A stretch of 64,000 nt of DNA from Octopus sinensis (Eukaryota), in contig NC_043006.1 of the NCBI RefSeq assembly GCF_006345805.1, positions 50,282,001 to 50,346,000 on the forward strand, given 5' to 3'. The notes below the pieces were generated by a model. That model had not been told where the DNA came from. It was given only the letters and a program-made list of their open reading frames with translations, and ran no database searches. A program made the translations under genes and the position numbers. Position 1 is the stretch's first letter. Each line of letters opens with the position of its first letter. Shown here piece after piece: positions 1 to 64,000 of this stretch.

Positions 1-165
1 GATTAGATCGACCACAGTACGTAACCGGTACTTAATTTACCGACCTCGAAAGGATGAAAGGCAAAGTCGGCCTCGGCGAAATTTGAACTCAAAACGTTAA
101 GACAGACGAGATACTGTTAAGCATTTCGTCCGGCATACTAACGTTACTGCCAGCTCGCCGCCTTA
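1..165 (-). mobile_element. tRNA-derived SINE, family A (Meta-domain-like core), cut by window edge
   Basis: Minus strand reads GGCGGCGAGCTGGCAG..GTTAG (A box), GAGTTCAAAT (B box), then GCCTTTCATCCTTTCGAGGTCGGTAAATTAAGTACC; further copies at 7611, 25650, 45765. Confidence 0.8.
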
Positions 166-646
166 AAGTCTTTATAGATTAAAACAGTATTTACGTGGCT
201 CCTAATTTCACAAATTAATATAAAAAGCTCTTGTAAGCCGAGAAAGAAGAAAATAATTTTAAAACGCATTTGTACCCTTCAAAAAAGCTTTATTTACGTT
301 TACTTAACCAGATCTACATCGATGAGATCAAAGGGCCTGGAGTTACGCCGTATTTGTCTCGAATCTTATTGGATTTGGAATATTTGCTCTCATTGGGAGA
401 GATTATCGCTCATATTGTCATCAACTGAGATAGTGGTCAAAAGGTAGTCACTTTTCAATGATTGTTGTGTTAAAAGTTAAGAATTTATTGGACTAGGGAA
501 CGTGTTATGTGGCAGCATGGATAACAATTGCACGTTATATCTACGTGTTAGTATACGTGACAGTATAATTGTTAATTGCCTCAAAAGTTAAGGATGTGTT
601 AATCCAGTGAGTATGTCATACCATAGTATGGACCACAGGTTAGTCA

Positions 647-1103
647 AGTCGATAGACAAAAAAATGTTAGATACATTTAATACAAAGAATCTACATGTGT
701 ATACACATAAAAGAAGTCCGACTTACACAGAATGGAAATTATATCAGGAACTAAGAAGGTTGAGTAGGAGTTTTACGAGTCCAACAGCTGTTCTATGGGC
801 TTGGTGGTCCGGAATGGAGATTAAAGATGTTTCATCTTTAATCGCCATCCTGTCAACACCTCAGATGTAAAATTCTTCCTTGAAGACGGAGGCTGGTGGC
901 ATCAAGTTATGATGGAATAAAGTTACCAGCATTATTTTGGATCACCAAGCTCCCAGAAACAGCTGTTGGACTCGTAAAACTCCTACTCAACCCCCTTAAT
1001 ACCTGATATCATTTCCATTCTGCGTAAGCCTGACTCCTTTTATGTGTATACATATGTACGTTCTTTGAATTAAATGTATGTAACATTTCTTGTATATCGA
1101 CTT
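647..1103. repeat. Long inverted repeat (about 165-bp arms) with a degenerate hammerhead core, probable PLE terminal-repeat relic
   Basis: 647-810 is an imperfect reverse complement of 940-1103; TTGAAGA-cggaggctggtg...caccaagctccca-GAAACAGCTGTT on + strand. Confidence 0.7.
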
Positions 1104-1123
1104 CACACACACATACATACATA

Positions 1124-1372
1124 TCAGAGCACCTATATTGCTAGACATTAGAGCTAAACTGCTCTAGTGCTGTTGTCAAATTAAATAATAGTATACGTAT
1201 ATACTGAGAAGGACCATAATCACTCGAGAATTGGCAGTTCTGAAGCATTTTCGAGACGCGGTGAGACGAAAATGCTCCGACCTGTGACAAAGTGAAGAAC
1301 GTATAAAATTATGCGCTTTGGTTGCAGTATTAGAGCAGTTTAGCTTTTATTTCTAGCAATGTAGGATTTCTG
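1124..1372. mobile_element. MITE-like element
   Basis: Imperfect TIRs cctatattgctagacattagagctaaactgctctagtgctg / cagtattagagcagtttagcttttatttctagcaatgtagg; terminal motif agagcaccta shared with 17603-18025. Confidence 0.55.
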
Positions 1373-1447
1373 GCATCCTTATTCATATTCAATGACAATT
1401 ATAGTTTTCCTTTTGGTAACGCACTCCACATCGCTGTTTATATTGAT

Positions 1448-1700
<253 letters not shown>

Positions 1701-4391
1701 TGTTGTATTTCAGGACAGTCATTTCTTTTTGTCAAATAAACACACGCACTAAATATTCGTTCTTCACTCATTTATTACTGTTCTTATTCTAACTTCTGAA
1801 AACTGAATTTTGCAATCCATTTTTAAGATTAAATTTACGGGAATGCACAATTACACGGTTACTTCTTTTGAGAGGCTGAATTCTAAATACGTTATATGTA
1901 AAACAAATCCAAATAATCCCTGAACGAATAAGAGAGCAAGACCATGAATTACAGTAATAATACCAACTTTCTGGAACAAAACACCCAACCCATTAAGTAA
2001 CAACAACCATAATTAAGTCCGTGCAGCTCTTATAAACATCTACACTTGCTCATTAATTGGCATCCATCACTCACTAGAATAGCTGTGTGAAATCAATTTA
2101 CACCTCATGGTCATTGTATATTAGCTACAACCATAAAATTATGCACATGACTTGACTATTGGCGTATTTAGCATCATCGACTCGGTGCGTTTCATATCTC
2201 AACGTCCCAGGCACATTACTTTTATATTCGAGGTTAAAATAACACTCACCGTCATTGAAGCTTAAAGATTTAGATACCAAAAGTTGATAAAAGACGTAAA
2301 AATACATCACTATCCACACAAACAATAATCTCCTTTGAAAACATTTTCTTCTTCGAGGCTGGATTAGTGATTCTTAGTGATTCAATGCAGTTTAAGGTCA
2401 TAAAACATAACGTTAAAATAAATAATGAAAATAGAAAGGAAAATGAAGCAGAAATCTTTTATTTTCACATACAAAAAGGGAAGTAGATATTTAATGCAGC
2501 TTCAAATTACAATCACGTGGTACATTGCAAACAATTCAAACACAATATCCTACAAAATCAATATTATCGTAAAGATCGTATTCACTGTTCATAGTATATC
2601 GTCCACTTCTTCCTTCATGTCATCCAATAGTTAACCGTCTCCCGTCTCATCCGTTCGAAATTCCACATTTGTTGACCGAGTGTAGTTTCAGTATTTATTT
2701 CTTATTTCTATCCATGCATCAACGATCCTTTCACAAACCAGAGGATGTGATAGTGCCTTCATACAGCCTCTTTTAGTGTGTGATTTGTTTTTTCATCACG
2801 CATCCAGTTATTCCACCCAATTTTCATCAAGTCATTAAATAGTTTATTGATCCAATCATTAAAAGGCAGCAAAACACTTGTAAGTTCGCTTCGACTTACA
2901 GTTATGCCAGTGTTTTGTGATCAGAGATTATCAACAATATTCTTCACTAGATTTGCTCTAAATTAATCCCTGACAAGCTAGCTCTTTTCCTTAATAGACC
3001 ACCAGATTGTAAATTCCAAACTTCTTTGATCCCTTTTTCTACATTCCCACTCACTTATCTAGCTTTGTTGTGACAGCATTTGTTTTACAATCCTTTTAGG
3101 AAATTTCTCCTTTAGCAGAGTTTTTGGTTTTATTTATTTTCGTTTAAAGCAACCATCGGTTTTAAATTAGTACAATTAGCCATATGAAAAATATTAAAGT
3201 AATCCATCACTTTCTATGGTGAGTGTCTCACATCAATTCTGTCTTCTCTCCTTATTAATTTGCCCTTGGATTCTCTGGCATGTGAAGGGTAATAGGGATT
3301 CTGTCCATTTTACCAATACATGATAACTCGGAATCTTTCTTCTGCCAATTTCTAATTACAAACTAGTGAAACCATAACATCTTATCATCTAGATTATCCG
3401 GCAACTTTTGCGCTATCTTCTCTTCGCAAATATTAAGTCACAGCGTCTCAAGAACCTAACGCACCACTTATCGCTTACTTTAAAATCTGAAATTCTAGCC
3501 TTCTGTTTATCTTCGAGTATGGAGTACACAATTTCCATTTTGAAGATTTTCAAGTACCCATTCTACAATATATTCTACAATCTTGAATGCTTGCTTGATT
3601 TATCACTGTTAGTGAATTCTCGTTTTAGTGTTTCGGAAATTTGTTTGATATCAATCACCAAATTGTCAAAACGCAAAATTCTCTTCCCGCAACACAGTTA
3701 TCTGTCTTTTCAGTAACTTCTAAAAATTTTTGTTTTAAAGCTGCTCTATATTATTATTTTTATTTTAGGCCGCGTTTTTACGCAAAATCACGGCGAAAAT
3801 TTAAAACCTCAACTATACAATTGTATTCTACAAGTACTATACAGAAACTGAGGTCAGTTGAACTGCTAAGATATATTATGACTTAACTTTGCTTGTTTGT
3901 TAATGAAATTTATGAAATCCGTAACCTAGGTTTCTCAGGGTTATATACCAAAGCATATAACGATAATAGGCTAACACGGAAAATATCATTTTCCACATCG
4001 TTACATTTATTTACAGGATAATCCATTTATTCGTAAATATTGATCTGTTTTCTGTGAACTACGACTATTTTACTCAAGAGATATGGGAAATTCTAGAGTT
4101 TGGAGCCAGATAGTAAGTTGTATATATAAAAATTCCCTTCATGCTAGTCGAATAGCTGTGAAATTTGCTTTGTATCCATGATCGATTCTACTGTGTGGTA
4201 TCTCGAGAAATGTAATTTCTAGTAGCCTTGGTTACACTATTCCTTGTGATCGAAATTTGATTGACAGAAACTGTAAAAAAGTCCTTCGGGCGGTTTGAAC
4301 CCGTAATTTAAAAATACAGTCTTGTCATACACTGTCATTTATGTAAAAGGTACACCGGGCGCATGAGCCTGGCTAGGCTTGAAAAGGGCGC

Positions 4392-4475
<84 letters not shown>

Positions 4476-4740
4476 CGCATAAAGGGATAAGTTATTCTGC
4501 AAGATACCGTATTATCTCACAAATTGGAATAGTTGCTGGCTATCCCCAACGGTCCATTACATAGTACTCAAGCGTAAAAGAGATACAGGTACTAGTAAGC
4601 TATACTTGGGTTGTTCTGTGTTCCTATTCAAAACTGCAAATATTCAAAGAGTACGTAAGTGATAACGAAAAGGAGAGTGGAGATTTATTCACATCCAAAA
4701 TTATTTAGCAAAAAGTTTTGTACAGCATATATAACTCTGA

Positions 4741-4820
4741 CCTACATATGTTTCGACTGCAGCAACGGCACTTGCTGTGTAAGCAATTACGCTTTCTAGT
4801 CGCTGCAATTTCATCAAGGG
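4741..4820 (-). ncRNA. Type I hammerhead ribozyme-like motif (PLE type, C3U variant)
   Basis: Minus strand: CC TTGATGA AATTGCAGCGAC..GTTGCTGCAGTC GAAACATATGT A GG; palindromic stem III and GUA triplet. Confidence 0.6.
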
Positions 4821-4913
4821 TTTTCAAAGTGAACTGATTCAAACAAGCATCCTGCCAGTTTCAGCTATAAGAAATATTCAACGATAGAAAATATAATTTC
4901 GGTAAAAAAATAA

Positions 4914-4973
<60 letters not shown>

Positions 4974-5882
4974 CCTAGAGTGATTATAGAATACAATAAT
5001 TTGATTAATAATTTATGCATTTTAATTTTGTCTATAAGATCATGCAGAGTATACAACTATACATAGAAATATACATGCATACACACGTGTGCATAAATAT
5101 GTGTGCGTATATATGTGCATATGCACGCACACATACATATATACATGTATGTACGTATGTGTGAAAACAATTATACTTTTATATATATAGTATTTAAATA
5201 CACACACATGTACACACATACACACACATAGATAGCTAGCCAGATAGATAGATATGCATATACAGAGATGCAGTGATTTCAATATTTTGGCACAAGGCCA
5301 GCAATTTCGGGGGATGGGTAAGTCGACCCCCGAAACAGATAGACGCCTGTGTGTGTATCAAACACAAATTTGGCTGTCACCGTAGTGACACCTTCATTTG
5401 CATATACTTTTGATTACCCACCCTTAATTATACAGTACATATTTCAACCAGGTAAGTTTCCTCTGGAAAGTGTTCAACAAACCGCTCCCTATTTCACACG
5501 GTTTCACTCCAACACGGTTTTGATACCTGTTAACTTTTTATCTTTATATTTATGATTTGGAAAGATCTCTACGTTGTTGCTATTTCAGTAATTATTTTCA
5601 GTTTGTTTCAATTGTAATGCGATAGACTGCACGCAAAAAATAATACCAGTGTTAGCCTTATTTTTTATATTTATATTTTGTAAATATTTCCGAGATTAGC
5701 AATAAAATTTCAAATACTAACCTGAAAGCGGAGATGAAAGCCAATTTCTCTTGAAAATTGAACTATCAAATCAACTTCAATATGGAAAAAAAAACAAATG
5801 GTTCGATAAAATCAGAGATATTGTTTTTTTCTACTCTAGGTACAAAATATTTGGGAAGGGAGACAGTCGATTAGATCGAACA

Positions 5883-6118
5883 CTGTTGTACTCTTTCACC
5901 ATAACTTTCTCTCACTCTTTCTTCCTGTTGCTGTTGTACCTGTATTTCAAAGGGCCGGCCTTGTCACACCCTGTGTCACGCTGAATCTCCCGAGAACTAC
6001 GTTATGGATACAGGTGTCTGTGGAGTGCTCAGCCACTTGCACGGTACTTTCACGAACAGGCTGATCCGTTGATCGGATCAACTAGAATCCTCGTCGTCGT
6101 AACCGACGGAGTGCCACG
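5883..6118 (+). mobile_element. SINE 3' portion
   Basis: Shares tgtactctttcacca..ctttctctcactctttcttc with the SINE at 49216. Confidence 0.5.
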
Positions 6119-6537
6119 ACAAATTAAAGAAGTGGTGGCTTAGGAAATTTTAAAATCCGAACTGTCTCTCTCGTGTTAAATAGCTTAACTCAAGTGGATC
6201 AAGCGATAAAGACATTGCACCATAATTTGTGTCACATTTAGTTCAAATAATAGAATGTTCTAAATATTTAATGTTGATAAAACCAATCTATTCTGGAATA
6301 AAAAGCTGGCTGAATCTTCCATGTCAAGAACAAAAAAGTAAAAAATTTAGCAGATTCAAAGCAGCTAAGATCGAACTACAACTGTTTAAAGCTGTAATGC
6401 AGTAACTGTTTTCGAACCAGTCAGAAATATGGTTTAGCAACGTAACTTAAACTGTAACAGTTCTTATACTACATGCATACATACATACATACATACATAC
6501 ATACATACATACATACATACATACATACATACATGCA

Positions 6538-6569
<32 letters not shown>

Positions 6570-6618
6570 CATATACATATACAATACATATACATATATA
6601 TATAATATATATATAATA

Positions 6619-6698
<80 letters not shown>

Positions 6699-6699
6699 A

Positions 6700-6925
6700 A
6701 AACATAAAATCGGAAGGTATGAAAAGTGGATATATACTTATATTTAGATACATAACTTCAGGAGGGTTACGGCACCATCACCATCTTCGTGTAGTATTAA
6801 TTTCTTCTGTACTGTAATTACCGCTACACGAAGAAGGTTGCGAAACGGCTGTAACTCTATGGAAGTCAAATGATTAAATAAATATACATCCCGCTCTTAA
6901 AGCTCCTGACTATATGGTTTCATGT
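6700..6925. repeat. Degenerate inverted repeat, same family as 25160-25465
   Basis: cttcgtgtag/ctacacgaag arms; gttgcgaaacggctgtaa..tatggaag..atgattaaata..ctcctgact shared with 25381-25457. Confidence 0.5.
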
Positions 6926-7134
6926 GAAATGATTGCGTCAGTCGGGTCATCTGGATTTGTAGTTACGTGGACACTCTACATTACACATATTTCTAATCGA
7001 TTACGATGTGCATTGATAGCCGAGCCCGTTAGAGAAGCTTTCTGTGATAGCCGCACGATTCTCTGAATCCACATCTTATACAACTCATTCACACACGCGC
7101 GCGCGCATGTATATGTATGATGTATAAAAAAATA

Positions 7135-7247
7135 ATAAATGCGCCCTTTTAAAGCCTAGCCAGGCTCATGGGCCCAGGTTCCCGGTTTCAATGGCATATG
7201 TGTTCCCCAGCTGGACGGGACGCCAGTCCATCGCAGCGTTACTCATT
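7135..7247 (-). mobile_element. SINE 3' fragment (related piece on + strand at about 4360-4393)
   Basis: gcgcccttttaaagcctagccaggctcatg is the reverse complement of catgagcctggctaggcttgaaaagggcgc at 4363-4391. Confidence 0.5.
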
Positions 7248-7610
7248 AATTACCAGTTACGCACTATATATATAATGCATGTATGTATGTATAATTACAC
7301 ACATAGACACACACGTGTACATGCACACACATATTCATAAGCATGGACAAAATGCTAAGAGAAACCTACCAATCCATTCAAATTAAAAATAGCATCATTA
7401 GTGAATTTCTTTCCTGTCGAATGTGCATCCCTAATATAGCAAGCTAAGATGCATCACACAAAGAATGGCTTCTACAAAGACAACCAGAAATGCAACGTTG
7501 CTGCTATTACAAACAAATATATCTTACGGGATATGCAAAAAAAGGCCACACTACTCATCAGCCATGTAGTCAGAGACACAATCTGTGTCGCACAAACACA
7601 TATATCTGCT

Positions 7611-7843
7611 TATTTCTTTATTGCCCACAAGGGGCTAAACATAGAGGAGACAAACAAGGACAAACAAAGGGATTAAGTCGATTACATCGACCCCAGTGCG
7701 TAACTGGTACTTAATTTATCGACACCCGAAAGGATGAAAGGCAAAGTCGACCTCGGCGTAATTTGAACTCAGAACGTAAAGATAGACGAAATGCCGCTAA
7801 GCATTTCGCCCCGTTGCTAACGTTTCTGCTAGCTCGACGCCTT
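7611..7843 (-). mobile_element. tRNA-derived SINE, family A, near full length
   Basis: Homologous to 1-165 and includes the 3' tail (tttctttattgcccacaaggggctaaacatagagg on + strand). Confidence 0.8.
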
Positions 7844-9814
7844 CAAACACATCTTCTCTCAAACATCTTCAAACATCTCTCAGCCCTTGGTATTGATACA
7901 ACAGGGGCCCCAGCTTATTGAAGTTGGCTCATATTGTGCCATCTTCGCTCAGACTCTTCAAACTCAATCCCTCCTACTTTCGCCAGGCTCTGTGCCAACT
8001 GCTCAACGCAATACTTATTTCCCACAGCGTCGTGCCCGACTGCAAATATTTTTCCTGAAGCATCAATTTACTACTTTTCTAGACAAACATAAAAGACATT
8101 AATCTTACCGGTCTAGGAAGACTAAATAAAGCCTTGGGCACAGTTACTTGTTCTAGACTAAACAATCTACGCCTAATTAAATTTGGAAATTAAAGTTTCT
8201 TAGTTTCTCAGTAAGACTTAGTTTTAAAAATAAACTTTAATTTTCCAAATTAATTAGATGTATATTGTTTATTTGGTCTGAGAAAAATAGTTGTATCCTT
8301 AAAACAAACTGTGCTAGTATAATTAAAACTGTTAAGCTTTGCAAAAAAAAAAGTACAAATTAATTATTTTTCTTCCCCCAAAAAGTGCCTTTCTTTTTCA
8401 CAGATCCGACTTTAATTAACACCGTATTTTAAAAATTGTTATGTAAGCCTAGTGTTTAGAGTTGTTATAGCTCACGTGTACCGCAATGATGGTATACAGA
8501 CAAGAAATAGATTTTTCCGAACCTTCTTCCGCTACCAGTATGTACCATAAAATAACACAAAATACCTACGTAAGTCGCATATAGTCTCACAGAACGAACC
8601 AAATTAGTAAAATTTACCTTGGCTGTTCGTAGGTTACAGTCTATTTATGTACTATAAAATAACACAAAACACCAACACAAGTCGCATATAATCTATATCC
8701 ATATATCACACACAGAACGAAACAAATTACTAAAATTTATTTTGGCTGTTCGGAGATATCAGTGTATTATAATGTAAACTTGAGCCCTTAAAAACCCCGT
8801 TTTCACATTGTAACAACACTCAAATACATATATTTCACAACAGAATACCAGTACTATAACTATGAGCTAATATTGAGACACTACATGGACACTCGATCTA
8901 TTAGAGTTAGCTGTCAAATCTCCCTCAAATCGCATTTCACCTACTTCATCAACACCAAATAATATATAACTAATTAATTTTGGAAATTAAAGTTTGTTTA
9001 AAGACCTTAGTTTTAAAAAGAAACTTTAATTTCCAAAATTAATTAGCTATAGATTATTTGGTCTGCGGGAAGAAACTGCAACGATCTGTGCTAGTAAATA
9101 GCAAAATTAAAAACTTTGACTTAAAAACTTTGCGATGGAAAAGTTATAAAATGTTAAATTATATTTCTCTTAATAGAAAAGTGTCTTCCTGTAGAAACTC
9201 ACTTCTGTATACGCACGCCGACACACATACCCATAAACACCAACGCACATACTCTCTCTCCCTCTCCCTCTCACCTTCTCCCTCCGTCTCCCCCCTCTCT
9301 CTCTCATATACACTCGGTGTCTAATTTTCTTTTGTGTCACAGAAAATCGATGAGTGCAGCTCATGCAGGTTGCAGGCATGTACTATGTGCAATCAAAACT
9401 GATCGACAAATTTGCAGCTTTATGCTAGTTTCAGGAACCAATTAGGCAGTGAACACACCGCTTATTTGCACGAGGTCAACGTACTGCATCTATCTACATG
9501 CTATAGATTGATAACTAACTGCAGTGATTCAACTTGAATTAATTGTCTTAGACATGAGAACTGCACTGTACGGTCGTAACTGAATATTGAACCGAGAGAC
9601 TTTTTATTGTATTGGCTAACTTAAGCTCATCCACTGACTCTTTTCTCTGTCTTTCACATACACATACCTATGTATATGCATCAATTCTATAAACACGCCG
9701 ACCACCAACGCCGACACCACATATAGTAACAGGTGTCAACACCAGCACCAGCACCAGCGCAATCATCTGTAATTGTCACTAGCATCACTATCAATGCCAT
9801 CATCATCATCATAG

Positions 9815-9845
<31 letters not shown>

Positions 9846-10585
9846 TATCACCGTCACTTCCTCGACCATTCCTCACACTCCTATCACCAGCACCCTATCA
9901 TCATCATCATCATCACCAATACAAAAACTGTTACCACGAAGAATAAGAAGCACCACCAATGGATTCAACCAACACAACCATCTCCATCAATATCATCCCA
10001 CCATCACCGCTGATGCCGCCTCCGCCGTCACCGCCACCGACACTAACAAAAGACAACAACATTTACACGATTACCTATCCATCTACCTTCCACCTCACAT
10101 TACACATATTAATTTGGACAACAAAGAAAAATTACCTCCTAGGTTCACCACCACCACTGTTATCAACATTATCAACAACTGCAATAACAGCATTTAATCA
10201 ATCGCCTACTATTACTACAACTGCTGCTGGTGCTATTGTTGTTGTTGCTGTTGCTGCTGCAGTTTACAACCCTCTATTGAGCCTATAGTGTTATGGAAAG
10301 CATGAAAATTTATTCTGCAATTACTGCTAGCAATGCTTTAATTCAATTAGATGTTGGATTTTCATTCGTTATTCAATTAATTCACTATCAGACATCCTGC
10401 AGTTTATTTCATGAAAATAAAGGTTTCCATCTACCTACCTACCTACCTACCTACCTACCTACCTACCTACCTACCTACCTACCTACCTACACACTACCTG
10501 CCCATCTTCGTAAATATTTTCTACTTGCATCCATACCCCTCTATCAATCAATCAATCAATCAATCTATCTATCTATCTATCTATC

Positions 10586-10645
<60 letters not shown>

Positions 10646-10650
10646 GTCTG

Positions 10651-10715
<65 letters not shown>

Positions 10716-11758
10716 TCTATCTATCTATCTATGAATCAACCATAGTGTATGGTCATGCAGCAGATGTGTGGACTGCCTGAATTTTAGATACTCTAGTTAA
10801 CTATACATACATTCGGGCTGACTATACACCTCCGTGTAAAAACTTCAATAAGCATGTCTTTAAAGCCCGTTTTATGTATCCTTAGAAACGTTTGCAAGAA
10901 ATGGGTGTATTGTCAGGGTTTATTATATACTAGCTATGCATATTATAAGTAATAATAAAAAATGGGGGAAATACAATTGATGGTATCATCATCCTACTGT
11001 TACATTTGTTAAATGTACTTTTATCTTCTTAGATATCAACTCCCATCCACAGCATAAATACTAACGCATCTTTAATAAAAGACTGAAATTATCTTAGTGA
11101 CCACGCTTCGCCTAGTCCAAGACAGAGCTTCCAATATTGTCAAATTAAACATAAGTAATGATACTAATGTCACAAGTTACAGTTACACAAATTTGAACGA
11201 GCTTTATATCTACTTTCTATGTCTAACTATGACCATTAAATATAAATGCAAATTCACAATGTCTAGTAATATCAAAGATCATATTGGTTTCAATGTCAAT
11301 AATTTTACGAATGTTATTTTAAATTCCATACGATCTCCTTTCAGTATCCTCCTTTATCCACTTATATTTGGAATATGAAAGAAGATAGTAATCCTTTTGA
11401 ACCTAAAAAATTGTTTTATGATATTGAATTACTAATTAATTTCACCAGAATTTTACCAGGATATCTTAGCGTACATTAACTAAATGCTTTTTCTTGTTGT
11501 TCCTGCTGGAGGTGTTTTTCTCGTATCCACAACTAATCATTTTTGTCTAAAATTTTGGTCGAGGGGATCCCGTTGGTGTCCAAAATATTTCTTTATATTT
11601 CTTTTTTACTTACATTTCCTGCCAAATATCCTCATCGTCATTATCATTGTCATCATCATTATTATCATTGTCATCATCATCCTCATCATCCTCCTCATCA
11701 TCATCATCTTCATCATCATCATCATCATCATCATGTTCTTCCTTTTCTTTCTCTTCTT

Positions 11759-11824
<66 letters not shown>

Positions 11825-11829
11825 TGGGT

Positions 11830-12470
11830 ATGATGGAAAGTGTCAGCCAGAAGACTTAACTGACACTTGTTTACTGATCATGCTCCAAGAACTCCGCGGA
11901 GAACTCCTGCAGTTCTAAGTAATGGTGATTTTTACAGGGGTTCTGTCTTTACATTTATACCAATCTTTTTGAGCCGCCATGCTGGTAGTTGAGTGCTGAT
12001 ACTTCCAAGTGCACAAACTACCACTGGTATCACGCCCACTCTCTTCATTGCTTAGAACCAGCGTATTTCCCACTTCAATTCATCATAGTTGTTCACTTTT
12101 TCTTCTTTCTCTTCGATCCTTTTGTCACGGGGACATGCTATATTGATTATCTCGCATGGTTTTTCTTTTTTGTTCACTACAACAATGTCACATTTCCGAT
12201 GTCTGATCTGGTGGTCACACTGAATCATTAAATCCCACAGGATTTTGCAATCTTCATTTTGGAATCTAGATCATACCACGCCATTGGCCTTTTTAGGCCA
12301 TAATTTCCACAGAGCTCCCAATGGATAATTCTTGCTACATTGCTATGTTATCTTTTGTTCTCGCGTTGTGCTAATTTCGGGCATTCACTAACAATGTACC
12401 ATATAGTTTCACCCCTCTCAGCACACATTCTGAATTTGTTGTTCTCAGTTGTGTTATCAATTCTGCATAG
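11830..12470 (-). mobile_element. Degenerate 3' fragment of an R4/Dong-like non-LTR retrotransposon
   Basis: Minus-strand translation RMCAERGETIWYIVSECPKLAQ..VARIIHWELC..KILWDLMIQCDHQIRHRKCDIVVVNK, a decayed CCHC knuckle plus restriction-like endonuclease; stops and frameshifts. Confidence 0.75.
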
Positions 12471-12504
12471 TTACTACGACTACTACTACTATCGATATGC
12501 TGCA

Positions 12505-12605
12505 AGTACCTTGCTCAAGAACACAACGCGCCACCGGGAATCGTACTAATAACTTTACCATCGTGGGCCGAATACCCCTAACCACTAAGCCACACACCTT
12601 CACTC
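12505..12605 (-). mobile_element. tRNA-like SINE head fragment
   Basis: Minus strand TGGCTTAGTGGTTAGGG (A box) and CGATTCCCGG (B-box-like). Confidence 0.55.
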
Positions 12606-12825
12606 TCTCAGCTATAGAAAAAAGAAGTGAAGCGATAGAGACAAAGGGAAGCCTCAGTCATTTACAATGACAATTAGACTGGAATACGATCGATCTTTTT
12701 GTGTTTCTTTACTTTTAACAATGAAGATGAGGGAAAGAGATATTTTGGCTGGATTATATAGTTATCGGTTCTACACTTCTTTCTATGTTCTGTAACTGTC
12801 ATGGCACCAGCACACACATTACGGA

Positions 12826-13154
12826 TACTCTTTTACTTGTTTCAGTCATGTGACTGTGGCCATGCTGGAGCACCGCCTTTAGTCGAGCAAATCAACCCCA
12901 GGACTTATTCTTTGTAAGCCTACTACTTATTCTATCGGTCTCTTTTGCCGAACCGTTAAGTTACGGGGACATAAAAACACCAGCATCAGTTGTCAAGCGA
13001 TGTTGGGGGGACAAACGCAGACACACAAACATACAAACATACATACATATATACATACATACATACATACATACATACATACATACTACATACATACACA
13101 CATATATATATATATATACATACATACATACATACATACATACACCACAACACA

Positions 13155-13225
<71 letters not shown>

Positions 13226-13410
13226 ATATAGACATACATATATACGACGGTCTTCTTTCAGTTTCCGTCTACCAAATCCACTCACAAGGCTATGGTCGGC
13301 CCGAGGCTATAGTAGAAGACACTTGCCCAAGGTACCACGCACTGGGACTGAACCCGGAACCATGGGGTTTGTAAGCAAGCTACTTACCACAAAGCCGCTC
13401 CTATGCCTAT
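12826..13410 (-). mobile_element. tRNA-derived CORE-like SINE, family B, with internal microsatellite
   Basis: Reverse complement of the 37805-38288 copy; CCTTGGGCAAGTGTCTTCTACTATAGCCTC core. Confidence 0.85.
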
Positions 13411-13571
13411 ATCTACAACTTGCTGGAGGATACTGGTATAGAAGGGGTACAGATGCATACGTTTTTTATATTTTCCGTGAATTTTCACGGGTCCAGCTGG
13501 TTACTATTACTAATCTTCTTCTTCTTCTTCTTCTTCTTCTTCTTCTTCTTCTTCTTCTTCTTCTTCTTCTT

Positions 13572-13659
<88 letters not shown>

Positions 13660-13660
<1 letters not shown>

Positions 13661-14503
13661 TAGTTTTATTTTTATAGCGTGCTTTCACTTCACTACCGAG
13701 CGCAGCTCTGTGTGCCTTGGGTATGTGCTGTGATTTGTTGTGATGCTCTGATGGTTATTGTATGGAAATTGTTCTGCGTAGGATGTGTGCAGTGCCTGGT
13801 AGTGCAATTTTCTGTATGTTATATGTGTTTGTAAGTCCTGGTGTTTTTGTTATGTATTTGTCTGAATATTTTTTTATCATGCCTAATGCACCCATTATGA
13901 TAGGAATTGTTTCTGTTTTTAGATTCCACATTCTGGTTACCTCTATTTCCAGGTCTTTGTATTTTGAAAGTTTCTCCATTTCTTTTAGAGACACGTTGTC
14001 ATCTGCCGGTATTGATACATCAATTAGAAAGCATCTTTTTCTTCATGATCTCTGACAACTATATCTGGTCTGTTGGCCTTAATTTCTCTATCTGTGTGTA
14101 TCGGCATATCCCAGAGTATGGTTGCTTTCTCGTTTTCTGTGACCTTTTCTGGTGTGTCCCTATACCATCTTTTTTCTGTTGTTATTCCATAATGTTGGCA
14201 TAGCTTCCAGTGTATGTAGGTTCTAACTCTGTCATGTCTGTGAATATATTCCTTCTTAGCCAGGACTGGGCAGCCAGAGATAATATGATTTATTGTTTCT
14301 TGTCCATCTCCACATAATCTGCAGTTACTTGTTATATTTCTTTTCATTACATGTTTTTGGTAATTTCTGGTGGGGAGGCTTTGGTCTTGTGATGCAATTA
14401 AAAATCCCGCTGTCTCTGCTTTGAGTCCTGAGCTTCTCAACCATTGCTGGGATTTTTCTTTGTCTATTTCTTTTGCATTTAGTTTAGTCCAGTATTTACC
14501 ATT
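13660..14503 (-). mobile_element. 3' fragment of an R4/Dong-like non-LTR retrotransposon (CCHC + restriction-like endonuclease)
   Basis: ORFs 14024-14665 and 13755-13994: CRLCGDGQETINHIISGC, RHD, ILWD, RPDIV, EKLSKYKDL, IPIIMGALG; one frameshift; flanked by (TAA)n/(TAC)n. Confidence 0.9.
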
Positions 14504-14527
14504 TATTATTATTATTATTATTATCAC

Positions 14528-14651
<124 letters not shown>

Positions 14652-14885
14652 TCGATATGCCGCAAACCACGCCGCGAACTAAGATTCTCTGTTACTGCTT
14701 ATCTTTGTTAGGATTTCAATTTAGTCAGCCTATAGCTATGTGCAACACACATTGATGAGTCCAGTGTAATTTATATAATCAAATGTAAATAAATATTTAT
14801 ATCTGGCTATTCCAATTGGCCTTCCTAATGAAGTATGAAGATACATATAACATATACAGATGCATGCATACATCCATCCATATGA

Positions 14886-14928
<43 letters not shown>

Positions 14929-14930
14929 AT

Positions 14931-14986
<56 letters not shown>

Positions 14987-15061
14987 TATATAATGTATGT
15001 ATATATATACATATGTATATATATATATGCATATATATTATACACATACATATAAATATGT

Positions 15062-15135
<74 letters not shown>

Positions 15136-15508
15136 CGCACACATGTGTATGATGAATGCAAAAAATTTTAATAATTACAGGATTTGAAAACTTTCAAATT
15201 TAATTAGCAAGAACAGAAAATTTTTACACAGACATACACATACGCACGTACATACACACACACACCACACATATGTACGTGCATACAAATATGTATGAAC
15301 ACTTACACACACGCATGTACACAAATATACTTACTTATAGACACTCATATACACAAATGTGTATTTCTATTCTTGTCAATTAAATCGTAGAATTTGGAAA
15401 TCTAATTATTTAAATATTAATGTATTTCAGTATCAACAGTTCTCTCACAAACCATCTTCTCACCCTCTTAAATGCATAGACACACACATACATCTACATG
15501 TATGTATG

Positions 15509-15540
<32 letters not shown>

Positions 15541-16613
15541 TGTATGTATGTATGTATGTATGTATGTATGTATGTATGTATGTATGTATGTATGTATGTA
15601 TCTATGTATGTATGTATGCATGCATGTATATACACATATACATTGGCGCATACGTATACATAAATACACATATACCCACTACACATATGCTCATACACGC
15701 ATACTTATATCTCTAAAGAATATAAAATATATCTATAAAGATAGAAACGCAAACATATGCACACAGTCACGTTTTCATAAAAAACTGTTTTATCACTATT
15801 ACACAATTCATTTAACTACTTGTCCACTTAATTTGCGTATGACGTCATCCACTATTGTAATGGGTATGTGCGTCTGTGTCTGTATTTGTGTGTATGTGTG
15901 TGTGTGTTTGTGTTTGTGTGTGTACGTGTGTGTGCGTGTGTGGGTGTGTGTGTGAAAGAGAGAGAGTGTATGTGAGCGTGAGTGTATATTTGTTTAAATG
16001 TGTATACTTATAAGCATATGTAACTATAGTCAAATGAATACAAGAAAACTATCCATTTATGTCTTAGGATTTCGAAGAATATATTAGTGATTTCAACAGA
16101 AATTTCAAGATTCTTGAGAGACGTAGCACACACAATATATAACAAAGGTTACGAGTTATGCTTTATTCATAGGTGATCCATTCTCAAAAACCTAAATAAA
16201 TTTCTAAACTATCCAAATGTTAGATCATAAATTTTCACTTAATATAGACATTCCGAAACATATATTAATAAATGAAAGACTATTAATTTAATGGAACAAT
16301 ACTTCGCTACTTACCAGAAGTCAAATACTCCATTTCCCTCATCACTACTGATAGTCATTCCCGATTTAACAAAACATTTTGGCTATGCAATCTTTGATAA
16401 AAAAAAATTAATCATTTTTAGTCCATTCCTACTTTTTATAAAGCAGAATGAAATAATATTTAACCATGTATCAAATACAATCAAATCACTATATTACCTT
16501 TTACATCTTATTACATGTTATATTATATCTTACCAACTCTTTAATAGTCGAAACACATTTAATAACAGAAGTGTTATTCTCATTTGCAATCAATCCTAAA
16601 CACCGTCATATCT

Positions 16614-16741
16614 TTTAGTACTTCATCTGTACTTTTATGTCCTAAATATTTGTCATACCTAATGCTCCATGTAAATTTTAGTACTTCATCTGTACTTTTT
16701 ATGTCCTAAACATTTGTCATACCTAATCCTCCATGTAAATT
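16614..16741. repeat. Tandem duplication, about 63 bp x2
   Basis: ttttagtacttcatctgtacttttatgtcctaaa..tttgtcatacctaat.ctccatgtaaat occurs twice. Confidence 0.85.
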
Positions 16742-17414
16742 AACATATCCCAAAATATTGATAAGTAATAAGTTATGTCCCTTAAAATCTTAAAACACAC
16801 AATACAGTACCAGAAACGCTGTTATGCAATGTTCGTTACGAACAGACTAAGTTTCCATGCTGATAAGTGATTAGCATAAGTTGTGCAAGAAACATGTAGT
16901 TATGTCGTATTGCCACGAACAAGCATGAATAAACATACACGCATACACGCATACACACCTATAAGATTCAAGGATTGAGATGTAAGAAGAAAGTTAGCTT
17001 CAAGCAATCAGTACTAAATATAAAGATCCTCAGGGACAATAGTGGTTTACTGAAACGGAAGGTAGTGAAATTTTTCGTATCAAAGTACGATAAACTGAAA
17101 AAAAGAGTTCTTTTTTATATTTCACGGCAGGCGACCAGAGTTGCCGGGTATGCGAATAGGACTACAAGGGTTGAGGAGTGGACTAGATAAGATCCTAGAT
17201 ACATATGTTTCATAGCGAGCGGAAAATCGGAAATGGTAAATATACAAGCGAGGTGTATACCGTAGACTATTCGTTAGGCCAAGTGTACCCTGATTAAATG
17301 AAAGTTTACATTGTCGCAAGAAGGGTTAGTATTAAAATACCATCACATGTGGCAGGCGAGTTTATCAGCCGTACAGGCAAATTAAGAAAATACATACATA
17401 CAATATAAGAGATG

Positions 17415-17451
<37 letters not shown>

Positions 17452-17602
17452 CTCGAAACGTAAAAGACTTTTTCTATTCCTGAGCGTTATACTAATCCAT
17501 CTGTTTGTTTTGTACACCACCTGTCTTCGTCTTTTGTTTTTTTATCAAACACTCCCTATATATATATGTATATGTATATGTATATATATCTATGTATGTA
17601 TA

Positions 17603-18025
17603 TACGCATGAAGGCACCACAAGAGCACCTACGTCGCTAAAAATAGAAGTAAAAAATACTTCCGTACCTCAGAACAGTCACAGATCTAATTCAGACATGG
17701 TAGAAAAAATTCCAGTGAATATTAAAAACGTTTTACCCCTGGAAGGTCAGCACAAGCAACAGTGGTCAACCTGGAACCGGTTTCGTAATTAGCGTCAAAA
17801 GGTGTCTGTTTCTCAGCCAAGACATCCCAGCTTACAACTACTAACATTTTCCCCCACCATGCCCGCAAAGTCCGTTTGAAGTGACCAAACACTATTTAAA
17901 ACGAAACGCGTAAAATAATTTTCATTGCCATGCCTGTATTGGATTTGTGACTATTCTGTTCTACAGAAGTATGTTTTACTTCCATTTTTAGCAATGTAGG
18001 TGCTCATGTGGTGCCTTCGTGTGTA
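17603..18025. mobile_element. MITE with about 65-bp TIRs, TA flanks
   Basis: tacgcatgaaggcaccacaagagcacctacgtcgctaaaaatagaagtaaaa vs ttttacttccatttttagcaatgtaggtgctcatgtggtgccttcgtgtgta. Confidence 0.7.
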
Positions 18026-18101
18026 TATACAAACGTTCATCCATCCACACACACACACACATACATACATACATACATAAATACATACATACATACATAC
18101 A

Positions 18102-18133
<32 letters not shown>

Positions 18134-18224
18134 CATACATACATACATATATATATATATATACATACATACATACATACATACATACATACATACACAC
18201 ACACACATATATATATATATATAA

Positions 18225-18540
18225 ATTAAAATAATGAGGGTAGAAATTGATATCAATCAATCAACATCAATTAAAACCAGTGGTCTAGCATATTAAAAGA
18301 AAATCCGAAGATTTAAAAATTATATTACAATTAATAAGAGGAATTACCACTAAAGTGGATTCCTATACGCTAGAGATAGACGTCAAATCGTCTTAACACA
18401 AAGAGTGTTTTCTCAAGAAAAAAAAAACAGAAAACGCCAAAATGTAAAATATAAGCAAGGCAAATGAAAATTTACAAAATAAAACGATTACCTACGTATC
18501 ATGATTTCATTATTAATAATTGCAAAATGCAAAATGCAAG
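18225..18540 (-). repeat. Degenerate copy of the repeat at 20530-21100
   Basis: Shared accagtgg.ctagcatatt, aatccgaagatt, accactaaa.tgga, ctatacgctaga, aaacgattaccta. Confidence 0.65.
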
Positions 18541-18719
18541 TATCTGTAAATCCTTTACAGATGTTGGGGTGTGGGGATGCAAGGGTGTGGTGTGGGGATG
18601 TGCGGGTAAGGATGTGGGTGAAGGGATGGGGTATGTGCCAGTGGGATGTATGGGGTGGATGGAGGATGTGTTGGGATGGTGTGGTTGGGATGTGTAGGGG
18701 TGGGTGTGGATGGAGGAGG

Positions 18720-19503
18720 TAACGACGAAGGAAGAAGGTGGGTCGGAGTGAAGAGAGGAAGTAGGTGTGAGATGAAGACGGAGAGAGTAGGGTAGTCAGA
18801 TGAAGAGGGGAGGAGAGTTGACCCCATGTACCGCAAAGGAGTGAAGAGGGAATATTAATTCCTGTTCACGGCGAAGGCGGGAGTCCAGTTGGCCCCTGTG
18901 CAAAGACAATCCAAACACAGACAGATGTTGTAATAAATGACCAGTAGAGCGGAAATGGCGCGAGACCGGAGTATCGTTGCCAAGACTAATGTCTCGGGGG
19001 TGCTCTGCGAACCGGTCGGCCTAGCAGCGTCCCGTTTGACCGATGTACAGAGAAGGGCAGAAAGAGCAGGAGATGCAGTAAATGACGTTGCTTGAAGTGC
19101 AGGTAAAGGAATCAGTGATATGATGGGTGCCTGTGATGATGGTCGTGTTGGAGAGGTAGAGGCAAGTCCAGCAGCATGGGTGTGAGCAGGGAAGCGAGCC
19201 AGGTTGGGAGGTGGGGGTCAAGTAAGAAGCTGTGGACCAGGAGGTCATGTAGGTTGTGGGCTCGTTTGAAGGAGGGAAGAGGTAGGTTGGGGAAGATTTG
19301 CAAATTGGAGGGGTTGGACTGGAAATGTGTTCGAAATGGTACAGGCGAATTCGAGAGTAGGATGGAAAGATTGGACAAAAGAGAGGAAGGAGTCTAGTTC
19401 GCGGGAGAGCGAAGTCGCACCGATATAGTCATCAATATAACAACCATAGAGTTCGGGAGTGGGGCCAGTGAATCTTAAAAATATTTGGGCCTCTACGTAG
19501 CCA
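18720..19503 (-). mobile_element. Degenerate, internally deleted Penelope-like element, same family as 29778-31640
   Basis: GYVEAQIF..TGPTPELYGCYIDDYIGATS, LPSFKRAHNLHDLLVHS, NVIYCISCSFCPSLYIGQTGR in shifted frames. Confidence 0.9.
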
Positions 19504-20311
19504 GTGTGTGTGTGTGTGTGCTCATTTGTATATATATGTATATGTATACACACGCACACACACACATATATATATACACACGTGTGCGTGTATTCATATA
19601 TGTATGTGTGTGAATACATATATGAATACACGTACACACACACACACACACACATACACACACACATATATATATATATAACCCCACTAAATGTTTTGGG
19701 TTGGGTTGGGTGGCTGGTTGGCTAGTTAGTTTTTCCAGACATGCTTTGCATTGTATAGAGATAAGGGAAGAGAGTATAGAAGAAGGATAGAGGGGAAGTT
19801 AATAGGAGGTGCAGGATGAGTGTACATATTAGGCTTGGTGAGATAGACATTGAGAGAAACATAACTTCTCTTGCTTCTTATAATTTTCTCAAAACCATAA
19901 TTTTTTTTAATGAAATTTTGTAGAGACAGGTTTTCGAATGAGCAGATTGCTTTTATACTGATAACATTTAGGAAAATAATAACATATTTATTACAAATGT
20001 ACAAATGAGAAATTTGTTTTATTTAAGTTTATATTAAAGTAATAAATAAATTTATTGTGAACATTATTTTTTATTTTGATCATTTTGTATTAGCACCAAA
20101 AACTTGTGATTAAATTTAAGACATAATCATTGCATTATATGCCATATTTTGTGATGTTACCCACGGTGACAAAATCTTATTATCACAGTTTCTCGTCATA
20201 TAAGGAGTAAGACTTTAAGATAAGTGTGTCAGTAATATATATTTATTGGGATTTTTTATATGTGTATACCTATCTATCTATCTGTCTATCTATCTATCAA
20301 TCAATCAATCA

Positions 20312-20366
<55 letters not shown>

Positions 20367-20387
20367 GATCGATCGATCGATCGATCG

Positions 20388-20469
<82 letters not shown>

Positions 20470-20500
20470 TTAACTGCCCCTGATATATATATTTAATATA

Positions 20501-20529
<29 letters not shown>

Positions 20530-20531
<2 letters not shown>

Positions 20532-21100
20532 ATTAAATAAGGGCACTAATTTATATTAATCAATTACAACCAGTGGCCTAGCATATTTTTTAAAATCCGA
20601 AGATTAAAAAAGTTTTAACATACAAAATTTAGAGGACTGACCACTAAAAATGGACGGCCTATACGCTAGATATAGATATATCGCCATTTTCCACGAAGAA
20701 TGTTTACTTAAGAAAAAACTCAGCAAAAAACCAAAGTGTAAAAATAAGCAAGACAAATGAAAATATACGAAATAAAAAACGATTACCTATGTACTAACTA
20801 GTTTCACTTGTTAATATTTACGTATATTTATACGCAAACATCTGCAAGATCATCAGCATAGTCTGTCGTTTACAAAACACAATTTCCAGAACTAGATACA
20901 GAACGCTCAACCGAAATCCATCATGTATAAAGTTCTACATGTTATATTTATGTGTATCTTTCAAATGCCTCTACTTTGGGCGCACTGAGATCGGAAATTA
21001 ACTCTGCAGTTAATAAACTACAGCAGTCAATTTACCGGTTAGAGAACCTCTATATCTAGCATATAGGCTGTCCACTTTTAGTGGTCAGTCCTCTCAATTT
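20530..21100 (-). mobile_element. Non-coding PLE-terminal-repeat-like element with a partial inverted repeat and a hammerhead motif
   Basis: About 20620-20677 is inverted at about 21050-21104; HHR at 20787-20861. Confidence 0.65.
20787..20861 (-). ncRNA. Type I hammerhead ribozyme motif
   Basis: Minus strand: CTATG CTGATGA TCTTG..(long hairpin)..CAAGT GAAACTAGTTAGT A CATAG; intact core, stem I CTATG/CATAG, GUA triplet. Confidence 0.7.
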
Positions 21101-21140
21101 TGTATATATATATATATATATATATATTCACATACATATA

Positions 21141-22368
21141 CGAAGGGTATTCATTAAAGATTTCCCCTGACCCACTTTCGGTTATTGCAGGAAACGAAGC
21201 TTGTACAGGTATAATAATACATGTCTCTACATGTAACATAGTAAATGGTAGCTTTCCACTAGTATTCGTTTGTGTTTTACGCCTGCTGAAGTGGACTAAG
21301 GTGTTATAATAGAGGCAGTTGAATGCAGATCAGTGATCAGGTTCTTATACTTGAAATGTTGTACACCAAAAGAGACTTTCGATGGGAAGAAATTTGACAC
21401 GACGTAGTCAAGCATTGACGTCGCGAGTTCAAATATCGTGGGATATCGGTGGAGACTGCTCCTATTCCTGGACGACCACATTCCACCATTGATGACGACA
21501 CCATTCATAAACTGGAAGCCGCCATTTTGGAGGATCGCCGCATAACTATTCGGCAACAATTCCAAGAAGTGAAGCTTAGTGTAAAGTCCGTGAATAAGAT
21601 CATTCAGACCATTTGCACATGCGGAAGTTGTCTACACAATGGATTCTCCTGATGCCCACATCTTTTCAGAGGCTGGAACGAGTCAATTGCTCCCAGGCTC
21701 TTTTGGCAATGTTACAAGAAAGCAAGGAGGACTTTGTCGGCAGACTTATCACACAGGATGAAACATGGGTCAATCACTATGATAACTCACCACCTACAAA
21801 GAAGGCTCGTATTCAACTCTCAGCTGGCGAAGTGATGCTCACAGTCTTTTGAGACTAGCACGCAGTAGTAATGATGGAATCTTCTGGCAAAGGGCACCAC
21901 AAATTAATGGGGCATGTTATGCTTCCCTGCTGCAGAAATTGCAGGACGCCATCAAAGCAGAGAGGCATGGCATACTAACTAAATGAGTCTGCCTTCTCCA
22001 AGACAACGCCCCAGTTCATAATGCGTATGTTGCCCAGATGAAAGTACACTCCTGCGGCTATAAAATCCTTCCTCATCCCTCTTATTCTACTGATTTTGCA
22101 CCTCTTACCTACCTCTTTCCAACCATGAAGTCGTTTTTGACAGGGAAGCTCTTTTCGGTTGATGATGAACTTATTTCCAGGTAAAGTCTTGACTTCAGAC
22201 GCAACCTACTGATTTCTACTGACGAGGTCTTTACAGCTGCATAAAGCAAGGGGAGAAGTATGTCATCATTGGTGGTGGTTATGTAGCGAAGGACTAATAA
22301 TTAAGCCAAGCTTCGTTTATCCCAGTGCTTGTGAAGTGGGTCACGGGAAATCTTTAATGAACACCCCT
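21141..22368 (+). mobile_element. Mariner transposon, near full length, pseudogenised transposase
   Basis: TIRs cgaagggtattcattaaagatttccc / gggaaatctttaatgaacacccct, TA flanks; PGRP, ITQDETWV, LQDNAPVH, HPSYSTDFAP motifs. Confidence 0.92.
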
Positions 22369-22372
22369 TATG

Positions 22373-22439
<67 letters not shown>

Positions 22440-22571
22440 CCGCTCGTGTATAAATATATATATATTATATATATATTATATATTATATATATACATGCAA
22501 TGTGTGTGTGTGTGTTTGTATACATATAACAGATGTATATGTATATGGATATATATATGTATATGTATATG

Positions 22572-22603
<32 letters not shown>

Positions 22604-22632
22604 TATAGATAGATACATAAATACATATATAC

Positions 22633-22713
<81 letters not shown>

Positions 22714-23076
22714 TATATATGTATGTATATATCACTACCGTTTGTGTTTCACCCTATGGTTTGCTCCATTAAGCCCATTCACTCGTAACGGATATGTCTG
22801 ATAATCTGTAAATATCTGCAGAGTTTGTATGTGTACCTCTGTGTGTGTTTGTGTGTTGTGTGTGTATGTGTCTGTGCACGCGCACCTGAGTGATTGCCTA
22901 TGTTTCTGTGCATGCTTGCATGCGCGTATGTATAGATATGTATGTGTATGTAACTAGGCATTAAATGTTTACATTTATATATGTATCTATGTATACATAT
23001 ATGTACATATAAACATAAATAGAAATATACATATATCAACATATATATACACTCAGGCGCACAGAATATATACGCA

Positions 23077-23150
<74 letters not shown>

Positions 23151-23180
23151 ATTATATCGTATATATGTACGATATATATC

Positions 23181-23214
<34 letters not shown>

Positions 23215-23689
23215 TATATATAATATATATATATATATATCTATATATAGTATATATATATGTACATAGTTGTACATATATCAATGTATGTATATGTATG
23301 TGCGTGTCTCATGTTTTCATTCTGTTAATTAAGTCTGAAAATTTGAAAATTGGAAACCATTTACTTTAAATATACCTACTTCAGGCTATACGAGCTCACA
23401 CACACATGCATACACACACACAGACACACACAAAGAAACAAATATATATGAAGAGAAACAGAGGGTGAAAAGGAGGGAAACAGGGTGAGAGATAGAGAGA
23501 GAAATACAATGATGTGTTCATAAGCACATATATAATCTAATATATACATAGGCGCACACTTAAGTGTCTACGCATGCAATTATAAACAGTTGCATAAATG
23601 TATGTTTATCACTATTATTTAGCTATTACGTTTATTTAATATACACTTTTTCTCATTCTTATTTTACTATGTGACAATATTTAACTAAC

Positions 23690-23798
23690 AGGCGCAGGAG
23701 TGGCTGTGTGGTAAGTAGCTTGCTTACTAACCACCTGGTTCCGGGTTCAGTCCCACTGCGTGGTTCCTTGGGCAAGTGTCTTCTACTATAGCCTCAGG
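23690..23798 (+). mobile_element. SINE family B, 5' head only
   Basis: aggcgcaggagtggctgtgtggtaag..gggttcagtccc..ccttgggcaagtgtcttctactatagcctc. Confidence 0.8.
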
Positions 23799-25159
23799 CA
23801 TTACGAGAGTGACGATGTGTGAATAATGAAAATAATGTTTCTCCGAATTAGTCATATATGTATTATAATAAAGAAAGCTGTCTATTATCTATCTACCTAT
23901 AAACTATGTTTTTGACTCAACAATTCTTTCTTACAACTAAAATAACCTCGGCAACTACGTTGGATCGCACAATATTTTGATTCGCTTCTAGTGTATAACT
24001 TTCGTCCAATGTTTCACGCATTCCTAGAATTCTTCTTAGACAAACATATATGAAAATGTACACATAAATATTATATCAAAATAAGCCACAAACAAAACAA
24101 TTATATTAAAAGACATCAATTTTTCTATATGTTATGAGGAAATACACCCTCCCCTCTCTCTCACGCACAAAAATATGTATGCATATGTATTTATGGGCGA
24201 AGGTCAAGAATACGCACTCCCGATGTTTATGGTTAGGGTTACGCCGAAAACGGGTGGTGTGCGTATTCTTTACCTCCGCCCATTTATATACGTGTATATG
24301 AAAGATAATGTGTGCAAGAGAGAGAAAGCGAGTGAGTGCCACTTGCACATACATGCAAAAGTTTATACATCAAAACACAAACCTTCACTCACTCACTGTC
24401 TCTCTCTCTCACTCACTCACACACACACATGTCCATTTCATATACACGTACATCTTACACTTTCTCCTCTCACTTCAAAGCAAATGTCTTCTTTTCACCT
24501 TATCCTCTCTGTCAATTTCTGCTCTCTTCAAAGCATATATAAATTAAACCAATTTTACGGAAATTAACAAACAATCATATGATCCCATATATGTCGAGTT
24601 GACAACTTTGCTTCTTCAAATGAAAGAATGCCATAGAATAACTTCCTTTGACAAACACACATACTCTACGTAAAAATTCTGTGCGAATTATGTTAATTCT
24701 TGCAGTGTGCACGTGCAAATTTACATCTCAAACCCAAATGAATTTATCATTTTCTATCCTGTAATTTGTGTTTGTGATGTGGGTATTTAAAATCCTGATC
24801 TTCGATATGAATTTTAAAGGAGGTTTTCCCAGAAATCCTGTTCTTTATCTCTTCTTTCTAGCATGTCCAAGGTGACATTTCCTCCCCACGTATTTTTTTC
24901 CTAATTTTTTTCCGATTCCTATGTTTGCGATATACCAAGCAGTACAGGATGTCGTTTCCAAATTTGTGGAAGAGTGAATTGTACCATGGTGCTTTTATCT
25001 TTCTCAGAGACGGTGTCCAACTGACTTTAATATGCCGTGCAGTCGACAAAATCTCGGCATTTAATCATACATATAAATCAATTACACAATTGTAGAGTGT
25101 GCATGTAACAGAAAATCCAGAAAATCCGTGAGATGAAATTATTTCATGAGGAGTGTATA

Positions 25160-25465
25160 AAAGTATATAGTCAGGAGATACGAGAGGTCAATATTTATGT
25201 AACCACATGACTTTTATTGGCTTACAGCCGTTTCGCAACATTTTTCATAAAGTATTAATTTCAGTAGAGAAGAGATTATGCGTAGAGTATTATATAATTC
25301 TACTGTATAAAACCGATCATAACTTCAATGCAAACATGTACGCCTAATGTCTTCCACACTGAAATTTATACGACATGAGAGAAGTTGCGAAACGGCCGTA
25401 AAGCTATGGAAGCCATGTGATTAAATAATATATATTCACATCTCATATCTCCTGACTTTATATTT
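25160..25465. repeat. Inverted repeat (about 90-bp arms) with HHR 3' half GAAACGGCCGTA
   Basis: agtcaggagata..ttacagccgtttcgcaac vs gttgcgaaacggccgtaa..tatctcctgact. Confidence 0.65.
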
Positions 25466-25560
25466 ACACACACACACACACACACACAACACACACACAC
25501 ACATATATATATATCATACATACATTTATATATATATATATAATATATAATATATAGATA

Positions 25561-25599
<39 letters not shown>

Positions 25600-25649
25600 A
25601 TATTCACTGAAATATTGATGTATATATTGGAAAGTATTGATATTATATA

Positions 25650-25877
25650 TTTATTTCTGCATTGCTCTCAGGGGGCTAAACATAGAGGAGATAAACAAGG
25701 ACAGACAAAGGGATTAAGTCGATTACAGTGCGCAAACTGGTACTTAGTTAATCGACCTGGAAAGGATGAAAGGCAAAGCTGACCTTGACGGAATTTGAAC
25801 TCAGAACGTAACGGCAGCTGAAATACAGTTAAGCATTTCGCCCAGCGTGCTAACGTTTCTGCTAGCTTGCCGCCTTA
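25650..25877 (-). mobile_element. SINE family A
   Basis: Homologous to 7611-7843. Confidence 0.8.
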
Positions 25878-26556
25878 TGATGATGTCATAAATTTTAAAA
25901 TAAATGGGGGTCATGTAGAAAATGCAAATGCATATATTTCCTTCACATGTAGCAAATAGAAGCTTATCTTGTACGCATTGTATATACATCCTCTCTCTCT
26001 CTTTCTTTCCAAATACATACACTCACATGCAGATATACGTGCATACCTACATGTGTATGTATTGTGTGTATGCTTTAACTTAAAATATATACCTTCTTAG
26101 TATTATTCGTATTATGTCTCATAAGTTTTCATTCCATATTATTTTATTAGTGCTGGGAATCAGACTTGATTATATTTAAAAAATACTAAACTAAACGTTT
26201 ACAGCGAAATAACGTATTCCTTGTATTTACGAGATATTTATCTCTATAAATAATATTATAACTTTCAGCTGTACTTGAATTGAAATTAAAAATTTCTAGA
26301 CAGAGTTTATAAGTGAGTGCAAATGTGTTGATGTAAAGTTCTACATGCAGAGGTGCCGTACTCCAATAAAAAACGATTCGGTTGTTTACTATTTTCTCCG
26401 ACATATTTTTTGTGTTTACGTACATGAATAAAAAACAGACTCATTTTTTATCAGTCTTTCTGCCGTTCGGTTACGAAGGACAAACAAATACATTTCTTAC
26501 GAACTTTTTTGTAACTAGAAATCTGAAATCATGTACAATATTACACACACACACAG

Positions 26557-26590
<34 letters not shown>

Positions 26591-27038
26591 ACACACACAC
26601 ACACACACACAACACACAGACACACACACACATTATTTTCTAGTCTTCTCTCTAAGGCCACCTCTATAACCTGAAGTTATTTGTTTTCAAAAACTATATC
26701 GCAAAAGATTTCATAGATATTTTTTTTGCATTTGTGAAGTATTTATTTATATAAAAAATTATTCTACTACACCTCATTTTGTCGTGTCATACATAAACTC
26801 GCGTGCGCGCGCACACACACACACACACACCACATATACATGCATGTATAAGTGTGTGTTTAATATACATATACGCACATATATATAGATGAACTACTAT
26901 GTGGAGTATACACACATACACACACATATAAGTATATATGTATGCGTATATATATGCATATATATGTGTTTATATATGTATGTATACAGGTATGTGTATA
27001 TGTATATGTATATGTATATATTATACACACTATATATG

Positions 27039-27114
<76 letters not shown>

Positions 27115-28301
27115 CACATGAAAAATTCACTCAGAATATGTAGAGAGTACAGTATGAGGGGAATATACAAATGTATGGAGAAATACATAAATGTATGTAT
27201 GTATGTATGCAAGAAAATAGGTTTTCTTTCTTACAGGCAATCAGATAAGAAAAGAAATAAAAATTTACAAAAAATGGTAATACACAGAAGAAAATTCCAT
27301 GCCGATAAAATATTATACTGAAATCAAATGTCCAATAGGTTTCATCACAAAATTACAACATTTTACATCAACAGAAATTGATAAATGTTCAAATGCAATT
27401 GTGTAATGAAGATTATATTAGACAAACTAGTTATGCTTTGAAGCACAGAATGACGGTGCCCCTTCAATGGATACGAGATTCCACGTTAATCAAAAAAGTC
27501 TGCAAACAACTAGATATTAGCCCATCAAACAAACATCAAGACTACCAAATTTTCATTTTATTGAAGTCATCGGGATCTCCTTAGTCCTTTTCCGATTACA
27601 CATTTCGGTACTATTTACTGCCGCTAGTCTAGGCTTGACTAATTGAACCTTGCTTTTGGTTAAAACCGAACTCTCAAAGCAAAAAAATAAGAATCATATG
27701 ATACTATTAAATATCCAACTGATTCTAACACCAGACAAAGAAGTGACGTTTTAAAGGAATTAGCTAAGCGGAATGCTGGATGACTGTCAGACAAAAGGAG
27801 GTGACCAAGACCTTTGATAATCAAGTGACAGCCACAGAAAATTAACCAGCCAAAGCACTGGGCTGCTATCGGACAAAACGAATTCATCAAATCAGTTGTT
27901 AAACAAATGATGACCAACGGTGGTCAACCAACCAGAACGCTGGACTACTGTCGTGCAATAAGTGTCCAGAACAGTTGACAAACAAATGGACGTACTTAGG
28001 CAGTCAGCCATCAAGAGCGCTTGGCCTCGCTCGGGCAAAATCCAGTCACATATTTTAGTAAGTAACCAATCAGGACTCGATTTCCACGAAAAAAGCAAAC
28101 AACGAACAGCAATCCTTCTTATAACACAACAGATCTAGTAAAATGAATTATTTTTATTCTTTAAAAGCTATATCACATCTAACTACTAACATAACTTACT
28201 GCTTTGAAATCTGTTGAACTTATTTCTAACATTATTGCTATGAAATTTATTGAACATATGAACTTACATCAGTTCCTCTCACTGTGAAGTCTACTGAGTA
28301 C

Positions 28302-28401
<100 letters not shown>

Positions 28402-28982
28402 CAGATAGATAGATAGATGGAATGATGGATGGGTAGATGAACAGAGAGACGGGCGGACGAACGGATAGACATACAGACAGGCAGACAGACCGATACGGGG
28501 ATAGATTGATAAACAGATAGATAAAGATATACATATAATACACGCGTACATACACACACAGATATCTACATATGTGCAAATTGAGCCTCTTAACCATACA
28601 ACTATATGTATACGTATGTATTTACATGTGAAACGGATATTCTCACGTGAAACTTGCTTGCTTTTCATATATATATGTACGTAGCCAACGTTTTGCTTGC
28701 AGCCAGTTAAACGGCCTTAAATATCTAGAAAGTGGCATTCGTTGTACTCAAGCGTTTGTAACTAGTAGTTTTATATGTAGGTACTTTCTGCATATTCCTA
28801 AGAACAAATCAAAACACAGTCTTTTTGGAACTACAAACAACCGGTAGACTTTCGTTGTGAATGGATACGGTAGATGGAAGCTGAAAGATGCCCATGAGTA
28901 TACGGGAATACTCATATGCTATGCTTGAGTGTGTATACTATCTTAATTTCGTTGTTCTGAGTTATCCGTTGTTCTTGTAAAG

Positions 28983-29217
28983 CAGTGGCACCCAAAATGA
29001 GCGGTACTGCCTTCTGGGGCAGTGGAAAGTTCCGGCCAATAATGGGGTGACCAAAGAAAATAATGGGTTAATTAGGTTAATTTTATTTGTGAAATACTGT
29101 TGTTTTGAATTTGCTACAGAAAATTATCTGTCTGTGATGGTGAGTGGAGTGGTGGGCACTACGAATGCGGCCTTAGAACTAAGGGAGCGGCAGCCTGAAA
29201 CAGTTTGGGAACCACTG
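28983..29217. mobile_element. hAT-type MITE
   Basis: TIRs cagtggcacccaaa / tttgggaaccactg; 8-bp flanks ttgtaaag / ttgtaaaa (7 of 8 match). Confidence 0.7.
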
Positions 29218-29777
29218 TTGTAAAATGTAGAGTGTTGCTGGAGTCATAGTTTGTGGGCATCGCTTACTTAGGGATTTGTTTCATGGTTAATCTAATTAGT
29301 TTTGCATAATGCTTAGATACTGGTGTCTTGTTTGGGAGGTTCTGTGGCATATATATATATATATATATATAAATTAAAGATTTGTATGTATTTATAAATG
29401 AAATTAAATTGTACACACACACACACACATACACACACATGCACACACACACATATATACATATATACATATACATTTAAGTATACAATTTTAAATACAT
29501 AATTATAATTACGGGCGCTGGAGGGACAACGCCAATATTCTACTTTTAGCGCATTGGCATTATCCCTCCAGTTCCCTTAGTTATAATTATATTCTTAAAT
29601 ATCAATTTTACCGATATGCTGTTCTTAATGCGCTGGCCACTGGTATAATCATTTTAGTGATAGAAGTTTCAATAAAAATAGTAATGCAATACGAGAGTAT
29701 TGCTTTCCAGTAAAGAATAGCCCGTGAGGGAAAATTATACATAGAAGTAAATATATGGCACAACGAAGTACCGATAT

Positions 29778-31415
29778 TTACTGGAAAATAGCGAACGTAA
29801 TAAATACGACGCTAATGTATAGCTTCACCGCGTATGTACTAGCAAAAATGAAGAAGAAAGAGGGAAGAAGGGAGAGGAGGGAAAGAGAGTAGGGGTGAAA
29901 GGATGAAGGACTGAAGAGAAGTAGGGGTCGGGGGGAGGTTAGATGAGGAGGGGGGATAGGGGGTTTAGATGAGGAGGGGGGAGAGTTGAAACCAAATGGC
30001 GTAAAAGAGCGAAGAGAGAAAATTAATTCCTGTTCACGGCGCAAACGAGAATCCGGATGGCCTCTGTGCAAGGACAAACCGAACACAAACAGGTGTTGCA
30101 AGGCGTGACCGGTGGAGCGGAAATGGCGTGAGACTGGTGTGTCGTTGGCAAGGCGGATGTCACGGAGGTGTTCCGCGAACCGGTCGGCCAAGCGGCGTCC
30201 CGTTTGTCCGATGTACAGGGAATGGCAGAGAGAGCAAGAGATGCAATAGATGATATTGCTGGAGGTGCAGGTGAAGGAGTTGATGATGCGATAGGGTCGA
30301 TGATGGGTGCCAGTGAGGAGGGTGGTGTTGGAGAGGTATGGGCAAGTGCGGCAACGTGGGCGGGAGCAGGGGAACGAGCCAGGTTGGGAGGTAGGGTCAG
30401 GGAAGGAGCTGTGGACCAAAAGGTCTCGTAGGTTATGGGCTCGTTTGAAGGAGGGGAGGGGTCGGTTAGGGAAGAGGTGTGAAGTGGACGGGTAGGACTG
30501 GAGATGCCGGAAAGCTCGAAGAATGGTGCGTTGGAGAGGTAGGGTCGTGGGGTGGCAAGTGAGGGGAAAAGGGAGGCGGGAGACTACAGGGCGGGTTCGG
30601 GGGGAGAGAGCAGATGCACGGTCTACGGAATGTACTCTGGCAAGGGCGGTGTGGATAGTGGGGAGGGGGTATCCACGTAGGATGAAGTGGTGAGCCATGC
30701 GTTGAGACTGAGTCTCAAAGTCATGGTCGTCACTACAGAGCCTACGTAGACGGATGAATTGGGAATAGGGGATGGAAAGCTTGGTGTGTTTTGGGTGGGA
30801 GGAAGAGAAGTTTAGGTATGAGTGTGAGTCTGTGTGTTTGTAGTGAATGGAGGTGGTAAGAGTGGAGTGATGAATGCTGACCGAAATGTCGAGGAAGGAG
30901 ACAGAGGTGTTGGAGATAGTGGAGGTGAAGTGGACGGCTGGATGGAAGGATTGAACAAAAGAGAAGAAGGAATCTAGATGTTCACGGGAGAGTGAGGTGG
31001 CACCGATAATGTCGTCAATGTAACAACCGTATAGTTCAGGAGTGGGACCAGTGAAATTAGAGAATATTTGGGCCTCAACATAGCCAACGAACAGGTTCGC
31101 ATAGTTGGGGCCCATTCGCGTTCCCATGGCCACTCCCGAGAACTGTTGGTAGAACTCGCCCGCGAACGAGAAGCAGTTGAGAGTAAGGACAAGTTCGGCC
31201 AGACGAATGAGTGTGGAGGTGTCAGGTTCAGGGTTGGGGCGGAGGTCGAGAAAGTGTTGAAGTGCCCGCAGTCCTTCGTGGTGAGGGATGACGGTATAGA
31301 GGCTCTGGATGTCCATAGTAAAAAGGATTTTGGAGGAGCCGGGAGGAAAGGAGAAAGAGTTGAAAATCCGGAGAGCATGGTTGGTATCGTGGATGTGGGA
31401 GGGAAGAGACGCCAC
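29778..31415 (-). CDS. PLE reverse transcriptase + GIY-YIG endonuclease (partial ORF)
   Basis: TMDIQSLYT, GVAMGTRMGPNYANLFVG, YIDD, FLDI, and IIYCISC..LYIGQTGRRLADRFAEH; the C-terminal tail is probably read-through into the UTR. Confidence 0.88.
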   Translation of the reverse strand: MASLPSHIHDTNHALRIFNSFSFPPGSSKILFTMDIQSLYTVIPHHEGLRALQHFLDLRPNPEPDTSTLIRLAELVLTLNCFSFAGEFYQQFSGVAMGTRMGPNYANLFVGYVEAQIFSNFTGPTPELYGCYIDDIIGATSLSREHLDSFFSFVQSFHPAVHFTSTISNTSVSFLDISVSIHHSTLTTSIHYKHTDSHSYLNFSSSHPKHTKLSIPYSQFIRLRRLCSDDHDFETQSQRMAHHFILRGYPLPTIHTALARVHSVDRASALSPRTRPVVSRLPFPLTCHPTTLPLQRTILRAFRHLQSYPSTSHLFPNRPLPSFKRAHNLRDLLVHSSFPDPTSQPGSFPCSRPRCRTCPYLSNTTLLTGTHHRPYRIINSFTCTSSNIIYCISCSLCHSLYIGQTGRRLADRFAEHLRDIRLANDTPVSRHFRSTGHALQHLFVFGLSLHRGHPDSRLRREQELIFSLRSFTPFGFNSPPSSSKPPIPPPHLTSPRPLLLFSPSSFHPYSLSLLSLLPSFFFIFASTYAVKLYISVVFITFAIFQ

Positions 31416-31640
31416 TAGGGGAGCAAGGACACGGTCGAAGTATTTAGAGATGAGCTCCGTGGGGCAGTTACGGGCGGAGACGATGGGGCAGCCAGGGTTG
31501 TTGAGTTTGTGGATTTTGGGGAGGAGGTAAATGGTGGGGGTACGTGGGTTCGCACAATTAGGTTGGATGCGGTGTGGGGGAGACGGGAGGACGAGATGAG
31601 GTCGTGGACAGTAGAGGATACCGTCTGTTGGTAGCTACGT
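29778..31640 (-). mobile_element. 5'-truncated Penelope-like retroelement (Neptune-like)
   Basis: LPKIHK motif upstream and in frame with the 545-aa ORF; Cys-rich linker PCSRPRCRTC between RT and endonuclease. Confidence 0.93.
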
Positions 31641-31648
31641 GTGGGGTT

Positions 31649-31717
<69 letters not shown>

Positions 31718-32269
31718 ATATATGTGTATGTTAAAGATTCACCTCTTAGAAATGTTCCATGTGGTAAACATCTTGACATTTGTGAAAATGGAAAATTTTT
31801 AAATATCCCCCTTTAACAAAATAAAGATGAAAATGATCAACTATGAAAGACAACACTTTATAAAAGTTCGAAATCCGAAACTACATTGGAAATAGATGAC
31901 ATTTAAAATAGTCAGCAATTTAAAATATCCCACTTTGCAAAAATAATAATGAAAACGATTTATTACGAGACGATAGAAGAATATTTCATAAGAGTTTTAA
32001 ATCCGAAACCACATCAGAAATAGTAAATACGATTACAAAAAGAACAACTTCCACCTTATGCATTAGCTCAGAATGTGCGTATTTGAAAGCTGAAAAACGA
32101 AAGCGCTTACACACAACATCTACGAACTAGACATAAAATACACACTATGCACAAACATCTTTCACAAAGATTTATGATATTCTGTTAGATATTTATTTTC
32201 AAAATTGTTAATAACGTTTTAAAAATCTTATTCTTGTACATGTGTCAAGTAACTTTTACAAAAGTTTTA

Positions 32270-32404
<135 letters not shown>

Positions 32405-32407
32405 CTT

Positions 32408-32450
<43 letters not shown>

Positions 32451-32459
32451 CTATATATA

Positions 32460-32963
32460 TATAAACTTGGAGAAGAGAAATAACGCGTGCGTTCGGTCAT
32501 ATGTAATATTATAAATAAATAAAATATATGCATATATACATACATATATGTACATACTTACATCTACATGTATATATACATGCATATATATACATATATA
32601 CATGAGTACAGGACACCACAAATATACGTAGAACACAACGAGAGACGAGAACATAAAATCAAACAAGGAAACGGACTTTTTTTAAACAACGAAAAAACAG
32701 AGTACAGGACAAACAATACAAGGAAAATTCCCCTTCATCAGTTGTCCCTGGTTCGACTCAAAGTGTGTTTCGAAGGTAAGGACAGAACACAGTCGAAGCA
32801 GTCCTTCCTGCGGAAGGAATTAAATAAAATTTTTTGCAGAGGGGTAAGACAAGTGACAAAGACAGGACGTAAAAGCAATACAAATGAAGAAAAAACAATA
32901 CAAATGAAGAAAAAACAGTACAATAAAGAAACAGGACAGGAAACAGACAATAAGGGCTTTCTT

Positions 32964-33044
<81 letters not shown>

Positions 33045-33580
33045 ATATATATATAAACTTGGAGAAGAGAAATAACGCGTGCGTTCGGTCATATAGTAAT
33101 ATAATAAATTTTTGCCTGGACGGTGCAAAAATTAGTTAGAACACATGTGAAAAATCGGCTTACGAAGGACAGAAGTCGATCAATACTTGTTGAAGGACGA
33201 AGCTGAAAGAAAGTTTTAGTAACCCTCTGGTCAGGAGGAGGAGGAGGAGAGAGAGAGAGACGGAGGGGAAGAAACCAGAAAGGGTGAAAAATAAAGAAAG
33301 TTTTAGCAACCCTCTGGTCAGGAGGGGGAGGAGGAGGAGAGAGAGAGAGAGAGAGAGGGGAAGAAACCAGAAAGGGTGAAAAATAAGAAGGAGAGAGACA
33401 AGTAGAGAGAAAGACAGACAGACAGGGAGGAAAGTTCAAAGAGTGATGATTCAAATAAAAACTTGGAGAAGAGAAATAACGCGTGCGTTCGGTCATATAG
33501 TAATATAATAAATAAATAAAATATATGCATATATACATACATATATGTACATACTTACATCTACATGTATATATACATGC

Positions 33581-33615
<35 letters not shown>

Positions 33616-33785
33616 TATATGAGTACAGGACACCACAAATAAACGTAAAACACAACGAGAGATGAGAACATAAAATCAAACAAGGAAACGGACTTTTTTT
33701 AAAACAACGAAAAAACAGAGTACAGGACAAACAATACAAGGAAAATTCCCCTTCATCAGCTGTCCCTGGTTCGACTCAAAGTGTG
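32460..33785 (-). mobile_element. Non-coding partial-tandem element with about 300-bp direct repeats and a permuted HHR motif
   Basis: 32463-32767 is repeated at 33459-33784; a third partial copy at 33054-33108; related to 52765-53190 and 59782-60935. Confidence 0.75.
32730..32791 (-). ncRNA. Putative non-circularly permuted hammerhead ribozyme
   Basis: Minus strand: TGTGT T CTGTCCTT A CCTTC GAAACACA..AGGGACAA CTGATGA AGGGG. Confidence 0.6.
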
Positions 33786-34372
33786 ATGCGATGTGTCATC
33801 ACCAATGCAGCAGCTGTGTCAGCATGAATGTCCTTGAGAGATAAGCCCTTTTTCTGCAGGTACATGATAACACCACGTTGCCAAAGTTTGTCCATTTTCA
33901 AAAGAAGTCGCTACTAGTTACTCCTTGAGTCTTCTTTAAACAGTCAGATGTCAGTTTGCCTGGAAATAAACACTGCTGTTATTTATAAGAAGCGTTGAAA
34001 TTAATGTCTGCAATATTTCACATTTCTAGCATCACTCCATCATAGTCAGCCTATGAACTTTGCAGCCCATACGCGTATGTTCTTTTCTGAGTGTTTTGTT
34101 TGTTTCTCGGTTTGTTGGAAGTGGTCAACCTTGTGGTTGTAGAGGATATAAAAGCTATATCTTGTACAAGAGATATTGAACATTCTTCTCGTTTTCATTC
34201 GACGGAAAGAAAACATAGACAGACAGAAACACACACGCACACATACACACACGTAATTGTACGTTATTCACATATATGCATATATAAACCACATAAATAC
34301 ATTGAAGGATTAAACTCATGTGCATATGTACATAAATTCTTAAATGTCTATACATATATAGATATACATGTA

Positions 34373-34597
34373 CAGTAATCTCTCTCATATAGCGGTTCAC
34401 CTATCGCAGTTTATTATTTAAGCTTACGTCCATTCCTCCGACGTGTTGTTTTGTATCTATGATAAAATAAATATATACAAATTATAAAAAATGATAAAAA
34501 TATACAGTACAGTAATGTTTCTACTTTGCGGATTTTCATCTATTGCGGGAGCGGGGCGGAGTGGAAGGTAACACCCGCGATAGTCGAGGGATTACTG
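34373..34597. mobile_element. Tigger/pogo-like MITE
   Basis: TA-cagtaatctctc..tatagcgg / ccgcgatagtcgagggattactg-TA. Confidence 0.65.
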
Positions 34598-34736
34598 TAT
34601 TTATATGTCACTCTCTGTGTCTGTTTGTTTATCTATATATCTATCTACATCTATTTCTCTATATACATCTATTTATACAAATATATAACTATATGTAAAT
34701 AAGAAAGCATGCTCATATATCTATTTAAACATACAT

Positions 34737-35103
34737 ACGCAGGAGTGGCTGTGTGGTAAGTAGCTTGCTTACCAACCATATTGTTCCGGGTCCATTCCCA
34801 CTGCGTGACAGCTTGGGCAAGTGCCTTCTACTATAGCCTCGGACCGACCAAAGCCTTGTGAGTGGATTTGGTAGACGGAAATTGAAAGAAGCCCGTCGTA
34901 TATATATGTATATATATATATAATATATATATATATACTATATACGACGGGCTTGCCCAGCTGTCACGCAGTGGGAATGAACCCGGAACAATATGATTGG
35001 TAAGCAAGCTACTTACCACACAGCCACTCCTGCGTATGTATGTTTAAATAGATATATGAGCATGCTTTCGTATTTACATATAGTTATATATATATATATA
35101 TAT

Positions 35104-35161
<58 letters not shown>

Positions 35162-35352
35162 TGTAGTATGTATGTTTGTGGTGTCTGTGTTTGTCCCCCC
35201 GACAACCGATGGTGATGTGTTTACGTCTCTGTAACTTAGTGGCTCGGCAAAAGCCACCGATAGAATAAGTACTAGGCTTCCAAAAAATAAGTCTTGAGGG
35301 TGATTTGCTTGACTAAAAGCATGGCCACAGTCAAATGACTGAAACGAGTAAA
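34737..35352 (+). mobile_element. SINE family B interrupted by a fold-back inverted duplication
   Basis: Head 34737-34890; inverted copy of flank plus head at about 34943-35090; tail about 35180-35352. Confidence 0.8.
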
Positions 35353-35423
35353 GAATATACAAAAATTTTCGTCTCTAAAACTAATCAATCCAATGAAGTC
35401 TGCTATTAACAGAACCATTAGAA

Positions 35424-35470
<47 letters not shown>

Positions 35471-36239
35471 CACGAATGAATATGTTTATGTATATATACA
35501 TATAAATATTACGTATATATGCACATATTCGTCAATACGACTGCTCACTCCAATATCTGATATAGCGAGATTCCGGAGAAATATATTAGAAATATTATAC
35601 GCACTGTTAAAAGATTTTCATTTATTCTCTCCAACCTCATGTATAGATAATTACTCCATTTCAATGATGCGAATGCTACTATGTAAAATTATTGATTAAG
35701 GTAGCGTCGTAACCAGCACTAAGGATTTTGAACTGGAATACTGCATTAATTAAGCCCTTTGCCCTGTTGCTATGGATTACCAATCATACACAATTCATAA
35801 GCAAACACATATAACGTCTTGTTCTCGAAGATTACCGCAATCCACTAAAGACATACGCACCATGCATACAAGAAACCGTATCATAGATATTAAAAATATC
35901 AAAGCTAAATTAACAAAAAAAAAATTGACGCTTGGCTGTATTTTAAGAAGTTTGCTTCCTAACCACATCCTTTCAGGTTCAGTCCCTTTGTGGGGTAGAA
36001 TAACGTGGTACAATTACATTAGTTGGAATTTTTCGTTACGAAAATTAAAAAAACTACAAAAACTTTATCTGTATGTGCCCTATCATGGCCACAGCCTTAA
36101 GGTTGAAACGTATATAAACGAAATAATATGTATATATGTGTATATATATATATATATATATACATATATATATAATATATATATATGTAAATGTATATAT
36201 AATATGAATAATATATATGCATATATACATACATATATA

Positions 36240-36306
<67 letters not shown>

Positions 36307-36321
36307 TATATATATACATAT

Positions 36322-36536
36322 ATAGGTACAGGACGTTACAAAACGTAAACAACATGAAATACGAAGACGGGTATGCGAACAACGAGAGAAACAAATGGAA
36401 AACAAGACAAGTAACATAAAGAACGATCCTTCATCAGTTGTCGGCTGTCCAACTACTCCTCATTTCGAGCAATTAACGACAAGTTTGCTTCTGTATTTCA
36501 TGTTGCTTACGATTTCGTGACATCCTGTACCTATAT
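36322..36536 (-). mobile_element. Short inverted-repeat element with a truncated permuted HHR
   Basis: ataggtacaggacgttacaaaacgtaa.caacatgaaatac is inverted at 36493-36534; minus strand TTGTCG..GCTC GAAATGAG..CGACAA CTGATGA AGG. Confidence 0.6.
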
Positions 36537-36703
36537 ATGCATATATATATATATATATATATATACATATTATTGATATTATTAAATGATTGAACGCCAC
36601 GCATCCATTTCCAAGTAAGTATATATATATATATATACATACATACATACATATATATATATATTATATATATATATATATATATAATATATATATATTA
36701 TAT

Positions 36704-36758
<55 letters not shown>

Positions 36759-36761
36759 TAT

Positions 36762-37316
36762 TGGATTTTAAGAACTTTCCGGTCCAAAGAACAAGGTGTC
36801 ATCATACCACTTTTCTCCTCCTTTGTACGGCCACACCTCGAATACTGCTGCCCACTGTGGTCTCCCCATACAAGACAAAACATCTCGAGGATTGAATCAC
36901 CCCAGAGGGCACTCACTAAATGAATTGAAGGCATGGCTGCTCTCGATTATTGGGACCGCTTTAAAGCCTTAAAACTCTACTCTCTCCAGCGTCGCCGTGA
37001 GCGGTACATCATTTGTACGATGTGGAGAATATACCGCCAACTTTGCCCAAACGACCTGAACATTAGCTTCAAGATTCATCCAAGACTGGGACCACGGGCC
37101 ATAGTCCCCTGCCCAATTCAAGATCACAGCATACATGTACACTGCAACTTAATTTCTTTTCCTCAACAGGCCCTGCCCTATTTAACATTGTCCCGAAAGA
37201 GATCAAAGAGGAAAAGGATCCCATCAACTTTAAACGGAGTCTGGATAGATTCCTTCAAGGAATACCAGATAAGCCACCCATAATTGGATACAACTCACCC
37301 AACAAAAACTCACTCC
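36762..37316 (+). mobile_element. CR1/L2-group LINE fragment, close copy of about 54339-54885
   Basis: LKLYSLQRRRERYIICTMWRIY; nucleotide similarity visible by eye. Confidence 0.88.
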
Positions 37317-37804
37317 TCGGTTGAGGATTTTGATTTCCTACAGAATGTCAGAGGACTGGAAAGTATAGAGGAAACAGATACCTTATGTGAATATAGAAAA
37401 TAGCATAACACTTTCTTCAGGCAAAAGAATTCTATAGCAAAAGTATTTCTGTTAAAAGTTTCTGGAAAATGTTTATGTGAAATTTTCTTTAACGATTCTA
37501 TGATTAATATGTACAAAAATATATATGGAATTTTCAAATATCTGACAGTAAATATTTGATATAGGCGTCTAGGCAATATGGAGACATTTTAACAGTAGTA
37601 ACTGATATTGTTTTATTTGTGAATAGTATAACAAACAAATGAATATTTATTAGATTTGGCAGCAAAAGAAATTCATGATACTATGTGTGATTTGGCTAAA
37701 ATCCTTACGCTTCACAATTTTGAATTGTAACAATTTGTGAACCATAATGTGGTGTCTTGAAGAGAGTGTTTTGTAGCCAACATTATGTTTAAATATTAAT
37801 GTAT

Positions 37805-37978
37805 AAGCGTAGGAGTGGCTGTGTGGTAAGTAGCTTGCTTACCAACCACATGGTTCCAGGTTCAGTCCCACTGCGTGACACCCACCTTGGGCAAGTGTCT
37901 TCTACTATAGCCTCGGGCCGACCAAAGTCTTGTGAGTGGATATGATAGACGGAAACTGAAAGAAGCCCGTCGTATAAA

Positions 37979-38062
<84 letters not shown>

Positions 38063-38288
38063 CTGTGTTTGTGTGTCTGTGTTTGTCCTCCCAACATCGC
38101 TTGACAACCGATGCTGGTGTGTTTACGTCCCCGTAATTTAGTGGTTCTTCAAAAGAGACCGATAGAATAAGTACTAGGCGTACAAAGAATAAGTCCTGGG
38201 GTCGATTTGCTCGACTAAAGGCGGTGCTCCAGCATGGCCACAGTCAAATGACTGAAACAAGTAAAAGTGTAAACAAGTAAAAGAGTAC
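37805..38288 (+). mobile_element. SINE family B, full length, internal (TA)n(TG)n
   Basis: A box TGGCTGTGTGGTAAG, B-box-like GGTTCAGTCCC, CORE-like segment, tail actgaaacaagtaaaa. Confidence 0.88.
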
Positions 38289-38439
38289 TCTTATTTTGAA
38301 TCTTAGAAGTTTTTGCAGTGCTAAAATCCAGCCTTGCTTACGTTAAATATTCGCATACAAACACGCGTATCTGTATTTATTTAAGCATGTATTATCATAG
38401 AATCATTCACGTTTAACAGAACGTACTTGTGAGCCTATA

Positions 38440-39327
38440 CGAGGGGTATTCATTAAAGATTTCCCTCGGACCCACTTCCGGCTATTGCAGGAAACGGAAC
38501 TTGTGTAGGTAAAATGAAATATGTCTCTAGTTTTCATATTGTAAATCGCAACTTTTCACTAATATTCGTTTGTCTTCTACGGCTGCTGAAGTGGACTAAG
38601 GTGTTATAATGGAGGCAGTCGAATGCAGATCAGTGATCAGGTTCTTATACTTGAATGGTCGTACATAAAAAAAGACTTTAAATGAAAAGAAAGAAGATTA
38701 TGGTGACGATACACCATCATACGACGTAGCCAAGCACTGGCATCGCCAATTGAAATGTGGTGGAATATCGGTGGAAACTGTTTCTATTCCGGGATAACCA
38801 CATTCCACCATTGATGATGACACCATTCATAAAGTGGAAGCCGCCATTTTGGAGGATCACCGCATAACTAATCGGCAATTAGCCCAAGAAGTGAAGATAA
38901 GTGTAGGTTACATGGAAAAAATTATTCACGACCATTTGCACATCTGGAAGTTGTCTGCAGGAAGGATTCCCCGGATGCTGTCACCTTTTCAGAAGCAGGA
39001 ACGAGTCAATTGCTCCTAGGCAATGTACCAAGAAAACCAGGAGGACTTTTTCGGTAGACTTATCACACATAATGAAACATGGGTCCATTAATATGAAATA
39101 ATGGAAGCATAATAATTCACCAACTCCAAAGATGGCTCGTGTTCAATCCTCAGCAGTCTCTTTTGAAGGGGAAGCACTTTTCGGATGATGGTGAACTTAT
39201 TTCCGAGGTAAAGTCTTGGCTCCATTCGTAACCTACCGACATCTACAGACGAGATCTTCACAACTGCATAAAGTGATTGAAGAAGTGTGTCACCATTGCA
39301 GGTGGCTATGTAGAGAAGGACTATTAA
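38440..39327 (+). mobile_element. Mariner, deleted second copy of the 21141 family
   Basis: Same left TIR cgaggggtattcattaaagatttccc; EAAILEDHRIT; internal deletion near 39157; no right TIR. Confidence 0.88.
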
Positions 39328-39669
39328 GGAAATGCGTTTAAAAACACTTATGAAACATGAATATATTAACTATGGCTATTGTAATATGCAAATATACCAA
39401 ATACATGAATGTGTGAATAACAAAAAACTATGTCCGAAATATTTCGGTATAGAATCACGTAAAGATGTTTTTAAATCATGAAAACTTAATTTAAAATTCA
39501 TATGAAACTTATTTCAAAATTTGGAAAGCTTGATAAATTCATTATATAAAAGATGGGTTATTTTTTTTCTAACAAAACTATTCCAGTCCTATAAGTATAC
39601 ATCTTGTATATAAAGATACATCTGTATAAAATTGTCATATAATGATTGTGCATTAGGCATATCTTTTAT

Positions 39670-39906
39670 TTTTTACTTGTTTTAGACATCAGACTGAGTC
39701 TGTGTTGGGGCCCTGCTTTTAAGTGTTTTAGTTGAATAACGCGACCCCAGGACCTAACTTTTAAAAGCCTAGTGCTTATTCTATCAGGTTCTTTCGCCGA
39801 ACAACTAAGTTACAGAACGTAAACACATCAACAGCAGTTGTCAAGCGGCGATGAAGGGCAAACGTCGACACAATGACATACACACACTCATATATACGTA
39901 CATACG

Positions 39907-39973
<67 letters not shown>

Positions 39974-40130
39974 GACAGGCATCTTCCAGTTTCGGTCTAC
40001 CAAATGACAGGCTTTGGTCAACATGAGCTGTAGTAGAAGACACTTGCTCAAGTTGCCACTCGGTGGGAATGAACCTAGAACGATGTGGTTGGAAAGCAAA
40101 ATTCTTAGGATACAGCTATACCTGCGTCTA
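39670..40130 (-). mobile_element. Diverged SINE family B
   Basis: ttattctatc, cagttgtcaagc, gtctaccaaat, tagtagaagacacttgctcaag landmarks. Confidence 0.7.
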
Positions 40131-40145
40131 TATGCACATCCGCGC

Positions 40146-40189
<44 letters not shown>

Positions 40190-40949
40190 AGAATTATATG
40201 AAGAGAGAAAGATAGAACCGTGGAACTCCACTACCCATGAGGAAATATACGTATAAACATGAATAAATATTCATACTTACGCGCACTTACACATTCAAAA
40301 TTATACCCATTTTCAGGGTCACATGCACAACTTTTCACGCATACCTACACACATATATGTATACATTATGCATGCGTATATACACATATACACGTAGGTA
40401 GCTTACATTTACATAGAGTAAACGCAGTTTTACATGCAGGTATGTACGAGGTTTTGGCAAATGCTTCTTTGGGCATTCAGTTATATATAATCAATACATG
40501 TGCTTATGCTGACATATGATCCGCATACGCCCACATGCATACATATATACAGGCACATACAAGTATGAATATGGAAATGCATACATGAATGCTTACATAA
40601 ATACATGCATGAATGCTCAGGCATATACTGTACATCAAAATCCATATATGCATACTGTATACATATGCATATGTATACGTTCACGTAACTGCAGAATGCA
40701 TACATAGACAAATATGCATAAATTCGGACACTTTCATGTATACACTTGCGCATACAGTAATATTTAGGCATATAAGCGCATATACATAAACATGTAAACT
40801 CTACGTTGTGTTTACAAAATATGATTCAGGATTTTGGATTTGAAACATATACGTTTAATATAGAAAATATTAAGTTAGAACATGCCATACAGATTATGGA
40901 TGTAAGCTTAAAGTACTGGGTGCAGAGAACAGAATATCTGGAAGGATAG

Positions 40950-42500
40950 AGTAAGAATTGTTGTTGCCTGAGGCTTTAAACTTGCAGGTTAGTTCTGAAG
41001 TTTTTAGAAAGGTTTTTGGACTTGTGCATACGAAAGAGAATAAACTCCAATTTTGAGTTCGAGGTTGATTTGCTATGAAATAGCATATTCATTTCTCTCT
41101 GGTGTAGAGGCTGGAGTTACCTATTTTTTGTTCATATATATAAGCCAGTTTATACACTTTTTTATTTGATCTTATAGCTAGTGTTCTATTGGTCTTTTGC
41201 TAACTAAATATGTGTTTTTTAGAAAAGTTTCCGATTCTCGATTGATGTTTCTGAGGATGTTAGTATAGTGAATCTGAAAGTGTTCTCTGTTAAAGTGAGG
41301 TAGAATTTGGCTGTCTTGTTATTATTCGTGAAGACATCTACTCGGTATACAACTGAATTTATAAGATAAAGACCACCATCTAGCGAACAAGTATTTTGGT
41401 TAATGTAGAAACGGTTTAGAGTTGCTGGCGTGTGAAAGGTTCCTGGTGCTGCTATTTGCTATGTGTGCTACAAATTCAGATGTGCAGCTGTAGCTTGTTT
41501 CTTGTCTTTTCTTCAATATTTCATGCATTTTGTGGCTGTTGTTGGAGGAAGCACCTTTATATTGAAATTAAGGTGTTGACGAGGTTTGCTAGGCTTTTAC
41601 AAATAAAGTTGGGATTTGAGGCATAGTATGTTGCGTTTGCGTTGTTCACTGGAGTTACTAGTAGTTCTCACTATGTATTGTATGCTACCCATGAAGAAAC
41701 TTAGCATTAGTGTATCCGTTTAACTGAGAAGCTCTTGTGAAATGGACTCATCTATAAATAGACTTGGTAGGTGAATAATATTATTCACTAAGGCATTAAC
41801 GATGAAAATAATTAGATAAATAATGTGTTGATACATAGTAGACTCGACTCGTTACATTTGTTTTTTTAAAGGAGAAATAACGGCCACTGCTTAGGTTAAG
41901 CGCAATATATCTACGAAGGAAAGTTTTGCTGAATTTTTTTTTCTTCCTTTATGGTTCTTTTGTCTTGATTATAAAGCTTAGTCTACTAATTTCAGTTGTA
42001 GTGGTTTTCAGTAATCTCTAGGTGGGCTTATAGGAGAAGTTTTGATGGTGGCCTTTAAGAGCTATTTAAGGTGTGTATAGTACTAAGCGTTCAACTCTCT
42101 CTTCCATGTCTAATTTGGAATGTGTTTTCAGCTCTTGGTTTATCAAGTCGAAATTATTGTAGTGATGTATCTTTTGTAAATGTCGGTTGTCCTTTACAGA
42201 AGAGTTTATTGTATCTATACCAAACAGGTTCGTACCAGTTGCTTTTCTTTTGTCCGACAGTACAAAGATATTTTATGAAACTGAATTTAGTTATAATATT
42301 TTGGAAAATCTACTTGAAACCATCCACATTTATAAAACCAGCCACACATTGTTGAAGATATCAGAATCAAAGTTGTGTAACTATTTGTTGTTTTCCGAAC
42401 AAGTGTCGAAATAGGCATATTCTTTTGTTCCGACATCCTCGGTTCAGTATAAGAAATAGGCACATTCTTGAAAATTGAACTGTATTTTATTTCATAATTC
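40950..42500 (-). pseudogene. Highly decayed Penelope-like ORF (different family)
   Basis: Minus-strand remnants CSLDGG..INSVVY, KFYLTLTENTF and NSKLEF..MHK resemble a PLE GIY-YIG C-terminus; boundaries approximate. Confidence 0.5.
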
Positions 42501-42843
42501 AACTCTTTAACTAAGCTGCAATGTGTGATCGGCGGTGAGAGCTACATAATGACTGGTTATATCAAATGGCTAGTTACATCAAACTGGGGTAATTGCAATT
42601 AAGTGAAAAGTTATCGATTCTCTGACGTAGAGTAGCATACTATTTATTCAATGCTGATTTGGTGTTAGCCGCTTCCTAATGTACACGGTCCTGATTTTCA
42701 GGCGACTGGTAATAAACTTATGGAGTTTCTTTATGTATATCTCGGTTGGAGAAACTTGATAAGAAGTTATAAGTTCTCATATAAGTATTTATCAATGCAA
42801 AAAAGTATAAAACATTTTCTGAAAAACATTCAAAATGTGTTTC

Positions 42844-43062
42844 GTTTTGGGATTTGGTTTGCAAGATTCTTTATGTGAGTTCGTGTGTTGAAGCATATTT
42901 TGTTGTTTCTGGGGAGAGTCATTCTCTTTTAGGGCCTTATTATTTAACACACTCACCGGTACAGTAGAAAAATATATAAGTAAATGAGCAGAAACTTTAC
43001 CGGTGAGTGTGTTAGATAATAAGGCACTAAAAGAGGATGACTCTCCTCAGACACAACAAAAG
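42844..43062. mobile_element. Asymmetric inverted-repeat insertion flanked by 14-bp direct repeats
   Basis: Arms about 42898-42960 / 42998-43061; tcaaaatgtgtttc on both sides; same family at 48340-48569. Confidence 0.7.
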
Positions 43063-43599
43063 TCAAAATGTGTTTCTACGAAATATTTCTGTTTAATAGT
43101 TTGTATTAAAAGTTCTATAAAATTTCCATAAATATAAGTTCGTATGGAAACTTCTGTGAGAAATTTTAAAGAAATTAAGTCTATGATAAATAACAAATGG
43201 TAAATAATGAATATTATAGGAAGTCTTTAACAAAGGGGAATGTTTGTGTGAAGTTTAAAACAAAATTACAATGAGCACTACAAGAGAGAATTAAATAACT
43301 CTATATTGGTTTAGCACCATGAATAATTTTGACAATGTTATTCAGCCACAAAGGTAATGGCTGTGTGTTTACGGTAGATGTTTCTTGAATGTACTGTCTT
43401 GTAGTAGACATTAAATTTACAAGATCTATTATTCATATTTGCAAGATCTATTATTATATTTACAAGATCTATTATTCAATGAAAGTATTATGAGTATAAC
43501 CTTTCTATTAACGGACCTATAGTATTTAAAGTTCCCATGTTGGTAGAGAAAATTTTCTTCTATTCAATGTTATTATTCAACAGCACCGTTACACCCGCT

Positions 43600-44070
43600 T
43601 CTTCACAGACACTTTCGCCACGGCTCAGTCAAGAAAATCTTTATAACCGAAGATTTCGTCACGTTTCTTGCGCCTAGCAGAGGGATGATGCCATTTCGTG
43701 CACTAAGCCTTATATATACGCCCATAATCTATCTTCAGTCAGTAGTTCGAAAAAACGTGATTTCATTGACTTTAAACACTTTCAGCAGATCAGATAAAAC
43801 CTCCAGCATTCGCTCTTTCAAATCGGATGCATTATTATCACAGTGTAGTTGTACAACAAGCTCACAGATTGTGACTCGTTTGAGCGACTCAATTCATCAA
43901 CTCTTTAGTGGTCGTAGTTTTTGACCTCCTACTGCGTGGTTGGTCTCCAGTGCTGATTTTTCCGTCTTTAAATATCTTTATGCATCTTGTCTCCATAAAC
44001 AATTTGTAGACGCCTCTAGAATTACCACTTCTTCATCAAAAACTTAATAACGGTCCGTTGTTTCTGCTTG
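43600..44070 (-). mobile_element. Decayed mariner N-terminal fragment
   Basis: Minus-strand remnants KQRTVIKFL and DQPRSRRSKTT. Confidence 0.45.
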
Positions 44071-44322
44071 GAACCCATTATTTGCTTTCAACGGGGGAGA
44101 AGCAGAAGAGTTACTCTAACAACACGTGCAACTTCAACAACTTACGTCAGTCAATTATAAAATGCTAACTTTTGTATTACTTTCGATATAACCGTCTTAT
44201 TATATGAGTATATATATATAAATACATGTTTATCTGATAGTGTATGCATGTATATATGTATGTATGCATGTATGTATTTATGTATGTATGAATGTATGTA
44301 TATATATATATACATGCAACAT

Positions 44323-44364
<42 letters not shown>

Positions 44365-44444
44365 ACATATACACATGGGTATATGTATATATACATATAT
44401 ATATACATATATATATGTGTGTGTGTGTGTACCCATGTGTATGA

Positions 44445-45320
44445 GTCTACAATTTTGTCATGGACAGGAAGTTTGAACAAAAAGCCAACTTTAAAATTTT
44501 GCTTTAAACTTGTGACGTCTGCTACAGAGACATTGAGCATGCTTCGACAACCTTACGATGATGTGGCAATGTGTCGTACACAATATTTTGAGAGTCACGG
44601 GTGCTTCAAAAGCAGAAGAACGTCCCTGAAAGACGATGAGCGATCTGGAAGCCCTCTCACGAGTCATACATCCGAAAATGTGGAAACAAAATTGATCATC
44701 TTGTGCATGACGATCGTAGGAGGACAATTAACGACATTGCTGATGTTTTGATCTGTCGTATGAGTCCGTACAGGCAATACTGACGTCAGAATTGAACATA
44801 CGGTGTGTCTCAGGCAAGTTTGTCCCCCACCTGTCGTCAAGATCTCCGTCAGCGTATCGCTGATGACCCATTCTTCATGTCCAGGATCATCACCGGTGAC
44901 GAGAGTTGGGTCTACGGGCGCACAGACTGGGATGAGGTAGCAGTCATCACAATGGAAGAGCACTTCATCTCCAGGACCGTTTTTGGTATCCGCAGTATTG
45001 TGCATCGAGAGTACGACCTCCAGAGCCAGACAGTCAATCGAAAGTTCTACGATGACGTTTTGAAGCGTTTGATGGAGAACATTCGGCGAAAGCGACCGGA
45101 TATATGTGAGCGAAGAATTGGATTCTTCATGACGACAATGCCACCGAACTCTTCTCGGTGTATTTCTCGGTGAGTTTCTTGCCAAGAAACAACACGGTAT
45201 CTCCTCCGCACCCGCCTATTCGCCATGTTTAGCATCTGCGGATTTCCATCTCTTCCCCAAGATGAAAATGAAGCGCAAAGCTTTTTTAACGCCTTTGTCG
45301 AGATCCAGAGCGCATATTAT
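44445..45320 (+). mobile_element. Decayed mariner transposase (second family)
   Basis: LKFCFKL..SATETLSML, SLKDDERSGSP, IITGDESWVYG, HPPYSP-like segment followed by ADFHLFPKMK. Confidence 0.88.
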
Positions 45321-45764
45321 TTATGTTTATCAAAGTAAGAAAGCAAGACAGCAAAAACAAAAATATTTGGCAAACAGAAAGCAGTATGGCATGCTCAGGG
45401 CTTAAACAAAAGTTTTCATATTTTCCTGTACCCACACCTGTGTATACTTGCACACACACATACACACACACACACACGTAAGCACTCAAACACATAGACG
45501 TGCACACATGCACATACTCATACACATACCCACGTACATGAAAAATAAACCATCAACACAAAGAAATTTCAAATTCCAAATTTTAAAATACACACATATA
45601 CGCAAGACAAAACCGCATACATTAAGAATTTTGAAATAGACAAACATATACAAATAGATACGAATAAAGAACCTTCTAATATGCAAAGTATACAACGCAG
45701 TTACACCAATGTATACCAACGCACTTAGACAATAATCTTTTCTACTAAACAAAAACAAGACCTG

Positions 45765-45905
45765 AAATTCTGGGGCACGAGTTTAGTCAACCAAATTGAT
45801 CATAGTGCTCAACTGGTACTTAATTTAGAGGGAAAGTCGACCGTGGCAAAATTGAAACTCAGAAAATGAAAGCGAACGAAAAGCCGCTAAGCATTTCGTC
45901 CGGCG
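45765..45905 (-). mobile_element. Diverged SINE family A
   Basis: aactggtacttaattt, aaagtcgacc, gaaactcagaa, ccgctaagcatttcgtccggcg. Confidence 0.65.
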
Positions 45906-46440
45906 CAAAAAGACGCTCAAACCGAGTCATAAACAAATACATGTATATCAAGATTCTTCAACTACACAAACTGAGAAAATATTATAGAAGCACAAATACA
46001 CACAGACGCATATACGTATACTAAGAATCTTCAGATACAGACGTATAAATACAAACACACACAGACACACGTGCACACATTTTTGTTTTCATTTTCTATG
46101 TGTTTCAATCATTAGACATGAAGCATTTCTTTTAGTTTCCGTCTACCAAATGCACTGACAGAGCTTTGGTTGATATGGGAATATAGTAGAAGATACTTAC
46201 CCAAGTGCCCATGGAATGGAACCGAACGCGGAACAAACCAGACTTCTCACCATATAACAGCCCCTGCGGCTATATGTGAAGAATTTGTAAAAAGTATTTT
46301 GCGTGTAATGGTCATTTACATATTGATGTGTGTATAATCAACTTGTAATTGTTTACGTGCATATGTATGCACGTATATATATATATATATACACACACAC
46401 ACATATATATATATATATATTATATATATATATATATATA

Positions 46441-46497
<57 letters not shown>

Positions 46498-47051
46498 CAT
46501 ATATATCTGTGTGTGTGTGTGTGTGTGGTATTTGTGTGATATTTAATTGTTTCATCTATCTATAAATATCTACATGTGCACGCACATATCCAGTATTAAC
46601 ACATATACATACTACTCAGGGTTTATATCTAGATCTTATCCTAGTAGGAATTAAATAATCTCAGTAGGAAGTACATAAATTTAGTATACCTTTATTTGTC
46701 AACTTATGAAAGATTTATAATTATTTCTACTAATTATTATTAAAAAGTTTTTGCTTTTGCTACAAGAAATTTAATAATGAAGCACGCAATTCAGTAAGTA
46801 TAGATCGATATTATTTTGTGGACAATTCTTTAGAAAGTGCAATCCTAATTAGGTAATATTTACAATCGTATAGACTGGGTGTTTTTCTTTATAAAATTTA
46901 ACTTAAATTTTATTCTAGTTTAAAGAATATAGGCTGTTGTGACTTGTCTTTATAAGTATTATAAGTACTATTTGATTAAAGTAGAAATAGTATTTCTTAT
47001 CTAAGATAACGTCCAACTGTTCGTTGCGACAGAAATGTATCTATCTTTCTA

Positions 47052-47141
<90 letters not shown>

Positions 47142-47142
<1 letters not shown>

Positions 47143-47791
47143 CGCGCCTTCTTCCTTGAAACGGGAAGGAAGAGCCTTTTTCATAGTACTTGTGGCTATG
47201 GCGAAAGAATGCGTATGGTGGACGCGTCTGAAAGGTCTAGAGACAAACACTTTCATCTGTGGTCAATCTCTCACCAACTTCTTCAAGTATCACTTGAAGA
47301 GGAAGGTGAGAGTAGAGAGGGACGTTTTGTCTAGTGAATGTTTCAAAAAGAGATGGGTGAATGTAGCAAGGATGGCACGTGTGAATGACGGAGCCAGCTT
47401 GAGCATAATCCTATGAATCAAAAGAAAAAAAAAAAACAAAGGAAAAAGGAGAGCCATTTACGGTGATGTGTTTTCTTTTTGCATGACACTATTGCCCAAG
47501 GTTCCCGTGGTCTTTTCCGCAGGCTTTTTTATCCACGGACAAACCTAATCTGTTTTCCCTTTTTACATTGTCATTTCTGTGATACACGATCCCTATTGAT
47601 CGACCCCACTTTTTTTTACACGATCCCTTTTGATCGGCATTCCCCCTCCTTATTTTTAACGATCCCTTTTGATCGGAATTCGCCCCTCTTTTTTCCCCCT
47701 TCTCTTCTTCCTAAAAAGAAAAGCTCTACTTACAAAGTAGCGCTTTTCTTTTGTCCCTTCTGTGTTTAGCCCTGCGTGGCCAATAAAGAAA
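47142..47791 (+). mobile_element. 3' fragment of an L1/Tx1-like LINE inside (TATC)n
   Basis: VAMAKECVWWTR..CFKKRW C-terminus, stop at 47416, pyrimidine-rich UTR ending AATAAAG; (TATC)n on both sides. Confidence 0.6.
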
Positions 47792-47795
47792 TCTG

Positions 47796-47929
<134 letters not shown>

Positions 47930-48191
47930 CATGCAGAAGATTTATATGTATACCAGTTGCTAGAAATAGCCATGTAACCACACATGTTTTCCTTCTTCCT
48001 TTCCTCCTCGATGGACATTTTCCTCTATCCGATGAAAAACTATGCTTGAAACATTATTTTCACTCGTATTTTCCCATCTAAAACGTTCATTGAACGTTAG
48101 TCTATTATTCAATGTGAACATTTAATTAATTCTTATTGCTTTTTCCTGTTTTTTTTTGTTTTTCTTTTTGTATTTGAGATGTCCGTATATA

Positions 48192-48320
48192 TATGGCCTA
48201 GTGGTTAGGGTGTTGCACTCACGATCTAACGATACTGACTTGAATTCCTAGACCGGGTAGTGAGTGATGTTCTTGAGTCAAACCCACCATCTCACGTTGT
48301 TCTGCGATCACTTCATCACC
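48192..48320 (+). mobile_element. tRNA-like SINE head
   Basis: TGGCCTAGTGGTTAGGG A box, TTGAATTCC B-box-like. Confidence 0.55.
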
Positions 48321-48339
48321 TATGTACATATATATATAC

Positions 48340-48569
48340 TGTTGTGAGAGTCATTTTCTTTTTGTGCCTTATAATTTAACACACTATTGAATAAGTTGCA
48401 AGACGCAACGAAAATTTTAGGAAAATAAAAATAAGGAATAAGTGGAAATTTTTCCGGTGAGTGTGTTAAATTATAAGGCACATAAAGAAAATGACTCTCC
48501 CCAGTCACAACAGAATATGCTTCAACACACGAATAACGAATCATGCAAACCAAATCCCAAAACGAAATA
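48340..48569. repeat. Asymmetric inverted repeat, family of 42844-43062
   Basis: gagagtcattttc..gtgccttataatttaacacact / agtgtgttaaattataaggcac..gaaaatgactctc. Confidence 0.7.
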
Positions 48570-48586
48570 TATATATATATATATAT

Positions 48587-48652
<66 letters not shown>

Positions 48653-48693
48653 TATATATATATATATATATATATAGATATATATATATATAT

Positions 48694-48741
<48 letters not shown>

Positions 48742-49150
48742 GTCTGTATGGAAAGAAGTTGTTCTTTCCTAGAAATACATTTTATCCAAGGGTACACCAG
48801 TTTAGCTTTATATCGATTAACGTGTTTATCTTTGATTCGTCTTCGATATTAGTACCTTACTCACCATCCTTAAAGATATATATATATATATATAAATTAT
48901 ATGTCAATTTGCCGTGAGGAGGTCTTTTGCGTTTTTCAATTTCATAGTGCACTTTAAATGTGTAAATATGGATCAGAGCAATCGACCGAAACATATTTTA
49001 TTTATTTTTATTTTTTTATCTAGTTTCAGCTCACAAGCTGTGGCCATGCTGGGGCACCGCCATTTAAAAATGAAGTGACATATGAAGTGACTATTGTAAT
49101 AAATAAATTGACTATCATATATATATGTATTCTCCATTCTCTTTATATAT

Positions 49151-49215
<65 letters not shown>

Positions 49216-49467
49216 GTGGAGGCGCAATGGCCTAGTGGTTTCGATTCCCAGACCGGGTGTTGTGAGTGTTTATTGAGCGAAAACACCTAAAAGCTCCACG
49301 AAGCTCCGGCAGGGGGTGGTGATCCCTGCTGTACTCTTTCACCACTCTTTCTCTCACTCTTTCTTCTGTTGGCCTGCTCGCTTAGCCAGCGGGGTGGCGT
49401 CATTCGAAGGCTAAAACAATGCGAACGCATTGTGACCAGCGGTGTGTAGCAAGATCTGATGGTCTAT

Positions 49468-49475
<8 letters not shown>
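49216..49475 (+). mobile_element. tRNA-derived SINE, family C
   Basis: TGGCCTAGTGGTT followed by TCGATTCCC; the tail matches the reverse complement of 62492-62614. Confidence 0.75.
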
Positions 49476-49556
<81 letters not shown>

Positions 49557-49835
49557 TGTGAGTGTGTTGTTATACTTGAAAATTCTATTTTAGTTTATCA
49601 CTTAACTTTTCACTTTTCCAATTCTTTGAAAATACTCCACGGACACTTTGTTGGCGTTGAATAATTTTAAAAGTGTTAGAGGTTTTAGTTTAAATAACTT
49701 AACACTCAGAGTTTTGTCTGTTTTATGAGAAAGGGATTTTTTTGAAATTTTTTCTTATCTTTATTCTTCCCATAAACTATCTCTAATACATATTAATGAT
49801 AGCTAAATTAAAAACAATAATTAAATATATATATT

Positions 49836-50275
49836 TACTCTTTTATTCTTTTCCTCCTTTCAGTCATTTGACTGTGGCCATGCTGGAGCGCCGCCTTTAG
49901 TCGACCAAATCAACCCCACGACTTATTCTTTGTAAACCTAGTACTTATTCTATCGATCACTTTTGGCGGACCGCTAAGTTACAGGGACATAAACACACCA
50001 TCATCGGTTGTCAAGCGATGTTGGGGGGACAAACACAGACACACAAACACACATACACACACATATATATATATTTACATATATTCGACGGGCTTCTTTC
50101 AGTTTCCGTCTACCAAATCCACTCACAAGGCTTTGGTCGGCCCGAGGCTATAGTAGAAGACACTTGCCCAAAGTGCCACGCAGTCGGACCGAACCCGGAA
50201 CCATGTGGTTCGTTAGCAAGCTACGTACCACACAGCCACTCCTACGCCTATATACTTACCACACAGCCACTCCTA
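49836..50275 (-). mobile_element. SINE family B, full length
   Basis: Reverse complement of 37805-38288. Confidence 0.88.
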
Positions 50276-50604
50276 CAACTATATTAGTTAACTTATTTAA
50301 AACGCTAACTTAATTTGTATAATTAATTAAGTATATCGATACCTCCTTGTAAATAAAATACGATCGTTTTTCTTCTATCATTAAGCGTTGCAAAATAACA
50401 ATTCAAAATAGTCATCTTGTGAGGTCATATTTTCCCTAGCGAGAACATATTAAAATATATATCGATTGTATTATGAAGTACAACCGGAAGATGTAGATAG
50501 ACATTGATTATATCGCTATTTTTTATGCATGTTTAGATTCTTAGTACTTGACATAATAGTTGAATACCACTATATAGTTAAATATTTAGATATCATTATC
50601 TTTA

Positions 50605-50815
50605 TTATTTACTTGGTTCAGTCCTTAGACAGCGGCCATGCTGGGGCACCGCATTGAAGAGTTTATTGAATAAAACGATCACAGTACATATTTTTTGTAT
50701 GTTTTAAAGTCTGGTATTTAGTCGGTTAGTCTCTTTTGCAGACTCATTAAGCTCGAGGGACGTAAACAAACTAATACCCGTTGTTAAGGCATAGTTGGGA
50801 ACAAACGCCAAAAAC
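50605..50815 (-). mobile_element. Diverged SINE family B 3' half
   Basis: gcggccatgctggggcaccgc, gggacgtaaacaa landmarks. Confidence 0.55.
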
Positions 50816-51552
50816 AGAAACAAAAAAGAAACACACACATACACACACACACATGTATATATAAAGCCAGTGCCATGGACATTTGAATAAATTTATTACA
50901 GCAAGTAGTCAGTACCATAGATATTCAAACAAAACTTATTACATCAAGTAAAGGTGACTTACCTATCGTTTAAATAAATGTAAAGTAAATAATTGATGTT
51001 TTCATTAGTAGTTTCAAATTTTGTAATATTTTTTGAAAAAAACATATCTTTTATTTGATCTATTTTGAAGCATTTTCTCATACAAAATTTAAACGCTAAT
51101 AAAATTTAGTGATTATAGCTTTTTAAACTAATATAACTATTAGAACTTTCAAAGTAAGGTATTGATCGTTATGTATTACTAATACTACTACTTTTATTGA
51201 AAATATTTACACTCTCCTTCTTCTTTGTTTCTTTCTATCAGAAATAGATACTAACTAGATTCCAAATATAGCATGATAACAGATCCTGTTATCTTAAGTG
51301 GTTTTATTGATTTTTCTAAAAAAACCTTTCTATCCAGCGGTGTTTTGTTTGTGTTATATGTTCTTTTGTTCCTTTTAAATTTGACCTGTATCAATAAGAT
51401 AGAAATAGTGGCGATAAACAGTTTCGATCTCTGAAGATAATATGATTAACACAAAGAAACGGTGGGCCAGATCAGATTTAAAATTGAAATTTGAATTCTG
51501 TCTGTCTGTATGTATGTATGTCTGTCTGTCTGTATGTATGTATGTATGTATG

Positions 51553-51583
<31 letters not shown>

Positions 51584-51596
51584 GTGTGTATGAACG

Positions 51597-51681
<85 letters not shown>

Positions 51682-51878
51682 GTCTGTCTGTCTATCTGTC
51701 TATCTGTCTAGCAAGCTAGCTAGCTAACACAGACATGCACATTTTTCCCGACACTCACATTTATATATAAATATGTGAGTGCCAGGGAAATTTACATGTG
51801 TATGTTATCTAGCTAGCCAGACAGATAGATAGACAGATATTCAAATTTCAATCTCTCTCTCTCTTTCTCTTCTTTCTC

Positions 51879-51954
<76 letters not shown>

Positions 51955-51955
51955 A

Positions 51956-52017
<62 letters not shown>

Positions 52018-52608
52018 CACACATTTTGAGGGGGTAATTTCCTCTTAAGTAATTGTTAATAACAATCCAGAAACCAACTGGCTTTCTCAAATATATTCAA
52101 AGAAAGTTCCTCAATATATATGTATAAACAGTGTAATAAATCATAAATTATAAAGTTAATAAAAGATAAAATATAATAGATATTTGGTTCATTTTATTTG
52201 TATCACAATGGAAAAGTAGTGCAAAGTAAAAGTGACACCAATAAGAATAAGGATAGAAGGAACCAGATCAACAAAACAACCACAAAATATCCGAAAAATA
52301 TCCTACACATATTTCAATCCGACAGTATGCTTGAATCATTGACTTTCAAACGAATATAGATGCAATAAACGATATATTTCCGGGTATTTTCTGGGGTAAA
52401 TAAGTATATTTTCCGGTCTTGAATTACGAAATAACTAATTTGAGGACTGTGTTTAAAAATTTTCCAGTGTACACAACAACTTATTAGAACGCAGAGTTCA
52501 TGTGATTAGATATTGAGTGTTGAAAATTTATTTAATATTGATCGGTGAAATGTTGCTAAAACATCAAATGCATCTGTAATATATATATATATATATATAT
52601 AATATATA

Positions 52609-52654
<46 letters not shown>

Positions 52655-52676
52655 GATATATATATACATATATATA

Positions 52677-52707
<31 letters not shown>

Positions 52708-52764
52708 ATATATTCATACATATATATATATATATAGATATAGATATATATATAACATAATATA

Positions 52765-53190
52765 TAAATATATGCATATAAACATAGATATATGTACATA
52801 CCTACATATATATGTATATATAAATGCATATATGGGTACAGGACATCAAAAACGTAGACACAATGAGAAACGAAAACATAAAAACAAAAACATAGAAAAC
52901 GAACTTTTTTTCGAACAAAAAACAAACAAACAGAGAAACGAGACAGGGAACATAAAGAACATTCCCCTTCATCAGTTGTCCCCTGTTTCATCGACTTCGC
53001 GTTACGAAGGTAAGGACAAGATGAGACTTCGTTAAAACAGTCCTTCCCGCAAAGCAAATTAAATAAAATTTGGGATTTTTTTGCGGAGGATGAAAGCCCT
53101 CACCGCTTGTTTTTATTGTCATGTTCTCAGTGTCCTGTTTTTGTTACGACTTTCACCCTCCGCAAAAATTCCCAAATTTTATTTAATTTA
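52765..53190 (-). mobile_element. Single repeat of the permuted-HHR family with an inverted 5' end
   Basis: Homologous to 32520-32850; 53056-53096 is inverted at 53150-53189; decayed HHR at 52964-53026. Confidence 0.7.
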
Positions 53191-53293
53191 CTTATAAATA
53201 TAATAATAATAATAATTATTAGATATATATATTATATATATACACACATATAATTATGCATACATACATACATACAATACATACATACATACA

Positions 53294-53325
<32 letters not shown>

Positions 53326-53395
53326 CATACAATATATATATTATATTATATATATATATAATATATGATCTAATATATATATATATATATATATA

Positions 53396-54995
53396 GGCCC
53401 TGATAGATTCCCCGCTAGTCTACTGAAGGAATGTAGACACCAACTTGCAGTCCCTCTGACCAACCTCTGGAGAAATTCGTTAGACGCAGGTTATATACCG
53501 AAACAGTTTCTATTCCAGTCAGTCATCCCGGTTTTCAAACAGGGAAACAGATCCCTCGCACTCAACTATCGCCCAATCTCACTCACCTCCACCATCATTA
53601 AAGTGTTTGAAAGTGTTAAGATCAAGGATAGCTGACTTCCTGGAGACCCACAAACTCCTAAATGCAAATCAGCATGGCTTTCGCTGTGGCAGGGACTGTC
53701 TAACACAGCTCTTACAACACATTGAAATGTACTCAAAGCCTTGGGAACAGGTTCGAACTCTGATGTCATATATCTTGACTTCAGTAAAGCATTCGAGAGG
53801 GTAGACCATAATATCCTACTCTCAAAATTGGCAAATGTTGGAATCCGTGGAAAAGTTCTACACTGGATTAAGTATTTTCTGGCGAATAGAACACAACATG
53901 TTGTAGTTGACGGAGTCCACTCAAGCCCAGCAAAAGTCAGTAGCGGTGTCCCCAAGGGGACTATCTTGGATCCGCTACTCTTCATAATTTACATAAACGA
54001 CCTTTCCAGTGTCGTACATTACTGCAAAGTGAAAATATTTGCTGATGACACTAAGCTCCAGCAAATCGTCAATGAAGAAGCAGACCGAACTCAACTCCAG
54101 TCTGATCTATATGCTGTGAGTCAATGGGCAGACAGAAACAAAATGCAATTGAACGAGGGAAAATTTGAGCTGATGCATTTTGGAAGAAATTCCTCACTAA
54201 AACAGCCATACTCTCTCCTTCAGGGGAACCGCTCACAGCCTCTAACAATATCAGAGACCTGGTGTAATTGTTGATGACGATCTCAGTTGGAGTGCACACA
54301 TCAACAAGAAGGTCGATATAGCTCGTAGGATGAGTTCCTGGATCTTAAGAACTTTCCGGTCCAGAGAACAAGGTGTCATCATACCACTTTTCTCCTCCTT
54401 TGTACGGCCATACCTCGAATACTGCTGCCCACTGTGGTCTCCTCATACAAGACAAAACATCTCGAGGATTGAATCACCCCAGAGGGCACTCACTAAACGA
54501 ATTGAAGGCATGGCTGCTCTCGATTGTTGGGATCGCCTTAAAGCCTTGAAACTCTACTCTCTCCAGCGTCGCCGTGAGCGGTACATCATTTGTACGATGT
54601 GGAGAATATACCGCCAACTTTGCCTGAACATTAGCTTCAAGGTTCACCCAAGACTGGGACCACGGGCCATACGTTCCCTGCCCAATTCAAGATCACAGCA
54701 TACATGTACACTGCAACATTATTTCTTTTCCTCAACAGGCCCTGCCCTATTCAACATTGTCCCGAAAGAGATCAAAGTGGAAAAGGATCCCATCAACTTT
54801 AAACGGAGTTTGGATAGATTCCTTCAAAGAATACCAGATAAGCCACCCATAATTGGATACAACTCACCCAACAAAAACTCACTACTTGAATGGACCATAA
54901 ACAAAACTTGACTTAGGCAGGATTCAAATAATCCTATCAGGTGGTGCTATTAAGTTAGACATGGCCTGGACCAATCTTCGGTCGAAACATATCTA

Positions 54996-54997
<2 letters not shown>
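53396..54997 (+). mobile_element. 5'-truncated CR1/L2-group LINE, frameshifted RT
   Basis: NYRPISLT, QHGFR, YLDFSKAF, SGVPKGTILDPLLF, FADDTK, RPYLEYCCPLWSP; 3' stem-loop gacc..ggtc; (TA)n on both sides. Confidence 0.92.
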
Positions 54998-55034
<37 letters not shown>

Positions 55035-55471
55035 GCACACACACACTTACACCCTATCACACGCACGCACATGTACGCACACAAACACGTGCAATCACAC
55101 ATATATACATGTAAACAAAGTATATCCGAATTGATCCGAAGTTATTTTCTTAGTCACAAGATCGCGTTCTATCCCGCTGTGTGACATTTCACTAAATATC
55201 TTTTCACTCTAGCATCAAGTCCTCCTATACCTTCTACGTGTAACTCGAGAGACGGAATCTGTGTGGAAACTTGGCCGATGGATCGTAGCAATATTTCAAG
55301 ATACCAATAATGCCACTCTATATCACATTGATTCTACATTAGATCTACGTGAAGATTACACGTGTCTTTCGAATATTCTGTCCCTTTCAGACTAATTCCA
55401 CAAGCTTAACAATAACTCTTGATCGGACAACCGAATACTAATAATTGGATTTGCTGACCGACATCCAGTAC

Positions 55472-55502
<31 letters not shown>

Positions 55503-56157
55503 TGTATGTATGTATGTATGTATGTATGTGTGTTTGTATGTATGTATGTATGTATGTATGTATGTATGTATGTCTATATGAGTGTATGTATGTATATTCT
55601 TACCTTTTTCTTATCAATTTTAGAGTAAATTTTCCGGCCCCCTATATAGTGTGAGGTTATTTATGAAAGAAAGTATCTTCCCTTAACCATCATGCTTCAA
55701 ATCTTAAGAAGGTCTTGCAGATTTCCATAGTCCGGGATATCGTGATCATTTGTAGCATATTAATTAAGGATTTATATTCTCTTCGTAAGATTCCAAGTTC
55801 AACCATATTTTGCTCCAGGCGGGTTGATACATATCCTGTTGCCCTAACAATAATAGGTATGAAGCTGAAATTGTATCTTGGGTACTGGATTTGCTAACTC
55901 ATTATCAATAGTTCGTAAATGTTCACTCTCCCGTGTCTTCGTGTCCAGAGAGCAGCTGATTTCCACAACAGAACATACCTTTTCTTTGTGGTCCCACACA
56001 ATGATTATTCGTTTTAAATTAATGGGTGTTTCAAATTTTAAAGTTTCATCCTTATTTTTTGACGCATCGGTTTCAAAATATTCGTTTGTAGATTTGTAGA
56101 TATATTTTTGTCATCCTGCTTTTTGGTCAATGCATGATAATATATATATATATATAT

Positions 56158-56189
<32 letters not shown>

Positions 56190-56212
56190 ATATATGTATG
56201 TATATATGTATG

Positions 56213-56246
<34 letters not shown>

Positions 56247-56822
56247 GTATGTATGTATGTATGTATGTGTGTTTGTATGTATGTATGTATATACAGATAG
56301 AAAGATAAATGCACGCAAATATTCCATATACATTGTATATATGTATATGCCCATACATAACCGTATAGACGTGTATGTATGTATATATATGCATGTGTGT
56401 ATTTATATATGTGTTTATATATGTTTGGATAGATAGATGGGGGATGGATAGATGTACGAATGTGTTTATCACTAAGATAAGAAATAGCTGTCAACTCATT
56501 CTAAGGAGCCTTCTGAGCATTGCAAGGAATTTATTTTACAGGTGCTATAACTTCTAACAGTTAGGTATAAGAGGTATTAGATGTAACTGTGCATGAGAGA
56601 AAAGTGTGTGAATAAAGCACGTAATACGTATGATAATATAGCAATATTTAAAAGGCAGGCAGATATTTATAAAGCGTTCAGTGTTAAACGAATTTGATTA
56701 ACTATATCCAACAATCAGCTAACAATAAATGCAAGTAGAATACACAAGGTAATTCTTCATGTATGACAAGCAAATCTAAATATCGTTTAGAAGAATTTCA
56801 AGAAATTCGAAATAAAAGACAG

Positions 56823-57045
56823 CAAGAACAAGAATGGTGAAAGCCACATCTTTAATTGGTGATTAAACCATACATTACTGACGAGCGTTACTATTGTGTC
56901 AGCATATTTTGATTCAGAAAAAGGGATAAAACTATTTTTTATACCTTTTTCTGTATATAAATATACTGACACAGTGGAAACGATAATCAGTAATGCATGG
57001 TTTAATCGCCAATTAAAGACATGATTTTCTCCATTTTTATTCTTG
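56823..57045. repeat. Fold-back palindrome, about 110-bp arms
   Basis: tctttaattggtgattaaaccatacattactga / tcagtaatgcatggtttaatcgccaattaaaga; centre cagaaaaagggataaaa / ttttatacctttttctg. Confidence 0.8.
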
Positions 57046-57110
57046 TTTATACACACACATATATGTATACATATATATATAATGTTTACGTATACATGCG
57101 TGTATATGTA

Positions 57111-57155
<45 letters not shown>

Positions 57156-57309
57156 TATATATATATATGTGTGTGTGTATGTGTATACATGTACACATAC
57201 ATATATTTACAATTAAATTCTTAGTTTACTTGTTTGACAGGTAATTTGATTTGAGATATGTTGAAAATGTAACAATTGCATCAGGAAAAAACAATGATAA
57301 CCTTCAAAT

Positions 57310-57358
<49 letters not shown>

Positions 57359-58507
57359 TATATATATATATTTACATTTACATACTACTTCTGAAGTACA
57401 CTGGCGTGCATTAAACTATGCTATATTCTACTGTCAGCGAGTTCGTGTTCCCTTCTGATTGTAATAAATTCAAAGCTTGTCGATATTCAGCAAATATTAT
57501 AACTATTAATACAATATACAGTATGGCTCATTTGGTCGAGATTTCGAGTTTTTCACTTTTCTTGCTTTTGTTGAGGCACCACAGAGATGATTAGCACAAA
57601 TAGATGAATTCTACATCTTGTGTTAGTAGTCTTGTCTGTCACTTTAAACATATACTAACAACACACACGTTTCTATATAAATATATTTATATATAAACAC
57701 ATGTTAATGAAATCAGAGAAATTAAAACGCAGCTTAACTGTGGTTAAAAACATTTTTATGATTCTGTATTAGATTTTATGTGAAAAAACACTATAACAAG
57801 AGTTTCGTTGTGAGAAGCACTATTAAACGCATCATCATCTGTAGATGTGTATTTACCAGGAACCGAGACAAAGTTTTTGAAAGTTTTTGTAGGAAAAAGG
57901 CTCTTAAATATATATAATACTATTTCATACCTAAATGCAAAATAACCTTCTAAACGTTAGGGATGGTATCAGCGATAATTCATAAGTAACTCAGTATGTT
58001 TAAATAACTCAATAAGTTCATTTCGAACTCTATTTAAATGTTAATATTAATGTTGCACAAAAACGAGGCTGTTATGCAATTGTCTCGCAAGGTCGGGAAT
58101 CTTCTCGTATAAAACAAAACAACAACAGCAACAATAATGAAAACATGAGAATGATAATACCTGGATCGATTACTCTTATAATTGCACTCTTATCATCACA
58201 GTGAATTGCATAATATGAGTATTACATACTGTTGTGTGGATGCTCCCAGACGATGAAGTAGGCTGGCCCAATACGTAGATATAGTATTGCAACGTAAATT
58301 GTGACGTAACTAATATATTATTAAGAGAAGTTAACAGTTTCCCCGTGTTTATGAATGGCGAAAATAAGTTTCCTGCTGTAAAACTGAAATATATCGAAAT
58401 ATACTTATGTATGTATGTTACTCATACAGACATACGTATAAAACGAAATAGTGTGTGTGAATATAATTATATGTGTGCACCTGTATATGTACATGTGAAA
58501 CAACACA

Positions 58508-58700
58508 TCTACATCTATTATGTAAAATCCGTTCTGTCGGCCTGTCTGCGTGTGTGTCTTCTCGGATCTCGGGCATCCTCCATCCGATGGCGCTCAAATT
58601 CGATATGTAGATACCGACGGTATCAGAGCGTGTATAAGTCTTGAAAAGATTACAAAAATCAATTCCAGGTGAGAACGCGATCGATAAAGCCGTTTTTGTC
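58508..58700 (+). mobile_element. Possible non-autonomous Helitron-like 5' end
   Basis: tctattatgtaaaa followed by tctgtc/tgtgtgtct and ccgat..tcaaattcgatatg, resembling such 5' ends; no 3' end identified. Confidence 0.35.
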
Positions 58701-59861
58701 CCGCTTTTCTTCCGTCAACCTATACATAACTGCACCTTCCATTTTTTTTTGTTTTTGTACTGCTTAAAGGCATGTTTCTTTCCTGCCAAGCTTACTGTTT
58801 AAACCATGTTTGTGTCCTCCCAGTCAACAGCCTTATCATTACTGGTACTTCAAACTCTTCGGTTGCATATTTGTGTGTATAAAATCGTTTTTCTTTGGAA
58901 TAGAAAGTCTATCTTTATTTCTTCTTTTGCTGGTGTCTCAAATTTAAGTTAAATCGGTGTTTCTCAAAGAGGAGGCCTATGGGACGGTCAGACAAGTTGT
59001 TTTGAGAAAATTTGGTTTAAATGTTTGACAATTTCTTTTATTCCTTTACTTGCTTCTCTCACTGGGTAGTAACCATGTCACTGGGTATTAATCATGTTAT
59101 GGCACTGCCTTGAAGAGTTTGGTCAATGAAACCCACAAAGGTTGTGCCGTAAAACACATATTTAAAAAAAAAATTCTGATAAATATTCTATCGATACGGT
59201 TATTCAAAACTGCAAGTTTACAATGATGTTAACAAAGCAACAGTAGTCTTAAGCGCCGATACATAAACGCAAGCAGTGACGCGTGGGCGCACGTGCACAC
59301 ACACATCCGATGGGATTCTGCATAGATTCTGTCTACATAATTCACTGAACCTAAAGACACTTTGTTGCGTTGCGAACTATATAAAAGAAAGAGTTTTTGA
59401 AGTTTTGAGCAGAGTTCTTTGTCAGAAAGAAGAGAAGGCAAATTCCAAAGGAGAGGAAATCACCAACAGCATGTGTGTGGTTACATATGTATATACATAC
59501 TCGCACACACAAGCCGGATGGTCATGATTAAGATACATTTGTTCCTAGATCTGTTCAATCAAGTTAAAGTAAGGTCTATAAGTTTTTATATAACACGAAA
59601 ATGTTGTCACTGCACTGCAGAAAAAAAAGCTGATCCCGAAAGAACTGACCCCATTGCAACAAGACATATTTTTAAATGGCAATTGAAATTCTTTCACTAA
59701 AGGGAGAACTTGAATATGTGCTCGTCTGCTTCTTCTACCATAATGTTTTTCCTTTCTTCTATTATTTATTTTTAAGACATCTTTCCGCGAAAATCAAATT
59801 AAATAAAATTTGAGATTTTTTTGCGGAGGGGTAAAAATGGTAACAAAAATTTTCATTGAAG

Positions 59862-59923
59862 TCATGTATCGCCTTGACCTTCGAAACGTGGAGTAGATGA
59901 AATTAAGGCGACTGAAGAAGGGG
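59862..59923 (+). ncRNA. Putative non-circularly permuted hammerhead ribozyme
   Basis: TCATGT A TCGCCTT GA CCTTC GAAACGTGG..AAGGCGA CTGAAGA AGGGG. Confidence 0.65.
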
Positions 59924-60657
59924 AATGTTCCTTGTTTTGTATGTCCTGTACTCTATTTTTTCGTTGTTTTAAAAAATGTCCATTTCCTTGGCTTTGTGTT
60001 TATGTCTTCGTTTCTCATTGTGTTCGACGTTTTTTTGGTGTCCTGTACCCATATATGCATGTATATATACATGTAGAGGTAGGTACGTATATATATGTAT
60101 GTATATATGCATATGTTTTATTTATTTATTAATTTATCATATGACGGAACGCACGCATCCATTTCTAAGTAAGATTGTTCTTAATATTAATAATGACGCG
60201 CACTCTTAACCTTTCTCTCCCCTCCCTTTCTCAGCCTTCATTCTTTTGGCTTTCCTTTTCTTCTACCTTACTGTCTCTCCCTCTCTCTCTCATTCTTCAT
60301 TCTTTTCTCTACAACCATTCCCTTTTTTTCTCTCCCTTTCTTTTACTCCTCCTCCTCCCTCCCGTCGCGGTCACGTGATGAGATGGCTATTTCTGTCTTT
60401 CTTCTCCTGGCCTCCTTTAAGTAGAGACGGTAAAATCTATTGCTCTCTGCTGTTCTCAAAGAATAGCGTTCGTAAAATTTTTTTATCTCGTTTGGCTTAA
60501 CAGCCCTTCTTGTTTGTGTTACTATTATTCTCCGTGTCCTGTCTTTTACTGTTTATATTTTGTACTGTCGTTACTGTCCTGTTTTTGTTACCATTTTTAC
60601 CCCTCCTCAAAAAATTTATTTAATTTCATTTTCGCGGGAAGGAAATTTTCATTGAAG

Positions 60658-60719
60658 TCATGTATCGCCTTGACCTTCGAAACGTGGAGTAGATGAAATT
60701 AAGGCGACTGAAGAAGGGG
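60658..60719 (+). ncRNA. Putative non-circularly permuted hammerhead ribozyme, second copy
   Basis: Identical to 59862-59923. Confidence 0.65.
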
Positions 60720-60932
60720 AATTTTCCTTGTTTTGTATGTCCTGTAGTCTATTTTTTCGTTGTTTTAAAAAAATGTCTATTTCCTTGGTTTTGTATTTAT
60801 GTTTTCGTTACTCATTGTCTTCGACGTTTTTTTGGTGTCCTGTACCCATATATGCATGTATATATACATGTAAAGGTAGGTACGTGCATATATGTATGTA
60901 TATATGCATATATTTTATTTTATTTATTAATT

Positions 60933-60975
<43 letters not shown>

Positions 60976-61053
60976 TATATATATATTGATAAAAATGGTA
61001 AGACAACAAAGAATGAAAGAGACCTCCATATTATGTAAATAGAGGAATTTATC

Positions 61054-61270
61054 TGTAAATGTAATATGTGACAATTATTCGGTAGCCATGATAAAACTCC
61101 GAGTTTCGGATGCCGGGGTGGAAATCCACACCGACATCTCTTCAGTTATCCGGCCATTTTTTCCTATGGCCGAATAACTGAAGATATGGGCGGCGTGGAT
61201 TTCCATCTCGGCATCCGAAACTCGGAGTTTTATCATGGCTACCGAATAATTGTCACGTATTACATTTACA
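61054..61270. repeat. Near-perfect palindrome (about 105-bp arms) with a type I HHR on each strand
   Basis: 61054-61157 vs 61166-61270; minus HHR 61090-61150, plus HHR 61174-61234. Confidence 0.85.
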
Positions 61271-61292
61271 TATATATATATATATATTATAT

Positions 61293-61434
61293 TAAATTAG
61301 AGATAAAACCACTATTAGGCAAATCAAACAGTGAGAAACATAAGCCAATACATAAAATTAATTTTAAAATAAATAAAATAAAATAAAAATAAAAAATTAA
61401 TTAATAAATAATTAATAAATAATATAAATATAAA

Positions 61435-61492
<58 letters not shown>

Positions 61493-61636
61493 TATATATA
61501 TTTGTATATATATATTTAAAATTTATAAGTTTAAATTATTTAAATAATTTTTTTAATTTTAACTTTTATATTTTTAAATTAATTTTATGTATTGGCTTAT
61601 ATTTTTCGCCTAATAGTGGTTTTATCTCTAATTTAT
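61293..61636. repeat. Inverted repeat around (TA)n
   Basis: aaattagagataaaaccactattaggc..ataagccaatacataaaattaattt vs aaattaattttatgtattggcttat..gcctaatagtggttttatctctaattt. Confidence 0.75.
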
Positions 61637-61727
61637 ATAATATATATATTAATAAAATATATTTATACTATAAATTGAATTTAATCCTAAATCTAATTTT
61701 TCCCTGTAAGTTTGGATTTATTCCCTA

Positions 61728-61770
<43 letters not shown>

Positions 61771-62455
61771 TGCTATATATATATATATACTATATATATA
61801 TATATATATATACGTGTGTGTGTGTATGTTATTTATATTGTATGTGTGCATTACATTAGCCGAGTTGATTCGTTTATGTGTGTTCTATGGCTATGTATAA
61901 TTGTAGTGCTGCCTAGTTTGTTGTTTGAATGTGTGCGTGTTTGTCTGTGTATGTATGATATTACTGTGAATGATTTTGTATGTCTTTTATTGTCTTTTAT
62001 TACAGTTGTATTAATGTGAGTGTTGCTGTGTCGTTGCACATGTCCTTGATCTCTATATGTATAAATGGGTGTGAAATATATGTAATGCACGCATGCGTTC
62101 ATTGTTGGTTTCTGCGTGCCGGTTAAGTGTATTCCTGTGCTCTAGCTATTGCCTACGAGTTGGGTTTGCGTGTTTTGTCATGAATATATTTATAGAATCT
62201 TTTATTGAAGAAATATTGAAGGCGTTTATGTGTTTGTACATATATTTATGCCCGTGAATACGTGCAGGGGCGGAAAATGTGCTTTTGGGTTTGTGTTGTG
62301 TGTGTATATTTTGTTGTGTGCATATTTTGATGCATGTGTGGAGATGTAAGTATATGTCAGTGTTACATGATGATATGCATGTTGAAGTAAAAGGAGTTAG
62401 TGCTTGAACTCAGAAGGAGTGAACGTTTGAAGATGTATACCAACACACCCACATG

Positions 62456-62491
<36 letters not shown>

Positions 62492-62495
<4 letters not shown>

Positions 62496-62614
62496 CGTGA
62501 CTACCGTGACCCACCAGGCTATCAGATGTTGCTACACATCGCTGGTCACAATGCGCTTCGCATTGTTTTTAGCCTTCAAATGACGCCACCCCGCTGGCTA
62601 AGCGAGCAGGCCAA
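62492..62614 (-). mobile_element. SINE family C, 3' tail
   Basis: Reverse complement of about 49369-49475. Confidence 0.75.
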
Positions 62615-62665
62615 GTTCAGCACAAAGAATAGTCTGCACCTGAAGAAATGTTTTGGATTTTACAG

Positions 62666-62713
<48 letters not shown>

Positions 62714-64000
62714 GTATTGCTGTTTAAGTATCACAATACATATCTTTGGGTGCTACTGACAGTTCCACACGTATCTGAAAATCCAAAACATTTCTTCAGG
62801 TGCAGACCATTCTTTGTGCTGAACTAAGAACATTAAATATGATGTGGGACGTGGGAATTTAAAAGTGATGGTTGTAAGTCGACATTTTTTTAAAGTGCTA
62901 GTCGGAAACAAAGTAAACACAGAAAACATGGCTGATACAGCACCTTTTGTGTCATATGCCTATGGAATAACTGAATCTACCTTTACGCTGCACGTTTGGG
63001 TTGAATCTGATTGAAAGCAGCAGTTATAATCACAGGAAATCAGCGAAGATATGTTATATCTGTTGTAACCAGTCTATAATGCTGTATATAAATCTAACTT
63101 TGAACATATTTCCTAACGATCGTCAACAATCTTTTAAAAATAATTTATATTTTTATCTATTTATATCACGACCAGTTTTTGTCGCATATTACTTAATTAA
63201 TAAGGCTACTAAATCATGTGGAACACATTGCACCGAAGATGATAAGAAACAGCGAAGCAATTTAGCTCTAAATATTGAGAAATTAAAAGCTGAAGATGAA
63301 TTTAAATATTAAAAAACTAATTATAGAAAAAAAGAAATATGTTTTTAATTACGTCATTAAGATTTAAGAAAAAACATTGTGCAACGCTTCTTTCCATTGA
63401 AAGAAAGAAAGAAAGAGAGAAAGAGAGAAAAATGTATCGAACTGCTAATAGTAAACCTGCTCTCATTTATATATAGTTTTCTTCTTACTTTTCCTTCCTC
63501 AGTTTCTACAAGGTTTATTCACATTATTTTGAGTCTAATGTGGCTCAAGTTTCATTTAATTGCATTTCCAGCTAATATATTTCGCTTATTTAAATTCAAT
63601 ATAAAATGTCACCAAAGATATGTCAAATTCTTATTTATACATCTCCAATAACTAATACGATATGATTGTCTCCCTGAACTGAATTTATATTAGGACATAA
63701 TTTAAATATCTGCTGTGATAATTTTTCTATACCTCTGGTCTTGAACATTCCAATTGAACTGAGGTATGAATAATATTTATGTTTTGAAAATAGCTCGAGA
63801 ATATAATAACTTTGCCTGTTTTGCATTTGTTATTTTTTTCTCTCTCACAAAAATAATCGACTTCCTTACCTTTCCCACTCAAAATTTCATATACGCACGC
63901 GCGCGCATGCAGACGTATTCACACTTTAAAATTGAAGTCTTACAAGACGAACCTCGAGCAAGTAATCAGTTTATTCAATTGTACACACACACACACGCAC

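Follow-up and report, generated by a model that had tools for sequence, protein, structure and literature searches.

Hammerhead ribozymes in which the cleavage site (block S) precedes GAAA (block G) and CUGANGA (block C) were named type SGC by Eckert et al. (2023), who showed that they cleave in vitro (PMC10085705). In the accessible part of that report, type SGC is found only in metatranscriptome or metagenome contigs, and CUGAnGA and the stem II strand are assumed never to be more than 1-2 nt apart. The minimal type I hammerheads of PLE terminal repeats have the canonical C-G-S order, a tiny stem III, and a dependence on dimers (Cervera and de la Pena, 2014; PMC4209133). Animal non-LTR retrozymes, which have been proposed to be non-autonomous derivatives of PLEs, are non-coding tandem or partial-tandem units of about 170-400 nt with one type I hammerhead per unit, and their circular RNAs have been demonstrated (PMC7229834; bioRxiv 10.64898/2026.07.22.740005). 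PLEs, including the EN-RT-encoding Naiads, form partial tandems and inverted 5' copies, carry tails of 30-40 bp, and insert at (TA)n, a target that Naiads prefer; according to the accessible part of the same source, Naiads lack canonical hammerheads, some are flagged 'HHR_half_core', and those of cephalopods have long been inactive (PMC8557442). For a Poseidon PLE, such tails have been explained by internal initiation of reverse transcription (PMC11167929).

We analyzed a non-coding repeated unit in a window of 64,000 nucleotides of Octopus sinensis DNA (contig NC_043006.1) and compared it with the accessible descriptions of these systems. Its ribozyme motif resembles type SGC (HRIMA-1 and a variant) in its S-G-C order, its full core and multiple pseudoknots, its 5-bp stem II, its short linker between stems I and II, and an extra helix that joins the distal ends (PMC10085705). 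In type SGC, however, CUGAnGA comes before the 5' strand of stem II and the extra-helix strand, whereas in the unit both strands appear to precede block S and so to split block C; and whereas type SGC comes from environmental contigs, the motif of the unit sits in an animal genome, in a retroelement with thousands of copies. With the retrozymes the unit shares non-coding (partial-)tandem organization and a single hammerhead per unit, but its hammerhead is permuted, it is 796 nt long, and its copies are mostly dispersed and 5'-truncated (PMC7229834; bioRxiv 10.64898/2026.07.22.740005). It is like the minimal PLE hammerheads in its PLE terminal repeats and in the extra nucleotide after A9, but differs from them in block order and in having a stem III of 5-6 bp with an extension (PMC4209133). 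With Naiads it has in common partial tandems that form pLTRs, inverted 5' copies, (TA)n targets, a short tail, and a rewired hammerhead like that at the 3' end of several Naiad consensuses; in contrast to Naiads it encodes nothing, and with the Naiad family of its own genome it shares only the fold (PMC8557442).

A first-pass annotation of the window had described ribozyme-bearing direct repeats 796 nt apart, a short inverted segment at their 5' end, and a unit without an ORF. Our analysis bore out all of these points. The two repeats are 95.2% identical over 293 columns within the window; the inverted segment matches its source, the 60 nt directly before the second repeat, at 83% over 69 columns with one 9-nt gap, and the 9 nt missing from this inner copy are present in most other copies of the family. 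The longest stop-free frame in 59782-60935 has 96 codons. In the first repeat the junction of the 5' inversion has removed the upstream strand of stem II, and only the second repeat carries a complete ribozyme. This locus is thus expected to yield little unit RNA, unless copy 1 can use the strand of copy 2.

Features of the locus in the window (positions are those of the window)
Feature	Positions	Strand	Basis or content
Inverted 5' segment	59781..59849	-	Reverse complement of 60582-60641; PLE-type 5' inversion
Repeat copy 1 (pLTR-like)	59847..60137	+	Repeat alignment, offset 796 from copy 2
Non-coding body, pyrimidine-rich middle, high-copy family sequence	60138..60642	+	Genome matches
Predicted cut-to-cut unit, 796 nt, non-coding	59869..60664	+	Descriptor and unit spacing elsewhere
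Repeat copy 2, ending at the main fixed 3' end of the family	60643..60935	+	Repeat alignment, family loci
(TA)n microsatellite at the 3' junction, likely insertion target	60936..60972	.	Most family 3' ends abut (TA)n; PMC8557442
Ribozyme copy 1	59847..59918	+	Helix-a strand; block S 59862-59875, predicted cut after 59868; block G 59878-59891; stem I 3' strand and CUGAAGA 59905-59918
Ribozyme copy 2, complete	60638..60714	+	All strands present: stem II 5' strand 60638-60642 and 3' strand 60674-60678; helix-a 5' strand about 60644-60652 and 3' strand 60692-60700; block S 60658-60671, predicted cut after 60664; GAAA 60679-60682; stem III 3' strand 60682-60687; stem I 3' strand 60701-60707; CUGAAGA 60708-60714

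Other ribozyme-bearing sequences lie nearby. An inverted pair of canonical-order minimal PLE hammerheads (61047-61277; 87-nt arms, 93%) forms a separate element just downstream. Copies of sister subfamilies that carry the same permuted ribozyme are present on the minus strand at 52695-53071 (subfamily C), 32476-32884 and 33472-33759 (both B), and about 36340-36470 (D).

All parts of a hammerhead core are present in the repeat, in the order cleavage site, GAAA, CUGANGA. A core pattern with G before C gave 8,782 exact matches in the genome (4382 and 4400), compared with 46 (28 and 18) for the reversed control. An Rfam scan of the window returned no family match, and a canonical-order pattern found nothing inside the unit and only the unrelated inverted pair at about 61050-61280; both searches were empty in the unit because its block order is S-G-C. 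A structure descriptor placed H17 at 59868 and 60664, with a stem I of 8 bp and a stem III of 6 bp. These were its only two matches in the window, versus two in 30 Markov-shuffled windows, neither of which had a 5-bp upstream stem II.

We defined subfamilies A-G from 141 distinct instances of the motif. Across the majority sequences of A, B, C, D, E, F, and F2, 69 of the 70 pairs of stems I and III are kept while their letters change, the majority of F being distorted by fixed windows. The cleavage triplet remains NUH (GUA, GUU, GUC, or AUA), and N7 varies. Covariation in stems I and III fixes the register, so the cut is placed after 59868 and 60664, the positions proposed in the first-pass annotation. 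A cut after the GUA at 59895, which we tried first with a type I or type II fold, leaves no stem I, and the covariation favors 59868. Single-strand folding of the motif was unremarkable (z of -1.4 and -0.5), as expected for a pseudoknot. With CUGANGA, GAAA, and NUH in place and stems I, II, and III covarying (stem II by way of an upstream strand), the motif has the composition of a hammerhead, but its block order is none of the circular permutations CGS, GSC, and SCG that define types I, II, and III. That the fold is conserved in the family is virtually certain; that it actively cleaves in the family is quite probable. The earlier description of the unit as retrozyme-like held insofar as it is a non-coding repeat with one hammerhead per unit, but not as regards the type I hammerhead of non-LTR retrozymes. 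We would describe it as a non-autonomous element of PLE type that may work in a retrozyme-like manner with a hammerhead of another type.

The unusual feature of the motif concerns stem II. A segment 5' of block S can form five Watson-Crick pairs with the 3' strand of stem II, and three of the five pairs change on both sides between subfamilies. In an alignment of 40 copies, 92.5% of cells pair; none of 500 shuffles reached this value, and controls in which the segment was slid gave 30%-50%. The alignment holds up to six copies per subfamily, drawn from the 125 5'-complete instances among the 141 (the remainder being 3 unassigned and 13 truncated ones), and its register is wrong in helix a and at the fourth pairs of stems I and III, which were not counted. 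A sequence-free descriptor run over all fetched loci returned 156 distinct S-G-C motifs, including flanking families that are unrelated in sequence and have the same upstream stem II. The short repeat families with this split-core wiring lie in the flanks of loci L008, L017, L024, L094, L154, and L350, and the flanks retrieved for them contained no PLE or RLE match. We conclude that stem II is very probably formed by the upstream strand. Because this partner lies upstream of the cut site, block C is apparently split between A9 and G10.1. Our literature search, which left most subscription journals outside its scope, found neither a precedent for a break at this point nor a description of this wiring.

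Beyond stem III, tandem GA occurs on both strands in 124 of the 156 motifs, which suggests a kink-turn-like bend. In the fold that we infer, stems I and II would lie alongside each other from the catalytic core to a second junction, and the helix that extends stem III would bend back to this second junction at the GA/GA (kink-turn-like) loop. A9 would not be linked to G10.1 in the local fold.

The same wiring can be traced in Naiads. The consensus sequences Naiad_Obim and Naiad_Ovul, three Acropora Naiads, and two further Naiad entries from the accessible supplement of PMC8557442 fit the same four helices, and their downstream strands, parsed by eye, are unable to form stem II. These fits were likewise made by eye, on hits 19-48 of the 62 for one core spelling, and so cover part of the 54 consensuses. 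In the genome that contains the window, the octopus Naiad motif has 307 matches (139 and 168) and its control none. In 15 5'-intact copies of 30, stems I and III are nearly all Watson-Crick and the upstream stem II is mostly so over 6 pairs, and the downstream stem II breaks at pair 3, which is mismatched in 11 of the 15. In these counts the search pattern and filter favor stem I and parts of stem III, and the pattern omitted the upstream stem II strand while the filter demanded a C-rich upstream segment. The end of the Naiad ORF was reached in 4 of 30 motif loci. Beyond one chance neighbor, this Naiad family and the unit show no DNA similarity. The comparison suggests that the unit and the Naiads have a split-core S-G-C hammerhead design in common, as a fold written in different letters.

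An alternative is that the strands of these helices come from two repeats, or meet around a circle, and that cleavage needs a tandem, as in the dimeric hammerheads of PLEs. The loop of one repeat might dock on the base of the following repeat; alternatively, copy 1 might borrow the stem II strand of copy 2, in which case the body of about 730 nt would be an insertion between A9 and G10.1. A monomer would need three mutually crossing sets of helices, minimal PLE hammerheads have been proposed to act as dimers (accessible part of PMC4209133), and the kink-turn register, read by eye, fits Naiad copies cleanly but is shifted in family A. Most genomic copies and the Naiad consensuses nevertheless contain a single motif, the GA on both strands beyond stem III suggests a built-in bend, and type SGC monomers cleave in vitro according to the accessible part of PMC10085705. 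We consider a two-repeat fold, in either variant, to be unlikely.

A second alternative is that the motif is an ordinary type SGC ribozyme, in which stem II is formed by the G run after CUGANGA with one extra nucleotide and the upstream strand is a competing pairing that inhibits cleavage or aids ligation. In the non-coding subfamilies the strand after CUGANGA does offer a G.U-rich stem II (G-C, G.U, and G.U or G-C; 75% paired) in which one pair changes on both sides; G10.1-C11.1 and 3-4 pairs are kept in all of them, and HRIMA-1 has the same one-nucleotide insertion (accessible part of PMC10085705). This strand is also able to fold on itself, and its duplex with the helix-a strand at least matches the upstream one in stability in subfamilies D, F, and F2 (for subfamily B, fixed windows distort the energy of the upstream stem II). 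Against this, at least 4 downstream Watson-Crick pairs are found in none of the 156 motifs, versus at least 5 upstream pairs in 103; an uninterrupted block C with the stem II 5' strand 1-2 nt after CUGAnGA, as in type SGC, is thus not what we observe, and only the weak G.U-rich alternative remains. The downstream strand of Naiads fails at pair 3 or at pair 1, and it is the upstream pairing that has three compensatory changes. An ordinary type SGC fold is, in our judgment, quite unlikely, and we return to the split core with an upstream stem II.

The unit belongs to a large family. First-look searches of the 2.7-Gb genome gave 2791 candidates for the repeat and 2492 for the body; 40 of the latter were scored and yielded 39 other full or near-full matches with 88%-95% identity. 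A 31-nt exact motif near the 3' end had 1183 and 1185 matches and a control of 0. In family A, copies differ from their own majority at a median of 9 of 250 columns. Among the 28 other best-matching loci, which were chosen for a full match to the repeat and tallied by eye, the 5' end varies and most 3' ends abut (TA)n. The 3' end of the family is fixed at about unit position 284-297, with a tail form that ends at 341 in 5 of the 28; the junction between body and repeat is crossed in 25 of 28, the second repeat is reached in 8 of 28, and an inverted 5' piece is present in 5 of 28. One locus holds 2.2 units. Unit spacing is 789-807 nt in other tandem loci of near subfamilies and 585-896 nt across five subfamilies. 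Loci L290 and L291, which are 65 kb apart, match each other both in their two differing tandem units and in a GIY-YIG-like fragment upstream, and probably represent a segmental duplication. Contigs from four sequencing runs presumed to be RNA cover the family; strand, ends, and circles are not readable from contigs.

Partial tandems, 5' truncation and inversion, a fixed 3' end, an optional tail, and a microsatellite target together make up PLE anatomy, and the stretch is almost certainly a member of a mobile non-autonomous family. The first-pass annotation had proposed a non-autonomous element mobilized by a PLE reverse transcriptase. The thousands of dispersed copies and their PLE-type non-autonomous anatomy agree with this proposal; for the enzyme itself, a Naiad-type reverse transcriptase is a reasonable candidate that we favor by a modest measure. 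Two points speak against it: the Naiad family of this genome has no DNA similarity to the unit beyond one chance neighbor, and cephalopod Naiads reportedly ceased to be active long ago, whereas copies of family A stand at a median of 9 differences in 250 columns from their majority.

We then considered whether the 5' ends of the copies carry a trace of cleavage. Ninety copies were picked by a motif 158 nt downstream, and the counts of their ends were reconciled by eye. About 19 independent 5' ends fall between -9 and +16 of G12, an interval of 26 nt that extends from the cut (at +14) to where stem III ends; the 64 nt directly upstream hold at most 3, and the 147 nt downstream up to 33 (binomial p of 3e-8 versus upstream and 1e-4 versus the downstream 147 nt). 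Most of these ends lie 6-23 nt 3' of the cut, with peaks near +7 and -8 relative to G12 and not at the cut itself. Among 92 position-ordered copies, 18 had an apparent 5' end within 17 nt of G12, and 4 of the 18 were deletions or a false match. An all-against-all BLAST estimate of the 5' ends suffered from microsatellite flanks that the copies have in common, and we relied on it only in combination with the motif-picked count. The pile-up just 3' of the cut fits templates that begin at the cut, and the two peaks fit stalling of the reverse transcriptase at helices or at the knot as well.

Of the copies long enough to include the motif, about 70% extend past the cut site, so most templates must have been continuous there, whether as a circle, as an uncut tandem, or through a template jump; the copy in the window itself spans two cut sites. 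The two repeats of the window depart from the majority sequence of the family at 7 and 8 columns and have no private change in common, and this comparison favors no one form of the template. For a circular intermediate we see slightly less than an even chance.

These observations also bear on the possibility that the fold is conserved but no longer catalytic. It would then serve as a structure that binds or stalls the reverse transcriptase, and partial tandems would arise from uncut read-through transcripts. The position of the 5' ends at helix boundaries and the large share of copies that continue past the cut agree with this possibility, as does the poor cleavage of PLE hammerheads in vitro (accessible part of PMC4209133). 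Yet conservation holds for the core nucleotides and for NUH, in contrast to the variable N7 and stems, and the ends drop sharply just 5' of the cut. We regard a fold without catalysis as improbable, and a catalytic split-core hammerhead remains the reading that we prefer.

The first-pass annotation had also called for a search for autonomous PLEs that share the repeat. At the level of DNA this search gave nothing: four RT-coding families showed no similarity to the unit beyond chance adjacency. What it did bring out is the fold common to the unit and Naiad. One rejected candidate is a PLE in the window itself (29778-31634, minus strand), which has a 618-codon frame with PLE RT and GIY-YIG and 27,583 first-look candidates; its family ends in a different motif, a degenerate hammerhead of canonical order followed by (TA)n, and no shared end was found in 30 loci. 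A second PLE family, seen as a GIY-YIG fragment upstream of the motif at locus L146, was adjacent in 1 of 30 loci, which we attribute to chance. An RLE-type LINE at 14.0-14.7 kb of the window had the motif in 0 of 30 loci; this is the 3' end of an element at about 13700-14698 (minus strand) with a short 3' UTR and 53,608 first-look candidates. At 53726-54911 (plus strand), two frames resemble what we take to be the RT region of a CR1/L2-like LINE. The 3' ends of loci L213-L224 and L243-L246 belong to two PLE families that, by eye, apparently have minimal hammerheads of type I in which the 3-8 core pair is altered (A3-U8 and U3-A8).

The remaining alternative, that the locus arose by a single local duplication or is what a deletion left of an autonomous element, would suit the incomplete copy 1 and the low complexity of the body, but it is very improbable given the thousands of dispersed copies of repeat and body, the unit spacings found in five subfamilies, and the lack of any consistent upstream ORF among 90 position-ordered motif loci. 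The first-pass annotation had named these two outcomes as fatal to its proposal, and as far as we tested neither applies, because the RT-coding families examined have no DNA similarity to the unit.

Taken together, the locus is likely to be a partial-tandem, 5'-inverted copy of an element whose S-G-C hammerhead, with its upstream stem II, would be self-cleaving and which would depend on a Naiad-type reverse transcriptase in trans, a reading drawn from genomic sequence. Multimeric transcripts would cleave themselves to a 796-nt unit, which would be copied into (TA)n sites by that Naiad-type PLE enzyme. Reverse transcription would start internally, about 275 nt downstream of the cut for the main 3' end and about 320 nt for the tail form. 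The enzyme would then either stop at the cleaved 5' end or cross a joined cut site (in a circle, in an uncut tandem, or by a template jump), and crossing would produce partial tandems like the copy in the window.

A wider reading, which we offer tentatively and hold to be somewhat less probable than its opposite, is that this is a seventh hammerhead wiring and the missing ribozyme of Naiads from corals to octopuses, one in which the second junction and the kink-turn close a core that is open between A9 and G10.1. The ribozyme would also reclose the satellite RNA, and the non-coding satellites would transpose from a 0.8-kb circle that a Naiad reverse transcriptase reads for more than one round.

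If the wiring is as proposed, a non-circularly permuted hammerhead that is known from anonymous environmental RNA would be placed in an animal genome with a biological context, and the assumption that the CUGAnGA block stays uninterrupted would break. The reports of Naiad PLEs without hammerheads would be explained, and the role of the ribozyme in PLEs would become testable in the Naiad clade. Standard descriptors and Rfam would then be overlooking a whole class of genomic ribozymes and retrozyme-like elements.
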